Below, in pieces: positions 1 to 64,000 of a stretch of 64,000 nucleotides of DNA (within the stretch, counting starts at the first letter, position 1; the number at the start of each line of letters is the position of its first letter). Source of the DNA: Octopus vulgaris (lineage: Eukaryota); the NCBI GenBank assembly GCA_951406725.2, contig OX597815.1:40672001-40736000 (forward strand), written 5' to 3'. The notes below the pieces were generated by a model. That model did no database searches. It worked only from the letters and a program-made list of their open reading frames with translations, and was not told the DNA's origin. A program made the position numbers and the translations under genes.

Positions 1-93
1 TTGATAAATTAAGTACCAGTGAAACACTAGGGTCAATGTAATCGACTTTCCTCCTCATCAAAATTTCAGGCCTTGTGGCTATAGTAGAAAGAG

Positions 94-123
94 TTGTTGT
101 TGTTGTTGTTATTGTTGTTGTTG

Positions 124-162
<39 letters not shown>

Positions 163-181
163 TTGTTGTTGTTGTTGTTGT
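94..181. repeat. Compound (GTT)n(GCT)n(GTT)n microsatellite
   Basis: Read directly from sequence; lies between two SINE copies and produces the poly-L/poly-N ORFs. Confidence 0.95.
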
Positions 182-3100
182 GCAGTAGCAAGCTGGCAGA
201 ATCGTTAGCACACTGGATGAAATGCTTAGTGGTGTTTTGCTTGTTACTCCTTTCTGAGTTCAAATTCGGCCATGGTCAACTTTGCCTTTCATTTTTCTGG
301 GGTCGATAAAATAAGTATCAGTTGGAGATTGGGGTTGATGTAATCGACTTATCCCCTCCACCAAAATTGCTGCCCCTGTGGCAAAATTTGAAACCATTAT
401 TGTTATTATCATCATCATCATCATCATTATCACCATCATCATCATTATTATTATTGAAGATGTTGCACAGTGACCAATATTGTGATGTTATAGATTGAAG
501 ATATTGTATGTGGATTTGGTAGATGGAAACTGAAAGAAACCCATCATATATATATGCGAGTGTGTGTATATTTGTGTCTCATTGTTTTGACAGTGTTGTA
601 AAATGCTTGTCACTGTCAAACAAGTAGTATAATTCATTTCAAATATTCTGCAAGAACATGTCTGGTTACGAATAAATATTTCCTTGCTTGGAAACAGGTG
701 AAGGCTGGTGATAGGAAGGGGATCCGGCCATAAAAAAATCTACCTCAATAGACTCTGTCTGACCCATGCAAGCATAGAAAGTGGACATTAAAGTGGTGGT
801 GGTGGCAGCCGCAGTCGTTGTCGTCGTCGTGATGTTAGTTTCTTATGAAGGCCTGTGACCAGAGATTAGGATACTGAGCTCACAATCATTATATCATTAA
901 GTTTAATTCTTCAACTAGGTTGCTTATTGTGTCCTTGAGCAAGGCACTTCACTTTATGTTGCTCCAATCAACTCAGCTAAAAATGAGTAACAACCAAATG
1001 CTGGTTCAGCTCTCTCTCTCTTTCTCCCTCTCCCCCCCTCTCTCTCCTTCTCTCTCTCTCGTTACATTCTGGATGTTTCACTGGGTGTTGAATGCAGAGG
1101 GTATGTAAAGCAAGCATGCTCTGCTGGATGTGTAATGTTTGTGCATGTGAATGGACTGAAAGATAAATTGGGTATAAGAGAATTTAGATGTTGCGTGCAG
1201 GAGAGAAGACTGCATTGGTATGGACATATGTATGGGTGATAGCAGATGGATAAAGAGGTGTCAGGAAATTCAAGTGGAAAGAAACTGTGGAAGAGAAAGA
1301 CCAAGGAAGACATAGGCAGAAAAATCTTTGGATAGTCAACCTCAGAAAGAGATGATAGTAAAAACCCATACAATCCATGCAAAGTAGAAAAGCAGGTGTA
1401 AAAATGATGATGATGGTACATACTACAAAGTCAAACTCACTCTCAAATAATGCCTGTAGCTTGCTACTCTTCATTGTATCTAGCTGAGCCCATAGGGTTG
1501 CTATCTTTCAAGCTTTTTCATCCATAGCATACTGAATAAGGTGCTAAATAAGCATAACATTATCTTATATAAAAACCAAGGATTTGCTTTTGCATTAAAG
1601 GAAAACCTATGGACCAGTGCAATGCATTCAAAACACTTGAGTTTTCTAAATATCTTGGTATTTTCTAATTCATCTCAAAAACTCTATCAAACTATACATG
1701 GCACACAGTACATTCCAACCAAGTGGTTGAAAAATCATCTGCTAGCTTTGCATCTTTGAAGATGTGTAGGATAACAGTTCCCTTAAAAAACAAGTATGGG
1801 TTAGTGGCAGGAAGGGCATTTAGCAGTAAAACAGTACCTCAGTAATATATTTATGTAACCCATGGAAAAAAAACATGTAAAAACAAATGAACAAACACAA
1901 ACATACATATATGTATATATCAACATACATGCACACACATATACACATATGTTATCATCATCAAAATTTTACATATACTTTTCCATGCTTGTATTGGTTA
2001 AACAGGTCTTCTCAAGCACAACATCTAACCATTTGTTGCTGCTATTTGTCATTCCTTTGCAAGGTTCAGCCTCCTGGGATCAGCTTTCATCTCTTATTAC
2101 CATATACTCCTTGATTCTCTTCTTCTGCACTTCTTCCACTTGGGTCACTTGCATTTCTTTATTCAACTATTATACTCATTGCATGCTACCAATGAAGTCT
2201 TTTCTCTTGCACACTAGATTTCATTCCTCTTATATCTAGTTTTTCTTTCAGCTAATTTATGCTACATCAGTCATATACATGACATCACACACTCTAGCAA
2301 AACATGCTTGCCTTATCTTTTTCTTAACCTTTGCACATCCTCCAATTTCAGTGCTTATGTCAAACTGCCACAAGCATCATACTATCTACCTTCACTCGGA
2401 GAAAGAATCTCTTTGTTGCCAGTAGAGGGAATAGCTCTCTGAACTTTTCTGAACCTATTCTTGCTCTGGCTACTATGCCTTTGGAACACTCTCTTCCACC
2501 ACTAATAAATTAACAGAAGCTATCAACTACTTCTAGAGAGCCCTCTTAATATTTAAAAAAAATTGTTTGCGGATTTGCATATTTTTGCACATCTGCTATA
2601 TACAAAATTCTCTTGTGTACTCTGGACACAAGGGAATCCTACCTTTTTCTGCTTATTGAGTAGGGGCCACTTCCCAGATGGCACTAGAGTCTTATCTTGC
2701 TTACCAATTATAACTTTTATCTCTGGTTTACTGTAAAGCCTCCTCTGAATTCAATGCTTTGTTTTCATATTTGGGATTTCTTTAATTCTTTGACAGATTT
2801 TCCTATGAAAAGTAGGTTATCAACATACAAAAGTTCCAATGGACAGCTGGTTTTGAAACCCATTTTTATGGCCTGGAGAACCATTGTAAACAAGAGTGGG
2901 TTGGAAGCCATGCTCTAATGGATGTCTGTCTGCATGCTAAATTCCTCTCTGAAATCATTGTTAACTCTCATATTGATGATTACCTTGCTGTACATGGCTT
3001 GCACGGCTTTCATAAGCTATTCATGTACATGTTTTCTTTGATGGAAGATATATCTGTAAAAGGTAGCCCTTAACTGAAGAGATGTGCACTTATCATCACA

Positions 3101-3507
3101 CTTACCATTGGTCTCTAATGTTAATCATCATTCATCATCATCATCATCATCATTTAACGTCCATTGTCCATGCTGGCATGGGTTGGACAGTTTGACCAGA
3201 TCTGGCAAGGTGGAAGGCTGCACCAGACTCCAGTCTGATTTGGTAACTTCATTAAGTCTAATAACTCATTTGGCCAGCTCTTCATTGGGAAAGGTATATT
3301 TTTTGCTTAGTTCCTCCAACATAAAACTCTAACTTGGTTTTTGTGTTTCAAAAGAGATTTTGGTCTTCTCAAAGTATGTTTAATCAACTTTTCTCTCTCC
3401 CTAAATGTGGGTTTGTGTGTGTGTACACAGATACATATGAATACATACATACGCACTCACACAAATATACACATATATGATGATCTTTTGTATTTTATTT
3501 TTTAAAG

Positions 3508-3631
3508 GTTCACACATCGTTTGGATTATGCAACAAGTGGTGCATTATGTTTGGCTCTCAACAAGAAAGCAGCAAAGAAAATGCAAATGGCATTTCTTCG
3601 ACGTGAAGTCATCAAACACTATCTGGCCTTG
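3508..3631 (+). CDS. RPUSD1: RluA-family RNA pseudouridine synthase (RPUSD1-like), internal coding exon with catalytic HRLD motif
   Basis: Acceptor ttttaaag|, donor |gtaaat. Translates (R)FTHRLDYATSGALCLALNKKAAKKMQMAFLRREVIKHYLAL, containing RluA motif II (HRLD). Phase joins the next exon. Upstream exons were not found in the window. Confidence 0.9.
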
Positions 3632-4465
3632 GTAAATACACTTCAGGTTCACTCCTTTGTGTATCTGGCAAATAAATAAAATAGATTTATTTAATGTTGT
3701 TCTAATGGTTTGTATAATAACTTGAAAGGATTGAAACCTAAACTCACTTCTCATTTCTATACCTCCAACCTTTCGGAGTTGCAACCATGTCCTGTTTGCC
3801 TGCTCCCACTTGATAATAGAACTGCATTTCTCATGTCTGCAGAGCTTCTGGTTTTGTGCATGTGTGTGTATGTGTACAAGAGAAAAGATAATTTTTGTAG
3901 ATGTTATCAGTTACTGTTTGTGTTGCACTAATTCTGAATAAAGAACTGACATGAACTTTGACAAACCTTTTAACCCATGCCAGCATAGAAAGCAAATCTA
4001 AAACATTGATAATAGTGATGTGCTACATATGTCAGAAATATGGTTGATCCAAGATTCTTCTTTACAGTAAATCTGTTATATCCTTCAGATCCATTGGTTG
4101 ACAAAAGCTATGTGAAGTAAACTGAGATGTTTTAGTAGGCCGATGAGAGTTACTATCCTTTTCTCCACCCTGACATTTTTAGCCTAATGTTAGGAGGGCT
4201 ATAGCAAAAATAATCTTATCCTCAAATTTGTAAATGGCTGTAATATACACAGAAACTTTCACTTCTGACTTTCCTGTACATTATTTACCTCTGAGAGACA
4301 CGTAGTACATAAGAGTGCTTGGAGCTTAACATATCTCACAATGACAAATTTTTCTATAGGTTTTTGCTTATGGGTGGGGTATCAAATTAGCAGTGCAAAT
4401 TAATAAAAACTCATTGGTTATATGGTGTTTGTATTGCCCTCAGTGTTTAATGGTACCATCTTTAT

Positions 4466-5200
4466 CATCATCATCATCATCATTTAGCGTCTGCTTTCCA
4501 TGCTGGCATGGGTTGGACGGTTCAACTGGGGTCTGTGAAGCTAGAAGGCTGCACCAGGCCCAGTCTGATCTGGCAATGTTTCTACGGCTGGATGTCCTTC
4601 CTAACGCCAACCACTCCATGAGTGTAGTGGATGCTTTTTACGTGCCAGGCGAGGCTGGCAATGGCCACGATCGGATGGTGCTTTTTATGTGCCACTGGCA
4701 CGGAGGCAGTCGGAGTGGCGCTGGCAACGGCCATGTTCGGATGGTTCTCTTATGTGCCACCGGCACTGGTATCACAGCTACGATTTCCATTGATGTTGAT
4801 TTTGTTTTTCTCTTGCCTCAACAGGTCTTCACAAGTAGAGTTTTGTGTCCCAAGAAGGAAAGGTATGCATAAGTGGACTGAGGCCACGGGTTATGGCCTC
4901 ACTTGTCCTGCCGGGTCTTCTCACGCACAGCATACTTCCAAAGGTCTCGGTCTCTAGTCATTTCCTCAGTGAGACCTAAAATTTGAAGGTCATGCTTCAC
5001 CTCATCCCAAGTTTTCCTGGGTCTACCTCTTCCACAGGTTCCCTCAACCGCTAGGGTGTGGCACCTTTTCACACAACTATCTTCATCCATTCTCGCCACA
5101 TGACCATACCAGCACAAACGTCTCTCTTGCACACCACAACTGATGCTGCTTAGGTCCAACTTTTCTCTCAAGGTACTTACACGCTGTCGTGTATGCACAC
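4466..5200 (-). mobile_element. 5'-truncated RTE-clade LINE (ORF C-terminus + 3' UTR + (GAT)n tail)
   Basis: ORF 4899-5198 contains RRLCWYGHVARMDEDSCVKR...GRGRPRKTW, typical of RTE C-termini. Ends in a catcat tail shared with many copies in the window. Confidence 0.85.
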
Positions 5201-6634
5201 TTGTATGAACATCTTATAAAACATATTTGTAGTTAACTATATGGACTAGTAATGCAAGCTATCAAAGAACATGTTGGTTATATAATGCTCTAATGTTAAT
5301 ACCTACAGTGTTGAGTAGCCTGATCATGACCTGTTTGCGGTTATATGGACGACAGGGGCATTGAGAGTTAAGTCTCTTTGCCTGGGTCACAGTATCAATA
5401 ACGAGATATGGACTTAGCCAACTAAGGTTCCTAATACATCAAGCTGTAGGATACTTGCTTGAAACAATCATAAGATTTTGAAGACCCATCCAAAACACTC
5501 TAGTGTAGAAAATAAAACTGTAGCAGCATTAAATGATAAAATGTCTATTATAAAAGTTAATTATGATGTTGACCCTCTCCTTTCTGTACCTAAAAACCAG
5601 TAATAGAGTTTTGCCTCTTACTTTTGCACTCAAGTATAATGCTAACCCGATTTTGACTTTGTTGTTTTCTATTAAACTTATTTGTCAAGTACAATGTTAA
5701 TTATCTGAGGAGAAGGAGTACAGGTGAGTAATTCATTGCTGCCATTTTATTATTTCCCTTCACAGACCACTACAATTCACTGGACTGGTGCATATATCTC
5801 CAGTTTCTGTGGAGATGAGCTGGTGACAGAAGCATTGCCCCTTGGATAGAATGCCAATTTATCACAGGTAACTTATCATGTTAGTGGAATTGAACTTGGT
5901 ACTATAAGCCAGCACATTACTAATTAGTTTTACAATTGTTACTACTGCTTATAGTAAAGAATCATACCACTTGGTGGTACCTGTTTGCAGCCAGGTAGAC
6001 TAGGTCATTAAGGCAAAAGCGTCCCACATCACATCCACCAATAATGGAATATCAGCTTTCTACTCCTCATCACAGTTTGTCATCTATGTTCTATTAACTT
6101 ATCCATTCTCAGTATCTTATCAGGCTTTATTGTATTAATCCAGAAAAAATATAAGGCAAAGTTGGCCTTGATAGAATTCAGTTCAACAAAGATACCAAAC
6201 TAAATGCTCTAAAGCAGTCAGCCTGTTTCTCCACTATAATTACCAATTCGTATGATGATTAGAGATGAAAAAAATGAATTGATATTTGGTTACCAATCAT
6301 AGACCTCAAATTCAAGTTCACTGTAGGATACATGACTTTGTGTTCAGCTAAGCTTGAAGCAGAAGAAGAAGAGATAAAATATAACTTTTCATGTTAAGAG
6401 TCTTAATAGCTGTAGCTGGGAATTGAAGTTTAGTTTTGGATTTATTTTGCAGGATCTTATTTCTTTGTTTAAGGCACTTACCAAATAATGATTAGTAACA
6501 GAAGTATGTTATATTAAGTAAATAAAAACATTTTATCAGTCTTTTTTTTTTTTTACATCATAGCAAGGGTTGGATAAATCTATAAATATTTGAATGTGTT
6601 AAATTTGTACTTTTTTTTCTTCTTTCTTTTTCAG

Positions 6635-6839
6635 GTTCGAGGGCATGTAAATATCAAACAACAGTATGTTGATATCAGCATTGGCAAAAACAGTTTTATT
6701 ACAGATTTTCATAAAATGTGCACCTCTGGTACACGAGGATGTTTAAATGCTCGATCATGTCTGACACATATTATCTGCTTAGAACATGGAACATATGACG
6801 GAGATCCTGTATCAAAAGTTCTCTTGATTCCTAAAACAG
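6635..6839 (+). CDS. RPUSD1: RPUSD1-like coding exon
   Basis: Polypyrimidine tract + tcag| acceptor, |gtcatg donor. Translates VRGHVNIKQQYVDISIGKN...LEHGTYDGDPVSKVLLIPKT(G), in frame with both neighbouring exons. Confidence 0.88.
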
Positions 6840-8707
6840 GTCATGTCATTAATTTTCAATGTATACTATATGTTCACATGCTTATAGATATCTGTAACAT
6901 ATTTTGTATCCTAATACCCTTGTAGGGAAAACGACTACGTAAGGAGTTGGTGACAGAAATGTCTCCTTTTTAAATGCTGCATGGTCGCCCTAACAAAAGA
7001 AGCCAAATACATGATATAAATGGATAAGTGCCAAAAGGAATAATGAGGATGACAACCGTTCTGCTGTTTGAGAGAAGAAAGACTTTATTTACAGATGTGT
7101 ACAATAAGATAAAGTATGGGTGCTAGCAAAGTGGAGTGTCTGTGTGTATGCGACAAGTGTTTGTGTCTGTGTGTTCGTGTGTGTGACAGAAGTACAAACA
7201 AGGTGTATGCGGGCAAAACAAAATACAATACAGAGCATAGAATGAGTCTCTCAGGATATTTCAGACAAGATGGAGTTAATTTACCAGTTCGTAGTAAGGT
7301 ACACAATAGTAATAGTTCTGTAACAGGATGTTGGGGTCACAAGTGCAGAATACCGGTTGAACACATGTCATGTAGCAGTTGGGGCTTCAATGCTGTGTCA
7401 GGTCTCTTGATACAGGAATTCTTGCAGGTAGTGCTGTGCTGTTAACCTTGGTAAAAATCAAGCTAAACTTGAGCGGGTGCTGTGTATGTATTGGTATTGC
7501 TGGAGATGAAGGCGATGGAGGTGTAGACGACATGAAGTTGAGCTAAGGCGTTGGTGAAGAAAGACATCGTTGAGTTGCTGCATGTTGTCTGCCCTGGAAC
7601 TGGAACTGGCTGAGTTGCTGGAACATAGCTGAGTTGCTCTGTGGTCAGAGGTTAGTCCTGAAAAGGACTAGAACCAAAGACGAGAAATGGTGATTTGCTG
7701 GTGCCTTTTATAACCTGAGGTGGGCTCCAGTGAAACCCCAAAAAGACTGTGTCATGGGACCTTATCTGAAGGCTGTGATTGGTTGGCTTACACACTGGCA
7801 CGAAATAAGTCAAGTGACAAACTGCACCAATGTCAACCAATCAGAGCAGTGGACACAACTGGGTCAAAATAGCTGAAGATGGTTGCTATCTAACACAAGA
7901 TCATTTCTAATATATCTCTCAAACAGTGAGGATATCAGCTACGCTATACCCTGTTACAAAAGAGTAGCAACTAAACCAATAAATAGCTCAACTTACTAGA
8001 AAGAGTAGTCAAAATTTCCCTCAAATCATACCCAACTATCTAAAATAAAAAAGGGATAAGATTAGATAATTTAGTTCCAAATACATAAAATGGAAGGTAG
8101 TAATGGTTGGAATGTCTTTGATTAAAAATCTGCTCAATCTGGTCTTACCAGGGGCTAAACAGTAGCAGCAACACTGTCTTAATTAGTTTTTTGTTATAAT
8201 CAGGAATTCAGAAAGGTTTAGTTAAATAACTAATTCTATTTTTTTCTTTTGTATGCAATAGAAACAACATTGATTTAAAATAACCATCTATGTCACATGA
8301 TCACATGACATAGATCACATGATCACGTGACCAGCCAGGCTGTCAGATGTTGTTACATATCACTGGTGACAATGCGTTTTTGCATTGTTTTAGCCTTCAA
8401 ATGCCACCGCCTTGCTGGCTAGGCGAGCAGGCCATCATTCCCCCCTGATCAAAAGGGAGACTGGAGCAATGTGAAATGAAGTGTTTTGCTCAAGAACACA
8501 ACATGCTGCCCAATCAGGAAATCAAACTCATGATCTAGTGATTGTGAGTGCAATAGCCTTACCATTAGGCCACACGCCTTCACAACCATCCATGTATCAT
8601 ACATATAAATAATATAAATGCATCGTTGAAATTCAATTTACTATGGTATTTGTCCAATGATAACATTTCTTATGGATGTGCTGTGTTTAAAAACAACATA
8701 CTGTATG

Positions 8708-9708
8708 AATCATCATCATCATCATCATCATTTAACGTCCGCTTTCCATGCTAGCATGGGTTGGACGGTTCAACTGGGGTCTGGGGAGCCCGAAGGCTGC
8801 ACCAGGCCAGTCAGATCTGGCAGTGTTTCTACAGCTGGATGCCCTTCCTAACGCCAACCACTCCGAGAGTGTAGTGGGTGATTTTATGTGCCACCGACAC
8901 AGGTGCCAGACGAGGCTGGCGAACGGCCACGCTCGGATGGTGTTTTTATGTGCCACCGACACAGGTGCCAGACGAAGCTGGCGAACGGCCACGCTCGGAT
9001 GGTGTTTTTATGTGCCACCGACACAGGTGCCAGACAAGGCTAGCAGACGACCACGCTCGGATGGTGTTTTTATGTGCCACCGACACAGGTGCCAGACGAG
9101 GCTGGCGAACGGCCACGCTCGGATGGTGTTTTTATGTGCCACCGCCACAGGTGCCAGACAAGGCTAGCAGACGACCACGCTCGGATGGTGTTTTTTTTAT
9201 GTGCCACCGACACAGGTGCCAGACGAGGCTGGCGAACGGCCATGCTCGGATGGTGTTTTTATGTGCCACCGACAAGGCTAGCAGACGACCACGCTCGGAT
9301 GGTGTTTTTTATGTGCCACCGACACAGGAGCCAGATTAGGCTGGCGCTCGGCCACGATTGGATGGTGATTGTTACGTGCCCACAGCATGGAGGCCAGTCG
9401 GTGCGGTACTGGCTACGGCCACGTTCGGATGGTTTTCTTGTGTGCCACCGGCACTGGTACCACAAAGATACAAATTCCATTGATGTTCATCTATTTTGAT
9501 TTTGTTTGATTTTCACTTGCCTCAACAGGTCTTCACAAGTGTCACAAGAAGGAAGGTATGCACAGGTGGACTGACTACGTTCCAGGTAGGGGCCACGGGT
9601 TATGGCCTGACTAGTCTTGCCGGGTCTTCTCACGCACAGCATACTTCCATAGGTCTCGGTCTCTAGTCATTTCCTTGGTGAGACCTAAAGTTCGTAGGTC
9701 GTGCTTCA
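8708..9708 (-). mobile_element. RTE LINE 3' end with expanded internal ~62-bp tandem array
   Basis: Same family as 4466-5200. About 7-8 units of ttttatgtgccaccgacacaggtgccagac...cacgctcggatggtg at 8880-9330. Confidence 0.85.
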
Positions 9709-9768
9709 TGTAAATTGCTTTTCAGTGATGTATCTACATTAAATATAATACATAGATGGCTATTTTAA

Positions 9769-9989
9769 CTCTTTCGCATTTAAACCTGCCATATCTGCCC
9801 CAAATATTCTACCTCCTTTATGTTCAAACTGGTCAGGTCCAGCCCCTCACACCTATGTGATAATGTCATTCTTTAAATAAACAATCACATCATCAAAATC
9901 TTGAAGCTGTGAGATAATGCATGATGAACTCAAAAGAATGTGAATAAATATGTATTACATTTGACAAAATAAGCTCTAATGGTAAAGAG
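9769..9989. mobile_element. piggyBac-type MITE
   Basis: TTAA on both sides; imperfect TIR ctctttcgcatt / aatggtaaagag. A degenerate relative lies at about 33848-34003. Confidence 0.65.
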
Positions 9990-10939
9990 TTAATACTGCT
10001 TCTATTGCATATAATGGATTTTAATTCAGCTGAGCACCTTTTTGCAATGCCAGTAAATGTTTTATTCCCATTTTCTATATATCAGAGACAACAAGTCTCA
10101 CATTAAGCATGTGGCTGGCTGTGAGTACATGCTGTTGAGAAGGCCTGACAAGGCTGAAATGCTGGGGTGAATTTTTTTCCTTCCTCTAATGTATATTGTG
10201 TTTTTAAACACAGCACGTCCATAAGAAATGTTATCTCCAGAAGAATACCACAGTAAATTGCTTTTCAATGATGTATATACATTAAGTATGATACATAAAT
10301 GGCTATTTTCTTTATTGAAATCTAATTTACTATTATAATTGTTTCTCCTACCTCTCCTAAGACACTAGCATTAAAGTAATTGACTAACCCCCATTCCCTG
10401 AACTTGCTGGCCTTGTGCCGAAACTTGAAACCATTATTACATGTGGATCAAGGCAGCAAGCTGGTAGGATTGTTAGCACGCTGGGCAAAATGCTTAGCGG
10501 TATTTTTCCCATTGATATGTTCTGAGTTCAAATTCCGCCAAGGTTGAATTTTCCTTCCATCCTTTTGGGGTCAATAAATTAGGTATCAGTGAAACATTGG
10601 GGTCGATGTAATTAACTAGTTCCCTCCCACCAAATTTCAGGCCTTGTGCCTTTAGTAGAAAGGATTATTATATGTGGATCATCACCTTTCATTTCAGAGT
10701 TCATATCTCACTAGTGAAGGCCCTGTATATTATTTTCCTTATCAATTACATCCTGTGATAAGTCAATCAGTTATGTATACTCCCTGTTTATGATATTTTC
10801 ACTACTTATTAAATGCAAAACTCAGTTCTTTTCATTTTGTTGACCTTATATACAACTATAATGTGCAGTTGATCACACTCCATATTTCAATGATAATAAT
10901 ATGATAGTATGTACATTAATAATTGCTTTAAATTTGCAG

Positions 10940-11235
10940 GTCGCACTCACCAGTTACGGGTCCATTGTGACCACATAGGACATTGTATTGTTGGAGATCA
11001 TACCTACAGTGATAAACAAGATACCAAACCATTTCGAATGATGCTGCATGCTTACCAACTGAGTGCACCAACAGCACTTGAAAAAATTGATGTTCAAACT
11101 GAAGATCCTTTTACGCCTGATAATTGCCCGTTATGGGAGCCATCAGAATGTTTTTCTGACTATTCAGAAGCTGTTGTCAATTTTGAGTCTTCAGAGGCTA
11201 GTAAACAAAAAATTGTGCAAGACAAACCAAAATAG
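10940..11235 (+). CDS. RPUSD1: RPUSD1-like terminal coding exon
   Basis: Acceptor ttgcag|. Completes TG-RTHQLRVH (RluA motif III), then IVGDHTYS and RMMLHAYQL (LHA motif). Stop TAG ends at 11235; AATAAA near 11477 and 11509. Confidence 0.92.
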
Positions 11236-11809
11236 TAGACATCATGAACTAGTCATACTAAAAATGAAATTGCCAGAAATAGAAGAATAGAATTTAAAAG
11301 AATGAGAATCTGCCAGAATCTTCCAAAGAACTACACACCTGTTTTCCTCTTGAAACTTATCTCCAAAATAGGAGCTAAATATTAAGGTATTAACCTTAAG
11401 TATTCAAAGAAAACTCAGAAAAATTCATGGCACTGCAATTTAAAAAAAGAAAATATTTTGGTAATGAATTACCCAAAATAAATGTCAATGAACTATAGCA
11501 TAATTTTCAATAAAATAAGATGAATTGGTGGAATTGACTGAGATGGCATAGCTCAACCCATTACTCCTCTGAGTTTAATGAAATAAGTTTTATTATTAAA
11601 CATAGTTAAAAATTACTTTCTCTCTGGTCAAATGAAATCCCTAAAAATTAACTTGGGATGAGCATCATTGAATATCATTTAATGTATGTTATTTTATCTT
11701 TTACTTGTTTTATTTTTTACTTGGATTGTGGTCTTGCTGGAGCACTGCCTTGGAGGGTTTTAGTCAAACAAATCAATCTCAGTACTTTTTTTTTAAATTC
11801 TGGTACTTA

Positions 11810-13075
11810 CAGGGGTTGACAAAATAATGGAAACACCTTAAAATTTCGAACAAATTTATTTTAAAATAGTGTAGGACTGCCTTTGGCAGTAATTACAGCT
11901 TGAATTCTACGAGGTATGGACTCGTACAAAGTTTGAATCGTTTCCAAAGGAATTTTTGTCCATTCTTTAGCTAAAACAGTCTCCAGTTCTTGTAGTGATG
12001 ATGGTGGAGGACATCGACTCCTTACTTGTTTTTCTAAAATGCACCATAAATGTTCAATAATATTGAGATCTGGGGACTGTGGTGGCCAGATCAGATGTTC
12101 AACTTCGCTAGAATGTTCCTCATGCCATTCAGTAACAACTTTAGCTGTGTGAATTGGTGCATTATCATCCTGAAAGATTGCATTTCACTCTGGAAACAGT
12201 TCTGCAACCATAGGATGAATTTGATCAGATAAAATGCTTAAATAGTCTTGGCTATTCTGCCATGAATGGAAACCATTGGGCCGGCAGATTTCTAAGATAT
12301 AGTTCCCCCCCGAACATCACAGATCCCCCTCATGTTTAACAGTTGGAAGAAGGCAGTCTGAGTCAAATGTTTCTTTTGGCTGTCTCTACACATATACTCG
12401 GCTGGTGGTCGGAAATGAGGTAAAGGTTGGCTTGTCCGAGAAAATAACATTCTTCCACTGCCCTGGGGGCCAATTGTGTTGGCTTTTACTCCACTTTAAA
12501 TGCTTTGCAATGTTTGTTTTTGAAAGTAGTGGGTTTCTGATTACAGCCCTCCCATGAAATCTGGCTTTGTGCAGCTCCAGGTGAACAGTTTTTGTGAAAA
12601 CTAGGTTCTCAAGGCAGTCATTAAGCTCTGCAGTAATTTTGGGAGCTGTATTTTTGTGATCCTTTCTAACAATTTGCATAAGAGTCCAACAGTCCCTATC
12701 TGAAAGTTTTGGTTTTTTCCAGAGTTTTGTTTCGATGAAGAGCTTTTTCCCACTATCCAAAGGCTGTCATTACTTTTAAGACAGTACTTCTTGATGCACC
12801 AAACATTCGGCTGTTTTCGTGACACTAGCGCCTGCCATATGAGCACCAACAATTTTACCTCTTTGAAACTCCAATAGCTCTGTCATTTTATTGAATTTTA
12901 ATTACCTTTTTCTGATGATATCTGAAAAGAAGCAGCAATTTTAGCAAAACACATCAAGCAACACTAATAATAAATCAAAAAGCATAAAAATAAACAAGCT
13001 TTTGACGGTTTTACAGATATTTCAAAATTACGATGCTATGATGCTAGGTGTTTCCATTATTTTGTCCAACCCCTG
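11810..13075 (-). mobile_element. Full-length decayed Tc1 (DD34E) DNA transposon
   Basis: About 30-bp TIRs CAGGGGTTG(G)ACAAAATAATGGAAACACCT with TA TSDs at 11808 and 13076. Inserted within an older SINE. Confidence 0.93.
11861..12886 (-). pseudogene. Tc1 transposase pseudogene
   Basis: MTELLEFQRGKIVGA..., VIFSD, FQDDNAPIHTAK and WPPQSPDLNIIEHLW motifs; frameshifts and stops. Confidence 0.9.
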
Positions 13076-13132
13076 TATTTTATTGATCTCTTTTGCTGCA
13101 CTGCTTAGTTATGGAGATATAACCAAATTAAC

Positions 13133-13541
13133 ATTGTACATTATTTACATTTGACAGATATTTATCCTCATCTTGTTTGTTGTTAACACAATTTTTTGGC
13201 TGATGTACTCTCCAGCCTTCATCAGGTGCCCTGGGGGAATTTCAAACCTAGATTCTCATTCCTAAGATATTTTTCCGATGTTATTATTATTATACATGTC
13301 ACTGCCTGGAAATGAACTCGGAATCTTGGTGTTAGTATAGTAGCCCGCACTCTTAACCCCGATGCCATATGCCCGTGGGCAATTATGGAGTGAATTTTAG
13401 GGCTTATAAATCTAATATTTTCCTATCCTTCCTTAACACCGGTTCCCATATGCTATTCATATCTGCTCTAGATCATATGGCGTAGTGGTTAAGAACGCAG
13501 GCTACTAACCCCAAGATTCGGAGTTCAATTCCAGGCAGTGA

Positions 13542-13576
<35 letters not shown>

Positions 13577-13620
13577 GGAATGATAACCCAGGTTCAAAAT
13601 TACCCCAGGACATTTGAGGA
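13133..13620. mobile_element. Divergent inverted pair of tRNA-headed SINE-like elements with hammerhead-like 3' part
   Basis: Plus copy 13474-13620 has A-box TGGCGTAGTGG and B-box GAGTTCAATTCC. Minus copy 13133-13371 is homologous and contains cac-CTGATGA-aggctg...cagcc. Confidence 0.7.
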
Positions 13621-13624
13621 ATAG

Positions 13625-14415
13625 GATGGGCAAAGTTCAGCGTGCTACTACATTTGTTAGTAATGAAGGCCCTCTCTCTCAGAGTGAAAGGCAGATTGTA
13701 TGATGTCTGTGTTTGAACAGCTATGCTACATGGCAGTGAGACTTGGGCTGCAACTACTGAGGATATGCAAAGGCTTGAAAGAAACGAAGCCAGTATGCTC
13801 CAATGAATGGGTAATGCCAGTGTGCGTATACGACAGAGTGTAAGTGATGAGAGAAAACTGGGTGTACAAAGCATCAGATGTAGCATGCAAGAGAGAAGAC
13901 TGTGCTGGCATGGCCATGTAATGCGTATGAATGAAGACAGCTACATCAAGAAGTACTGACCTCAAACTGTAGAGGGAACGTGGGGAAGGGGTAGATCCAG
14001 GAAGATGTTGGATGAAATGGTGAGAAAGGATCTACAGACATTGGGACTCACAGAGGGGAAGATAGGGGATTGAGGCTCCTGGTGTTTTGTTGTGCTTGAG
14101 AAGACACATCAAGCTAAGTAAAAGCATGGTTATCCTTGCATACAGATTGTTTCTTGCATCCCTTTCCAGTTGAGCATTCCTAACCTTGCAGGCTCATGGG
14201 TGCTGGTGCTGTGTAAGAAGCACCCATACTATTGCCACATAAATGCACTGATATCAGTGCTGCATAAAAGCATCCAGCACATTCTGTAAAGTGATTGGAG
14301 TTAGGAAGAGCATCCGGCCGTAGAAACCATGCCAAGACAGACATGGAGCCTGGGCAGCTACTATCAAACCATCCAACTCATGCTAATATGGAAAACAAAT
14401 GTTAAATAAAGATGG
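13625..14415 (+). mobile_element. RTE LINE 3' fragment
   Basis: KGRLYDVCV..AMLHGSETW and RRLCWHGHVMRM motifs, degraded. Confidence 0.75.
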
Positions 14416-16591
14416 ATGATTATATATATAAGATATTACAAGAAGCATAAGTTTATATCATATGCTTCATCACTGTAGTTGTTAAGAACTCTGCATTGGA
14501 TGTTCCAAGTGAAATTGGATGCTTAACTGCGACAGAACTAATGTCAGACATTACTTCTCTGTAACATAATCTAATAAAGCTTTCCTTGATGATCTCTTGT
14601 GGTTAAGCATTCAGTTACCTTTGAATATCCAATGCAAAATTCTAAACAACCACAATGATGAAACATTTATAGGAACAAATAAAATAAACTTGTTTTTCAT
14701 AATTTCTTGTACATTTGCTCTGTATATCATAACTAGTAATACTACTAAGTATAGTAGTTGTTTAACCACTACACTGGAAGCAAACTAGATGATGGTAATC
14801 CATGTAGAGCTCTGAACTGAACAGTAGCAGTCATAAATCTGTTAGTACACACAAGATACACACACACACACTATCATCATCATCATTGTCGTTTAACATC
14901 CGCTTTCCATGCTGGCATGGCTTGGACGGTTTTACTGAGGGCTGGCAAGCCAGAAGGCTGGACAAGGCTCCAATCTGATCTGGCAGTTTCTCCAGCTGAG
15001 TGCCCTTCCTAACAGCAACCACTTTGAGAGTGTAGTAGGGTATATATATGTAATTATATATATATAATGATGATGATGATCATCATCATAGGTATCAGCT
15101 TGTTAGCTGACTATGACCATCACTGACAAGTTATGTTTCTGGGGTATTTTTTGATGGTTATAGGACCTACAATGGCTTTTAAAGCCTGCGAATGACTTGG
15201 ATTTTTGTAGCAGATGCAGTATTCATTTTTAATAGAGTTGTTCTGTACAGCACTTTGTGTAATTTCATGTCTTGTGAGTCCAGGTCAGTTGTAAAATTCC
15301 CTACTACATTGGTCAAATAAAGGATTAGCTGCTAGAAATTGGTTGTATTCAACCTGAGGCCTTTAAGCATGTTTACATTGGTAACTTATGATGCCAAATC
15401 TGGTGAAGAAAACTTGTTTGCATACATCACAGTATATGTATATATCATCATCTTCATCATATTAACGTCCACTTTTCCATGCTTGCATGCCTCCGATGGT
15501 GTTTATTAAAGCACGTTTCCTATGGTAAGATACCCTTCCTGTTGTTAATCTTTAATTGTTTCCAGGCTAGACATATTTAACTGTTTCTCTATGGCTAGAC
15601 ATATTTTCACAGAATATTGGAAATGAATGACATTCATTTACAATCATGTGATTTCAAGACAAGGAGACACATACACATGCATATATGATGTGCTTCTTTC
15701 TACCAGATCCACTCACAAGGCTTTGATTGACCTAGGGCTATATTAGAAGACACTGGCCTGAAGTAGAGTGCAGTGAGACTGAACCCGAGACCATAAATGC
15801 CTGATAAAATGAAGGGCAATTTAGCATATAGAATAATGTAATACATTGAGTGCAAATAAATTGCTATGCTATTGAAACATTTGTAGAGTAAAATGAATTG
15901 TTGAATGTCTATTCATCTTCATTTATTATATGTGCTTGTGTGTGTGTTTGTTTTGCAGAATGGCTGAATGGTTTAAAAAGTGTGTTTCTTAAAATTCACC
16001 CAAGATGCATGTGTGTGACATCTTGGATAAATGTCATTTTCTATAACCTCAGGTCAATCCATACCTAGTAAGTGAAACTGGGGAAAACAGAAATTGTATA
16101 GAAGCCTGTTGGATGGATTATATCTATAATTCAAACGTACAGCCTTGTCAGTCACTGTGTCATGCTGATTCTGTCTGACAATTATGTTATGGGTACATGT
16201 TTACATAGAATACTTAGCTATTTATATGCTAATTGAATGAGCTGGAATTTCAGTTGATCAAACAACTGAATAGTATTGTCAAATCAAACAAATGGACAAT
16301 GGACATCAGTTAGAACAGTAATAACTGAGTGAAAAATGAATATATAGTGTGTTTATTTGGCAAAAGAAAAGCAACAACAAAGAGTTATCCATATTGGTTT
16401 TCAGTTATAAACAGATGCTGATGCTTTTTCCTATATATATATAAATGGATGAATGAATTATTCTTTGTTTACTGTTAACATGGAAAATTCAATAAACAGT
16501 TACCAGGGTAACAAAATTCATGCAAGTAACACGGATGAAGCGACCTATTCAAAGGTAGAAACTCCAGGTTAATGTGCAGTAATTTATGTAG

Positions 16592-16895
16592 TATAAGTAA
16601 ATAAATGGAGTTGAATGCAAATGTTATTAAAATTCTTTTACTTTCGATATATGTTTCGAAGACAACATTGGTTTTATTCCAAAGGAATAAACGGTGTAAA
16701 ATGCAATCTTCTCATCAGGAAAGAAAGAGAGCCTATCTCAACAACAAGACATTATAACAAGGCTCTCTTTCTTTCCTGAGAAGATTGCATTTTACACCGT
16801 TTATTCCTTTGGAATAAAACCAATGTTGTCTTCGAAACATACGTTGAAAGTAAAAGAATTTTAATAACGTGTTCAACTCCATTTATTTACTTATA
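16592..16895. repeat. Fold-back inverted repeat (~140-bp arms, 25-nt loop) carrying hammerhead motifs
   Basis: Arms 16592-16734 and 16760-16895 are near-perfect reverse complements; the right end runs into (TA)n. Confidence 0.93.
16641..16723 (-). ncRNA. Minimal type-I hammerhead ribozyme motif
   Basis: Minus strand reads ctttc CTGATGA gaaga...tcttc GAAA C ATAT A TC gaaag; stems I and II pair perfectly. Confidence 0.75.
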
Positions 16896-19800
16896 TATAT
16901 ATGTGCATAGCTCAATGGTTTGACGTCAGCCTCACAATCAGGAGGTTGGGAGTTTGATTTCCTGACTGGGCTGTGTGTTGTGTTCTTGAGCAAGACACTT
17001 CATTTCATGTTGCTCCAGTGCACTCAACTGTAGAAATGAGTTGCAATATCACTGGTGTCAAGCTGAATTGGCCTTTTCCTTTCCCTAAAATAACATTGGT
17101 GTTGTGGAGAGGGGAGGCTGGTGTGCATGAGTAACTTCTGGTCTTCCATAAATAAGCTTGCCCAAACTTGTGCCTTGGAGGGGAACTTCTTTGGTGCAAT
17201 CCCATGGTAATTTATATATATATATATCATCATCATCATCATCATCATCGTTTAACGTCCACTTTCCATGCTAGCATGGGTTGAACGATTTGACTGAGGT
17301 CTGGCGAACCAGATGGCTGCACCAGACTCCAATCTGATCTGGCAGAGTTTCTACAGCTTGATGCCCTTCCTAACACCAACCACTCCGAGAGTGTAGTGGG
17401 TGCTTTTACGTGCCACCGGCACGAGGGCCAGTCAGGTGGTACTGGCAATGGCCATGCTCAAATGGTGCTTTTTATGTACCACCTGCACTGTTTACCAAAT
17501 TACATCACTGATGGTACCTATTTACAGGTAAGTGAACTGGATCATTTGAATGTCTTGGTCAAAGATTCAGTACAGCATCAGTAATGACAGGATATGAATC
17601 AAAATTGATGTAATTAGAAGTCTGATACTCTCTGGAAGACACATAAAAAACAAAATTAAAGTTTAATTCATTAGTTATCCAATAATTTCAAGAATGTAGA
17701 TTATTGAGGTTTGTTTCTGTCTCTTCTGTTAATCCTGATATATGGTTTGGTGTTATTCAAGGTTGAGATCCTATAGATATTCATATTCCTTATGAGAGAA
17801 ATGGATAAATACCTGATGAAATGTATTGCAGCAAGTAATGTTGGAAATAATTCCCACAGCCTTTGACTCACAACTAATATGTTGTCTGGTCTTTGTGTTT
17901 CTCATAAAAATATATAAATTCAAAAGAAGCATTATGACTGACGTTAAGATACTAGTATATTAGTCATGTTGTCAAGGCTGCAAGCATTACTAAAGATATT
18001 GTGTTTTGTCCCTCAGCATATCACGTCTCAGCTTGTCTGGTTTATAGCAGGTTTTTCTTCTATCTCATTGTTGTGTGACTGTCAACAAGGCATTGCAACC
18101 ACAGACAAATGCACATAGTATTATATCATCATCATCATCATCATTGTTTAATGTCTGCTTTCCATCCTAGCATGGGTTGGATGATTTGACTGAGGACTGG
18201 CGAACCAGATGGCTGCACCAGGCTCCAATCTGATCTGGCAGAGTTTCTACAGCTGGATGCCTTTCTTAACGCCAACCACTCCGAGAGTGTAGTGGGTGCT
18301 TTTATGTGCCACCGGCACATGGGCCAGTCAGCCGGTACTGGCAATGGTCATGCTCAAATGGTGTTTTTTACGTGCCACCTGCACAGGAGCCAGTCCAGCA
18401 GCAGTGGCAACTACCTCGCTCGAATGTTTTTTCAAGTGCCAGTAAAGAGATCCTGGTAACAATCACGTTCGAATGGTGCTTTTTACGTGCCACCGGCACA
18501 GAAGCCAGTTAGCTGCTCTGGCAACGATCATGCTTGGATGGTGCTCTTAGCGTTGTAGAATAATATGTCTAATTACAGATAACACAACAGCTAAATTTCT
18601 CTTCCTTCTAGTAATTCCAACTATTTTGTGTACCTGTGAATCCTAGAGGACAAATCTTAATCTTTAGGTCAACAAACCTGATAAAGAAAGAATAGTCATA
18701 ATTTGAAATCGAATTTAAATCATATATTTCAATTGAACTGATAATACCAAGGATATTTAATTTTATTTATCATTCCTATATTATATTCTGTTCAGTTAGT
18801 TTGTTAACTCCAGTAAACTCTAACTATCCACCAATGTGTAGTCATCATTATCCTCATCATCACCACTATCAAGATGATGAGCTGGCAGAATTTCTAACAT
18901 GTTGGACAAAATGCTTTGCATCATTTCTTTTGGCACTTTATGTTCTGTGTTCAAATCCCACTGAGGCTGACTTTGCCTTTCATCATTTCAGGATCAATAA
19001 AATAACTACCATTTGAACACTGAGGATCAATATAATCGACTTACTCCCTTAAAATTACTGGCCTTGAGCCAAAATTTGAAACCATTGTGATTGTCACTAC
19101 AAGTACTTTGTATGTATTAGCCATAATGTTGTTAGTTGAAAGGTCTTCAGTATATCACTATTTGTCTTAATTCTGTGGCAGCATGTCTATGAGTCCCAAT
19201 TGTTTTTTATTCTAATATTGCTATATTTTCTCAGGTCTCCTCCCCTAATCTACCTTTGCCATGGGTAACTTCCACCATTAAACTGTGGTACTTTTCCAAC
19301 CAACCTTTGATACCCAAGCCCAAATGGTATTCTTAGTCACAATCACATTCCAAGTGATTCAAATTCAATGAAAAGTTGTCTACATTGAATATTCTGAATA
19401 AAACAATAATCATCAGGTGTTGATGTTGTTAACTCTAGGTCAACTCTGATTGAGCAGATCTATGATCATAGCATTCTGGCCATGACCTTTCCATCTATTT
19501 TGTATATCAGTGACACTGTATAATATAATCTTAAGACAGTAGGATATGAGGAAGATTTGGCTGTTATTTCTAGCAAGTTCTTAGTGACTCACTTATTTAA
19601 CAGACTTCAAGTGTTGTTAGAAATGCTGTTATTTTAATAGTTTGGCAAGTGTTAATCACTACTTAAGCTAATGATTAATTACCATCATTATCATTATCCT
19701 TATTGACTGTTTTGTTTCTATTTTATGCTGAGTTTGCTAAAACTACAATAAAACTTTTCTCTGTGAATTATAGTCTAGTGTCACTTCATCTCTAGGTTTC

Positions 19801-20635
19801 ACTATTTTCAGTTGTAAAGTCAGATTACAGCACCAGACAAAATGGTTTGCAACATTTCTTCTGGCTCTTTACATTCTGAATTTAAATGGCTAATCTTACT
19901 TTTCACATTTTTTAAAGTTTGATAAAAGAAGGCCCAGTTGAACATTTGGATCAATGTAACTGACTTCCTCGCTTTACTCAATATTGCTGGCCTTGTGCCA
20001 AAATTAGAAAAGTGTAATCCTACTTTTCCAATAGATTTCTTTCATTGCTCTATACACCACACAACTAAATGTTAATATTAACCAAATGTTAATATCCATA
20101 TTGAAATAATCAATTTAGTGTGAACAATCAATAAAGGCTGGTGATTCTCTTCATAGATTTGTTATTCATTTGATTTTAAGGCTGAGAGTAAAAACCTAGT
20201 ACTCTAATTGTGCTCCTCCACTGTGTCCACATCAACTAAAAGCTAAAACCCAATGCAGGAGTTTCAATGCAATCACTTAATATGCTATAATTAGTAGCCC
20301 AATCTTGTACAAAATACTCTCTATCATTTCAAAAACGAAGTGACATATTGTGTATTGGTAATCCTATATATGAAATATCTGGAAGTGAGAATGGTCATGG
20401 ATGAAATATATTTGACCATAAATCTCTTCAGAAACAATAGTAACTAAAATTCAGCAGTTCTATTGCAATTATAAAATCTTGTGAAATTACTCAACAAAAA
20501 ATATTTTCCAGAATTTTCACCTCTTATGCATACCTCAGATAAACATTGTATCAACATATGACTTTGGAGAACTGGGACAAGATGTGCTTCAAGAGGATAT
20601 AGCTTTGATCTTAACCCTATCTACATACATATAAT

Positions 20636-20814
20636 GATCAAAACAGTTTGATTCAAATTCATGGTACTTAAGTTTCAAAGCATAAAATGCTTATTATCCA
20701 CAGCCATTGGAAATTTGAATAAGAAATCTTATACAAATTCCTGATGGCTGAGGATAAGCATCTTATACTTCAAAACTTTAAGTATCCTAGAATTTGAATC
20801 AAACTGTTTTGATC
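20636..20814. repeat. Fold-back inverted repeat with two degenerate hammerhead motifs
   Basis: gatcaaaacagtttgattcaaattc ... gaatttgaatcaaactgttttgatc, centre ataaga-AA-tcttat. Minus arm: atgg CTGTGGA..aagcat ttt atgctt t GAAA C TTAA G TA ccat. Confidence 0.8.
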
Positions 20815-23800
20815 CATACATGTAATTACCAATAAATGTGATAAGTGCTCTTCTTTCATTTGTCCACTCACTCGTGTGTGTGTGTTGTTTGTAGAAAACA
20901 TAAATCTGAAAGAAGACTCACTCTCTAAGATGTAAAGCAGTACGTATTAAAAATGGGAAGGGCGGTTTCCCATCGTTTATGCACTGGAAACCTAAGCTAA
21001 TCCCATAAACCAGCCTTCCCCATTTTTAATATATATATTATGTGTGTGTGTGTGTGTATTAATATATAGCAGAAATAACAGAGTAAGTCAAGGTCTGAGA
21101 ATTTCATGCGTTGGCACTTATCCTGTTTGCACCAACATACCTGTATACACACAGACGCACATTGTATGTCATTCTTTGCTAACTGTTAGACATTGATAGA
21201 TAATAACACACTATTGGAATGGTGTTATATCGATTTCTTTCAGGACCGGGATAAAAGGACATAGCGTCAGAAGAGAAATGAATTTGCAGCAATCTCGAAT
21301 AGAGATTGGGTTGCGATCTGGACTCGTCATGGGCGTTTCTAGTGTTCCATGGTGTTCACCAGACGCTGATGGATATCAGTAGAGTACGCTTGATCCTCTG
21401 CAGATTTCTGTGAATAAGATGATGTCTTTGCGTAGTAAGTGGTTGAAGGACTTATCAATCTTCTTCAGTAAGGATGATAATTCTATTGCCATAAATATGT
21501 CGTTAGTCGGAAAGGAAGGCTAAGAGGCTGGAAATTAATAATTAAACTTCAAGTTAAATAAATGACCTGCGGTTTCTCTTGTATTATTTTGTAATTCATC
21601 AAATAGAAATAAACTTCCTATAATACTTAGTATATACAGTCGTCTACAAATTGCAATTTATGAAGGATTTCTATAAGTGATAATGATTTCGAAAATAGAA
21701 AATTATTTTCAAGAGCTATTTTAATCGGGGTTTCTCGGTAATTCTATCATAGTCGTATGATTGATAAATCGCGTTAAGAGTTACTACGCAACAAGATTTA
21801 AACAGAAAACCGGGAAATGTACCAAAGAACTTAACCGAAAAGTTGATCGTGTATTTAAAAGGGATGGGAAACTCTACAAGACAATGGAGAAAAAAGAACA
21901 AAATATCTGCTTTGAATTACCAAAAGCCAAACGATCGAAGAGATTTGGCATTATGTAATGGCCAGCGCCTAAAGAAAATTTATCGAAATTGTTGAAAGAT
22001 CAACGTGAAAATTGGTGAGCTCTGTCGACACTAACGATCAAGTTCCAGGTATTATCTACTTCCAAACGAATGAATATGAATAATTTTAAAGGAGGGATAT
22101 CGTGTACCAATTTATGAGGAAAAATAATCGCTCTACCATAAATGGTAGGCTGTCAGCTCAACTATTTTTGATGTTTGGGAAAGAAAGTTTCTCAGTTTAC
22201 ACGACTTTAGAATTGTGAAAACAACAAAGCACGTACAGACGACATGCGTGTTGTAATTATGGAAATAATTATTATCGGTAATTCTCGAAGAAACAATAGG
22301 ACAAACTGCAAGAAACAATTAAAGAACTTATTCAATGATTGTTTTCCTTTTTGTTGAAAAAACCAGATTTGTTCAACAGCGGTCGCGAGTATAGTCGGAA
22401 GGTTGCTTGTAAGAGAGATCAAGGAATATATTTGCATATGCAGTTGGCAAATGGTAGTTAGCATGTAAGATAAAAAAAAAAATGAATAAACATTTTAAGT
22501 GATGGAATAATTAAATCACGTATTTAAAATAAGTTGCAAGTTTCCTCAATTTATCAGTTTACAAATATATAGTTATATGCTTAAGTCATGTATATTGCAC
22601 AGTTAATACAAAATAGTTTATTTTTTCTTTGTTTAAAAATATATGTTTTACAGCAGAACCTCGTAAATGGATACAATTATCGGTATATTTATTATTCAAT
22701 GTATAGTTAATGATAGGCCCTATGTCAAAATTATATCGTCACTGAAAACCAATCAGAAAAATTAATACACAAATGTCTAAAAGATGTTATTTAGAGTGAT
22801 CTAATCCTAAAGTGTTAAAGGCCACATTGAGCGAAAGATGGAATAATCAGAATTGAGAACAGAAAAGAACACGGTAACACGCACAAAAATGTATGAACAA
22901 ACACACACACAAATACTTGTCTTTGTGTGTATGTGTATATATATATATACATACATACACATACATGCATATATATAATATGCATGTATGTATACATTTC
23001 TGTGTGAGTAGTAATAGCTTGGCGGTATTGAAATAATGCTTGAAAGATTAAGTGAGCTAAAGCGAAAGTGAACACAATTCGAAATAGATATTGTGTATGT
23101 GTGCGCGCGTGTGAGACACACAGCGCATCCACTAAACCAGACATTTACATCCATTTATTATATTATTGTGGACATTTCTTTCATACTGTTTCATGTGTCA
23201 TTTCCATGCAGATATTCACATACATGTATAGATACTCACATTCACATAGATACACAAATACATGCATGTATAGATATACACAATGCCTGTGTTTGCATAT
23301 ATGTTTGTGTGAGTGTATGTACACACATAAACAGCGATTAAACATTTTAAAGCTTCTGTTTAGCTCTACGGATCTGATCATACTGTATTGTATAACTGTC
23401 ACTATCAGTTACTAATAAAGCATTCAGCTACTGATGTGAATTTACACGTTTTTAAATGAAGTGATATTGATATTGACTCTGGTGATTAATAAAGAAACCG
23501 TTATTCCTATACAAAAATTTCCTTATTAGTTATCGATGTTTTGATTCTGTGTTCAAATTCCACCGTTGCCGACTTTATCCCCTATCTTTCCGGGTCGATA
23601 AAAACAGTTATATTATGAGAATGATGTTATGAAGCGGATTTAATTGATATATACTTTTCTGCTAGGGAAATTGGCCTTGTCTCTTGCTAAAAGAAATCTT
23701 TTTTTTTATTCGTAATAAGAATAAAGAATAATAAGAATAAAACTTATGTACTGCTAAATTTATTGTAAAGTCTATCCAGTATATTCTTATTTTTATCTTA

Positions 23801-24499
23801 AGCCAAATTTTCAAATAATAAACTTCGATAGTTAACAATACAAAAGCAAACAGTTCTTACATAATTGTAAGTATTGTTGGTGAACATCAGTTATAGTTAA
23901 CTATGTTCGTTTGACTTATATTTTCATTTCAGTTTAAATGACTCGTAAATTATGAATAAACTGTATAAAATCATAAGTTACAATAATCAAACAGGAAATA
24001 ATATATAAAACACAATACAGCACACGCACACAGATATATACATATATAATTTCTAAACGTTATATATATATATAATATATATATATATAAATATATATAT
24101 ATAATAATGGGGGAGGCCGGATCATACTATTTCTAAGCGCGTAATATGTAATTTTACAGTATTTTAGGTGGAATTCAGTCCTTCAAATATAAAAAAAATT
24201 ATTTGAAATAAAAAAATTTTTTAATTCAGCTTAGGCTATTAAAATGTGTGTGTGAATGCACAAGTGTATGTTGCAGCGCGTTTTCCTATTAAGTACCTAA
24301 CTACACCTTTTTCACATTCGTTCACTATAGTTGTTTAAATATATAAATTGCTAAGTGACGTTCACTATAATCTACTCCGACTTTTTTTTGGGAAAATATT
24401 TTTTACAAAAGTAGTTTTTGAATAACTACTGCTTCTCCATCATAAATGAATTATTGTTGAATAAAAATTTATTTAAACTGGAATGTATAATCTAAAACT

Positions 24500-26230
24500 T
24501 AAATATCTTTATTTAAAATCTGGCGATCCTAGTTGATTTCCAGGAACAATACATTGTAAATGTAAGTATAAAGCGTCAGGATGAAAATGGCGGGAAATTG
24601 AGTTGTCAATAACAATATAGAATTTGAGATCAGCGGTTTTTATTTTTTTTTTGTGGTGAATAAATTTGTAAATATTTCGCAATGTAAAAGAATATTTGTT
24701 ACGTTCAACAGTAATAAATATAGACTGCAAAGAAATTATTAAAAATGCCGAAAAGGGACGGTGTGTGTGTAAGTGCCGATGGACAAGAGACCGGTTTAAG
24801 CCTCTATATATCTGAATACATATACATATATCGGGAACATCAGACAAAAGAATTTTCAGGAAATAAAAAAAAAATAGGTAGTTTGTAATTAAGGTCGTAA
24901 ATAAAGACATGTTTAGTGTATCTTAATTAAAATTTTGTAACTAGAAAGGAGATTAAATTTGAATAGATAGAGAAAAGAAAAGCAAAATTTTATTTCATTG
25001 TGTGTAGTAATTCATTTTCGTTTCGTAAAAATTTTATATTTAGAGTGTAGTGAAAGACTAAACCAAGCGATAATTTTTAGAATTCTCAAATTGCTTATTT
25101 TTTTTTTAAATTATGAAATATTTTTAATAAAACGAGCGAGAAAAAGTTATTTTTAAACATAATATCAATAAAATATGCAGTAATTTTAAATAAATCTAAA
25201 AAAAAAATTTCAAACTAAGGTAAGTTTTGTTGTTGCGATTAGTTTTGCCTTGGCGCGCAACGGTTGGCTTGACTAAGCTACGCAAGCGCAGATCTTTCTC
25301 AGCAGTACTCGTGTGATCATGGCGACTCCGGCCAAAGTAAGCAAAGCGGAGGGGAAAAATAATCATGAAAATGCAGATGAGCAAGCTGGTAAGTTAAAAC
25401 ATGTTCTAGTTGTAAAAATAATAACTATAATGGTAATATGTGTGTAACTTTTTTCAAATATTTCCAGAATTTTACGTGATTATTTAACGTCAAGCTTGGC
25501 AACTCTTAGTCACATTGTTAAAGAAGCACATGTAGCTTTCATAAGCCATTGTTCCTTGTAGAAAAATTTGAAGAGATGCTTCAGATCTTATTTGACTTTC
25601 ATATGTTTTGCTGTCATGACTTTTGTTATTTTCCTGAAATTTTTTGTATTCAGTTTATTTAGTCTTAGCTGAATTAGTGGAAGTAGATAAGTTATATTGA
25701 TAGTTTATTGTTTACTGCATGTAAGAAGAAGGGTGATGGCAGAAAAGCAGTGAAAACGAGGCCCTCGCTGACCTCCTTTGATTAATATTCTGTTAGATGT
25801 AATTTTGAATATTTTTAATGATAAATAATGTTTTCAATGTTACAATTATGTTTTAATCGAACATTAAGTTTAAATTACCACTATTTAAAACGGCTTTCCG
25901 ACCAACACTGCTCTGTCTATAGTGAAGCTAAGATAATCGCCATTTGCAATCTATGTTCCATGCCTCATAACTTAATTCATTCGCTTTTATTTGTTTAAAT
26001 TCCTAAATAAATTAGCAAAGAAAAACGGCGGTAGTCCTACGTTTCGTGATATTTGTGAAATAATTATAGTTTAATGTTCGATCAGTCTTCGTTATTAGTA
26101 ATAATTCTGTTTAGGAAGATGAGGGGGGGAAGTCTAGAAAAAAGAATTTTTTCTTCCGTTCCCGGCGAAACGTGGTTAAGACTGCATGACCGGAAGTCTT
26201 GGTACTGTGGTAGAGCATGTGCTTCAATTT
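24500..26230 (+). promoter_or_regulatory. Probable SET promoter / CpG-retaining region
   Basis: TE-poor and CpG-retaining relative to the rest of the window. YY1-like AAAATGGCG near 24584 and ETS-like CCGGAAGT near 26190 flank exon 1. Confidence 0.45.
25319..25388 (+). CDS. SET: SET / TAF-I beta histone chaperone, exon 1
   Basis: ATG at 25319. MATPAKVSKAEGKNNHENADEQA resembles the vertebrate SET-beta N-terminus (MSAPAAKVSKKELNSNHDGADETS). Donor g|gtaagt. Confidence 0.88.
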
Positions 26231-26706
26231 GAATTCATTACCTTAACAGATGCTGTTTCATGTCTTCTATGCTTTTGTATTTGTCTATTTTTAAACTAAT
26301 TTTAGATTTGTTTTATCCCCATTTATACGAAAATTGCAATTAGGTTTCAATGTAATTTTTGCTGTAATAAAAATTAAAATGTACATACACTGATAAATTA
26401 TAAAGAAATTGATTTACAAAAGTATTAAAATTTGTTTGGAAATTATACTCAAAGCAATTTCAAGATCTATTTTGATTTTCGAACGAGATTTTTTAGATGC
26501 AAGATGAACATATAAAAACTTCGTACTTTGTGTATGTATGTGTGTATATATATATATAATATATATATACATACATATATGTATTTATACTCAGTGTTGC
26601 TAGTTGAAACTTTTTATAGCATATAGGAATTAAAAGGAGTTACATGATGAAAATAAATACAAAATCTTCAAAATATTTTTCATAAATTTCACGTTTGGTA
26701 TCTTGA

Positions 26707-27329
<623 letters not shown>

Positions 27330-27452
27330 TTTGTAAACCATCCGCAAGTCTCTGCTCTGTTAAACGAAGAGGATGAAGAAGCCTTACAATACCTCACAAA
27401 GGTGGAGGTTCAAGAATTTGAAGATATTAAGTCAGGCTACCGAATAAATTTT
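27330..27452 (+). CDS. SET: SET exon 3
   Basis: [41 protein letters not shown]; donor gtaagt; in frame. Confidence 0.95.
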
Positions 27453-28169
27453 GTAAGTAGATTTTAATTTTTATTTAATCGTTAGGGAGTGATTGTGTAA
27501 AGATAGCACATTTTGATGTGAACATTAAAATTGCCAATAGGACATTTTAGCTGCTTATTCTTTTACATGTTTGTCTTTGGAATGTGGCCATGCTGGAGCA
27601 CCGCCTTGAATTTATAGCTGTATGATTCGATCCCCAGTAATTGTTAAAGCCTGGTGCTTATTCTATTCTGTCGAACGGTTGTTACAGGGACGTAAGCACA
27701 TCAACACCGGTAGTCAAGCGGTGAAGAGGGTATAAACGGACCCAAAGGCACATAAATATATACTTATATAGGCAGACTTGTTTCAGTTTCCGCCTGCCAA
27801 ATCTGCTCAAAGCTTTGGTTGGCCTGAAGCTATAGAAAACATTTTGCTCAAAGTTCCACGCGGTGTAACTGAACCCGGAGCCATGTGGTTAGGGAAACAA
27901 ATTTCTTTCCATACAACCACGTCTGCGCCTATTTGTGTAATATTTATGAAATAATAATCAGATATACACCTCATATGAGAACAGTGCAGTTAAATGAAGT
28001 GCTGGTAAGCAAGTATTAATCGAGTGGTCTTATTTAAAAAGGTTTTGTCGATAGATTTCTGCCAAATTGTACTTAGATCAACATTATTTAATTCATAAAA
28101 ATATTGTTTTTTACTGCAAATAAATCATTTAGACTGTTTTGATTTGTTATATTTATTTCACTTTTACAG

Positions 28170-28286
28170 TGTTTTGACAGCAATAATCCATATTTCGAGA
28201 ATGACGTTATTTCAAAAGAATTCCATTTGAATGATACGGGAGAACCTTCATCTAAATCAACGCCCATTAAATGGAAGCCAGGAAAA
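28170..28286 (+). CDS. SET: SET exon 4
   Basis: ttttacag| [39 protein letters not shown] |gtaagt. Confidence 0.95.
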
Positions 28287-28433
28287 GTAAGTTGTTTCTT
28301 TAATTTATAGAATTCATGTAAAGTATTCAGGCATATTTCTTTCCTGAAACTGATTAAATTGAATCATTTGACGTTCATGTTTTCTACTGGCATATAATAC
28401 ATATGTATATGAGGAAATGGTTTTTACTTTCAG

Positions 28434-28601
28434 GACTTGACCAAAAAATCCAGTCAACCAGGCAAAGGTGGTCGCAAAAGAAACCATGAGGAACAAGAAT
28501 CTTTCTTCTGTTGGTTTACTGATCATGGTGATGCAGGAGCTGATGAACTAGGGGAGGTGATCAAGGACGACATCTGGCCAAACCCTCTGCAATACTATTT
28601 G
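28434..28601 (+). CDS. SET: SET exon 5
   Basis: tttcag| [56 protein letters not shown] |gtaatt. Confidence 0.96.
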
Positions 28602-29270
28602 GTAATTTCCATCTCTAATTGAACCATTTCTATGATATTACCCTTCCTTTCATTCTGTAATGATTATACTCGGGAATTACTTTTTGCAAGATATTAGCAA
28701 TTTTAGACTGATGGTCACTATTTCACTAGCTGTTGACTGGACATAGTCTGCATCCTATTTTAGTTTTAAAAATGATTGTTTATCCCTTCCTAGGTGTTAT
28801 ATTCCCTAAGGTTGCCTTTGTCAAATAAAACTAGTTAAGACTCACTCTAAAATGGTGCGAAAAACTGTTTTATGTCATTTCTATTATTGATTTCATGGGT
28901 TTTATCTTCTAACACTAATGGTTGAAATTAAGGATATTTGACCTCAGAATAATGAAAACAATGAAATAGCTGTGATTATCAGTGTCTAATTTGTTATTCC
29001 TCGTTTACTATAAATCCATTTAAAGAAAAATTTCAGTTATTTCACAAATTTATAAATTTTAGCTGATGTTTTAATATTTTTCGTTTTATGTAATTTGAGA
29101 TCGTATGTTTAATGTTCTAGCCTGTTCTTACCACAGGCTTTTATATACTTTTAAAAATATGTATTTACAAAAGTCTAGACTTAAATCTTTTATAAAGAAT
29201 TGTCTTAAATATCAGTGTGCATTTCATTTAAAGTATAAGAAGTGTAACACTGTAAATATTTTATTTTCAG

Positions 29271-29310
29271 GCATCAGAAGTAGAGGAGGATGAAGGCAAT
29301 GCAGGAGAGG
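29271..29310 (+). CDS. SET: SET exon 6 (start of acidic tail, 40 nt)
   Basis: ttttcag| ASEVEEDEGNAGE |gtaggt; phase-compatible with exons 5 and 7. Confidence 0.85.
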
Positions 29311-29729
29311 GTAGGTATTTTTCAATGAATTTTGCTTTAATCATTGCTCTATTTTGTTAGACAAGGCAAAACTTTTTTTAAAATTAGAAGATCCAGTAAA
29401 AAAAATTACATAATTGGCATTCTATTGGACCTTCATGCCATTTGCAATAAAATCTTTTTAATTCTGATTGATGTGATAGATTTCAGTCTGTGTAATACTT
29501 GAGCTTTAGACCTCATTTTGTTTATATTTCGGAAATCTTGATGTCAAATATGAAATTTCTGAGGAAGTTAAGCTGTGTCACTTCAAATACATTGTTCAGG
29601 CTTTTCTTCTGATCTGAAAATTGCATTTAGATAAAATGAACATTTTAAAAATCTTATTTTCTTTGTCTATGTTGTTCTAAGATATTCATATGACCAAGTT
29701 TGAACATATCTAATATGTATCTTATTCAG

Positions 29730-29797
29730 ATGAGGAATTAGATGAGGAAGGCTTAGATGATGAAGAAGGTGAAGAAGCAGAAGATTTTGATGAAGAA
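29730..29797 (+). CDS. SET: SET exon 7 (acidic tail)
   Basis: ttcag| (D)EELDEEGLDDEEGEEAEDFDEE |gtaagt. Confidence 0.88.
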
Positions 29798-29920
29798 GTA
29801 AGTAACCAGTGATATTTATGTTGATAGGTTTGTCATATAAGGGAGATTATAGTTTACTTTGCATTTATTAAACCGATCACTTCACAAAGTACAGTTTACC
29901 CTTTTTTTCCTTTCTCATAG

Positions 29921-29989
29921 GATGTTGGGGAAGAAGGAGAGGAAGGTGAAGGTGATGCCGCTGAAGATGAGGAGGAAGAAGAAGGCTAG
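29921..29989 (+). CDS. SET: SET exon 8 (acidic C-terminus, stop)
   Basis: ctcatag| DVGEEGEEGEGDAAEDEEEEEG TAG. Summed exons = 837 nt = 278 aa + stop. Confidence 0.9.
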   Translation, partial: DVGEEGEEGEGDAAEDEEEEEG

Positions 29990-32900
29990 TTGAAGTCATT
30001 CACAACATAACTGGTACTATTGCAGTACTAAGTGTAGTATTGACAGTTGCTAGTTTGTTACCAGCCTCACAAAGTGGTTCAGTATCGACATTCCTCCTGT
30101 GTTGACCCACTTCAGCCTCTGACTGTCTCTTGTAGTTTCAAGACAAAAGTAATGTCTTCTCATCTCCCCTATTTTCATTTTTCCTCTACTATATATATAT
30201 ATTTTTTCTTTTTTTTTCCTTTTTAATTATTAATTTTTTTGTCATCAATAAACTGTCCATCACTTCACTTTGGGCACCCTTTTAGAGTTGCTTTGTACTT
30301 TTGCTAAAATGAAGAAAACATTTCCCGCCCTTTCTTTTCAACACGTTTTGACCTCCTTCACGTTCATTAATTCATCACATTTTCAACAGGGGTTTCTCAA
30401 TAAAGGACAAAGACATTCAGATATCTTCTCTTTTTTTTTTTTTCCCTATCCCCTTCCTTTCTCCATTCAGTTTCATCACTTCATTTATAAAGCATTATCT
30501 CTTTAAAACACTTGACCCAACTGTATATTGGCATTTTTTGTTTTTGCCTTCTGAAGTTCTTAAACATTCGACAGTAGTTTGTATTTGAAGGTGAAGTGTT
30601 AATTTTAGTTACTGCTTTTGTTGACACCAAGCACAGCTAATTTGTCTAGTTTCTTCTGTTATGGATATTTTTATTTTTAATGTCGTAATTAAGATATTCA
30701 CTTCATTCAATTGGAATATTTGGCTAGAGTTAAAAAAAAACAGTTGATTACATTTTAAAGATTTAAGTTTAGGACAGCTTTTAGTTTCCGACTCAAACAA
30801 TTATAACTTTGGTTTATTTAAAAATTCAGTTGATACCAACTGAACTGGCAGCAACGATTATCCCCGTGAGACTCAATATTTTTTTATATGTCTATACCAT
30901 GGAAAAGGTTTTTAAACAATTGCTCAGTGAGCTTTTGCTTGTCAACTTAATGATTTGCATTTATATAGAACCTTGTTTATTGATTTATTGAAGTTATTTT
31001 TAGCTATAAAACCTTGTCAACTTTGGTGTTTTTTTAAAATTAGTGTTTTCTTTCTTTTCTAGAATAATGCTATTTGTAATAAAACATTTTACTTGTGTAT
31101 CAGTTGTTTTAGAAATCATTGTAGAACAATGTGTGTAGTGGGTTTTCCTTTTTTTTCTTTCTTTTTTTGACAATGTTTTTAAGATTGTGTTAAGTTTTAT
31201 GAATGTAGGGCGTACATTAATTGCTAAATGAAAAAATTTCCCAACTTCCATGGGTTCATCTTAAATATTTCTTGTACTTTTGTCTTTTTTTCCCTCTCCT
31301 TTTTTTAGTGCTCTTAAGTAATTTATACTTCTGCATAGCAAATATTTTCCCAAATCTGATTTGTCAATTGCTGGCTGCTACATATAACCAGGCAGTTTGT
31401 GAGGGTAAACTTGTGTTTTATTCCAATTTTCTCGTCTTCAATGTAAATGGGATTAACAAATTGACACCAAACTACTGTATTTCTAAACTGAAATAAACCG
31501 TTCGATGCGACAACGGTGTTGGATGATTTCTGAGTAATTTGATGAAATTAAAGATTAATTCTGCTAACCATTGTTTTTGTTATCTACAATTTTCCTTTCA
31601 TCTACGAGATGTTCAAGTAATATATTCAAATGTTTTAAAAACTTTTTCAAAGTATTTTATTCCTCCTGTGTTCGCAACATTCAATCCAGTTAAGCAACAG
31701 CTTGGTGTTGTAAGTAGACTTGAAATGTTTTCTTTCAGGAATTTCCTTTAATGCATTTTTCAAATGCTGGCATAGATGATATGAAGGTGTATCGAAAGTA
31801 AATTGGTTGTCTAGCTGGTTTGACTATATTTTTAATATTAGGGTCTTTTCTGTGAGTTGTAATGGAAGTTTAATCTGAGTTTTCACTTTAAGATTTTGTG
31901 ACAGTTACTTTAAATGATTTTTGTCCTTATTAGTATTGACTTTATTCTAATTAGCTGCTGTTAAGTTGCATTTTCTTCTGAAGGTTTCTGACGGGTCACT
32001 AGTTAGGATGTGAAATGTGTGTGTATATGTTTAAATACATGTACACACACTGGTCTGATTCTGACAAGGTATTTCAGCTCAAATTTTTCAAAGTGTACAC
32101 TTTTATATTATTTTGAACTTTATGCTTGATTGTCACTAGTCTACAATGTGAGGTGCCTAACTGCCTCTGCCTTAGATATAGTTTAAATGTTATGGCATCA
32201 AGTGTATACATTCTTGATCCACATAGCTTTCAAGATGTTAAGATGGAAAATTCATCCTATTATAAGCAATAGTACATTGTTCAAACTTGGGATTAAAGGC
32301 ATTTGAGATTTAGATGAATTTTGGTACTGCCATGAATTTTATAATTGAACTATATGAAAGTTAGAGGTGGATATCTATTTTTTAAGGGAAGTTCTTAAGT
32401 ATTGTTACAAGGCTAGCAAAATCATCCATACACAAGCATTTGTAGAAGAGTTACTTTGTCATGTATTACTGGAATACATGATGGGGCAGGGAGAATATTC
32501 AGTATTTATTAGCTCAAATATGATTGTCACTAGTGGTAATTCTTTTCAAAGAATTCTGCTCAATGTGTAATCTTCCTTGCAGCAAAATAATTTATTCCAC
32601 TTTACTGATACAAATGAGTTTGCCCTGAATGTTTTGTTTCATTTAGTGTTTGTCAGATTTCAATTCAGAACTAAAGGATAATGGTATATTACACATTTAT
32701 ATAATTCAATTACCTATAGGAATAACCGACATTTATTCAAGTCTACTTTACAGTTTTGCATAGGTCAGTGCTTGAGCTGAAAAGTACAGTGTTATGTACT
32801 TTAATGTCAGGAACAGCATCTTCCCACGATATTGGTTTTTAACCCATGTCACCATTAGCAAAAAAAGGAGTGATGTAGGTTTTTTTTATCTGGATGCTAT

Positions 32901-35900
32901 GTGAACTGCATGTGGCTCTTGTGTAATGCACAATGAGAACAATTTAGAAAATACATGTTTATGCATAACTTATAATTGTAGACCTCTTGTCTTGGATACA
33001 TACTTTTGGCATTTACACCACTAATAACTTTACAAAATTAAAATTGTCAATAAGGGAGTTATACTTTTTCATGGACTGTAGATTTCTATCCTGAGCTTGG
33101 TTATTATTTTTATACAGCGGAAACAAAGCAGTGCACAAGAATGATATGCACAGGTTACACATTAAGTAGCAATAACTGAGGTATATTGCATTTCGCCTGT
33201 TTATTTGGATTCAAAAGTTGTATACATCAGTTTCTATTCAAATACAGGTATTTTCTTAATTTGCCTAGAACTAGCAGTCATATCACACTATTGCATCCAA
33301 AAGAAAGACCTGAGCAGCAGTCAGTTACATACAAAAGAGATAGTTGTACTTTGTCTTGGTCAGGACTACTGCATTTTACTGTTCCAGTTGAATTCTGAAA
33401 ATGCTATTTCCCCTACTTGTCATCTACAGTTGCTAGATATAACAGCTAAATTTTCAATAAAATATCCTTGCTATACAGTTAATGTTCGCAAATAGAAATC
33501 TTTGATTGTCCTACAGCTACTTCATCAGGTAATTAACTGGAGTTAGTGCAACATGTGAATTGCCAATACACTAGTTGGACCTAACCGTATGATAGGAAGT
33601 CCTCAAATTTGCAATTGTCCAGTGCTTTTTCCTTCCTTAGATTGTCTAGTAGGATTTGAAAGGAAACATTTGTTACAGTTGCTTATTCAGCAGAGAGGGT
33701 AGTACCAAAGGGTTATGGAAAGGAAGAGTAAATTTCGGAACAAAGAGTTTGAATTTAAGATTTCTTTCAGCTAGAGGGATTTTTCTTAGTGTTGCTCCTC
33801 TCTATTTACAAATTAATTTATATGTAAATGTTGATTAGTGGAGATGACCTTTTAGCATTTAATCTAGCCCACACATTCTAACTGGCCAGATTTGGCCCAA
33901 TGATGTCATTCTAAAAGAAAAAAATCGCATCAAAATCTCGAGGCTACAAGGTAATGGATAGCTAATTTAAAATGAGAATAAGGATTACATTTATGCTAAA
34001 AGGTTAAATTTTAAATTTCCAAATAGTTAAAAAATTAGCCCAATGGTAAATTACACAACTGTAGGTAATCTGCTCAAAGTTGCTTCTTACTGGAAATTTC
34101 AGCCAAATCTTCAAATTATACCATGCTGAAGATTATTTTGTAAGGTAAAGAAGAGGTCATACTTGAAAAATGCTTTAGATCATGTGTGGCCCAGAGCTAG
34201 TCTATTAACATGCACTGTTATGTACCAGACATTCTAGTACTAGTTGGTTTATAGGTGTGCATATTTTTTATTCTATTTGTTTCAGGAACAAGCAGAATAA
34301 TAAATAAGCACACATGCATAATATACACAAATCTGTAAGGCCTCCTTCAGGATTGACTATACATGCACCTGGAACTTCTACTTTCCAAGGAAGAAGCTGT
34401 TCATACAGCAAGTCTCTTAACCAATATTGTCTGAGGTAAAAGCAATTCCTGGTAATAGGCTTTACAGGTGAACCAAGGAAGTGCAATGCTATGAAAGTCT
34501 AAGAAAAAGATTGAGAGAATTAGCTTATCTGATATCCTGTGAGACTACCAGGAAGCAGTACTGAGACAACTGCTAAAGGTCACTGTTATGTCTGGCCATA
34601 TCGTGAGTTGAAGCTAGTGGTCATGGCTTGTAGAAACTGCAAAGTTGGTGAGAGGAAGTACATTGATTGATTTAGTGTGCAGGTAGGTTCCACTGGGCTC
34701 TAGTTATCAGTCAGCCAAGTGATCACAGAGAACTAGAATTAGAAAAGAAGTTTCAGACATGGATACAAAACCTGAAATAAAGGTGCCTCAAAGGCGAGTT
34801 TTTAGAAAGTAGTATGCTTATTTCAGGTAGCTAGCCTGGTTTGATTTATAGGAAAGGCGTAGTTATGAGTGTAACCAGTGCAATCTATAGATATGGTGCA
34901 GTGGAGACATTGGAAGGTTAACTGCAAAATACAGTGGCAGATGCGAAGCAATAGACGAGCACAGGAAGATCCCTGAAGTTCTCTACATAACTAGCAGGAG
35001 GTTCTGTAAGTACAGTAGCCAGGGTAAGGAGGGAGAGTGAACTAGCAAAGGCCTTTTGCTCAGAGACAATGATGCTTGTTTATGAAGTGCCAGGCTGCAT
35101 AGTTTTGAAAAGTATGTTTAGAGGACCTGTGAAAACTAGAAAGAAAGGCAGCAAGCATGTTGCTGGATGTTCAGTATCAATGTATATGGTTGATAGCTTA
35201 TGTGTTAAGGGTATAGGTGGAATGCGATGTGCAAACTTGGGGTTTTGGCATGTGAAGTGTAATATAGAAGGATAGTTGTATAAAAAAAATGGAAAACCTT
35301 CACAGTAGATGGAACCTGCAGAAGTAGGTGTTGAGACTGAAGAAATAGTTGATATGCGGTGCTCAAATATCTACCCAGTTACATTAGCATGTTGTGACAG
35401 GCTTACAATGCGTACTGAGTTCTTGCCAAATCTACAATTTCTGCTTCATCCTTCTCACCTATCATGACAACTAGGTTTCTCCTCCACTTGCTATTAACAT
35501 CTGTTACTCCTTATTGACCAATTCCCATTCTTGTTGATAACCATCTCACTCGCCTTACATAACTTTTAACATCATCCTATCATTCCTCAATTACTCTCTA
35601 GTGTATTATTCTGCTGCTGTAAGAAATGTTACTAAGTATCACTACATATATTGCCATTTCTATATTCTGTGTTAAAGACTACACAAATCAAGCTCAATAT
35701 AACCACTTTGTAGTACAGTTTCTTTGTCTTGAATGGTTTTTCTCGATTTGATTTTATCCCAAAGTAAATCAAAGATGCTGTGACTTTCAAAGAAGATCTA
35801 GACAAATTTCTTCAAGGGATACTTGACAAACCACCTATACCTAGACATGTCCCAATCAACAGCTCCCTACTTGAATAGACTATGATGACACAACACTTGA

Positions 35901-36693
35901 TTTCAGATGATAAAAGATCACTTTATGCACTAAAGTGGTTGGCATTAGGAAAATCATGCAAAAGCAGTCACTGGAACACAATGCAGTTCCTGCAACCATC
36001 AAATACCAAGGGATCTGATGGATCCAACAATCTGACCCATGCCAGTATGTACCATGGACATCAAATAAAGATGCCTTGCTGTGTGGTTAGAAGCTTGCTT
36101 TCCAACCACATGGTTCTGAGTTCAGTCCCACTGCATGACACCTTGGGCAAGTGTCTTCTACTATAGCCTCGGGCCAACCAAAGCTTTGTGAATGGGTTTG
36201 GTAGACAGAAACTGAAAGAGGCCCGTTGTATGTGTTTTGAACCTCTGTCACCACTAGGCAACTGTTGCTGGTGTGTTTATGTCCCCATAACTTAGCAGTT
36301 CGGCAAATGAGTCTGATAGAATAAGTCCTGGGGTTGATTTGTTTCACTTAGAACGCTTGAAGGTGGTGCTCCAGCATGGCCACAGTCCAATGACTGAAAC
36401 AAATATACATAATTGCACATACATATATAATCTCTATGAGACCTTAGTATGTTTAGCTGTAAACATGGCTGAGTGGATGGTTAAGAAGCTTGCTTCCCAA
36501 AGCATGATTTTGGGCTTTGTGCCACAGTCTTAGATCCACCAAAGCCTTGTGAGTGGATTTGGTTAACAGTAACTGAAAGAAGCATGTGTGTGTGTATGTA
36601 TATATATATATTATTATAATATTAGGGAGTATAAATCCAAGCTTACAGTGAAATATTCAATTTAGTATTAAATCAAATTTCACAAGAAGCTAA

Positions 36694-37121
36694 TATGGAC
36701 GCCGAAAATTGCACCGTTATGTAAACCTCCTCAAGGAATGTGAAGACACAGGCTGGAAAGCAGAACATTTTCCTATTGAAGTCGGATGTAGAGGGTTTGT
36801 TGGACACCGTGAGACGACTGCTATCGCTAGGCCTAACTCATCGTAAAGTCAATACCACCATGACTAATACCCAATCTACAGTGGAGAAGGCTAGCCACTG
36901 GATTTGGTTAAAAAGAGACGATGAGCGATGGCTAGAAGTATATTGAGTTTAACTTCATAACCAGCTGATCTAGCAAGGGGGGCCGGTGCGTTTGATGCCG
37001 TCGAGAGGTAGGCCCCGAAACGGCGTGCATTCTCTCCTAATGACCCCATACACTTATTGGCTTCCGGTATACGGAGCTTTTGACTGGTAGCACTTGCACG
37101 TGCAAGTTGTTGGCAAGACAT
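36694..37121 (+). mobile_element. 3' end of restriction-like-endonuclease non-LTR retrotransposon (HERO-like)
   Basis: RRKLHRYVNLLKECEDTGWKAEHFPIEVGCRGFVGH / frameshift / VRRLLSLGL...VEKASHWIWLKR...stop at 36946. The K..RY..L, EVGCRGF and ASxWIWLKR motifs match RLE domains. GC-richer 3' UTR ends at (TA)n. Confidence 0.78.
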
Positions 37122-37230
37122 TTATATATATATATATATATCATGCTAGCATGGAAAGTGGACGTTACACGATGATGGTGATAGACAAAAACCACTATTA
37201 TGCAATTCAAACAATGATAGACGTAAATCG

Positions 37231-38888
37231 GTGGAGGGACCAGCTATCCGAATAGACAGCTCCCTAATAGTTAAAGCAATTAAGGGTTGAAACCAGGAAA
37301 AGCCCCCCGGCCCATCAGGAATTACTGCTGAGATTCTTAAAACATCTAGTCACATTGTAAACCAGGTAGTTCGCAAAGGTGATGCTCTAGATAGAAAAAA
37401 CTACAGGGGTATTAAGCTGTTGGATCAGGTGATGAAGGTCACAGAGAGGGTCATAGCCCATCTCATTAGGGAGAGAGTTTGCTTAGATGAGATGCAGTTT
37501 GGTTTTGTGCCAGGTAGAAGCACCACTGATACCATATTCTTGGTTTGACAACTGCAGGAGAAATACCTAGCTAAAGATAAACTCCTCTACATAGCTTTTG
37601 TGGACTTGGTGAAAGCCTTTGACATGGTTCCCCGATCCTTATCTGGTGGATGATGCGGAAACTGGAGATAGACGAATGGTTAATAAGGGCTGTACAGGCC
37701 CTATACAGAGAGGCTGTCAGCAAGGTTAGGATTGGCAATGAGTATAGTGAAGAATTCCGGGTAGAAGTAGGGGTCCACCAAATTTCAGCCCTCAGTCCCC
37801 TTCTATTCATCATAGTCCTCCAGGCAATAACAGGAATTTAAGACGGGTTGCCCCTGGGAGCTCCTCTATGCTGACAACCTGGCCCTCAGCAGAATCACTA
37901 CCGGAACTAGAAAAGAAATTACGGGTGTGGAAGCTAGGTTTAGAATCAATAGGCCTTGAGAGTCAATGTAGCAAAAACCAAAGTCCTAGTAAGTAGGAAG
38001 GCAAACACACCACACACCCCTTCAGGTAGGTGACCCTGCTTGATCTGTAGAAAAGGTGTAGGTAGAAACTCCATAAGAGTACCTAGTGTAAGCTATGGAC
38101 ACATAAGATGTGCAGCACCATCAAAGGAAAATTAACCGAGAAGATAGCTTTTGTGTGTGGCAGATGCACAGGGACAGAAAACAAATTCCATTACGCTCCT
38201 GGGGGAGAAACTAGAAGTACTTGATAGTTTCCGCTACCTAGGTGACCAAGTTAGTGGTGGGGGTGGATGCTCTGAGAGTGTTACCACTAGAATAAGACCC
38301 GACAAGTAATGTGAGTTCATGGCTCTTTCTTGCACCAGCTTCACATAGAAGCCCCAGCCTTTCCAAAGTGCCTTGGATCGTAGGACAACCTGCTGTGCTT
38401 AAGGAGACCTTTTGAGTCAAGTACGTCAGCATCAGAAATCAAATGGAAATTGTGGTTGCGATACCTATGCCGGTGGCATGTAAAATGCACCATCCGTACG
38501 TGACTGATGCCAGCGCTGCCTTGACTGGCCTCCGTGCCAGTGGCACATAAAAAGCACCAACCGTTCATGGCCATTGCCAGCCTCCCCTGGCACCTGTGTC
38601 GGTGGCACATAAGATGCACAATCCGTATGTGGCTGATGCCAGCGCCGCCTTGACTGGCTTCTGTGTAGGTGGCATGTAAAAAACACCAACCATTCGTGGC
38701 CGTTGCTAGCCTTCCCTGGCACCTGTGCTGGTGGCACGTAAAAAGCACCCACTACACTCACGGAGTGGCTGGCGTTAGGAAGGGCATCCAGCTGTAGAAA
38801 CACTGCCAGATCAGACTGTAGCCTGGTGCAGCCTTCTGGCTTCCCATGCTAGCATGGAAAATGGACGTTAAACGATGATGATGATGAT
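37231..38888 (+). mobile_element. RTE LINE fragment with reverse transcriptase domain (pseudogenised)
   Basis: KAPGPSG, YRGIKLLDQVMKV, MQFGFVPGRSTTD, VGVHQISALSPLLF and LLYADNL motifs, followed by the modular 3' UTR and (GAT)n tail. Confidence 0.88.
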
Positions 38889-38890
38889 AG

Positions 38891-39349
38891 AAACATTTGT
38901 CTAGATCACAGTAAAGTACATAATAAATAATATATAATTAGTAAATAGACTATATAATTAGTAAATAAATACATATTTTTAATAAATAGTCAAACAGAAT
39001 TAAACAATATTTCTTAAAGAAATAAAAACATTCTTGTTATAGAAGATTTTCCGTTAACTAAATTTTAAACTTAAAAAGTAGGACCACTTTAGTTAAAGGA
39101 ATTTCTTCTATAAGAATCATGTTTTTTTTTCTTTAAGAAATATTGTTCAATTCTGTTTGATGATTTATTAAAAATATGTATCTATTTAACTATTTTTGTT
39201 ATTGTTGGCCTGAGGAGTGACTCGATTAAATTTAAATTTAATTGTAATTTGAATTGAAGATATAGCAACGAAACATATGTAGTCTATTTACTAATTACAT
39301 ACTATTTATTTATTTTTATGTACTTTATTGTGATCTAGGTAAATGTTTT
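38891..39349. repeat. AT-rich fold-back inverted repeat; right arm carries hammerhead motif
   Basis: aaacatttgtctagatcacagtaaagtacat ... atgtactttattgtgatctaggtaaatgttt. Inner arms also pair (ttaactaaa / tttagttaa). Confidence 0.82.
39205..39286 (+). ncRNA. Minimal type-I hammerhead ribozyme motif
   Basis: ttggc CTGAGGA gtgact...agcaac GAAA C ATAT G TA gtcta; core intact, stem II partly decayed. Confidence 0.68.
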
Positions 39350-41097
39350 TATCGTATATTTTATTTTTTTCTATATGGTATGATTTACGTCTTTCATTGT
39401 TTGAATTGCATAATAGTGGTTTTTCTTTAATTTATATATATATATATCACTGGTGGTGCTCCAGCATAGTCACAGCCTTAGGTTTGATGTGTTTAAAGAA
39501 TATATGTGTTGAGGTGCGTGGCTTAGTGGTTAGAGTGTCGGACTCATGATCGTAAGATTGTGGTTTCGATTCCTGGACCAGGTGAAGTGTTTTCTTGAGC
39601 CAAAATGAGTAATCTTGCAACGGACTGGTGTCCTGCCGAGGTGTGGAATGTATGCGCTATGGAAACTGGAAAACCAGCCCTCATGAGCCTGGCATGTCTT
39701 GAGAAGGAAACATATATATATACATACATATATATATAAAGGGCTGGGCACAAGTGTTGGTTTGTTTATATCCTTGTATCTTAGCGGTTTGACAAAAGAA
39801 ACTGATTGAATAAGAACCAGACTTTAACAAATGTAAGTGCTGGGCTTAGTTCATTTGACTAAAAACTTTCAATGATAGAAACTAAAGCATATATATATCA
39901 TCAAATATGACACAAATATTAAGTGGTTAAATATATTCACCTCTCATACCTTCTGACTTTTATGATCTATATACTCCTCATGGAATAATTTCATAGACTG
40001 GATCTACTGGATTTCAGCTGCATAGGACTCTACATTACACTCTGTATTGGATTACTATGTGGTATGTAGCCCAGTCCACCAGAGGAGCTTTCTGTGATTG
40101 CCACAGGATTCTATGAATCCATATATTGTACTACAAATTTATCTATCAAAATCGAAATCGATTAACATCAATGGAAATTGTAGCTGTGATACCAGTGCCG
40201 GTGGCATGTAAGAGAACCATCCAAACGTGGCCGTTGCCAGTGCCGCCCTGACTGGCCTCTGTGCCAGTGGAACGTAAAAAGCACCATTCGATCGTGGCCG
40301 TTTGCCAGCCTCGTCTGGCACGTAAAAAGCACCCAATACACTCATGGAGTGGTTGGTGTTAGGAAGGGCATCCAGCCGTAGAAACACTGCCAGATCAGAC
40401 TGGGCCTGGTGCAGCCTTCTGGTTTCCCAGACCCCAGTTGAACCGTTCAACCCATGCTAGCATGGGAAGCGGACGTTAAACGATGATATGTGTGTGCCAT
40501 GCAGTGGTACCAAGCCCCAGAACACATTGTTAAGAAGCAAACTTCTAAACCATAAAGCAATACTTGCATATCGTCATTATCATTTGATGTCTGCTTTCCA
40601 TGTTGGCATGGATTGGATGGTTTGACAGAATCTGGTAAGCCACTGGGCTGTGCTAAGCTCTAGTGTCAGCTTTGGCATTGTTTCTATTATCTGGATGCCA
40701 ACCACTCTACAGTTTGTACTGGTGCCTTTTTTTTGTTTTGTTCCACTTGTACTAGTGAGATTGCCTAGTAACTTGCAACACAGAAAAAGAACAGGGCAAG
40801 CGGAAAAAGCTCCCAGTGCTAGATGTGAGGAATATTTGGAAGTGGGAGGTGGCTTTATGCTTAGTGTTGAGAGGCTAGAGGGACATGCACAAGTGTCTTG
40901 CTATAGAGGAAATACATGTAGAGGTGGGTGGGAATAATTGGGAAGGAGATTAAGATGGTAGTGATGGAGTGCCAGAGTAAACTTGCAAGGGACATGAAGG
41001 TGAGTGTAAGAGAGGATACAGACAGTGGGTTAGGACTGAGGAGGAGAGAGTAAGAGATGGGAGTATAGGTAGAGGTATGTATAGAGATGGGAGTATA

Positions 41098-41331
41098 AGG
41101 CGGAGAGCTGGCAGAAACGTTAGCACGCCGGGCGAAATGCGTAGCCGTATTTCGTCCGCCGTTACGTTCTGGGTTCAAATTCCGCCGAGGTCGACTTTGC
41201 CTTTCATCCTTTCGTGGGTAGATTAAATAAGTACCAGTTACGCACTGGGGTCGATTTAATCGACTTAATCCGTTTGTCTGTCCTTGTTTGTCCTCTCTGT
41301 GTTTAGCCCCTTGTGGGTAGTAAAGAAATAT
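41098..41331 (+). mobile_element. tRNA-derived SINE with Nin-like central domain
   Basis: ggcggagagctggcagaaacgttagc head; gtcgactttgcctttcatcctttc central motif. Other copies near 185-395, 10450-10670 and 18875-19085. Confidence 0.82.
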
Positions 41332-41451
41332 ATAGGTAGAGGTATGTTTGATGGGTAATATCTGTGTGTAGAGAGGGTGTATATATATATATATATATAT
41401 ATACATATATATATTCCTGTAGGAGTGACTGTGTGGTAAGTAGCTTGCTTA

Positions 41452-41683
41452 TTTCTTTATTGCCCATAAGGGGCTAAACATAGAGGGGACAAACAAGGAC
41501 AGACTAAGACATTAAGTCGATTACATCAACCCCAGTGCATAACTGGTACTTAATTTATCGACCCCAAAAGGATGAAAGGCAAAGTCGACCTCGGCGGAAT
41601 TTGAACTCAGAACGTAACGGTAGACAAAATACGGCTACGCATTTTGCCCGGCATGCTAACGTTTCTGCCAGCTCGCCGCCTTC
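41452..41683 (-). mobile_element. Same SINE family, nested in another SINE, 16-bp TSD
   Basis: TSD gtaagtagcttgctta at 41436-41451 and 41684-41699 splits the host SINE (41420-42080). Confidence 0.88.
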
Positions 41684-42102
41684 GTAAGTAGCTTGCTTAC
41701 CAATCACATGGTTCTGGGTTCAGTCCCACTGTGTGGCACCTTGGGCAAGTGTCTTCTACTATAGCCTCGGGCCGACCAAAGCCTTGTGAGTGGATTTGGT
41801 AGACAGAAATTGAAAGAAGCCTGTTGTATACATGTGTATATATATATATATATATGTGTGTGTGTATGTATGTATATTTGTGTGTCTGTGTTTGTCCCCT
41901 CAACATTGCTTGTCAACTGATGCTGGTGTGTTTACGTCCCCATAACCTAGCGGTTCGGCAAAAGTGACCGATAGAATAAGTACTAGGCTTACAAAGAATA
42001 AGTCCTGGGGTCAATTTGCTTGACTAAAAAGGCGGTGCTCCAGCATGGCCACAGTCAAATAACTGAAACAAGTAAAAGAGATATCCACACACAATTATGA
42101 CA

Positions 42103-42487
42103 TCTTTATATATAAAAGAGAGGTTGTGTGCTGTCTGTCTCCTACGATTTAGATTCCTAACTACTCCCACATTTTGCGGTGCAGTTTAACCAAAACCGGG
42201 TATCTTATAGTCGTGATTCATATCGAGCCCTTCTGGGTATTAGAGCGCGTCTACGATGAGTCAATGATTAAAAAAAAAATTTACTATCAATTTTTCCCAT
42301 TTTAATGCATTTTTGGCATATATAAGGGAAGTAACTCTCTAAAAATTTATTATTAAATCTCAGAACTTAAAAAGCTACAGTAACACACCCCCTTTGTGGT
42401 TAGCCACATTGAGGTGGCTATTATACTTTACATCTCTAAAAATGCTTATATAGTTATTTCCCTTACAAACCTGAGCAACACTGCTAG
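42103..42487 (+). mobile_element. Non-autonomous Helitron-like element
   Basis: A|TCTTTATATATAAAAG 5' end and CTAG|T 3' end (inserted between A and T); subterminal hairpin looks partly deleted. Confidence 0.62.
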
Positions 42488-42929
42488 TGTATATATAGGT
42501 ATATATTTTACATCTACTTTCAATATTGGCATAAGCTGGACAGGTCACCATAATCCGAGTCATTTCTTACAGGAAGCTGCTGCTCCCGTTGTGGGAATAT
42601 TAGAATTGAATGGGTAGGTAAGGAGAAAGAGAGAGAAAGAGAACAGACTTCTTTCTAGTTAAAAGACTTTACTGTTTAATACTTCGCTGATTTGAGCAGT
42701 GTTCTGTTTGTCAATCATATGAACTAATTTATTAATTGTGTATACATGTTGCCCTGCCTTGAAAGTGAGCAATTCTGTTAATATACCTTGAACTTCAGTC
42801 AACAGCTGATAAAAGGGTGTGGTTCATTTGTTTATATTGTCTTGTGCTTTAATTTATTGTCCATGTTTTTTTCTTTTCTTCTATTTTGATGACAACGCTA
42901 TGCAACAATATTTTGCCCCTATTTACTCT

Positions 42930-43142
42930 TTACTCTCTTTTACTTGTTTCAGTCATTTTGACTGTGGCCATGCTGGAGCACCGCCTTTAGTCGAGCAAAT
43001 CGACCCAGGGACTTATTCTTTGTAAGCCCAGTACTTATTCTATTGTTCCCTTTTGCTGAACCGCTAAGTGATGGGGATGTAAACACACCAGCATTGGTTG
43101 TCAAGCAATGCTAGAGGGACAAACACAGACACACAAACATAC

Positions 43143-43183
<41 letters not shown>

Positions 43184-43343
43184 TACGACAGGCTTCTTTC
43201 AGTTTCCGTCTACCACATCCACTCACAAGGCTTTGGTCGGCCCGAGGCTATAGCAGAAGACACTTGCCCAAGATGCCACGCAGTGGGACTGAACCCGGAA
43301 CCATGTGGTTGGTCAGCAAGCTACTTACCACACAGCCACTCCT
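42930..43343 (-). mobile_element. tRNA-derived SINE (second family, internal (TA)n)
   Basis: Reverse complement of the ggagtggctgtgtggtaagtagcttgct...gggttcagtcccactgcgtggcacc family; many copies in the window. Confidence 0.82.
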
Positions 43344-43564
43344 GCACAACCTTTCAACGTTCCTCTCTCTTCCTCTTTTCATCTGTTTTCTCTCTCTCAT
43401 CCCCTTTCCTATTCAATTCATACCTTCACACAATGCTTTTCTGTCTTCTTATGAGTCTAATTCTACTGCCCAACTTGATTTGTTTTTTATATCTCATATC
43501 TGCTACTGATACTTCACTCTTCATTTTGTCTTACAGTTAGTTTGACCCAATCTTTTCCTTTTAG

Positions 43565-43706
43565 CAGGAGTGGCTGTTACCAACCACATGGTTCCAGGTT
43601 CAGTCCCACTGTGTGGCACCTTGGGCAAGTGTCTTCTACTATAGCCTCGGGCCGACCAAAGCCTTGTGAGTGGATTTGGTAGACGGAAACTGAAAGAAGC
43701 CCGTCG

Positions 43707-43750
<44 letters not shown>

Positions 43751-43975
43751 TGTGTGTGTTTGTGTGTCTGTGTTTGTCTCCCTTGCATTGCTTGACAACC
43801 GATGCTGGTATGTTTACGTCCCTGTTACTTAGCGGTTCGGCAAAAGAGACCGATAGAATAAGTACTGGGCTTACAAAAGAATAAGTCCCGGGGTCGAGTT
43901 GCTCGATTAAAGGCGGTGCTCCAGCATGGCCGCAAAATGACTGAAACAAGACTGAAACGCAAAATGACTGAAACA
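43565..43975 (+). mobile_element. tRNA-derived SINE (second family), inverted relative to 42930-43343
   Basis: High similarity to the reverse complement of 42930-43343; tail motif aaaatgactgaaac is duplicated. Confidence 0.82.
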
Positions 43976-44081
43976 AGAAAAAAGAAAAAGAAAGAATAAG
44001 AGGAAACATAATTATATTTTAATCCTGACAAAGATTGTTTTTCATCAAATATGCTTCAGACTTTAGTTCTTTGTAATAAAG

Positions 44082-44159
44082 TGTTCCCCTGATGATCTGT
44101 GGTTAAGTAAGCAATGCAGAGTTCCTAAAAACTACAATGGCGAAACATATGTAGGAACA
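44082..44159 (+). ncRNA. Minimal type-I hammerhead ribozyme motif
   Basis: tgttccc CTGATGA tctgtggtt...aactacaatggc GAAA C ATAT G TA ggaaca. Confidence 0.66.
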
Positions 44160-45699
44160 AATGATATAAAACTTGTGTTTATTGTAACTTTTCTTAAATA
44201 TGTTTCTATATTTTCTCAGGAAAATCATACCCCACCTCACCCAAATACCCAGTGTTCATCTCTTGTGAGCTCACAATTCCTCCAAGGGGTCACTGCTGCC
44301 CAGGGTAAGAACACTGATCTAGAAAGACTATTACTCCTAAAACTAATGGATAGCAACCACCTGATCACATTGTTGAAAAGTGAAAGTTCATATCCCTATC
44401 ATAAATCAATTTAATATTCAAGTAATTGGCTCTCTTCTCTGTTTGATGTAATTTTGGATCCTACAGTCTAACAGAGTATTCCTTTATCAGGTGAGATAGT
44501 TTTGGTGGGTTTACCATCAATATCCATGATACTCTTGTGACTTGCATTAGGCTAAGTTTATAAGTGATGATCATGAACTGTTGGAATGAGTATTCCTTTT
44601 GCAGGAGGCACGTGAGCATGAAGATTTGATCCATGAGCAGAGCAGTTACTATGGCTTTGTCAAAGTGTATGTATCTTTATTATAGCAGTAATGATAGAAG
44701 AATGACATCAAAAATCTTAATAGCAGCAACAAGCAGGCAAAGTCCACAGTAATTGGATAAGGATAGAAAAACCACTTTTCTAGTTTTTTGGGAAAACATC
44801 TTTTATAAATCCAGAATTTGTAAAATTTAGATGATGTAGCTTTACCATACAGCAATTAATACTTGATTTGAAAGCCTTAGCGGGAATGTCTTTAAATAAA
44901 TTTGTGTGTCTCTTTCTCTTTTTAAGATAGAAGGTTGTGATTTGAGGGAAATTTGGTTGCTAATTTAATAGGTAGCAAATTGGCAGAATCCTTGGAGCAT
45001 AGAAGTTCAAAACTGGGTAAAATTAAGTCACTTTTTATCATTTCATGGTTGACAAATTAAAAACCAGTTGAAGGTAGTAGATTAGTGGAAATATTAGAGA
45101 ACTGGACAAGGTGCCTTGCAGTATTTGTTATGGCCCTTTGTATTCTGAATCATGGTGTGATAGACAATCTGTTGCTTGGTTACCATTTAGTCATTGGGAG
45201 GTTGCTGTTAGTGGAATTCACTTTGTTGCAAGCATTTAGGCCATATCTCTTGTTTGAAGATAATTTCCTCTTTTCTTTATCACGAGATTTTCAGGCCCTG
45301 AAAACATAAAGAAGAATCTTGAAAATTGCCCTTCCTTCTTTCACTAAGCTGTATATATATATATATCACTATCATCATTTAACATCCACCTTTCATGCTG
45401 GCATGGGTGGGATGGTTGACAGGAGCCGGCCAGGCAGAAGCGTGCACCAGACATTTGCGATTGTTTTGGCAGGATTTTTACAGCTGTTAATGCCAACCTG
45501 TTACCTGACAGATATTCTTAATTATATCAACCTACTTATAACATTTTCAATTTCACTTGCTTTTACCTAATCTTTTGAACAGGAATGCAGCAAGATTTTC
45601 AAAATCCCCTGCCTACATTCTGAAGCCAGACAACAAAGGCTTATTTATTGTAGTGTAAAACAGCTTTAGTACTCTTTAAATCCTTCCTCTTCACTTACA

Positions 45700-47280
45700 C
45701 TAGTTTGGCATAGGTTGGATGGTTTGACCAGAGCTGCATCAGGCTCCAGTCTAATTTGGTATGGTTTCTATGGCTGGATGCCCTTCCTAACACCAACACT
45801 TTACACAGTGTACTGGGTGCTTTTACGTGGCACTGGCTCAGGACTCTGGAAGGCCAATATTCTTCACCAGAGAGAGTGCATTTAACATTTCTGCTGTGGA
45901 GTATGTGTCTTGAGTACAATAAGAAGCCAGGTATCTTGGTCCTTGTCATCTCGTCTGTAAGGTTCAGGGTTTTGAGATCATCCTTCATTACTTTGTTCAT
46001 GTGTTCCATATACTTTAAGAGATTGGCACTTCTTTATGGAGTTGTCGGCATCCATCAGCATCACAACCTAACCAGAGCAGTCTTCTCTCTTCCACACTGC
46101 ATCTAATTCCTCTTATGCTTGACTTCTCTCTCAATACACTAGCTTTCTGTTGAACATGTACACTTACATTATACATCCAGCTGAGCATAGTAGCCACATG
46201 CCTCTCTAACCTTCACATGTCCTCTGCATTCACGGACCACATCTCACTATCATGTAGAATTGCTGTCCTTATACACACATCATACAATCTTCCTTTTCCT
46301 CAGAGAGAGAAACCTTTCACAGCCAACAGAGGTAACAGCTCTCTAAATTTCTTTCATCCTCTTCTTATTCTAGCTATCACACTCCCTGTACATCCTCATC
46401 CACTACCTATTTGGTCCTCTAGGTACTACCTCTAATGGGCCACTTGGGCATTTGAGAAATTCAAATTCCTGAGCATCTAGTTTTTATGGATCCTGTGCAT
46501 CTTCTACACATGAACACTACTTTCTCTAATAACCTTCCTGTTATTCCACTGCACCTCTTGTGTGTCTGTAGCTTACACTGGATACACTGTATGGAGTTCC
46601 TGCCTACACTTTTCCTTCAAATTGAACAGGGACATCTACCTTTCACAAGCCACTTTATCCCTAACCTCAGAGCTCACAGTGGGGTATTCTGCTGAAGACT
46701 TTCTCTAGATCAACAAATGCCAAGTATAATAGTTTATTCTTAGCTAAGTACTTCTCTTGCAGTTATCTGACCATGAAGATAGCATCAGTAGTGCTTTTCC
46801 CTTGGACAAAGCCAAGCTGCATTTTGTGTAGCCTAATTCTGCTCCTAATTAATTGGGCTATAACTCTCCATAATTTTCCCTGGCCCAGGAGTTTGAGACC
46901 TCTATAATTGCTTCCATCTAAAACATCACCCTCACCCTTGTAGTAGCTAACAATAATGCTGCTATGCCAGTGACTGGTTATTACACCTTCCTGAATAAAC
47001 TGAGGTGATTAGAACCATATCTACCTTACCAGATATTTTGAGTATCTTAGCAGTAATTTCAGATGGATAAGGGACTTTCCCTGTTTTCATGTCTTTAATT
47101 GCCTTTTCAGCCATACTGCTTCCCATTAGGATAGCTGGTCCCTCTGTTGGGCTTACATGAAGAAGACTACTTTTATCACATTTATTCTCCACATTTAACA
47201 GTGTTGCATAGTAACTCTTCCACACCTCTTTCTTGTTCACATCACTAAGTGCAAGCATACCAATATACATCTGCACACAC
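45700..47280 (-). mobile_element. Decayed RTE LINE fragment
   Basis: ORF 46962-47276 (KAIKDMKTGKVP), NYRGLKLL and QLGFVQGKSTTDAIF motifs; RTE 3' UTR near 45700-45830. Confidence 0.75.
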
Positions 47281-47286
47281 TTATTG

Positions 47287-48948
47287 GGATGCTGTCAGAA
47301 GTGAAAGTCAGCAATGAGTATAGCAAAGGATTTAATGCGCAGGTAGGAGTTCACCAAGGATTGGTTCTCAGCCCCTCTTATTTATCATAATCCTCAAGGC
47401 TGTAACTGATTGTCCATGGTAGTTCCTCTATGTTGATGACCTTGTTCTTATAGTTGAATCTTTAGTAGAATTAGAGAAATTTCATGTGTGGAAGCAAAGA
47501 CTGTAATCAAAAGGTCTTGACCAAAGTATTAGTAAGCAGGAAAGCAGACAAATTACTAATTCCTTCAGGAAGATAGTCTTACTCAATATGTAGAAAAGTT
47601 GTTGGTAGCAATTCCATACAGTGTACCAAGTGCAAGCTATTGACATGCAAGAAATTCACAGGAAGGTTAACAGAGAGAGAGAGAGTAATCTTTGTGTGAC
47701 AGATGTGCAGAAACAATAAACACTAAGAACACAGGATACAGATTTCCTCAAATGCTTAGAGGTAATATTTTTTGTTACCTAGGGAACCAAATTAGTAGTG
47801 GTGAAGGATGCTCTGAATAAGAGCTGGCTTGGCAAGGAGAGCTATTACCTTTATTGCTAACAAAGGGCTCTTCCCTCAGGATGAAAGGCAAATTGTATGA
47901 TGCCTGTGTATAAACAGCTATGCTACATGGTAGTGAAATATGTGCTGTGAATGTAAAGGACATGCAAAAGCTTGAAAGAAATGATGCCAGCATGCTCTGC
48001 TGGATGTGCACTGTTAATGTGCATATACAACAAAGTGTGTTTTGAGAGAAAAATTGTGTGCAAAAGAGAAGACAGTACTGGTATGGTCATGTGATGTAAA
48101 TGGGCGAAAACAGCTGCATAAAGAAATGCCGATTTCTAAATGTAGCAGGAACCAGTAGAAGAGGAAGACATGGGATGTAGTGGTGAAAAATGATCTTCAG
48201 ATGTTGAACCTCACCCAGGATGGAGACAATTGGTGATTTGCTGTGCTTGAGAGGACTTGTCAAGCTAAGTGAAACCAAAGCCAAAAAGGGCATGTCCTTT
48301 ATGCCCATGCCTCTGATAAACCGCTCTTGCACATCCCATCTTCTCAACACCTCCCCCACCATCCGTGATCCCCTCCCTCTATATCCCATTCTCCTTTGCA
48401 AACCCATCTGCACACTATGTTCCTATCAAATCTCATCCCTGCAATATATTCTCCTAACACCCCCTCTATGCCCACTATCTACATTCCTCTCCCCTCCATC
48501 TATCCTATTTTGCAAGCTTGTGAACTTACCCAGCTACTTAACCTATCCAATCCCTGGTCCGGTTCACTGTATATATGCCTTCTTCTAACTTGGGTGTATG
48601 TTTCATCACATCTTCACCATCTTTTCTCTCATCACTCTATAACTGAGGTAGCCACGAATCTCCTCTACTGCAAGATACCTATTTCTATCCCTCTCTTCAT
48701 ATTCTCGTCACCTAGCACTAAGCCACCTCTCTCAATCGAGGAGTTTTGTCTTGCATATTATTTGGTGGTCTTACTGTTGCTGGTGCCATGTAAAAAAGCA
48801 CCCAGTACACTCTGTAAAGTGGTTGACATTAGGAAGAGCATCTAGCTGTAGAAATCAATGCCAAAGTTGACAGTAGTACTCGGTGCAGCCTCTGGACTTG
48901 CCAGTTCCTGTCAAACCATGCCAGTACGAAAGGAGGACCTTAACTGAT
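47287..48948 (+). mobile_element. Decayed RTE LINE fragment
   Basis: VGVHQGLVLSP, LYVDDLV and AMLHGSE motifs and RTE 3' end. Confidence 0.75.
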
Positions 48949-48962
48949 GATATTTGTGTGTA

Positions 48963-49194
48963 AGGCGGCGAGCTGGCAGAAACGTTAGCACACCGGGCAA
49001 AATGCTTAGCGGTATTGCGTCTGTCGTTGCGTTCTGAGTTCAAATTCCGTCGAGGTCGACTTTGCCTTTCATCCTTTTGGGGTCGATAAATTAAGTACCA
49101 GTTATGCACTGGGGTCGATGTAATCGACTTAATCCATTTGTCTGTCCTTGTTTGTACCCTCTATGTTTAGCCCCTTGTGGGCAATAAAGAAACA
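48963..49194 (+). mobile_element. Nin-like SINE with 14-bp TSD
   Basis: TSD gatatttgtgtgta at 48949-48962 and 49195-49208. Confidence 0.87.
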
Positions 49195-49440
49195 GATATT
49201 TGTGTGTATGTGTGTGGAGGTGCATGGCTGAGTGGTAAGATTGTGGTTTTGATTCCTGGACCAGGTGATGTGTTGTGTTCTTGAGCAAAACACTTCATTT
49301 CATATTGCTCTAGTCCACTCAGCAAGAAAACAATGAGTATTCCTGCAATGGACCAGTATCCTGTTCAAGAGTTAATATATACACCACAGAAACCAATGAA
49401 TCAGCCCTATGAGTCTATAATACTTGAGAAAGATCTTTGT

Positions 49441-49487
<47 letters not shown>

Positions 49488-49784
49488 TCATCATCATCGT
49501 TTAATGTCTGGTTTCCATGCTAGCATGGGTTGGACGATTCGACTGAGGACTGGCGAACCAGATGGCTGCACCAGGCTCCAATCTAATCTGGCAGAGTTTG
49601 TACAGCTGGATGCCCTTCCTAACGCCAACCACTCCGAGAATGTAGTGGGTGCTTTTATGTGCCACCGGCACGAGGGCCAGTCAGGCAGTACTGGCAACGG
49701 CCACACTCAAATGGTGCTTTTTACGTGCCACCTGCACAGGAGCCAGTCCAGTGGCAGTGGCAATAACCTCGCTCAAATGTATAT

Positions 49785-49846
<62 letters not shown>

Positions 49847-52289
49847 TATGTAGAAGCGCCCATTTTGATTGGATGTAGTTGATATTTAATATGAATTTTT
49901 GCAGGTTGAGATTCAGTAGAAAACAGCTGCATAAATGTGAGCAGGGAGGACATTTTTAAGAGGATAAGCTTGGAGAATAGAGATGAGAGATGAAAGCTAC
50001 AATGATCCTTAGTTCAGAGGAGCAAGAACCATTGTAGTGGTGTCAGAAGGAGGACACAAGTCAGTAAGCTAGTTGTAATGATTTTCAGCTCCACCTGATA
50101 TTTCCACTCTCTCTTCTAAAATGTGAGTAGTCGTGTAGCTCCACTACAGCAAAAAACATATTCTGCTCTGGTCTCTTCTCTTATACTTTTACAACTCATC
50201 TCCTAGCATAGGGTACCAACTGCATGGCAATCACTAGTGCTGTAGCATGAAAAACGCACCCAGTACATGCTATAAAGTGGTCAGCATTAGGAAGAGCAGA
50301 GCAGACACTAGTACAGAATACACTCCTTGGGCCCATGGGATCCTGCCAGACCATTCAACCCATGCTATCACGATGATGACGATAAGTTTAATGATATTTT
50401 TTTCTTCAGATCTAGAAAGCTCGAACATTTGCAGAATTGAAGTAATTTATGATCCTGAAGATGTAACCTCTGCTATACTATTTTCGCTATATTATAGATA
50501 TGTTGGGTGCCAAGGAAAGTCATCAGCAACTGAGAGGCCAAGCAAATTTTTGAAGGTTTTAATTGTATGTCATTTATAAGTAAGGAAGAGAGCATAGTGT
50601 GTCATGTTGCAATCTGTTGTGTTTTGTAAGTTCTCTGTTCACAGAAGTAATGTATATTTGGCATGAGGTCATGTGTCATTTAACCCTGTTGAAGCAGATC
50701 TATGACCATCTCATTTTATTTTCAGGCATAGTGCGTGCATAACCACATTATCTAATACCTAATCCTTCCATTTTTAAGATGGCTTGGTGTGACTTGATGG
50801 AAATTTGGCTGTTAGTTGAATGATCACACAGAGGATCTTCTGTAGATGACATCTATGTGGAAAAGTTTATTAAGAAGTGATGGGTAACATACACAATAAA
50901 TGAAACATATAGGCCTTGAATTGTTATGGAATTGATATAAGCTGGGTCACAAGGAACTCTGTTGATGTAATGAGGTGCAGTGGTCTGAGAGGAAATATCT
51001 GATCCAAGAGATGAGAGTCAATAGGTGGACAACCTTGTTTGGAAGTTCTCATGTCAGACATAGTTAAAGGTTTTGCTGACATCAAAGGTAACAAAATTGC
51101 TTTTACCAATGTTTTCTAAAAAAGGAGACCATTGGTGTGTGACAGAAAAGCAAGCTCCATGTCAGATCTGGAGTATACAACTATAAACTGTTCCCAACCT
51201 ATGAGGTTAGTAAATGTGTTTTTTTTTTTTTTTTTTTTACAAAGGCAGATCAATTTTTGATAATAGAAGAATATGCTAATTGAATTGATCTCAGTCTAAT
51301 ATTGATAGTTATTTCATTAATCCTTAAGAAATATAAGAAACATTTGATTTCTTCTGATTTGAACAAAGGATATCATAAATCACCAAGTTTAACTCCGTGT
51401 TTTTCCACCAATTCCAATGATTGGTTTTAACATTATCAAGCTGTTTTGTCAACTAGGAATTTACAATCATTTGTCACATGACTACATAGTATGCTTTATC
51501 AATGAAAAGCTTAAAGGCATACAAATTATTAGAAAGTTGATATTTCATGAACCCAAAGATTGCTTTCTCATCCAATATATCTAATGGTATAAAAATAACT
51601 GTAAATGTATACCTTGTTCTCTATCTCATTTCTTCATCAGAGAACAACATTTGGGCCCTACAAAGTGATATCTACTTTAGACCTTTCCTATCAAATATAT
51701 ATATCAGTGAAAGAAAAGTTGTTATCCTTGTCTGGTATACAAATCTCTCTAATGTATCCAATATTACTTTTATAGATCCCCAGCATAGTTGCTAAATCTG
51801 CTAGAAATAGCAGCCATATCTTTCTCAAATTACACTTTACTATCTTAAAAATTATAAAAATGGTATTCGATAATATAGTTTGTTGCCTGGAAAAGAAAAA
51901 GACCACTGATCATAACTGGAATATTTTTGACTGTAGGTCAATTAGGTCTTAACTGGAGCTAAACAACTCCACAATCCTTTGATTCACATGCTTTTCTACA
52001 ATTTTAACTTTTGGAGTTGGATCTATGTCAGACCTTCCAGCTATCAACTCACCCATTCCTTCTACACTCAATTTGGCATCAATTATTTATCTATTGTCAC
52101 CTCCAACGACATTGCTGTTTAATCTTTCTGCACTCGCGTGTTTTTTCCACATACACCCTTAATACTTCCCTCTGAGCCTGTGCATCTTCACTGAAGCTTG
52201 GCTTTTGAAATATCTTTGTTTATTTTGACAAGTTAGTCTCGTTTAAATGATGTCACATATCCCAAAGAAACATCCATGTACTAAGCAAT

Positions 52290-52810
52290 TAGTAGAACCC
52301 CTATCTTGCCCAGGATATCAATCGTCTGGAAGCCATATTTGCCATATTCTGAACGCCTTACTTCCCTGGGCATGGACACATTGAAACTCCGATGTCTGGC
52401 AGCTGACTTGGCAGACACCCATAAAATTACCAACCATCTTACAAACAATAACTCTGAGCACCTTTTCAAACTCCACCCATGAACATATTTACAAAGTTAG
52501 AAAACAGTACAGCTCCCATGACTTGAGGAAACATTTTTTCATGCTGAGAGTTGCTGAAGCATGGAACAAACTGCCGGCACCAGTTGTTAGTTGTTGGAGC
52601 ACTGCATCCTTCAAAACTTCCATGCTTTCTGAGATTCGCCAACACTACACCTGATTTTCTCCCCTCCATACACACACAAGCATGTATCTGACTCATACAT
52701 TGTTCGTTTTCCAGACATTTGTACATTACTGCATATACTCTATACTCACTTTCTGACAAGTTGTGGTGCACCTGAGCACTGTATACAATAATTTCATTAT
52801 TATTATTTAT
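52290..52810 (+). mobile_element. CR1-clade LINE 3' end
   Basis: LPYSERLTSLGMDTLKLR..ADL and RKHFFMLRVAEAWNKLP..VV motifs; (ATT)n tail. Confidence 0.8.
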
Positions 52811-53579
52811 TTTAATGGACACTGCTGTCTTTAACAAATACCATGTCTGACAATCTCTCATAGCAACTATATATAATTTACTTAACAAAGACTGCTTCAC
52901 AAATGGTGTAGTTTCTGTTCAGAGCCTGAAAATATTTGAGCCTTTAGCAGCTACTAACTCTGAATATTTAGTATGTATTTTGTTCTGTAGAGGACTACAC
53001 CAAAACACTGCATTCACAGCTTAGATGCACATGTTCTAGAACGATGTTAGTGTCTTGGGTTCAAGGACTCATAGGGCTTGTTATCCAGTTTCCATGATGT
53101 ATAAGTGACTGAGATCACAACACTCACCCTGAATAGGATGTCAGTCTATTGCAGGGTAATTCATTTACAGGTGAATGGATTGGAGTAACTTGAAATGAAG
53201 TGTTTTGCTCAAGAACACATTGCACTACCTACTCCAGGAATTGAAACCATGATCTTGTGATCGTGAATGCAACACCCTACCAGCTAGGTTACACACTTTT
53301 ACATGTTCTAGAATGCATCTCCTAAAATAGTGTTTAAAAAAAACAACAAAAACTCTTCAGCCGTCAAATTTTATCACTGAATGAAGGAGCCACCATATAG
53401 TCATCTGACCTGCTGTAATTGGAAGCTAAATCTCTTTAAAATCTTAATCTTCTGTCTTCTAAATGAATAAATATACTGGATAAAGTAATCCTGAATATAA
53501 AAATAGGACAGGATGGTCACGGCTTGAAAGCTGGTTGAATGATAAAGGTTTGAAACACAGTAAAACACTTTTCACATGT

Positions 53580-56470
53580 GGACCAGATCTGTGACCAACA
53601 ACTTTGCACAAAAGGTATTTTCTAAAATAATCACACAACACCGTCAAACAGCACCAGTTACAAAAGCTCGTCATGAACTCACCTTTCAGAAACAATAAAT
53701 GACAACAATAATCACGACAAAAGCATAAAGTGCAATTATTATCTCCCTTTACAACATGATAGTTTCCTCCATACAATACATTTGAAAAATGCCAACATTT
53801 CACACCCGAAGATAATTACTCTCTCAAGTAGCAAAATTAAGAGAGACATTAATGCATACAACACATCCTGGGTATTCCAAAAGCTCTGGTGAGACAAGAG
53901 ACAAAACAACAGCTAAAATCCACAACTAAACTCTTTTATATTGTAAATATTCCACACCAACATGTTTTACCAATCAACATAGAACAATTCTTCCTCCAGA
54001 CATCATCATCTGTTCATACACTGAGCCACCACAACCAAATAACAAACTTCCCCAACTCTCATCTGGCCAACACACTCACACATTAATAGATAAAGCAAAA
54101 GAAAAAAAAAGAGAAGTGGAAAGCAAAAATGTAGTGGAACCAGTACTACCAGGAAATATAATCATGGTTCATAGAATTCAAAAATACCATAATCAGCAAC
54201 CAAATTCAAACAAATAATTACAGATGCTTAAAACAAATAGGGGCAAATTATAAAACAAAAACACTAACATCAGTTATAATACATCAACACCATAAACAGA
54301 ACTGGAGCTCAGTGTGAAACAAAGAAAGAAATGGAAAACTAACGCAAGTTGAGTATTTATTATCAACAATAATTGCCATACTATAGCCTATGTCAAAATA
54401 AAAATCTCAAATGTCCAAACACTAACACCAAACAAGCACTCTCATAGGTTGTTTCTTGAAAATCAGCTGCTAAAAACCCAAAGAAGAATCCAAAATAAAA
54501 ATTAAGAAGAAAAACACACCTATGTAGACCATGATTTTGAGCTTTTTCTCCCATCAGATACTCTGAAAGCTGTAAGTAAATCTAAAAATTCAAAAGTATC
54601 AGGTTGTGAGAAGATTGCAAACATACATCTAAAACCCCCAGAGCCTAAAGGATTCACTGCATTTATTAACCCACTCCTCATCTCACCTCTCTAAATTACA
54701 ATACAAATTCAGATGACTTAACTTGAACCTAATACAAAGCTCAAAAGATAGTTTCATTATTGTTGTCATCATCTTAAGATCCACCTTTCCAGGCTTGCAT
54801 GGATCATACAGCGTTTATTTGAGGCAGATTTTCAAAGGTCCTTCCTGTCACTAACAACTATCACTTTCCAAGTAAGGCAATACTTTCTCATGACCAGACA
54901 TATTTTTGCAGAGTATTGGAAATGAATGACATTCATTTTCAGCTATCATACAATGTCAAGACAAGTATACATACACACACACACACACAGCAGCTTCTGT
55001 CTACCAAATCCACTCACAAAGCATTGGTCAGCCCTGGGCTGACACTTGTTCATGGTGACATGTGGGACTGAACCTGCATCCATGTGGTTTTAGGAAGCAA
55101 GCTTTTCAACTACACACATACATGGCTATTTACACATACATGCATATTCCAATACAACCAATTGGCTGAGTCATTAGAACATTGGATAAGTTGCTTAAAA
55201 AGAACAAAAATTCTCACATGCACCAAGTACATTGTAAAGTGATTGGCATTAGGAAAGGCTTCCAGTCATAGAAACCATGCCAAATTGGACAACAGAGCCT
55301 GGCACAACCCCTTTGACTTGCTAGCTCTTGTCAAACCGTCCAACCCATGCCAGCACACAAAATGGACATCAAATGATGATAATGAGGATAACCATTCTAA
55401 CTACTACCAACATCAGCAAACTTTTGGCTCCATTCCCTGCTATCCACTTACAGAACATCTAAAGAAACAACACAAAATATAGACCAGCAAGCTAACTTGG
55501 CTGTTTGTCAATCTTATCATATTAAAAAAATATTGCAATTTCCACAAATGGTCTATTTCATGTATATATCCTCTCACCCAACATCATTATTTTTACATCC
55601 ATTGTTTTCATGCTTGCAAGAGTCAGACAAAATTCAATGAAGGAAATTTTCTATGACAGGATGCCTTTCCATTGCCAACTCTCACTCGTTTCCAAACTCT
55701 CTTCTATTGCCAACTCTCACCTGATAGGACAGGTTTATAGATTAGAAAAGAAAGACACCACTTGTATGACAGAGACACTCACTCACGGTTATTGTGTGAT
55801 GCCAAGACAAGGAGATATACGCACACAATTATTACAGGCTTCTTTTAGTTTCTGCTTACCAAATCCACTCATTGGCCTGGGGCTATAGTAGAAGAAACTT
55901 GCCCAAGGTGCCATGCAATGGAACTGAACTTGAAAACATGTGGTTAGGAAGCAAACTTTTCAACTACGCTGACATGCTTGCACTTTTAACATGTACTGAG
56001 ACAATCTGCTCACACCTCAAAAGATATACAAAGCCTCAAATGCAGACGATATCATAATCACATTCTTCCACTTTTCTCAGGACACAGCTGTACATCTACT
56101 GCAACCCTACATCTATCACCCAGAAATCTGCTTTCAAAACAACTTTAAAGTAGCACTTTCTCATCAGCAACACTTGACAACACAAACATACCACTCAGAA
56201 CACTCAGAAGATTAAATATACTAGGACTTACATACAACACTACAACAACAACATTCACAGCACACATAATAAACAAAGCAAACTGATGTACAGAATCTGT
56301 ATGGCATGTAGAGGACATGCAGACACCACAATTTGGCTATCAAAACCAAACAATAGTGGTGTACAAACAATATATTAGATTCATTGTAGATTATACCATT
56401 ACAGTTTGGGCCCCATCAGACATTCCACAACAAAGAGCAAAGAACAACATTCTACATATTCTCACCAAAA
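53580..56470 (+). mobile_element. Highly decayed I/Jockey-like LINE interrupted by younger repeats
   Basis: A/C-rich strand bias. Remnants KNSKVSGCEKIANIHLK (~54585), ILGLTY (~56220) and VYKQYIRFIVDYTITVWAP (~56360). Confidence 0.5.
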
Positions 56471-58288
56471 AGAACACCTGGTAAAGTGAAAGGTACAGTT
56501 TGTTACCTAAGCAATTTCAATCCTCATGGTTCTTCCACTACATGAAGTTATTTCCAAAGGTTACTTTAACAGCACCCCAAAAAGACTCTTTTGCCCTCAG
56601 TTCAGATACATACACAAACACAAACACAAAAAAATGCGTGGTGGTGGTAAAAAAACTCATATTCATGCAGAAATAACTATTGCATCTATAGCTGAACTCC
56701 CAACCTTTGTCCTAAGATGCATGCCACCAATAAGTACCAATAAACAGCAGCTAGTATGCTCTGAGAAAGGCCAGCCACTTTGTCTACCTCTTCTGTGGCC
56801 ACCATTAGAATCTATAAGTTTATAGAAATAGACTGGACAGTAGTAAGATTGCAATATATCTGCACTGGGATACACCCTACAGAAACCTGTTGACATTACA
56901 AAGCAAGGCCTCCAATGGACACCTCAAGGGAGACAGAAACACAGCCGATCAAAAACAACATGAAGAAGGTCCACAGCAACTGAGGCACTGGTAGGTGGCT
57001 ATACCTGGGTACAAATGCAATCCTTTGCCAAAGATTGAGACAGATGGAGATTTCTTGTTGATGCTCTATGCTGCACATGGAGTCAAAGAATTAATGAATG
57101 AATGTTACACTATAACTCATACAATATATCAGTGTATGTTGGATTATGCAGTATGGTTCTCAGGTGGAGTTGTGATATATAATAAACAACAGGGCTGAAG
57201 TTTGACTACTTGCATGCCACAGGTAGTTTCAGAGTTGACCTGAAGCTGCACTACAATAAACATCATGTCATTAAGTTACATCCTACTCATTTTTTCAAAT
57301 GTTGCTTCAACTACTAAGTGCAGAGGAAGAGGAACTGTTATACTCTATCTCCACTGTGGTCATCACCAAAATATACAGGCAAGCAGAAATAGACTGGACA
57401 GTGAGAAAGTGTATGTCCAGACTGTCATATAATATGCCAAGTTTTATAGTATGGCTTTTACATAGGCAAAAGCACTGTGTATCTGGAACAATAGGTCTAT
57501 GTCATGCTTCTCTAATTCTTCAGTGACCTCGCTGTGTGTCACAGATCTCAGTTGCTTACTCTACTACCACCTCCATCACTGCTTCAACAGATTCTGTACG
57601 TCTCATTTCATTAGCTTTTTATTAATCCATTGTTCTAATATTAACACTAGTGGAGTGCATTTTTTGCACTGATTTTAATCGACAGATTTAGATATAGAAT
57701 AAAGGTATTCTAGCTATAAATAGCCATTTTTTTTATGGTGCAGGGTACGAGTTGAAGAAAATGTGGCTGTTATTTCTAGCATGCTTAGTGATTACATAAA
57801 TGGTTCCTTTTGGAATAACCGTTTTTATTGCTGGATATCCTTCCTCAGCTAAGCACTTTACCATGAAGCAACACACACACCAACACACACACATAAAAAC
57901 CTCAGATGCATTTGCTAAATAAAAACCAAAATTTTATTCCATTAATACACAGCAGAATAAATAAACAAATACAATATGTATCGAAAGACAAAACATTTTT
58001 CTAGCAAACTTCTTCAGGTGCTGAAATGTGTTAAGAATTATGTACTAAGTTCAGAAAATAGTACATACAAATTGTGATTTTATTGTTTCCTGATAGATTT
58101 CATGTTTGCCATACACAATTCTAACGGATGCTGAAATATGCTTATTTCATTTTATGCTCAACACTACAAGAGGTTCAGAGTCTGAAAAACCAAGAATTCA
58201 AGCTTCTGTCAACATGTCAGGGTTTTCTTTTTCTCCTTTATATTGGCCAATATTTCTATATTAGGAAAAAGTCTCTCTCTCTCTCTCT

Positions 58289-58336
<48 letters not shown>

Positions 58337-58393
58337 TATATATATATATGCACACATGCACAAACTTTCAATAATCAAATCAAATCAATTAAA

Positions 58394-58494
58394 GATCATT
58401 TCATCAGATGGAAGATACTGAAATATTTGTATTTCTTCCATCTGATGAAATGATCCATACATAATTTGATTGTGTACTGAAACATATGCAATGA
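58394..58494 (+). ncRNA. Hairpin plus degenerate minimal hammerhead motif
   Basis: Inverted repeat gatcatttcatcagatggaaga / tcttccatctgatgaaatgatc. Plus strand: cat CTGATGA ...tacataat ttg attgtgta ct GAAA C ATAT G CA atg (GUA changed to GCA). Confidence 0.58.
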
Positions 58495-59404
58495 AATATT
58501 TGAAATATCAATAACTTGTTTTCTGTTCATTTCAACTATATGTCATGCTTCATATGTCATAGTCTGAGTCTACATTAATGATGATTTACAGACTGCATCA
58601 AATGAAAATGGCAGTTTATTTAATATAGGTGAAAATTGAACTCTAATTCCTATGGTAAGTTGTGAATTTAATGCATATATATATATATATATATATAAAA
58701 ACTTACATATATATTTACACACATACATACACACACAAGATTATGTATACACATGAGCACTCAGATACACGAAGTATGCACATGCATACATGTGAGTACA
58801 TATATATTCATTTAACATCCAAGTTCCTAACTGGCATGGCTTGGACATACATAAGTATATGCAAAAATGTGTGTGTGTATATACATATATATATATATAT
58901 ATACACACACACATATATGTGTGTATATATCTCATGTACAAAAGCTTATACTCACAAAAATACTATATGTATATATATATATATATAAATAAACCATACA
59001 TATATTCCTCCTGACAGCAAACTTTTTCTGCTTCTGAGCAAGGTAATACTTTCATGAAAACATGTTTTCATAGAAAATTTTAAAAATTGAGAACGCAGCT
59101 TGTATGATGGCAGTGCTTGTTAACAACTGCCAAAAGATGTCAAGGTAAGAAGACATCAGCACATGTGCATGCATAGACACACACAAAAACAGAGGCACTC
59201 ATCCCTATATACATACATACAACCAAATATATACATACATATGACAGGCTTCATTCAGTTTCCAAAGCCAAAGCTACCCAAATGGCAGCTTAAATTAGCC
59301 TGGTGTGTTTGGAAATCTACATGTATGATTTAATCTAGGCAGACTATATTAAAGATTTCTAACAAAAAAAATTTTCCTAATTAAAACTCCATTCATCTGT
59401 TTAT

Positions 59405-59451
<47 letters not shown>

Positions 59452-59906
59452 AATGTACATAAGAATGAACAAGGGAAAACAATAGAAACGTAAAAATATC
59501 CGTTTCCATACTAATAGAGTTATGCATACATCATACATACGACCATATCCTTCTATACACTTCAATATACATATATGTGTGTGTGTATATATATATATAT
59601 ATGTATATATATGCATATACATATAGATACATATATATATATATATACTGTATGTATATAATATATATATTATTAATATAACATATATATATATATATTA
59701 TTCATATGATGATGATGATGATTATACATAGATAATATATATATATACACACACACACATATATATATTATACAGACATATATACATAATATATATATTA
59801 TATATATATATATATTTGTATATATATAATATATACGTTATATATATAATATAATATAATACATATGTTATGTATATATGCAATATATATATATATATGA
59901 GATATA

Positions 59907-60417
59907 CCGTAAATCCTCAAGTATAATCCGCATTTTTTCCCAAAATTTAAAGGTCAAAATCCCTACTGTGTACTATATACGAGGTTAAAAATGAAAATTA
60001 TTTTCTAATTAATGTCCGAGTCTCTATTTGCTGTCCAGCAATGTTTATTCAAACACATTTTCTGATGTCGGGCGTGAAAATATCTTAAGCTAAGCCTGAA
60101 AGCAATGAAGTCATAAAACAATCATCCATAACTTGCAGTAAGCAACATTTATTAAACGTTATTACTGTTATTTCTTTATTTTCTGCAAACAAAATGCACA
60201 AAAAAGCTACTCGTTTGCATTATGTTATATATACAATAATAATAAAGGACGTTACCGTATACAGTTTTACAAACCAAGGACGTTCTATAGACCTCCTTGC
60301 CTGAAGTTAAAGAAGGGGTGTGTATTATACACAAAGTTTAGGTTTTTCAGAGGTACAGCCCCTTAAAAATCCCCTGTGTATTATTCTCAAGGGCAGACTA
60401 AACTGGAGGATTTACAG
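59907..60417. mobile_element. pogo/Tc2-type MITE
   Basis: TA|ccgtaaatcctc ... gaggatttacag|TA imperfect TIRs; no ORF; embedded in (TA)n. Confidence 0.75.
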
Positions 60418-60785
60418 TATATTATATATACATATATATAACATATATATAATATATATTATATATAGATCTGTATCATTTATATTATATATAGATACAA
60501 TATATATATATATATATTTATATATATCTATATATATATGATGATGATGATATATATATATATATATATATATATACTAGATATATATTATATATATATA
60601 ATATATATATCTAGTATATATATGAAATTAGAAAAAAACCACCTTTTATCAATTCAAAATGAACAATTAAATTACACCATCTAGAAAATTACATACAATA
60701 GAAATATTAAAATTAAAATAACAATAAAATACCAATGATTAAGTAAATTGCAAAAAAATAATAAAAACGTATATAATTGGTAGAA

Positions 60786-60889
60786 TAACAACAACTGTTT
60801 CGTGGCTATATTTAAGAAATGATTATAGTAAAAAAATTAATAGTAGTAGTAAAATCACTTCGATATAAATATAGCCACTCATCAAGTTA
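60786..60889 (-). ncRNA. Inverted copy of the hammerhead motif (C3>U variant)
   Basis: Minus strand reads taac TTGATGA gtggctatattta...taaatatagccac GAAA C AGTT G TT gtta. Confidence 0.7.
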
Positions 60890-63495
60890 AAAATAAACTA
60901 GAATAATAAAGTAATTAATTAATAAATATACTTTAATATATATATATATATATAAAATACTAAATATATATTAAGTGAAAACTAAAACAATACTTAAATT
61001 ATTAAATACTTTAAAATTAATTAATATACACAATGCTAGTACAAGTCATTAAATTGTAATCAAAATAAGAAATGGTTCAAATATAGACAAACTCATTAAA
61101 TAAGCTAACTATATAATTAATATACATGTGTAGTATCTATAGATTTAATATATATATTTTTTTTAAATAAATATTTATTATAGTAATATAAATTAATTTC
61201 AACATAATATATATGTATTTGATTTAATTACTTATTATTTAGACTTTAAATTTATAGTAAATAGTCATTTAAATTTAATGCTATATTAATTTTATGTACC
61301 TATATTTTACATTTAACTTATCTTTAGTATTATTAAACCTTATTTCGTCTTATGTGGTTTATCTATTTATTGTAATATCATTTAATAGTATTAGAGTATA
61401 TTTTACTATTTTATTATATGTTATATTAATATTTTATACAAAATGATGAATATTTGTTGATTGTGAGTTTGAGATGAGTTTGGGCTTCATGTATTGGAGA
61501 CTATTGGAAGGGTTGAATGGTAGGGGTATAGTCGGCTGTGAATAAATTTGGTGGTAGTTGGCAGTTTGTTGTAGTTTGGGTTAGTGGTAGTGATGGTAAT
61601 AATTAATAATGATAATAGTAATGGTGATGATGATGATAATAATAATGATAATCGTGTACGGCTTGATGTAGGGTCCAGGTATTTTTGATGAACAAGTAAT
61701 ACTTATACTATTTTTATTAATTTTCTTTGATTCATGAAGTTTAGATAATTCCTGTATTTTTCATTAATAAATTCCTTTTAGTCATTTTCATTAATAATTT
61801 TATTCTATTTTTCCATGCAACATCTCCACGAGTTTTATTTCTTATAAACGTTAAGAACTATTCTTTACATTTATAATCTAGTGGTATTTTCTCAACTAAC
61901 TAAGCAATGTTCTTTTCTCCATTTTGTTTGGATTTTGTATTGTTTTGGGATTAATATTTAGCTGTTGTTAATATTGTTATTGATTTATTAATAGGGGTCT
62001 GTTAGTTATAGTTGGGTGTCTTCATGGTAGTTTCTCCATAAGTTGTGTTTTTTCTCACATTTCTTTAGTTCATGAGGCTTAAATGCTTTTTTTTTTTTTC
62101 ATATTTTTTCATTGATAAAAAAATTTGCCATTTTCATTGAGTATTATTCTATTTCTTTGCACTAAGTCTTCACATGTTAAATTTTATAAATGCTTTAACT
62201 ATCTTATGTTTAAAATTCAGTTACTTTTTTCCTTTGCAAAGATAAGTTACATTTGACATTTTATCGTTTATCGTTTTCATTTGATTTTGGAATTGTTTTG
62301 GGTTTGAAATTATTATTATTATTATTGTTGTTATTATTATTATTGTTGTAATATTATTATTTATTTATAGTTTCTTGATAGTTATTTTTTATGTTCGCTA
62401 TTAGATATGATATCTTTTAATTTTTATATAGGAATTTAACGTTTTACATATTATTTAATTTGAGAATTAGTTTCGTTAGACTATATATTTTTTTTAATAA
62501 TTAGATAATATTTTTATTAAGTAGTATTACATTTAAGTAAACTAGTTTTTATTTTAATATCAATTTTATGTTTAACTTTATTATCGTGTGAAATATTAAA
62601 TCTATAGATATTAATAATATAATTAGTTTATATAATGGATTTGTGTATATTTGAACTATTTCCAATTTTCGATTGTATTATTCATGACTAGTTGGGTGTT
62701 TACACATAAGACGCTAAAACATATTAATACTTTTAAAATCCAGATAGATTAATTTAATTTAATTGATGAACTTAGTAATATAGTTTGTTTACCAATATTA
62801 TTTGGATCTTGTATTATTTTGAGTTTGATCGTTGTTATTATTATTATTGTTATTGACTGGATTTGTAGTGGACTGGTGATTGTGATTGAAAATATTCATA
62901 GTGTATTGTTCATTGGTTCTAATATTTTTGCACCTTTCTTTAATTTTTGGAGCTAAAATGTTTCTTACTTTCCATTAGCAAATAATTCTCGCCATTATAT
63001 CATTTTTATATATATTGATAGATATTAATTCTTATATCTATTTATTTAGATTTATATATATATATATAACCCATGCCAGCATGGAAAGCGGACGCTAAAC
63101 GATGATGATGATGATGATGATATATATAGATATATATAGAAAAGGATCTAACATATTAAATTTAATTTAATTTGAGAATTAATTTTGTTAGACAATATGT
63201 TATCTAATTATTAGGTAGTATATTATGTAGTATTAAATTTTAAGATAATTAGGTATTATATTAATTGATATTTAGTCAACTATATTATAGATTGATATAT
63301 TAAATCTATAGATACTACACATGTATATTAATTATATAGTTAGCTTATTTAATGAGTTTGTCTATATTTAAACCATTTCTTATTTTGATTACAATTTAAT
63401 GACTTGTACTAGCATTGTGTATATTAATAAATTTTAAAGTATTTAATAATTTAAGTATTGTTTTAGTTTTCACTTAATGTATATTTAGTATTTTA

Positions 63496-63538
<43 letters not shown>

Positions 63539-63582
63539 AAGTATATTTATTAATTAATTATCTTATTATTCTCTTTTATTTT

Positions 63583-63686
63583 TAACCTGATGAGTGGCTA
63601 TATTTATATCGAAGTGATTTTACTACTACTATTAATTTTTTTACTATAATCATTTCTTAAATATAGCCACGAAACAGGTGTTGTTA
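63583..63686 (+). ncRNA. Minimal type-I hammerhead ribozyme (intact core)
   Basis: taac CTGATGA gtggctatattta...taaatatagccac GAAA C AGGT G TT gtta; 13-bp perfect stem II base, 4-bp stem I, GUU cleavage triplet. Confidence 0.8.
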
Positions 63687-64000
63687 TTCTACCAATTATA
63701 TACGTTTTTATTATTTTTTTTGCAATTTACTTAATCACTGGTATTTTATTGTAATTTTAATATTTCTATTGTATGTAATTTTCTAGATGGTGTAATTTAA
63801 TTGTTCATTTTGAATTGATAAAAGGTGGTTTTTTTCTAATTTTTTATATATATATATTATATTGTGTGAAATTTTATTTAGTATTTCTAAATTGAATTTT
63901 TTCCCTGTAAGTTAGGATTAATATTCCCTCAAATAATCATTATATATATATATATACATATTATATAGAATTTATATATAAATGTATAATATATTATATA

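Follow-up and report, generated by a model that had tools for sequence, protein, structure and literature searches.

A probable Hydra-clade Penelope-like insertion with a long non-coding trailer and an inverted second copy in the Octopus vulgaris genome

The window, i.e. the whole stretch of DNA that was analysed, comprises 64,000 nucleotides of the Octopus vulgaris genome (GCA_951406725.2, contig OX597815.1, 40,672,001 to 40,736,000), and close to its right end an AT-rich insertion with long inverted arms interrupts a (TA)n microsatellite. The features are given in window coordinates, and the family to which the insertion belongs is referred to as family A.

60420..60624: left flank, (TA)n microsatellite that served as target (sequence reading)
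60625..63941: whole insertion, assigned to a Hydra-clade Penelope-like element (PLE), flanked on both sides by (TA)n
60625..61153, minus strand: left arm, inverted 5'-truncated second copy of the element 3' end (corresponds to 63295-63842), without the tail
60786..60889, minus strand: left hammerhead, degenerate; U3 for C3 (60885), octamer ACAGUUGU, GUU, site 60790
61146..61160: head-to-head junction in a short overlap rich in TA, about 15 nt past the parent ORF stop
61154..63941, plus strand: main copy, complete 2.8-kb non-coding 3' trailer of family A, truncated on its 5' side right after the ORF
61921..62966, plus strand: old degenerate direct repeats (61921-62091 versus 62795-62966, 68%)
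62434..62692, plus strand: internal duplicate of 63146-63407 (73%), family-wide, without hammerhead
63068..63136, plus strand: unrelated repeat stub, 3' end of a repeat with a (GAT)n tail, inserted into a TA tract
63583..63686, plus strand: right type I hammerhead; stem I of 4 bp, CUGAUGA 63587-63593, stem II of 13 + 9 bp and a loop of 28 nt, GAAA 63671-63674, octamer ACAGGUGU (in the family majority, ACACGUGU), GUU 63680-63682 (majority GUC)
63843..63941, plus strand: internal TA tract and tail of about 100 nt, equivalent, in a full-length copy, to the sequence whose end lies about 60 nt ahead of the ORF start
63942..64000: right flank, (TA)n microsatellite that served as target and runs on past the window end

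The inverted arms that had been described from the sequence alone are borne out by blastn, which aligns 60596-61153 with 63862-63295 at 90.9% with gaps (E 0.0); outside the microsatellite, their limits are 60625 and 63842. The arms differ by 13 substitutions in 526 gap-free columns, plus indels, and thus are 2.5% apart. Five derived bases are common to both arms and differ from the family majority, which would fit a single RNA template, but gene conversion could give the same pattern. While the arm limits stand, the right end of the element had been set too early at 63842: 63845-63943 is a 92% match to what immediately precedes the ORF in a full-length copy, which places the element end at about 63941. 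The interior indeed lacks ORFs (the longest stop-free frame in a six-frame reading of the window has 71 codons), yet it is not the most AT-rich part, as the arms have 18% and the interior 22% GC. No target-site duplication can be read within the (TA)n. From 1.2% divergence per arm and a published calibration (JC 0.09 = 25 My, PMC13282606), an insertion age of 3-4 My may be estimated.

What the interior represents became clear from its genomic copies. The 2.8-Gb genome was searched with the right arm (3039 first-look candidates, best 40 scored, 49 matches) and with the interior (1021 first-look candidates, best 40 scored, 106 matches). Eight of the 29 other interior loci extend to the position of the window junction at 61154, and in all eight the upstream DNA runs on into the same ORF with a reverse transcriptase (RT) plus a GIY-YIG endonuclease (EN) at its C-terminus; the stop codon of this ORF is found about 15 nt ahead of the base equivalent to 61154. 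As 8/8 copies followed upstream continue into this RT-EN ORF, the non-coding interior of the window is, as judged from sequence, the 3' trailer of an ORF-bearing Penelope-like element. One copy (L113) is full-length, with about 5.4 kb after subtraction of a 470-nt insert. There is no intact family-A ORF among the fetched copies or the best protein matches. The majority of the broken ORFs nevertheless reads open in one frame (551 + 56 + 212 codons, the 5' half coming from only 2-3 copies), and for this reason the family was once coding and has decayed copy by copy, with lesions that are mostly private. A late mobilisation in trans by a sister family, termed B, is thus possible; it has 78% amino acid identity to family A, and stop-free ORFs of 821-862 codons are found in 11 of 12 fetched loci. 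The insertion had been called recent; with arms 2.5% apart and no intact family-A ORF among the fetched copies, it is only moderately so.

The trailer itself hides no further ORF: in the majority sequence the longest stop-free stretch has 91 codons, with 73-111 stops per frame, and when nine Hydra proteins were compared with three trailers by tblastn, no match fell below E 0.5 save the overlap of tail and ORF. It contains several degenerate repeats of 260-330 nt with 66-76% identity. The diverged internal direct copy that had been noted is real, but it is not a partial pLTR of this insertion, as it carries no hammerhead and also occurs in other family copies; it predates the insertion. In one family-A copy (C10:2527119-2527509), trailer start and arm are only about 175 nt apart, possibly by an internal deletion of about 1.9 kb.

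Hydra elements are characterised by RWK and DKT motifs, a CxCX5C linker, a lack of the CCHH signature, and CxxC and CxH around the E and N residues of the EN; their hammerhead is canonical, they insert into (TA)n, and as a rule they stay below 3 kb (PMC8557442). The parent copies outside the window contain a single ORF, in which the RT precedes the C-terminal GIY-YIG EN. The RT of family A has a YRDD motif and DKT instead of DKG (KSDKTKN; QSDKTRN in family B), and the linker reads CTCRDKSTC in two family-A copies (L062, L068) and CTCRDKSNC in family B. At the N-terminal RWK column, KWK is found in A and B, and RWR and RWK in two further families, C and D. As judged by eye, the EN has no cysteine pair inside GIY-YIG, i.e. 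no CCHH, and reads CSLCNIE...N...CKH. The hammerhead of the family is in sense orientation near the 3' end, and (TA)n targets are seen in the window flanks as well as in the listed 3' flanks of other copies. The Pfam GIY-YIG match (E 0.0013) is below the cut-off, and the RT gave no match in Pfam or PDB sequence searches. With a short motif of Hydra-1_Obim we found five genomic copies whose translations agree by eye with the published protein, and the family-A RT is 32% identical to such a copy (E 5e-44). The size limit is exceeded by families A, B and C (5.4-6.8 kb) and by D (3.36 kb), but it is a described tendency and not diagnostic. Motifs and similarity thus point to the Hydra clade; the RT tree has eight rows, is unrooted and was made without other Penelope clades. 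The Penelope-like architecture of the original prediction is thereby upheld and, by the ORF motifs, the RT match and the insertion pattern, narrowed to this clade. Naiads were considered as well and are ruled out, since they carry an N-terminal EN.

The insertion pattern of the family was assessed with 60 fetched loci mapped on the element. They have a common 3' end and breakpoints at many 5' positions, often with an inverted partner. After four duplicate loci had been dropped, 57 3' ends in 56 loci could be counted, 34 of which have the tail, while 23 stop at the internal TA tract and are thus about 100 nt shorter. In the ten loci with two opposed ends, the tail is present on one end only in nine cases and on neither in one; likewise, in the window pair it is on the right end and not on the left. 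The inverted partners elsewhere start at positions equivalent to 63397, 63444, 63477, 63535, 63686, 63746 and 63768. Thus, the insertion traits of EN-containing PLEs are present: 3'-anchored, 5'-truncated copies, partial tandems, an inverted partner and a one-sided tail. The inverted truncated partner together with the one-sided tail has been published for PLEs (PMC8557442, PMC3846280), as have pairs on opposite strands in truncated PLEs (PMC4209133). For a Poseidon element in vitro, two RT start sites define the tail, both strands are nicked and extended, and hammerhead cleavage is unnecessary (PMC11167929). The two 3'-end classes, one per partner, fit these start sites and suggest that a distant clade, in which the tail is longer, follows this scheme too. 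The tail contains a 13-bp hairpin (window 63868-63900), and a similar one with changed pairs is found at the same place in family B; with z values of -0.5 in family A and -2.7 in family B, this hairpin gives a faint hint that it could mark an RT start.

We therefore read the window feature, with a probability of roughly 0.92, as one Hydra-clade PLE insertion in (TA)n, consisting of a 2.8-kb trailer together with 530 bp of its 3' end copied in inverted orientation. Both copies were likely written by the RT and the GIY-YIG nuclease of the element itself. The nuclease would nick both strands in the (TA)n, and the RT would start twice on one RNA, once where the tail ends (63941) and once at the TA tract inside (about 63843). 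Both cDNAs would terminate early, at 2.8 kb and 0.53 kb, before being joined head to head via the short TA overlap. A cut by the hammerhead was likely not needed for this insertion, because it contains 260 nt past the predicted site. The locus is an ordinary decayed retroelement insertion of a known kind, from an undescribed long-trailer family.

What alternatives exist for this reading? In principle, the family-A trailer could have spread as a passenger of family B after its ORF had decayed, and the window copy could come from such an ORF-less master. The arm is indeed far more common than the ORF-proximal trailer, by about 10- to 100-fold in read depth and with 3039 versus 1021 first-look candidates, but 5' truncation alone predicts such a 3' bias. 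Families A and B have a common 3' end of 137 nt (73%), which is the only trailer homology among A, B, C and D. Subfamilies exist, as the best arm matches have a stem II loop that is 15 nt longer than in many long copies; the ORF, however, also occurs in long-loop copies, including the full-length L113. Although the copy at C10:2527119-2527509 appears internally deleted, no shared deletion junction was seen, and the window copy starts about 15 nt behind the ORF stop, past which 8/8 copies hold the ORF. A passenger sublineage is thus improbable.

Even less probable is a mobile non-autonomous 3.2-kb unit, either retrozyme-like or Foldback/MITE-like with 530-bp terminal inverted repeats, as it might be assumed from the long inverted arms and the lack of an ORF in the window. 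Among the 42 matches listed for a junction query against the genome, the window alone spans the junction, the inverted partners elsewhere start at differing positions, and the interior belongs to an RT-EN gene, as its trailer. Moreover, there are two opposed hammerheads and no tandem of short hammerhead units. The retrozyme-like, non-autonomous element of the original prediction therefore finds no support. A Foldback DNA transposon is ruled out, since the inversion breakpoints vary by locus and no fixed terminal inverted repeats are common to the copies. An assembly artefact in the TA-rich repeat is hardly credible: while no contig of four public runs bridges 61147-61179, where repeats were skipped, the arms differ at 13/526 columns and by indels yet have five rare bases in common, and in ten other fetched loci opposed ends form pairs whose breakpoints are their own and whose tail is one-sided, as in published real insertions.

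In the right arm, the core boxes are in place, and the long stem II is confirmed, with 13 perfect pairs around a 51-nt insert that contains the second, 9-bp helix; cleavage is predicted after 63682. The region folds with -30.7 kcal/mol (z -5.1; 0/200 shuffles as good). Still, this hammerhead, which had been considered intact, is not wild type, as two functional sites are off the family majority. Both changes are derived and common to both arms, i.e. ACAG... in place of the palindrome ACACGUGU, and GUU in place of GUC. The left arm has, as reported before, the additional U3. An alignment of 58 hammerheads, taken from the top-scoring loci and hence biased toward the type of the window, contains CUGAnGA in 51, GAAA in 49, the palindrome ACACGUGU in 35 and C17 in 50 copies, with 24 copies being of the majority type at all four sites; the ACAG variant is present in three, two of which are the window arms. 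With the derived changes, the self-duplex of the right-arm octamer weakens from -10.3 to -1.6 kcal/mol, and in the fold the altered bases pair with AACCUG of the hammerhead core. The hammerhead fold lies 10.5 kcal/mol above the best fold in the right arm versus 4.2 in a majority-type copy. The right-arm ribozyme is thus likely impaired, and both window hammerheads are likely weak or dead.

The family hammerhead, with its palindromic stem III and GUC, is predicted to cut tandem transcripts only when it forms a dimer, and a palindromic helix III has been described as the mark of PLE hammerheads that depend on a dimer and are weakly active (PMC4209133). A 15-nt indel in the stem II loop divides the family-A subfamilies and leaves the helices untouched. 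After insertion, 14 of 578 cells in the hammerhead core versus 197 of 6336 non-CpG cells have changed, without a clear difference in constraint. Two inverted partners start 3-5 nt past the predicted cleavage site (L018:1797, equivalent to 63686, and L113, 63687), but 5' ends at this site, one of 60 listed ends (L018) and the one in L113, are too few to point beyond chance. The Rfam scan of the window gave 0 matches at the gathering score.

Related and unrelated motifs occur elsewhere. An older relative of the family-A 3' end (73%) lies at 39210-39447 on the plus strand, and its long-stem-II hammerhead (CTGAGGA ... GAAACATATGTA) is decayed; separately, a tail fragment (81%) is found at 36599-36684 on the minus strand. 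A hammerhead-like motif of a different repeat (CTGATGA, 6-bp stem, 54 nt enclosed, GAAAC) is found at 16718 on the minus strand and in L106 at oriented position 8210. The (GAT)n-tailed repeat, whose stub interrupts the trailer, is found in L111 430 nt behind a LINE-like RT frame (RVT_1 E 1.4e-4, below the cut-off), and at least 11 more 3' ends of this LINE-related repeat are present in the window (3182, 4512, 8760, 14923, 17280, 18178, 37182, 38843, 40451, 45408 and 49529).

The sister families were found by a protein search of the genome, and A, B and C form one clade (support 100/100 in the unrooted eight-row RT tree). In family B, five tandems have 6.0-6.8 kb from hammerhead to hammerhead and a sixth has 8.0 kb; its 3.7-kb trailer has direct and inverted internal repeats, and stem II is short. 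Its loci L100-L110 (e.g. C14:24329000-24338900, minus strand) are young, with partial tandems and most copies 97-99% identical, and a CA/GT-rich part contains stop-free stretches of 150-312 codons that differ between copies. Family C (L114-L116; 47% identity, 955-962 codons) has a 5.6-kb unit with a 2.6-kb trailer, and its hammerhead (L115:3050-3152, minus strand) holds about 85 nt of unrelated sequence in stem II (z -4.4), the palindrome ACAGCUGU and GUC. Family D (L117-L128) is very young, with a 727-codon ORF, a 3.36-kb unit and a short stem II. Most of its at least 59 copies are without stops, and inverted partners occur in L121 and L128.

Only two features go beyond what is published, namely the non-coding trailers of 2.6-3.7 kb in A, B and C, with units of 5.4-6.8 kb, and the very long stem II arms in A and C. 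We found no account of long-trailer Hydra elements in the literature; Repbase/Dfam or the supplements of PMC13282606 may hold such families. It is conceivable, but rather doubtful, that the A/B/C sublineage doubled in size by fixed trailers of 2.6-3.7 kb that arose partly from its own direct and inverted truncated copies, and that trailer and arm form a functional RNA. Equally tentative are the roles they might then have, either as a leader that supplies the ORF downstream with a promoter or introns, or as a scaffold for dimer cleavage. If this is true, family B, which has many intact ORFs of 838-862 codons and tandem copies that are 97-99% identical, would lend itself to tests of the mechanism with two start sites and of what the ribozyme does. 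Units of 2.5, 3.4, 5.4, 5.6 and 6.3 kb in one genome widen the size range of Hydra elements. As the trailer exceeds most truncated copies, thousands of members resemble non-coding AT-rich repeats with inverted ends and are easily misfiled as DNA transposons or retrozymes, and the long-armed hammerheads escape Rfam as well as short-stem descriptors.

Compared with known systems, the elements are closest to Hydra-1_Obim and its clade (PMC8557442), with which they have in common the order of RT and GIY-YIG, DKT, CxCX5C, the absence of CCHH, CxxC/CxH around E and N, the sense hammerhead near the 3' end and the (TA)n targets; 5' truncation with an inverted partner is reported there for Penelope-13_HM. 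Differences from the published Hydra descriptions are the unit size (5.4 kb in A, about 5.6 in C and 6.0-6.8 in B, versus 2.1-2.7 kb in complete published elements), KWK or RWR instead of RWK, the sequence enclosed by stem II (77 nt in A and about 85 nt in C versus about 10-25 nt in File S2 of PMC8557442), and a tail of about 100 nt versus 30-40. The minimal PLE hammerheads of PMC4209133 are likewise of type I, with a short helix I, an enlarged helix II and a palindromic helix III predicted to be dimer-dependent, but their helix II has 7-8 bp versus 13 + 9 bp here, and the left U3 of the window retains G8 and hence is not their U3-A8 variant. For a long loop, PLE-X1_sMoe can be named, with a 9-bp stem II and a 35-nt loop (PMC8557442). 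In Adineta vaga, Pen1_Av has spacers of 0.9-1.5 kb before the 3' pLTR, a precedent for long spacers, and the spacers of Pen1_Av and Pen2-4_Av vary between copies and capture host DNA (PMC3846280), whereas here each family has one common trailer of 2.6-3.7 kb, built of internal repeats in A and B. Animal non-LTR retrozymes (bioRxiv 10.64898/2026.07.22.740005, PMC7229834) are similar in that a type I hammerhead lies in a non-coding Penelope-related repeat, but they are tandem arrays of hammerhead-bearing non-coding units, while the window contains a truncated piece of a coding element.
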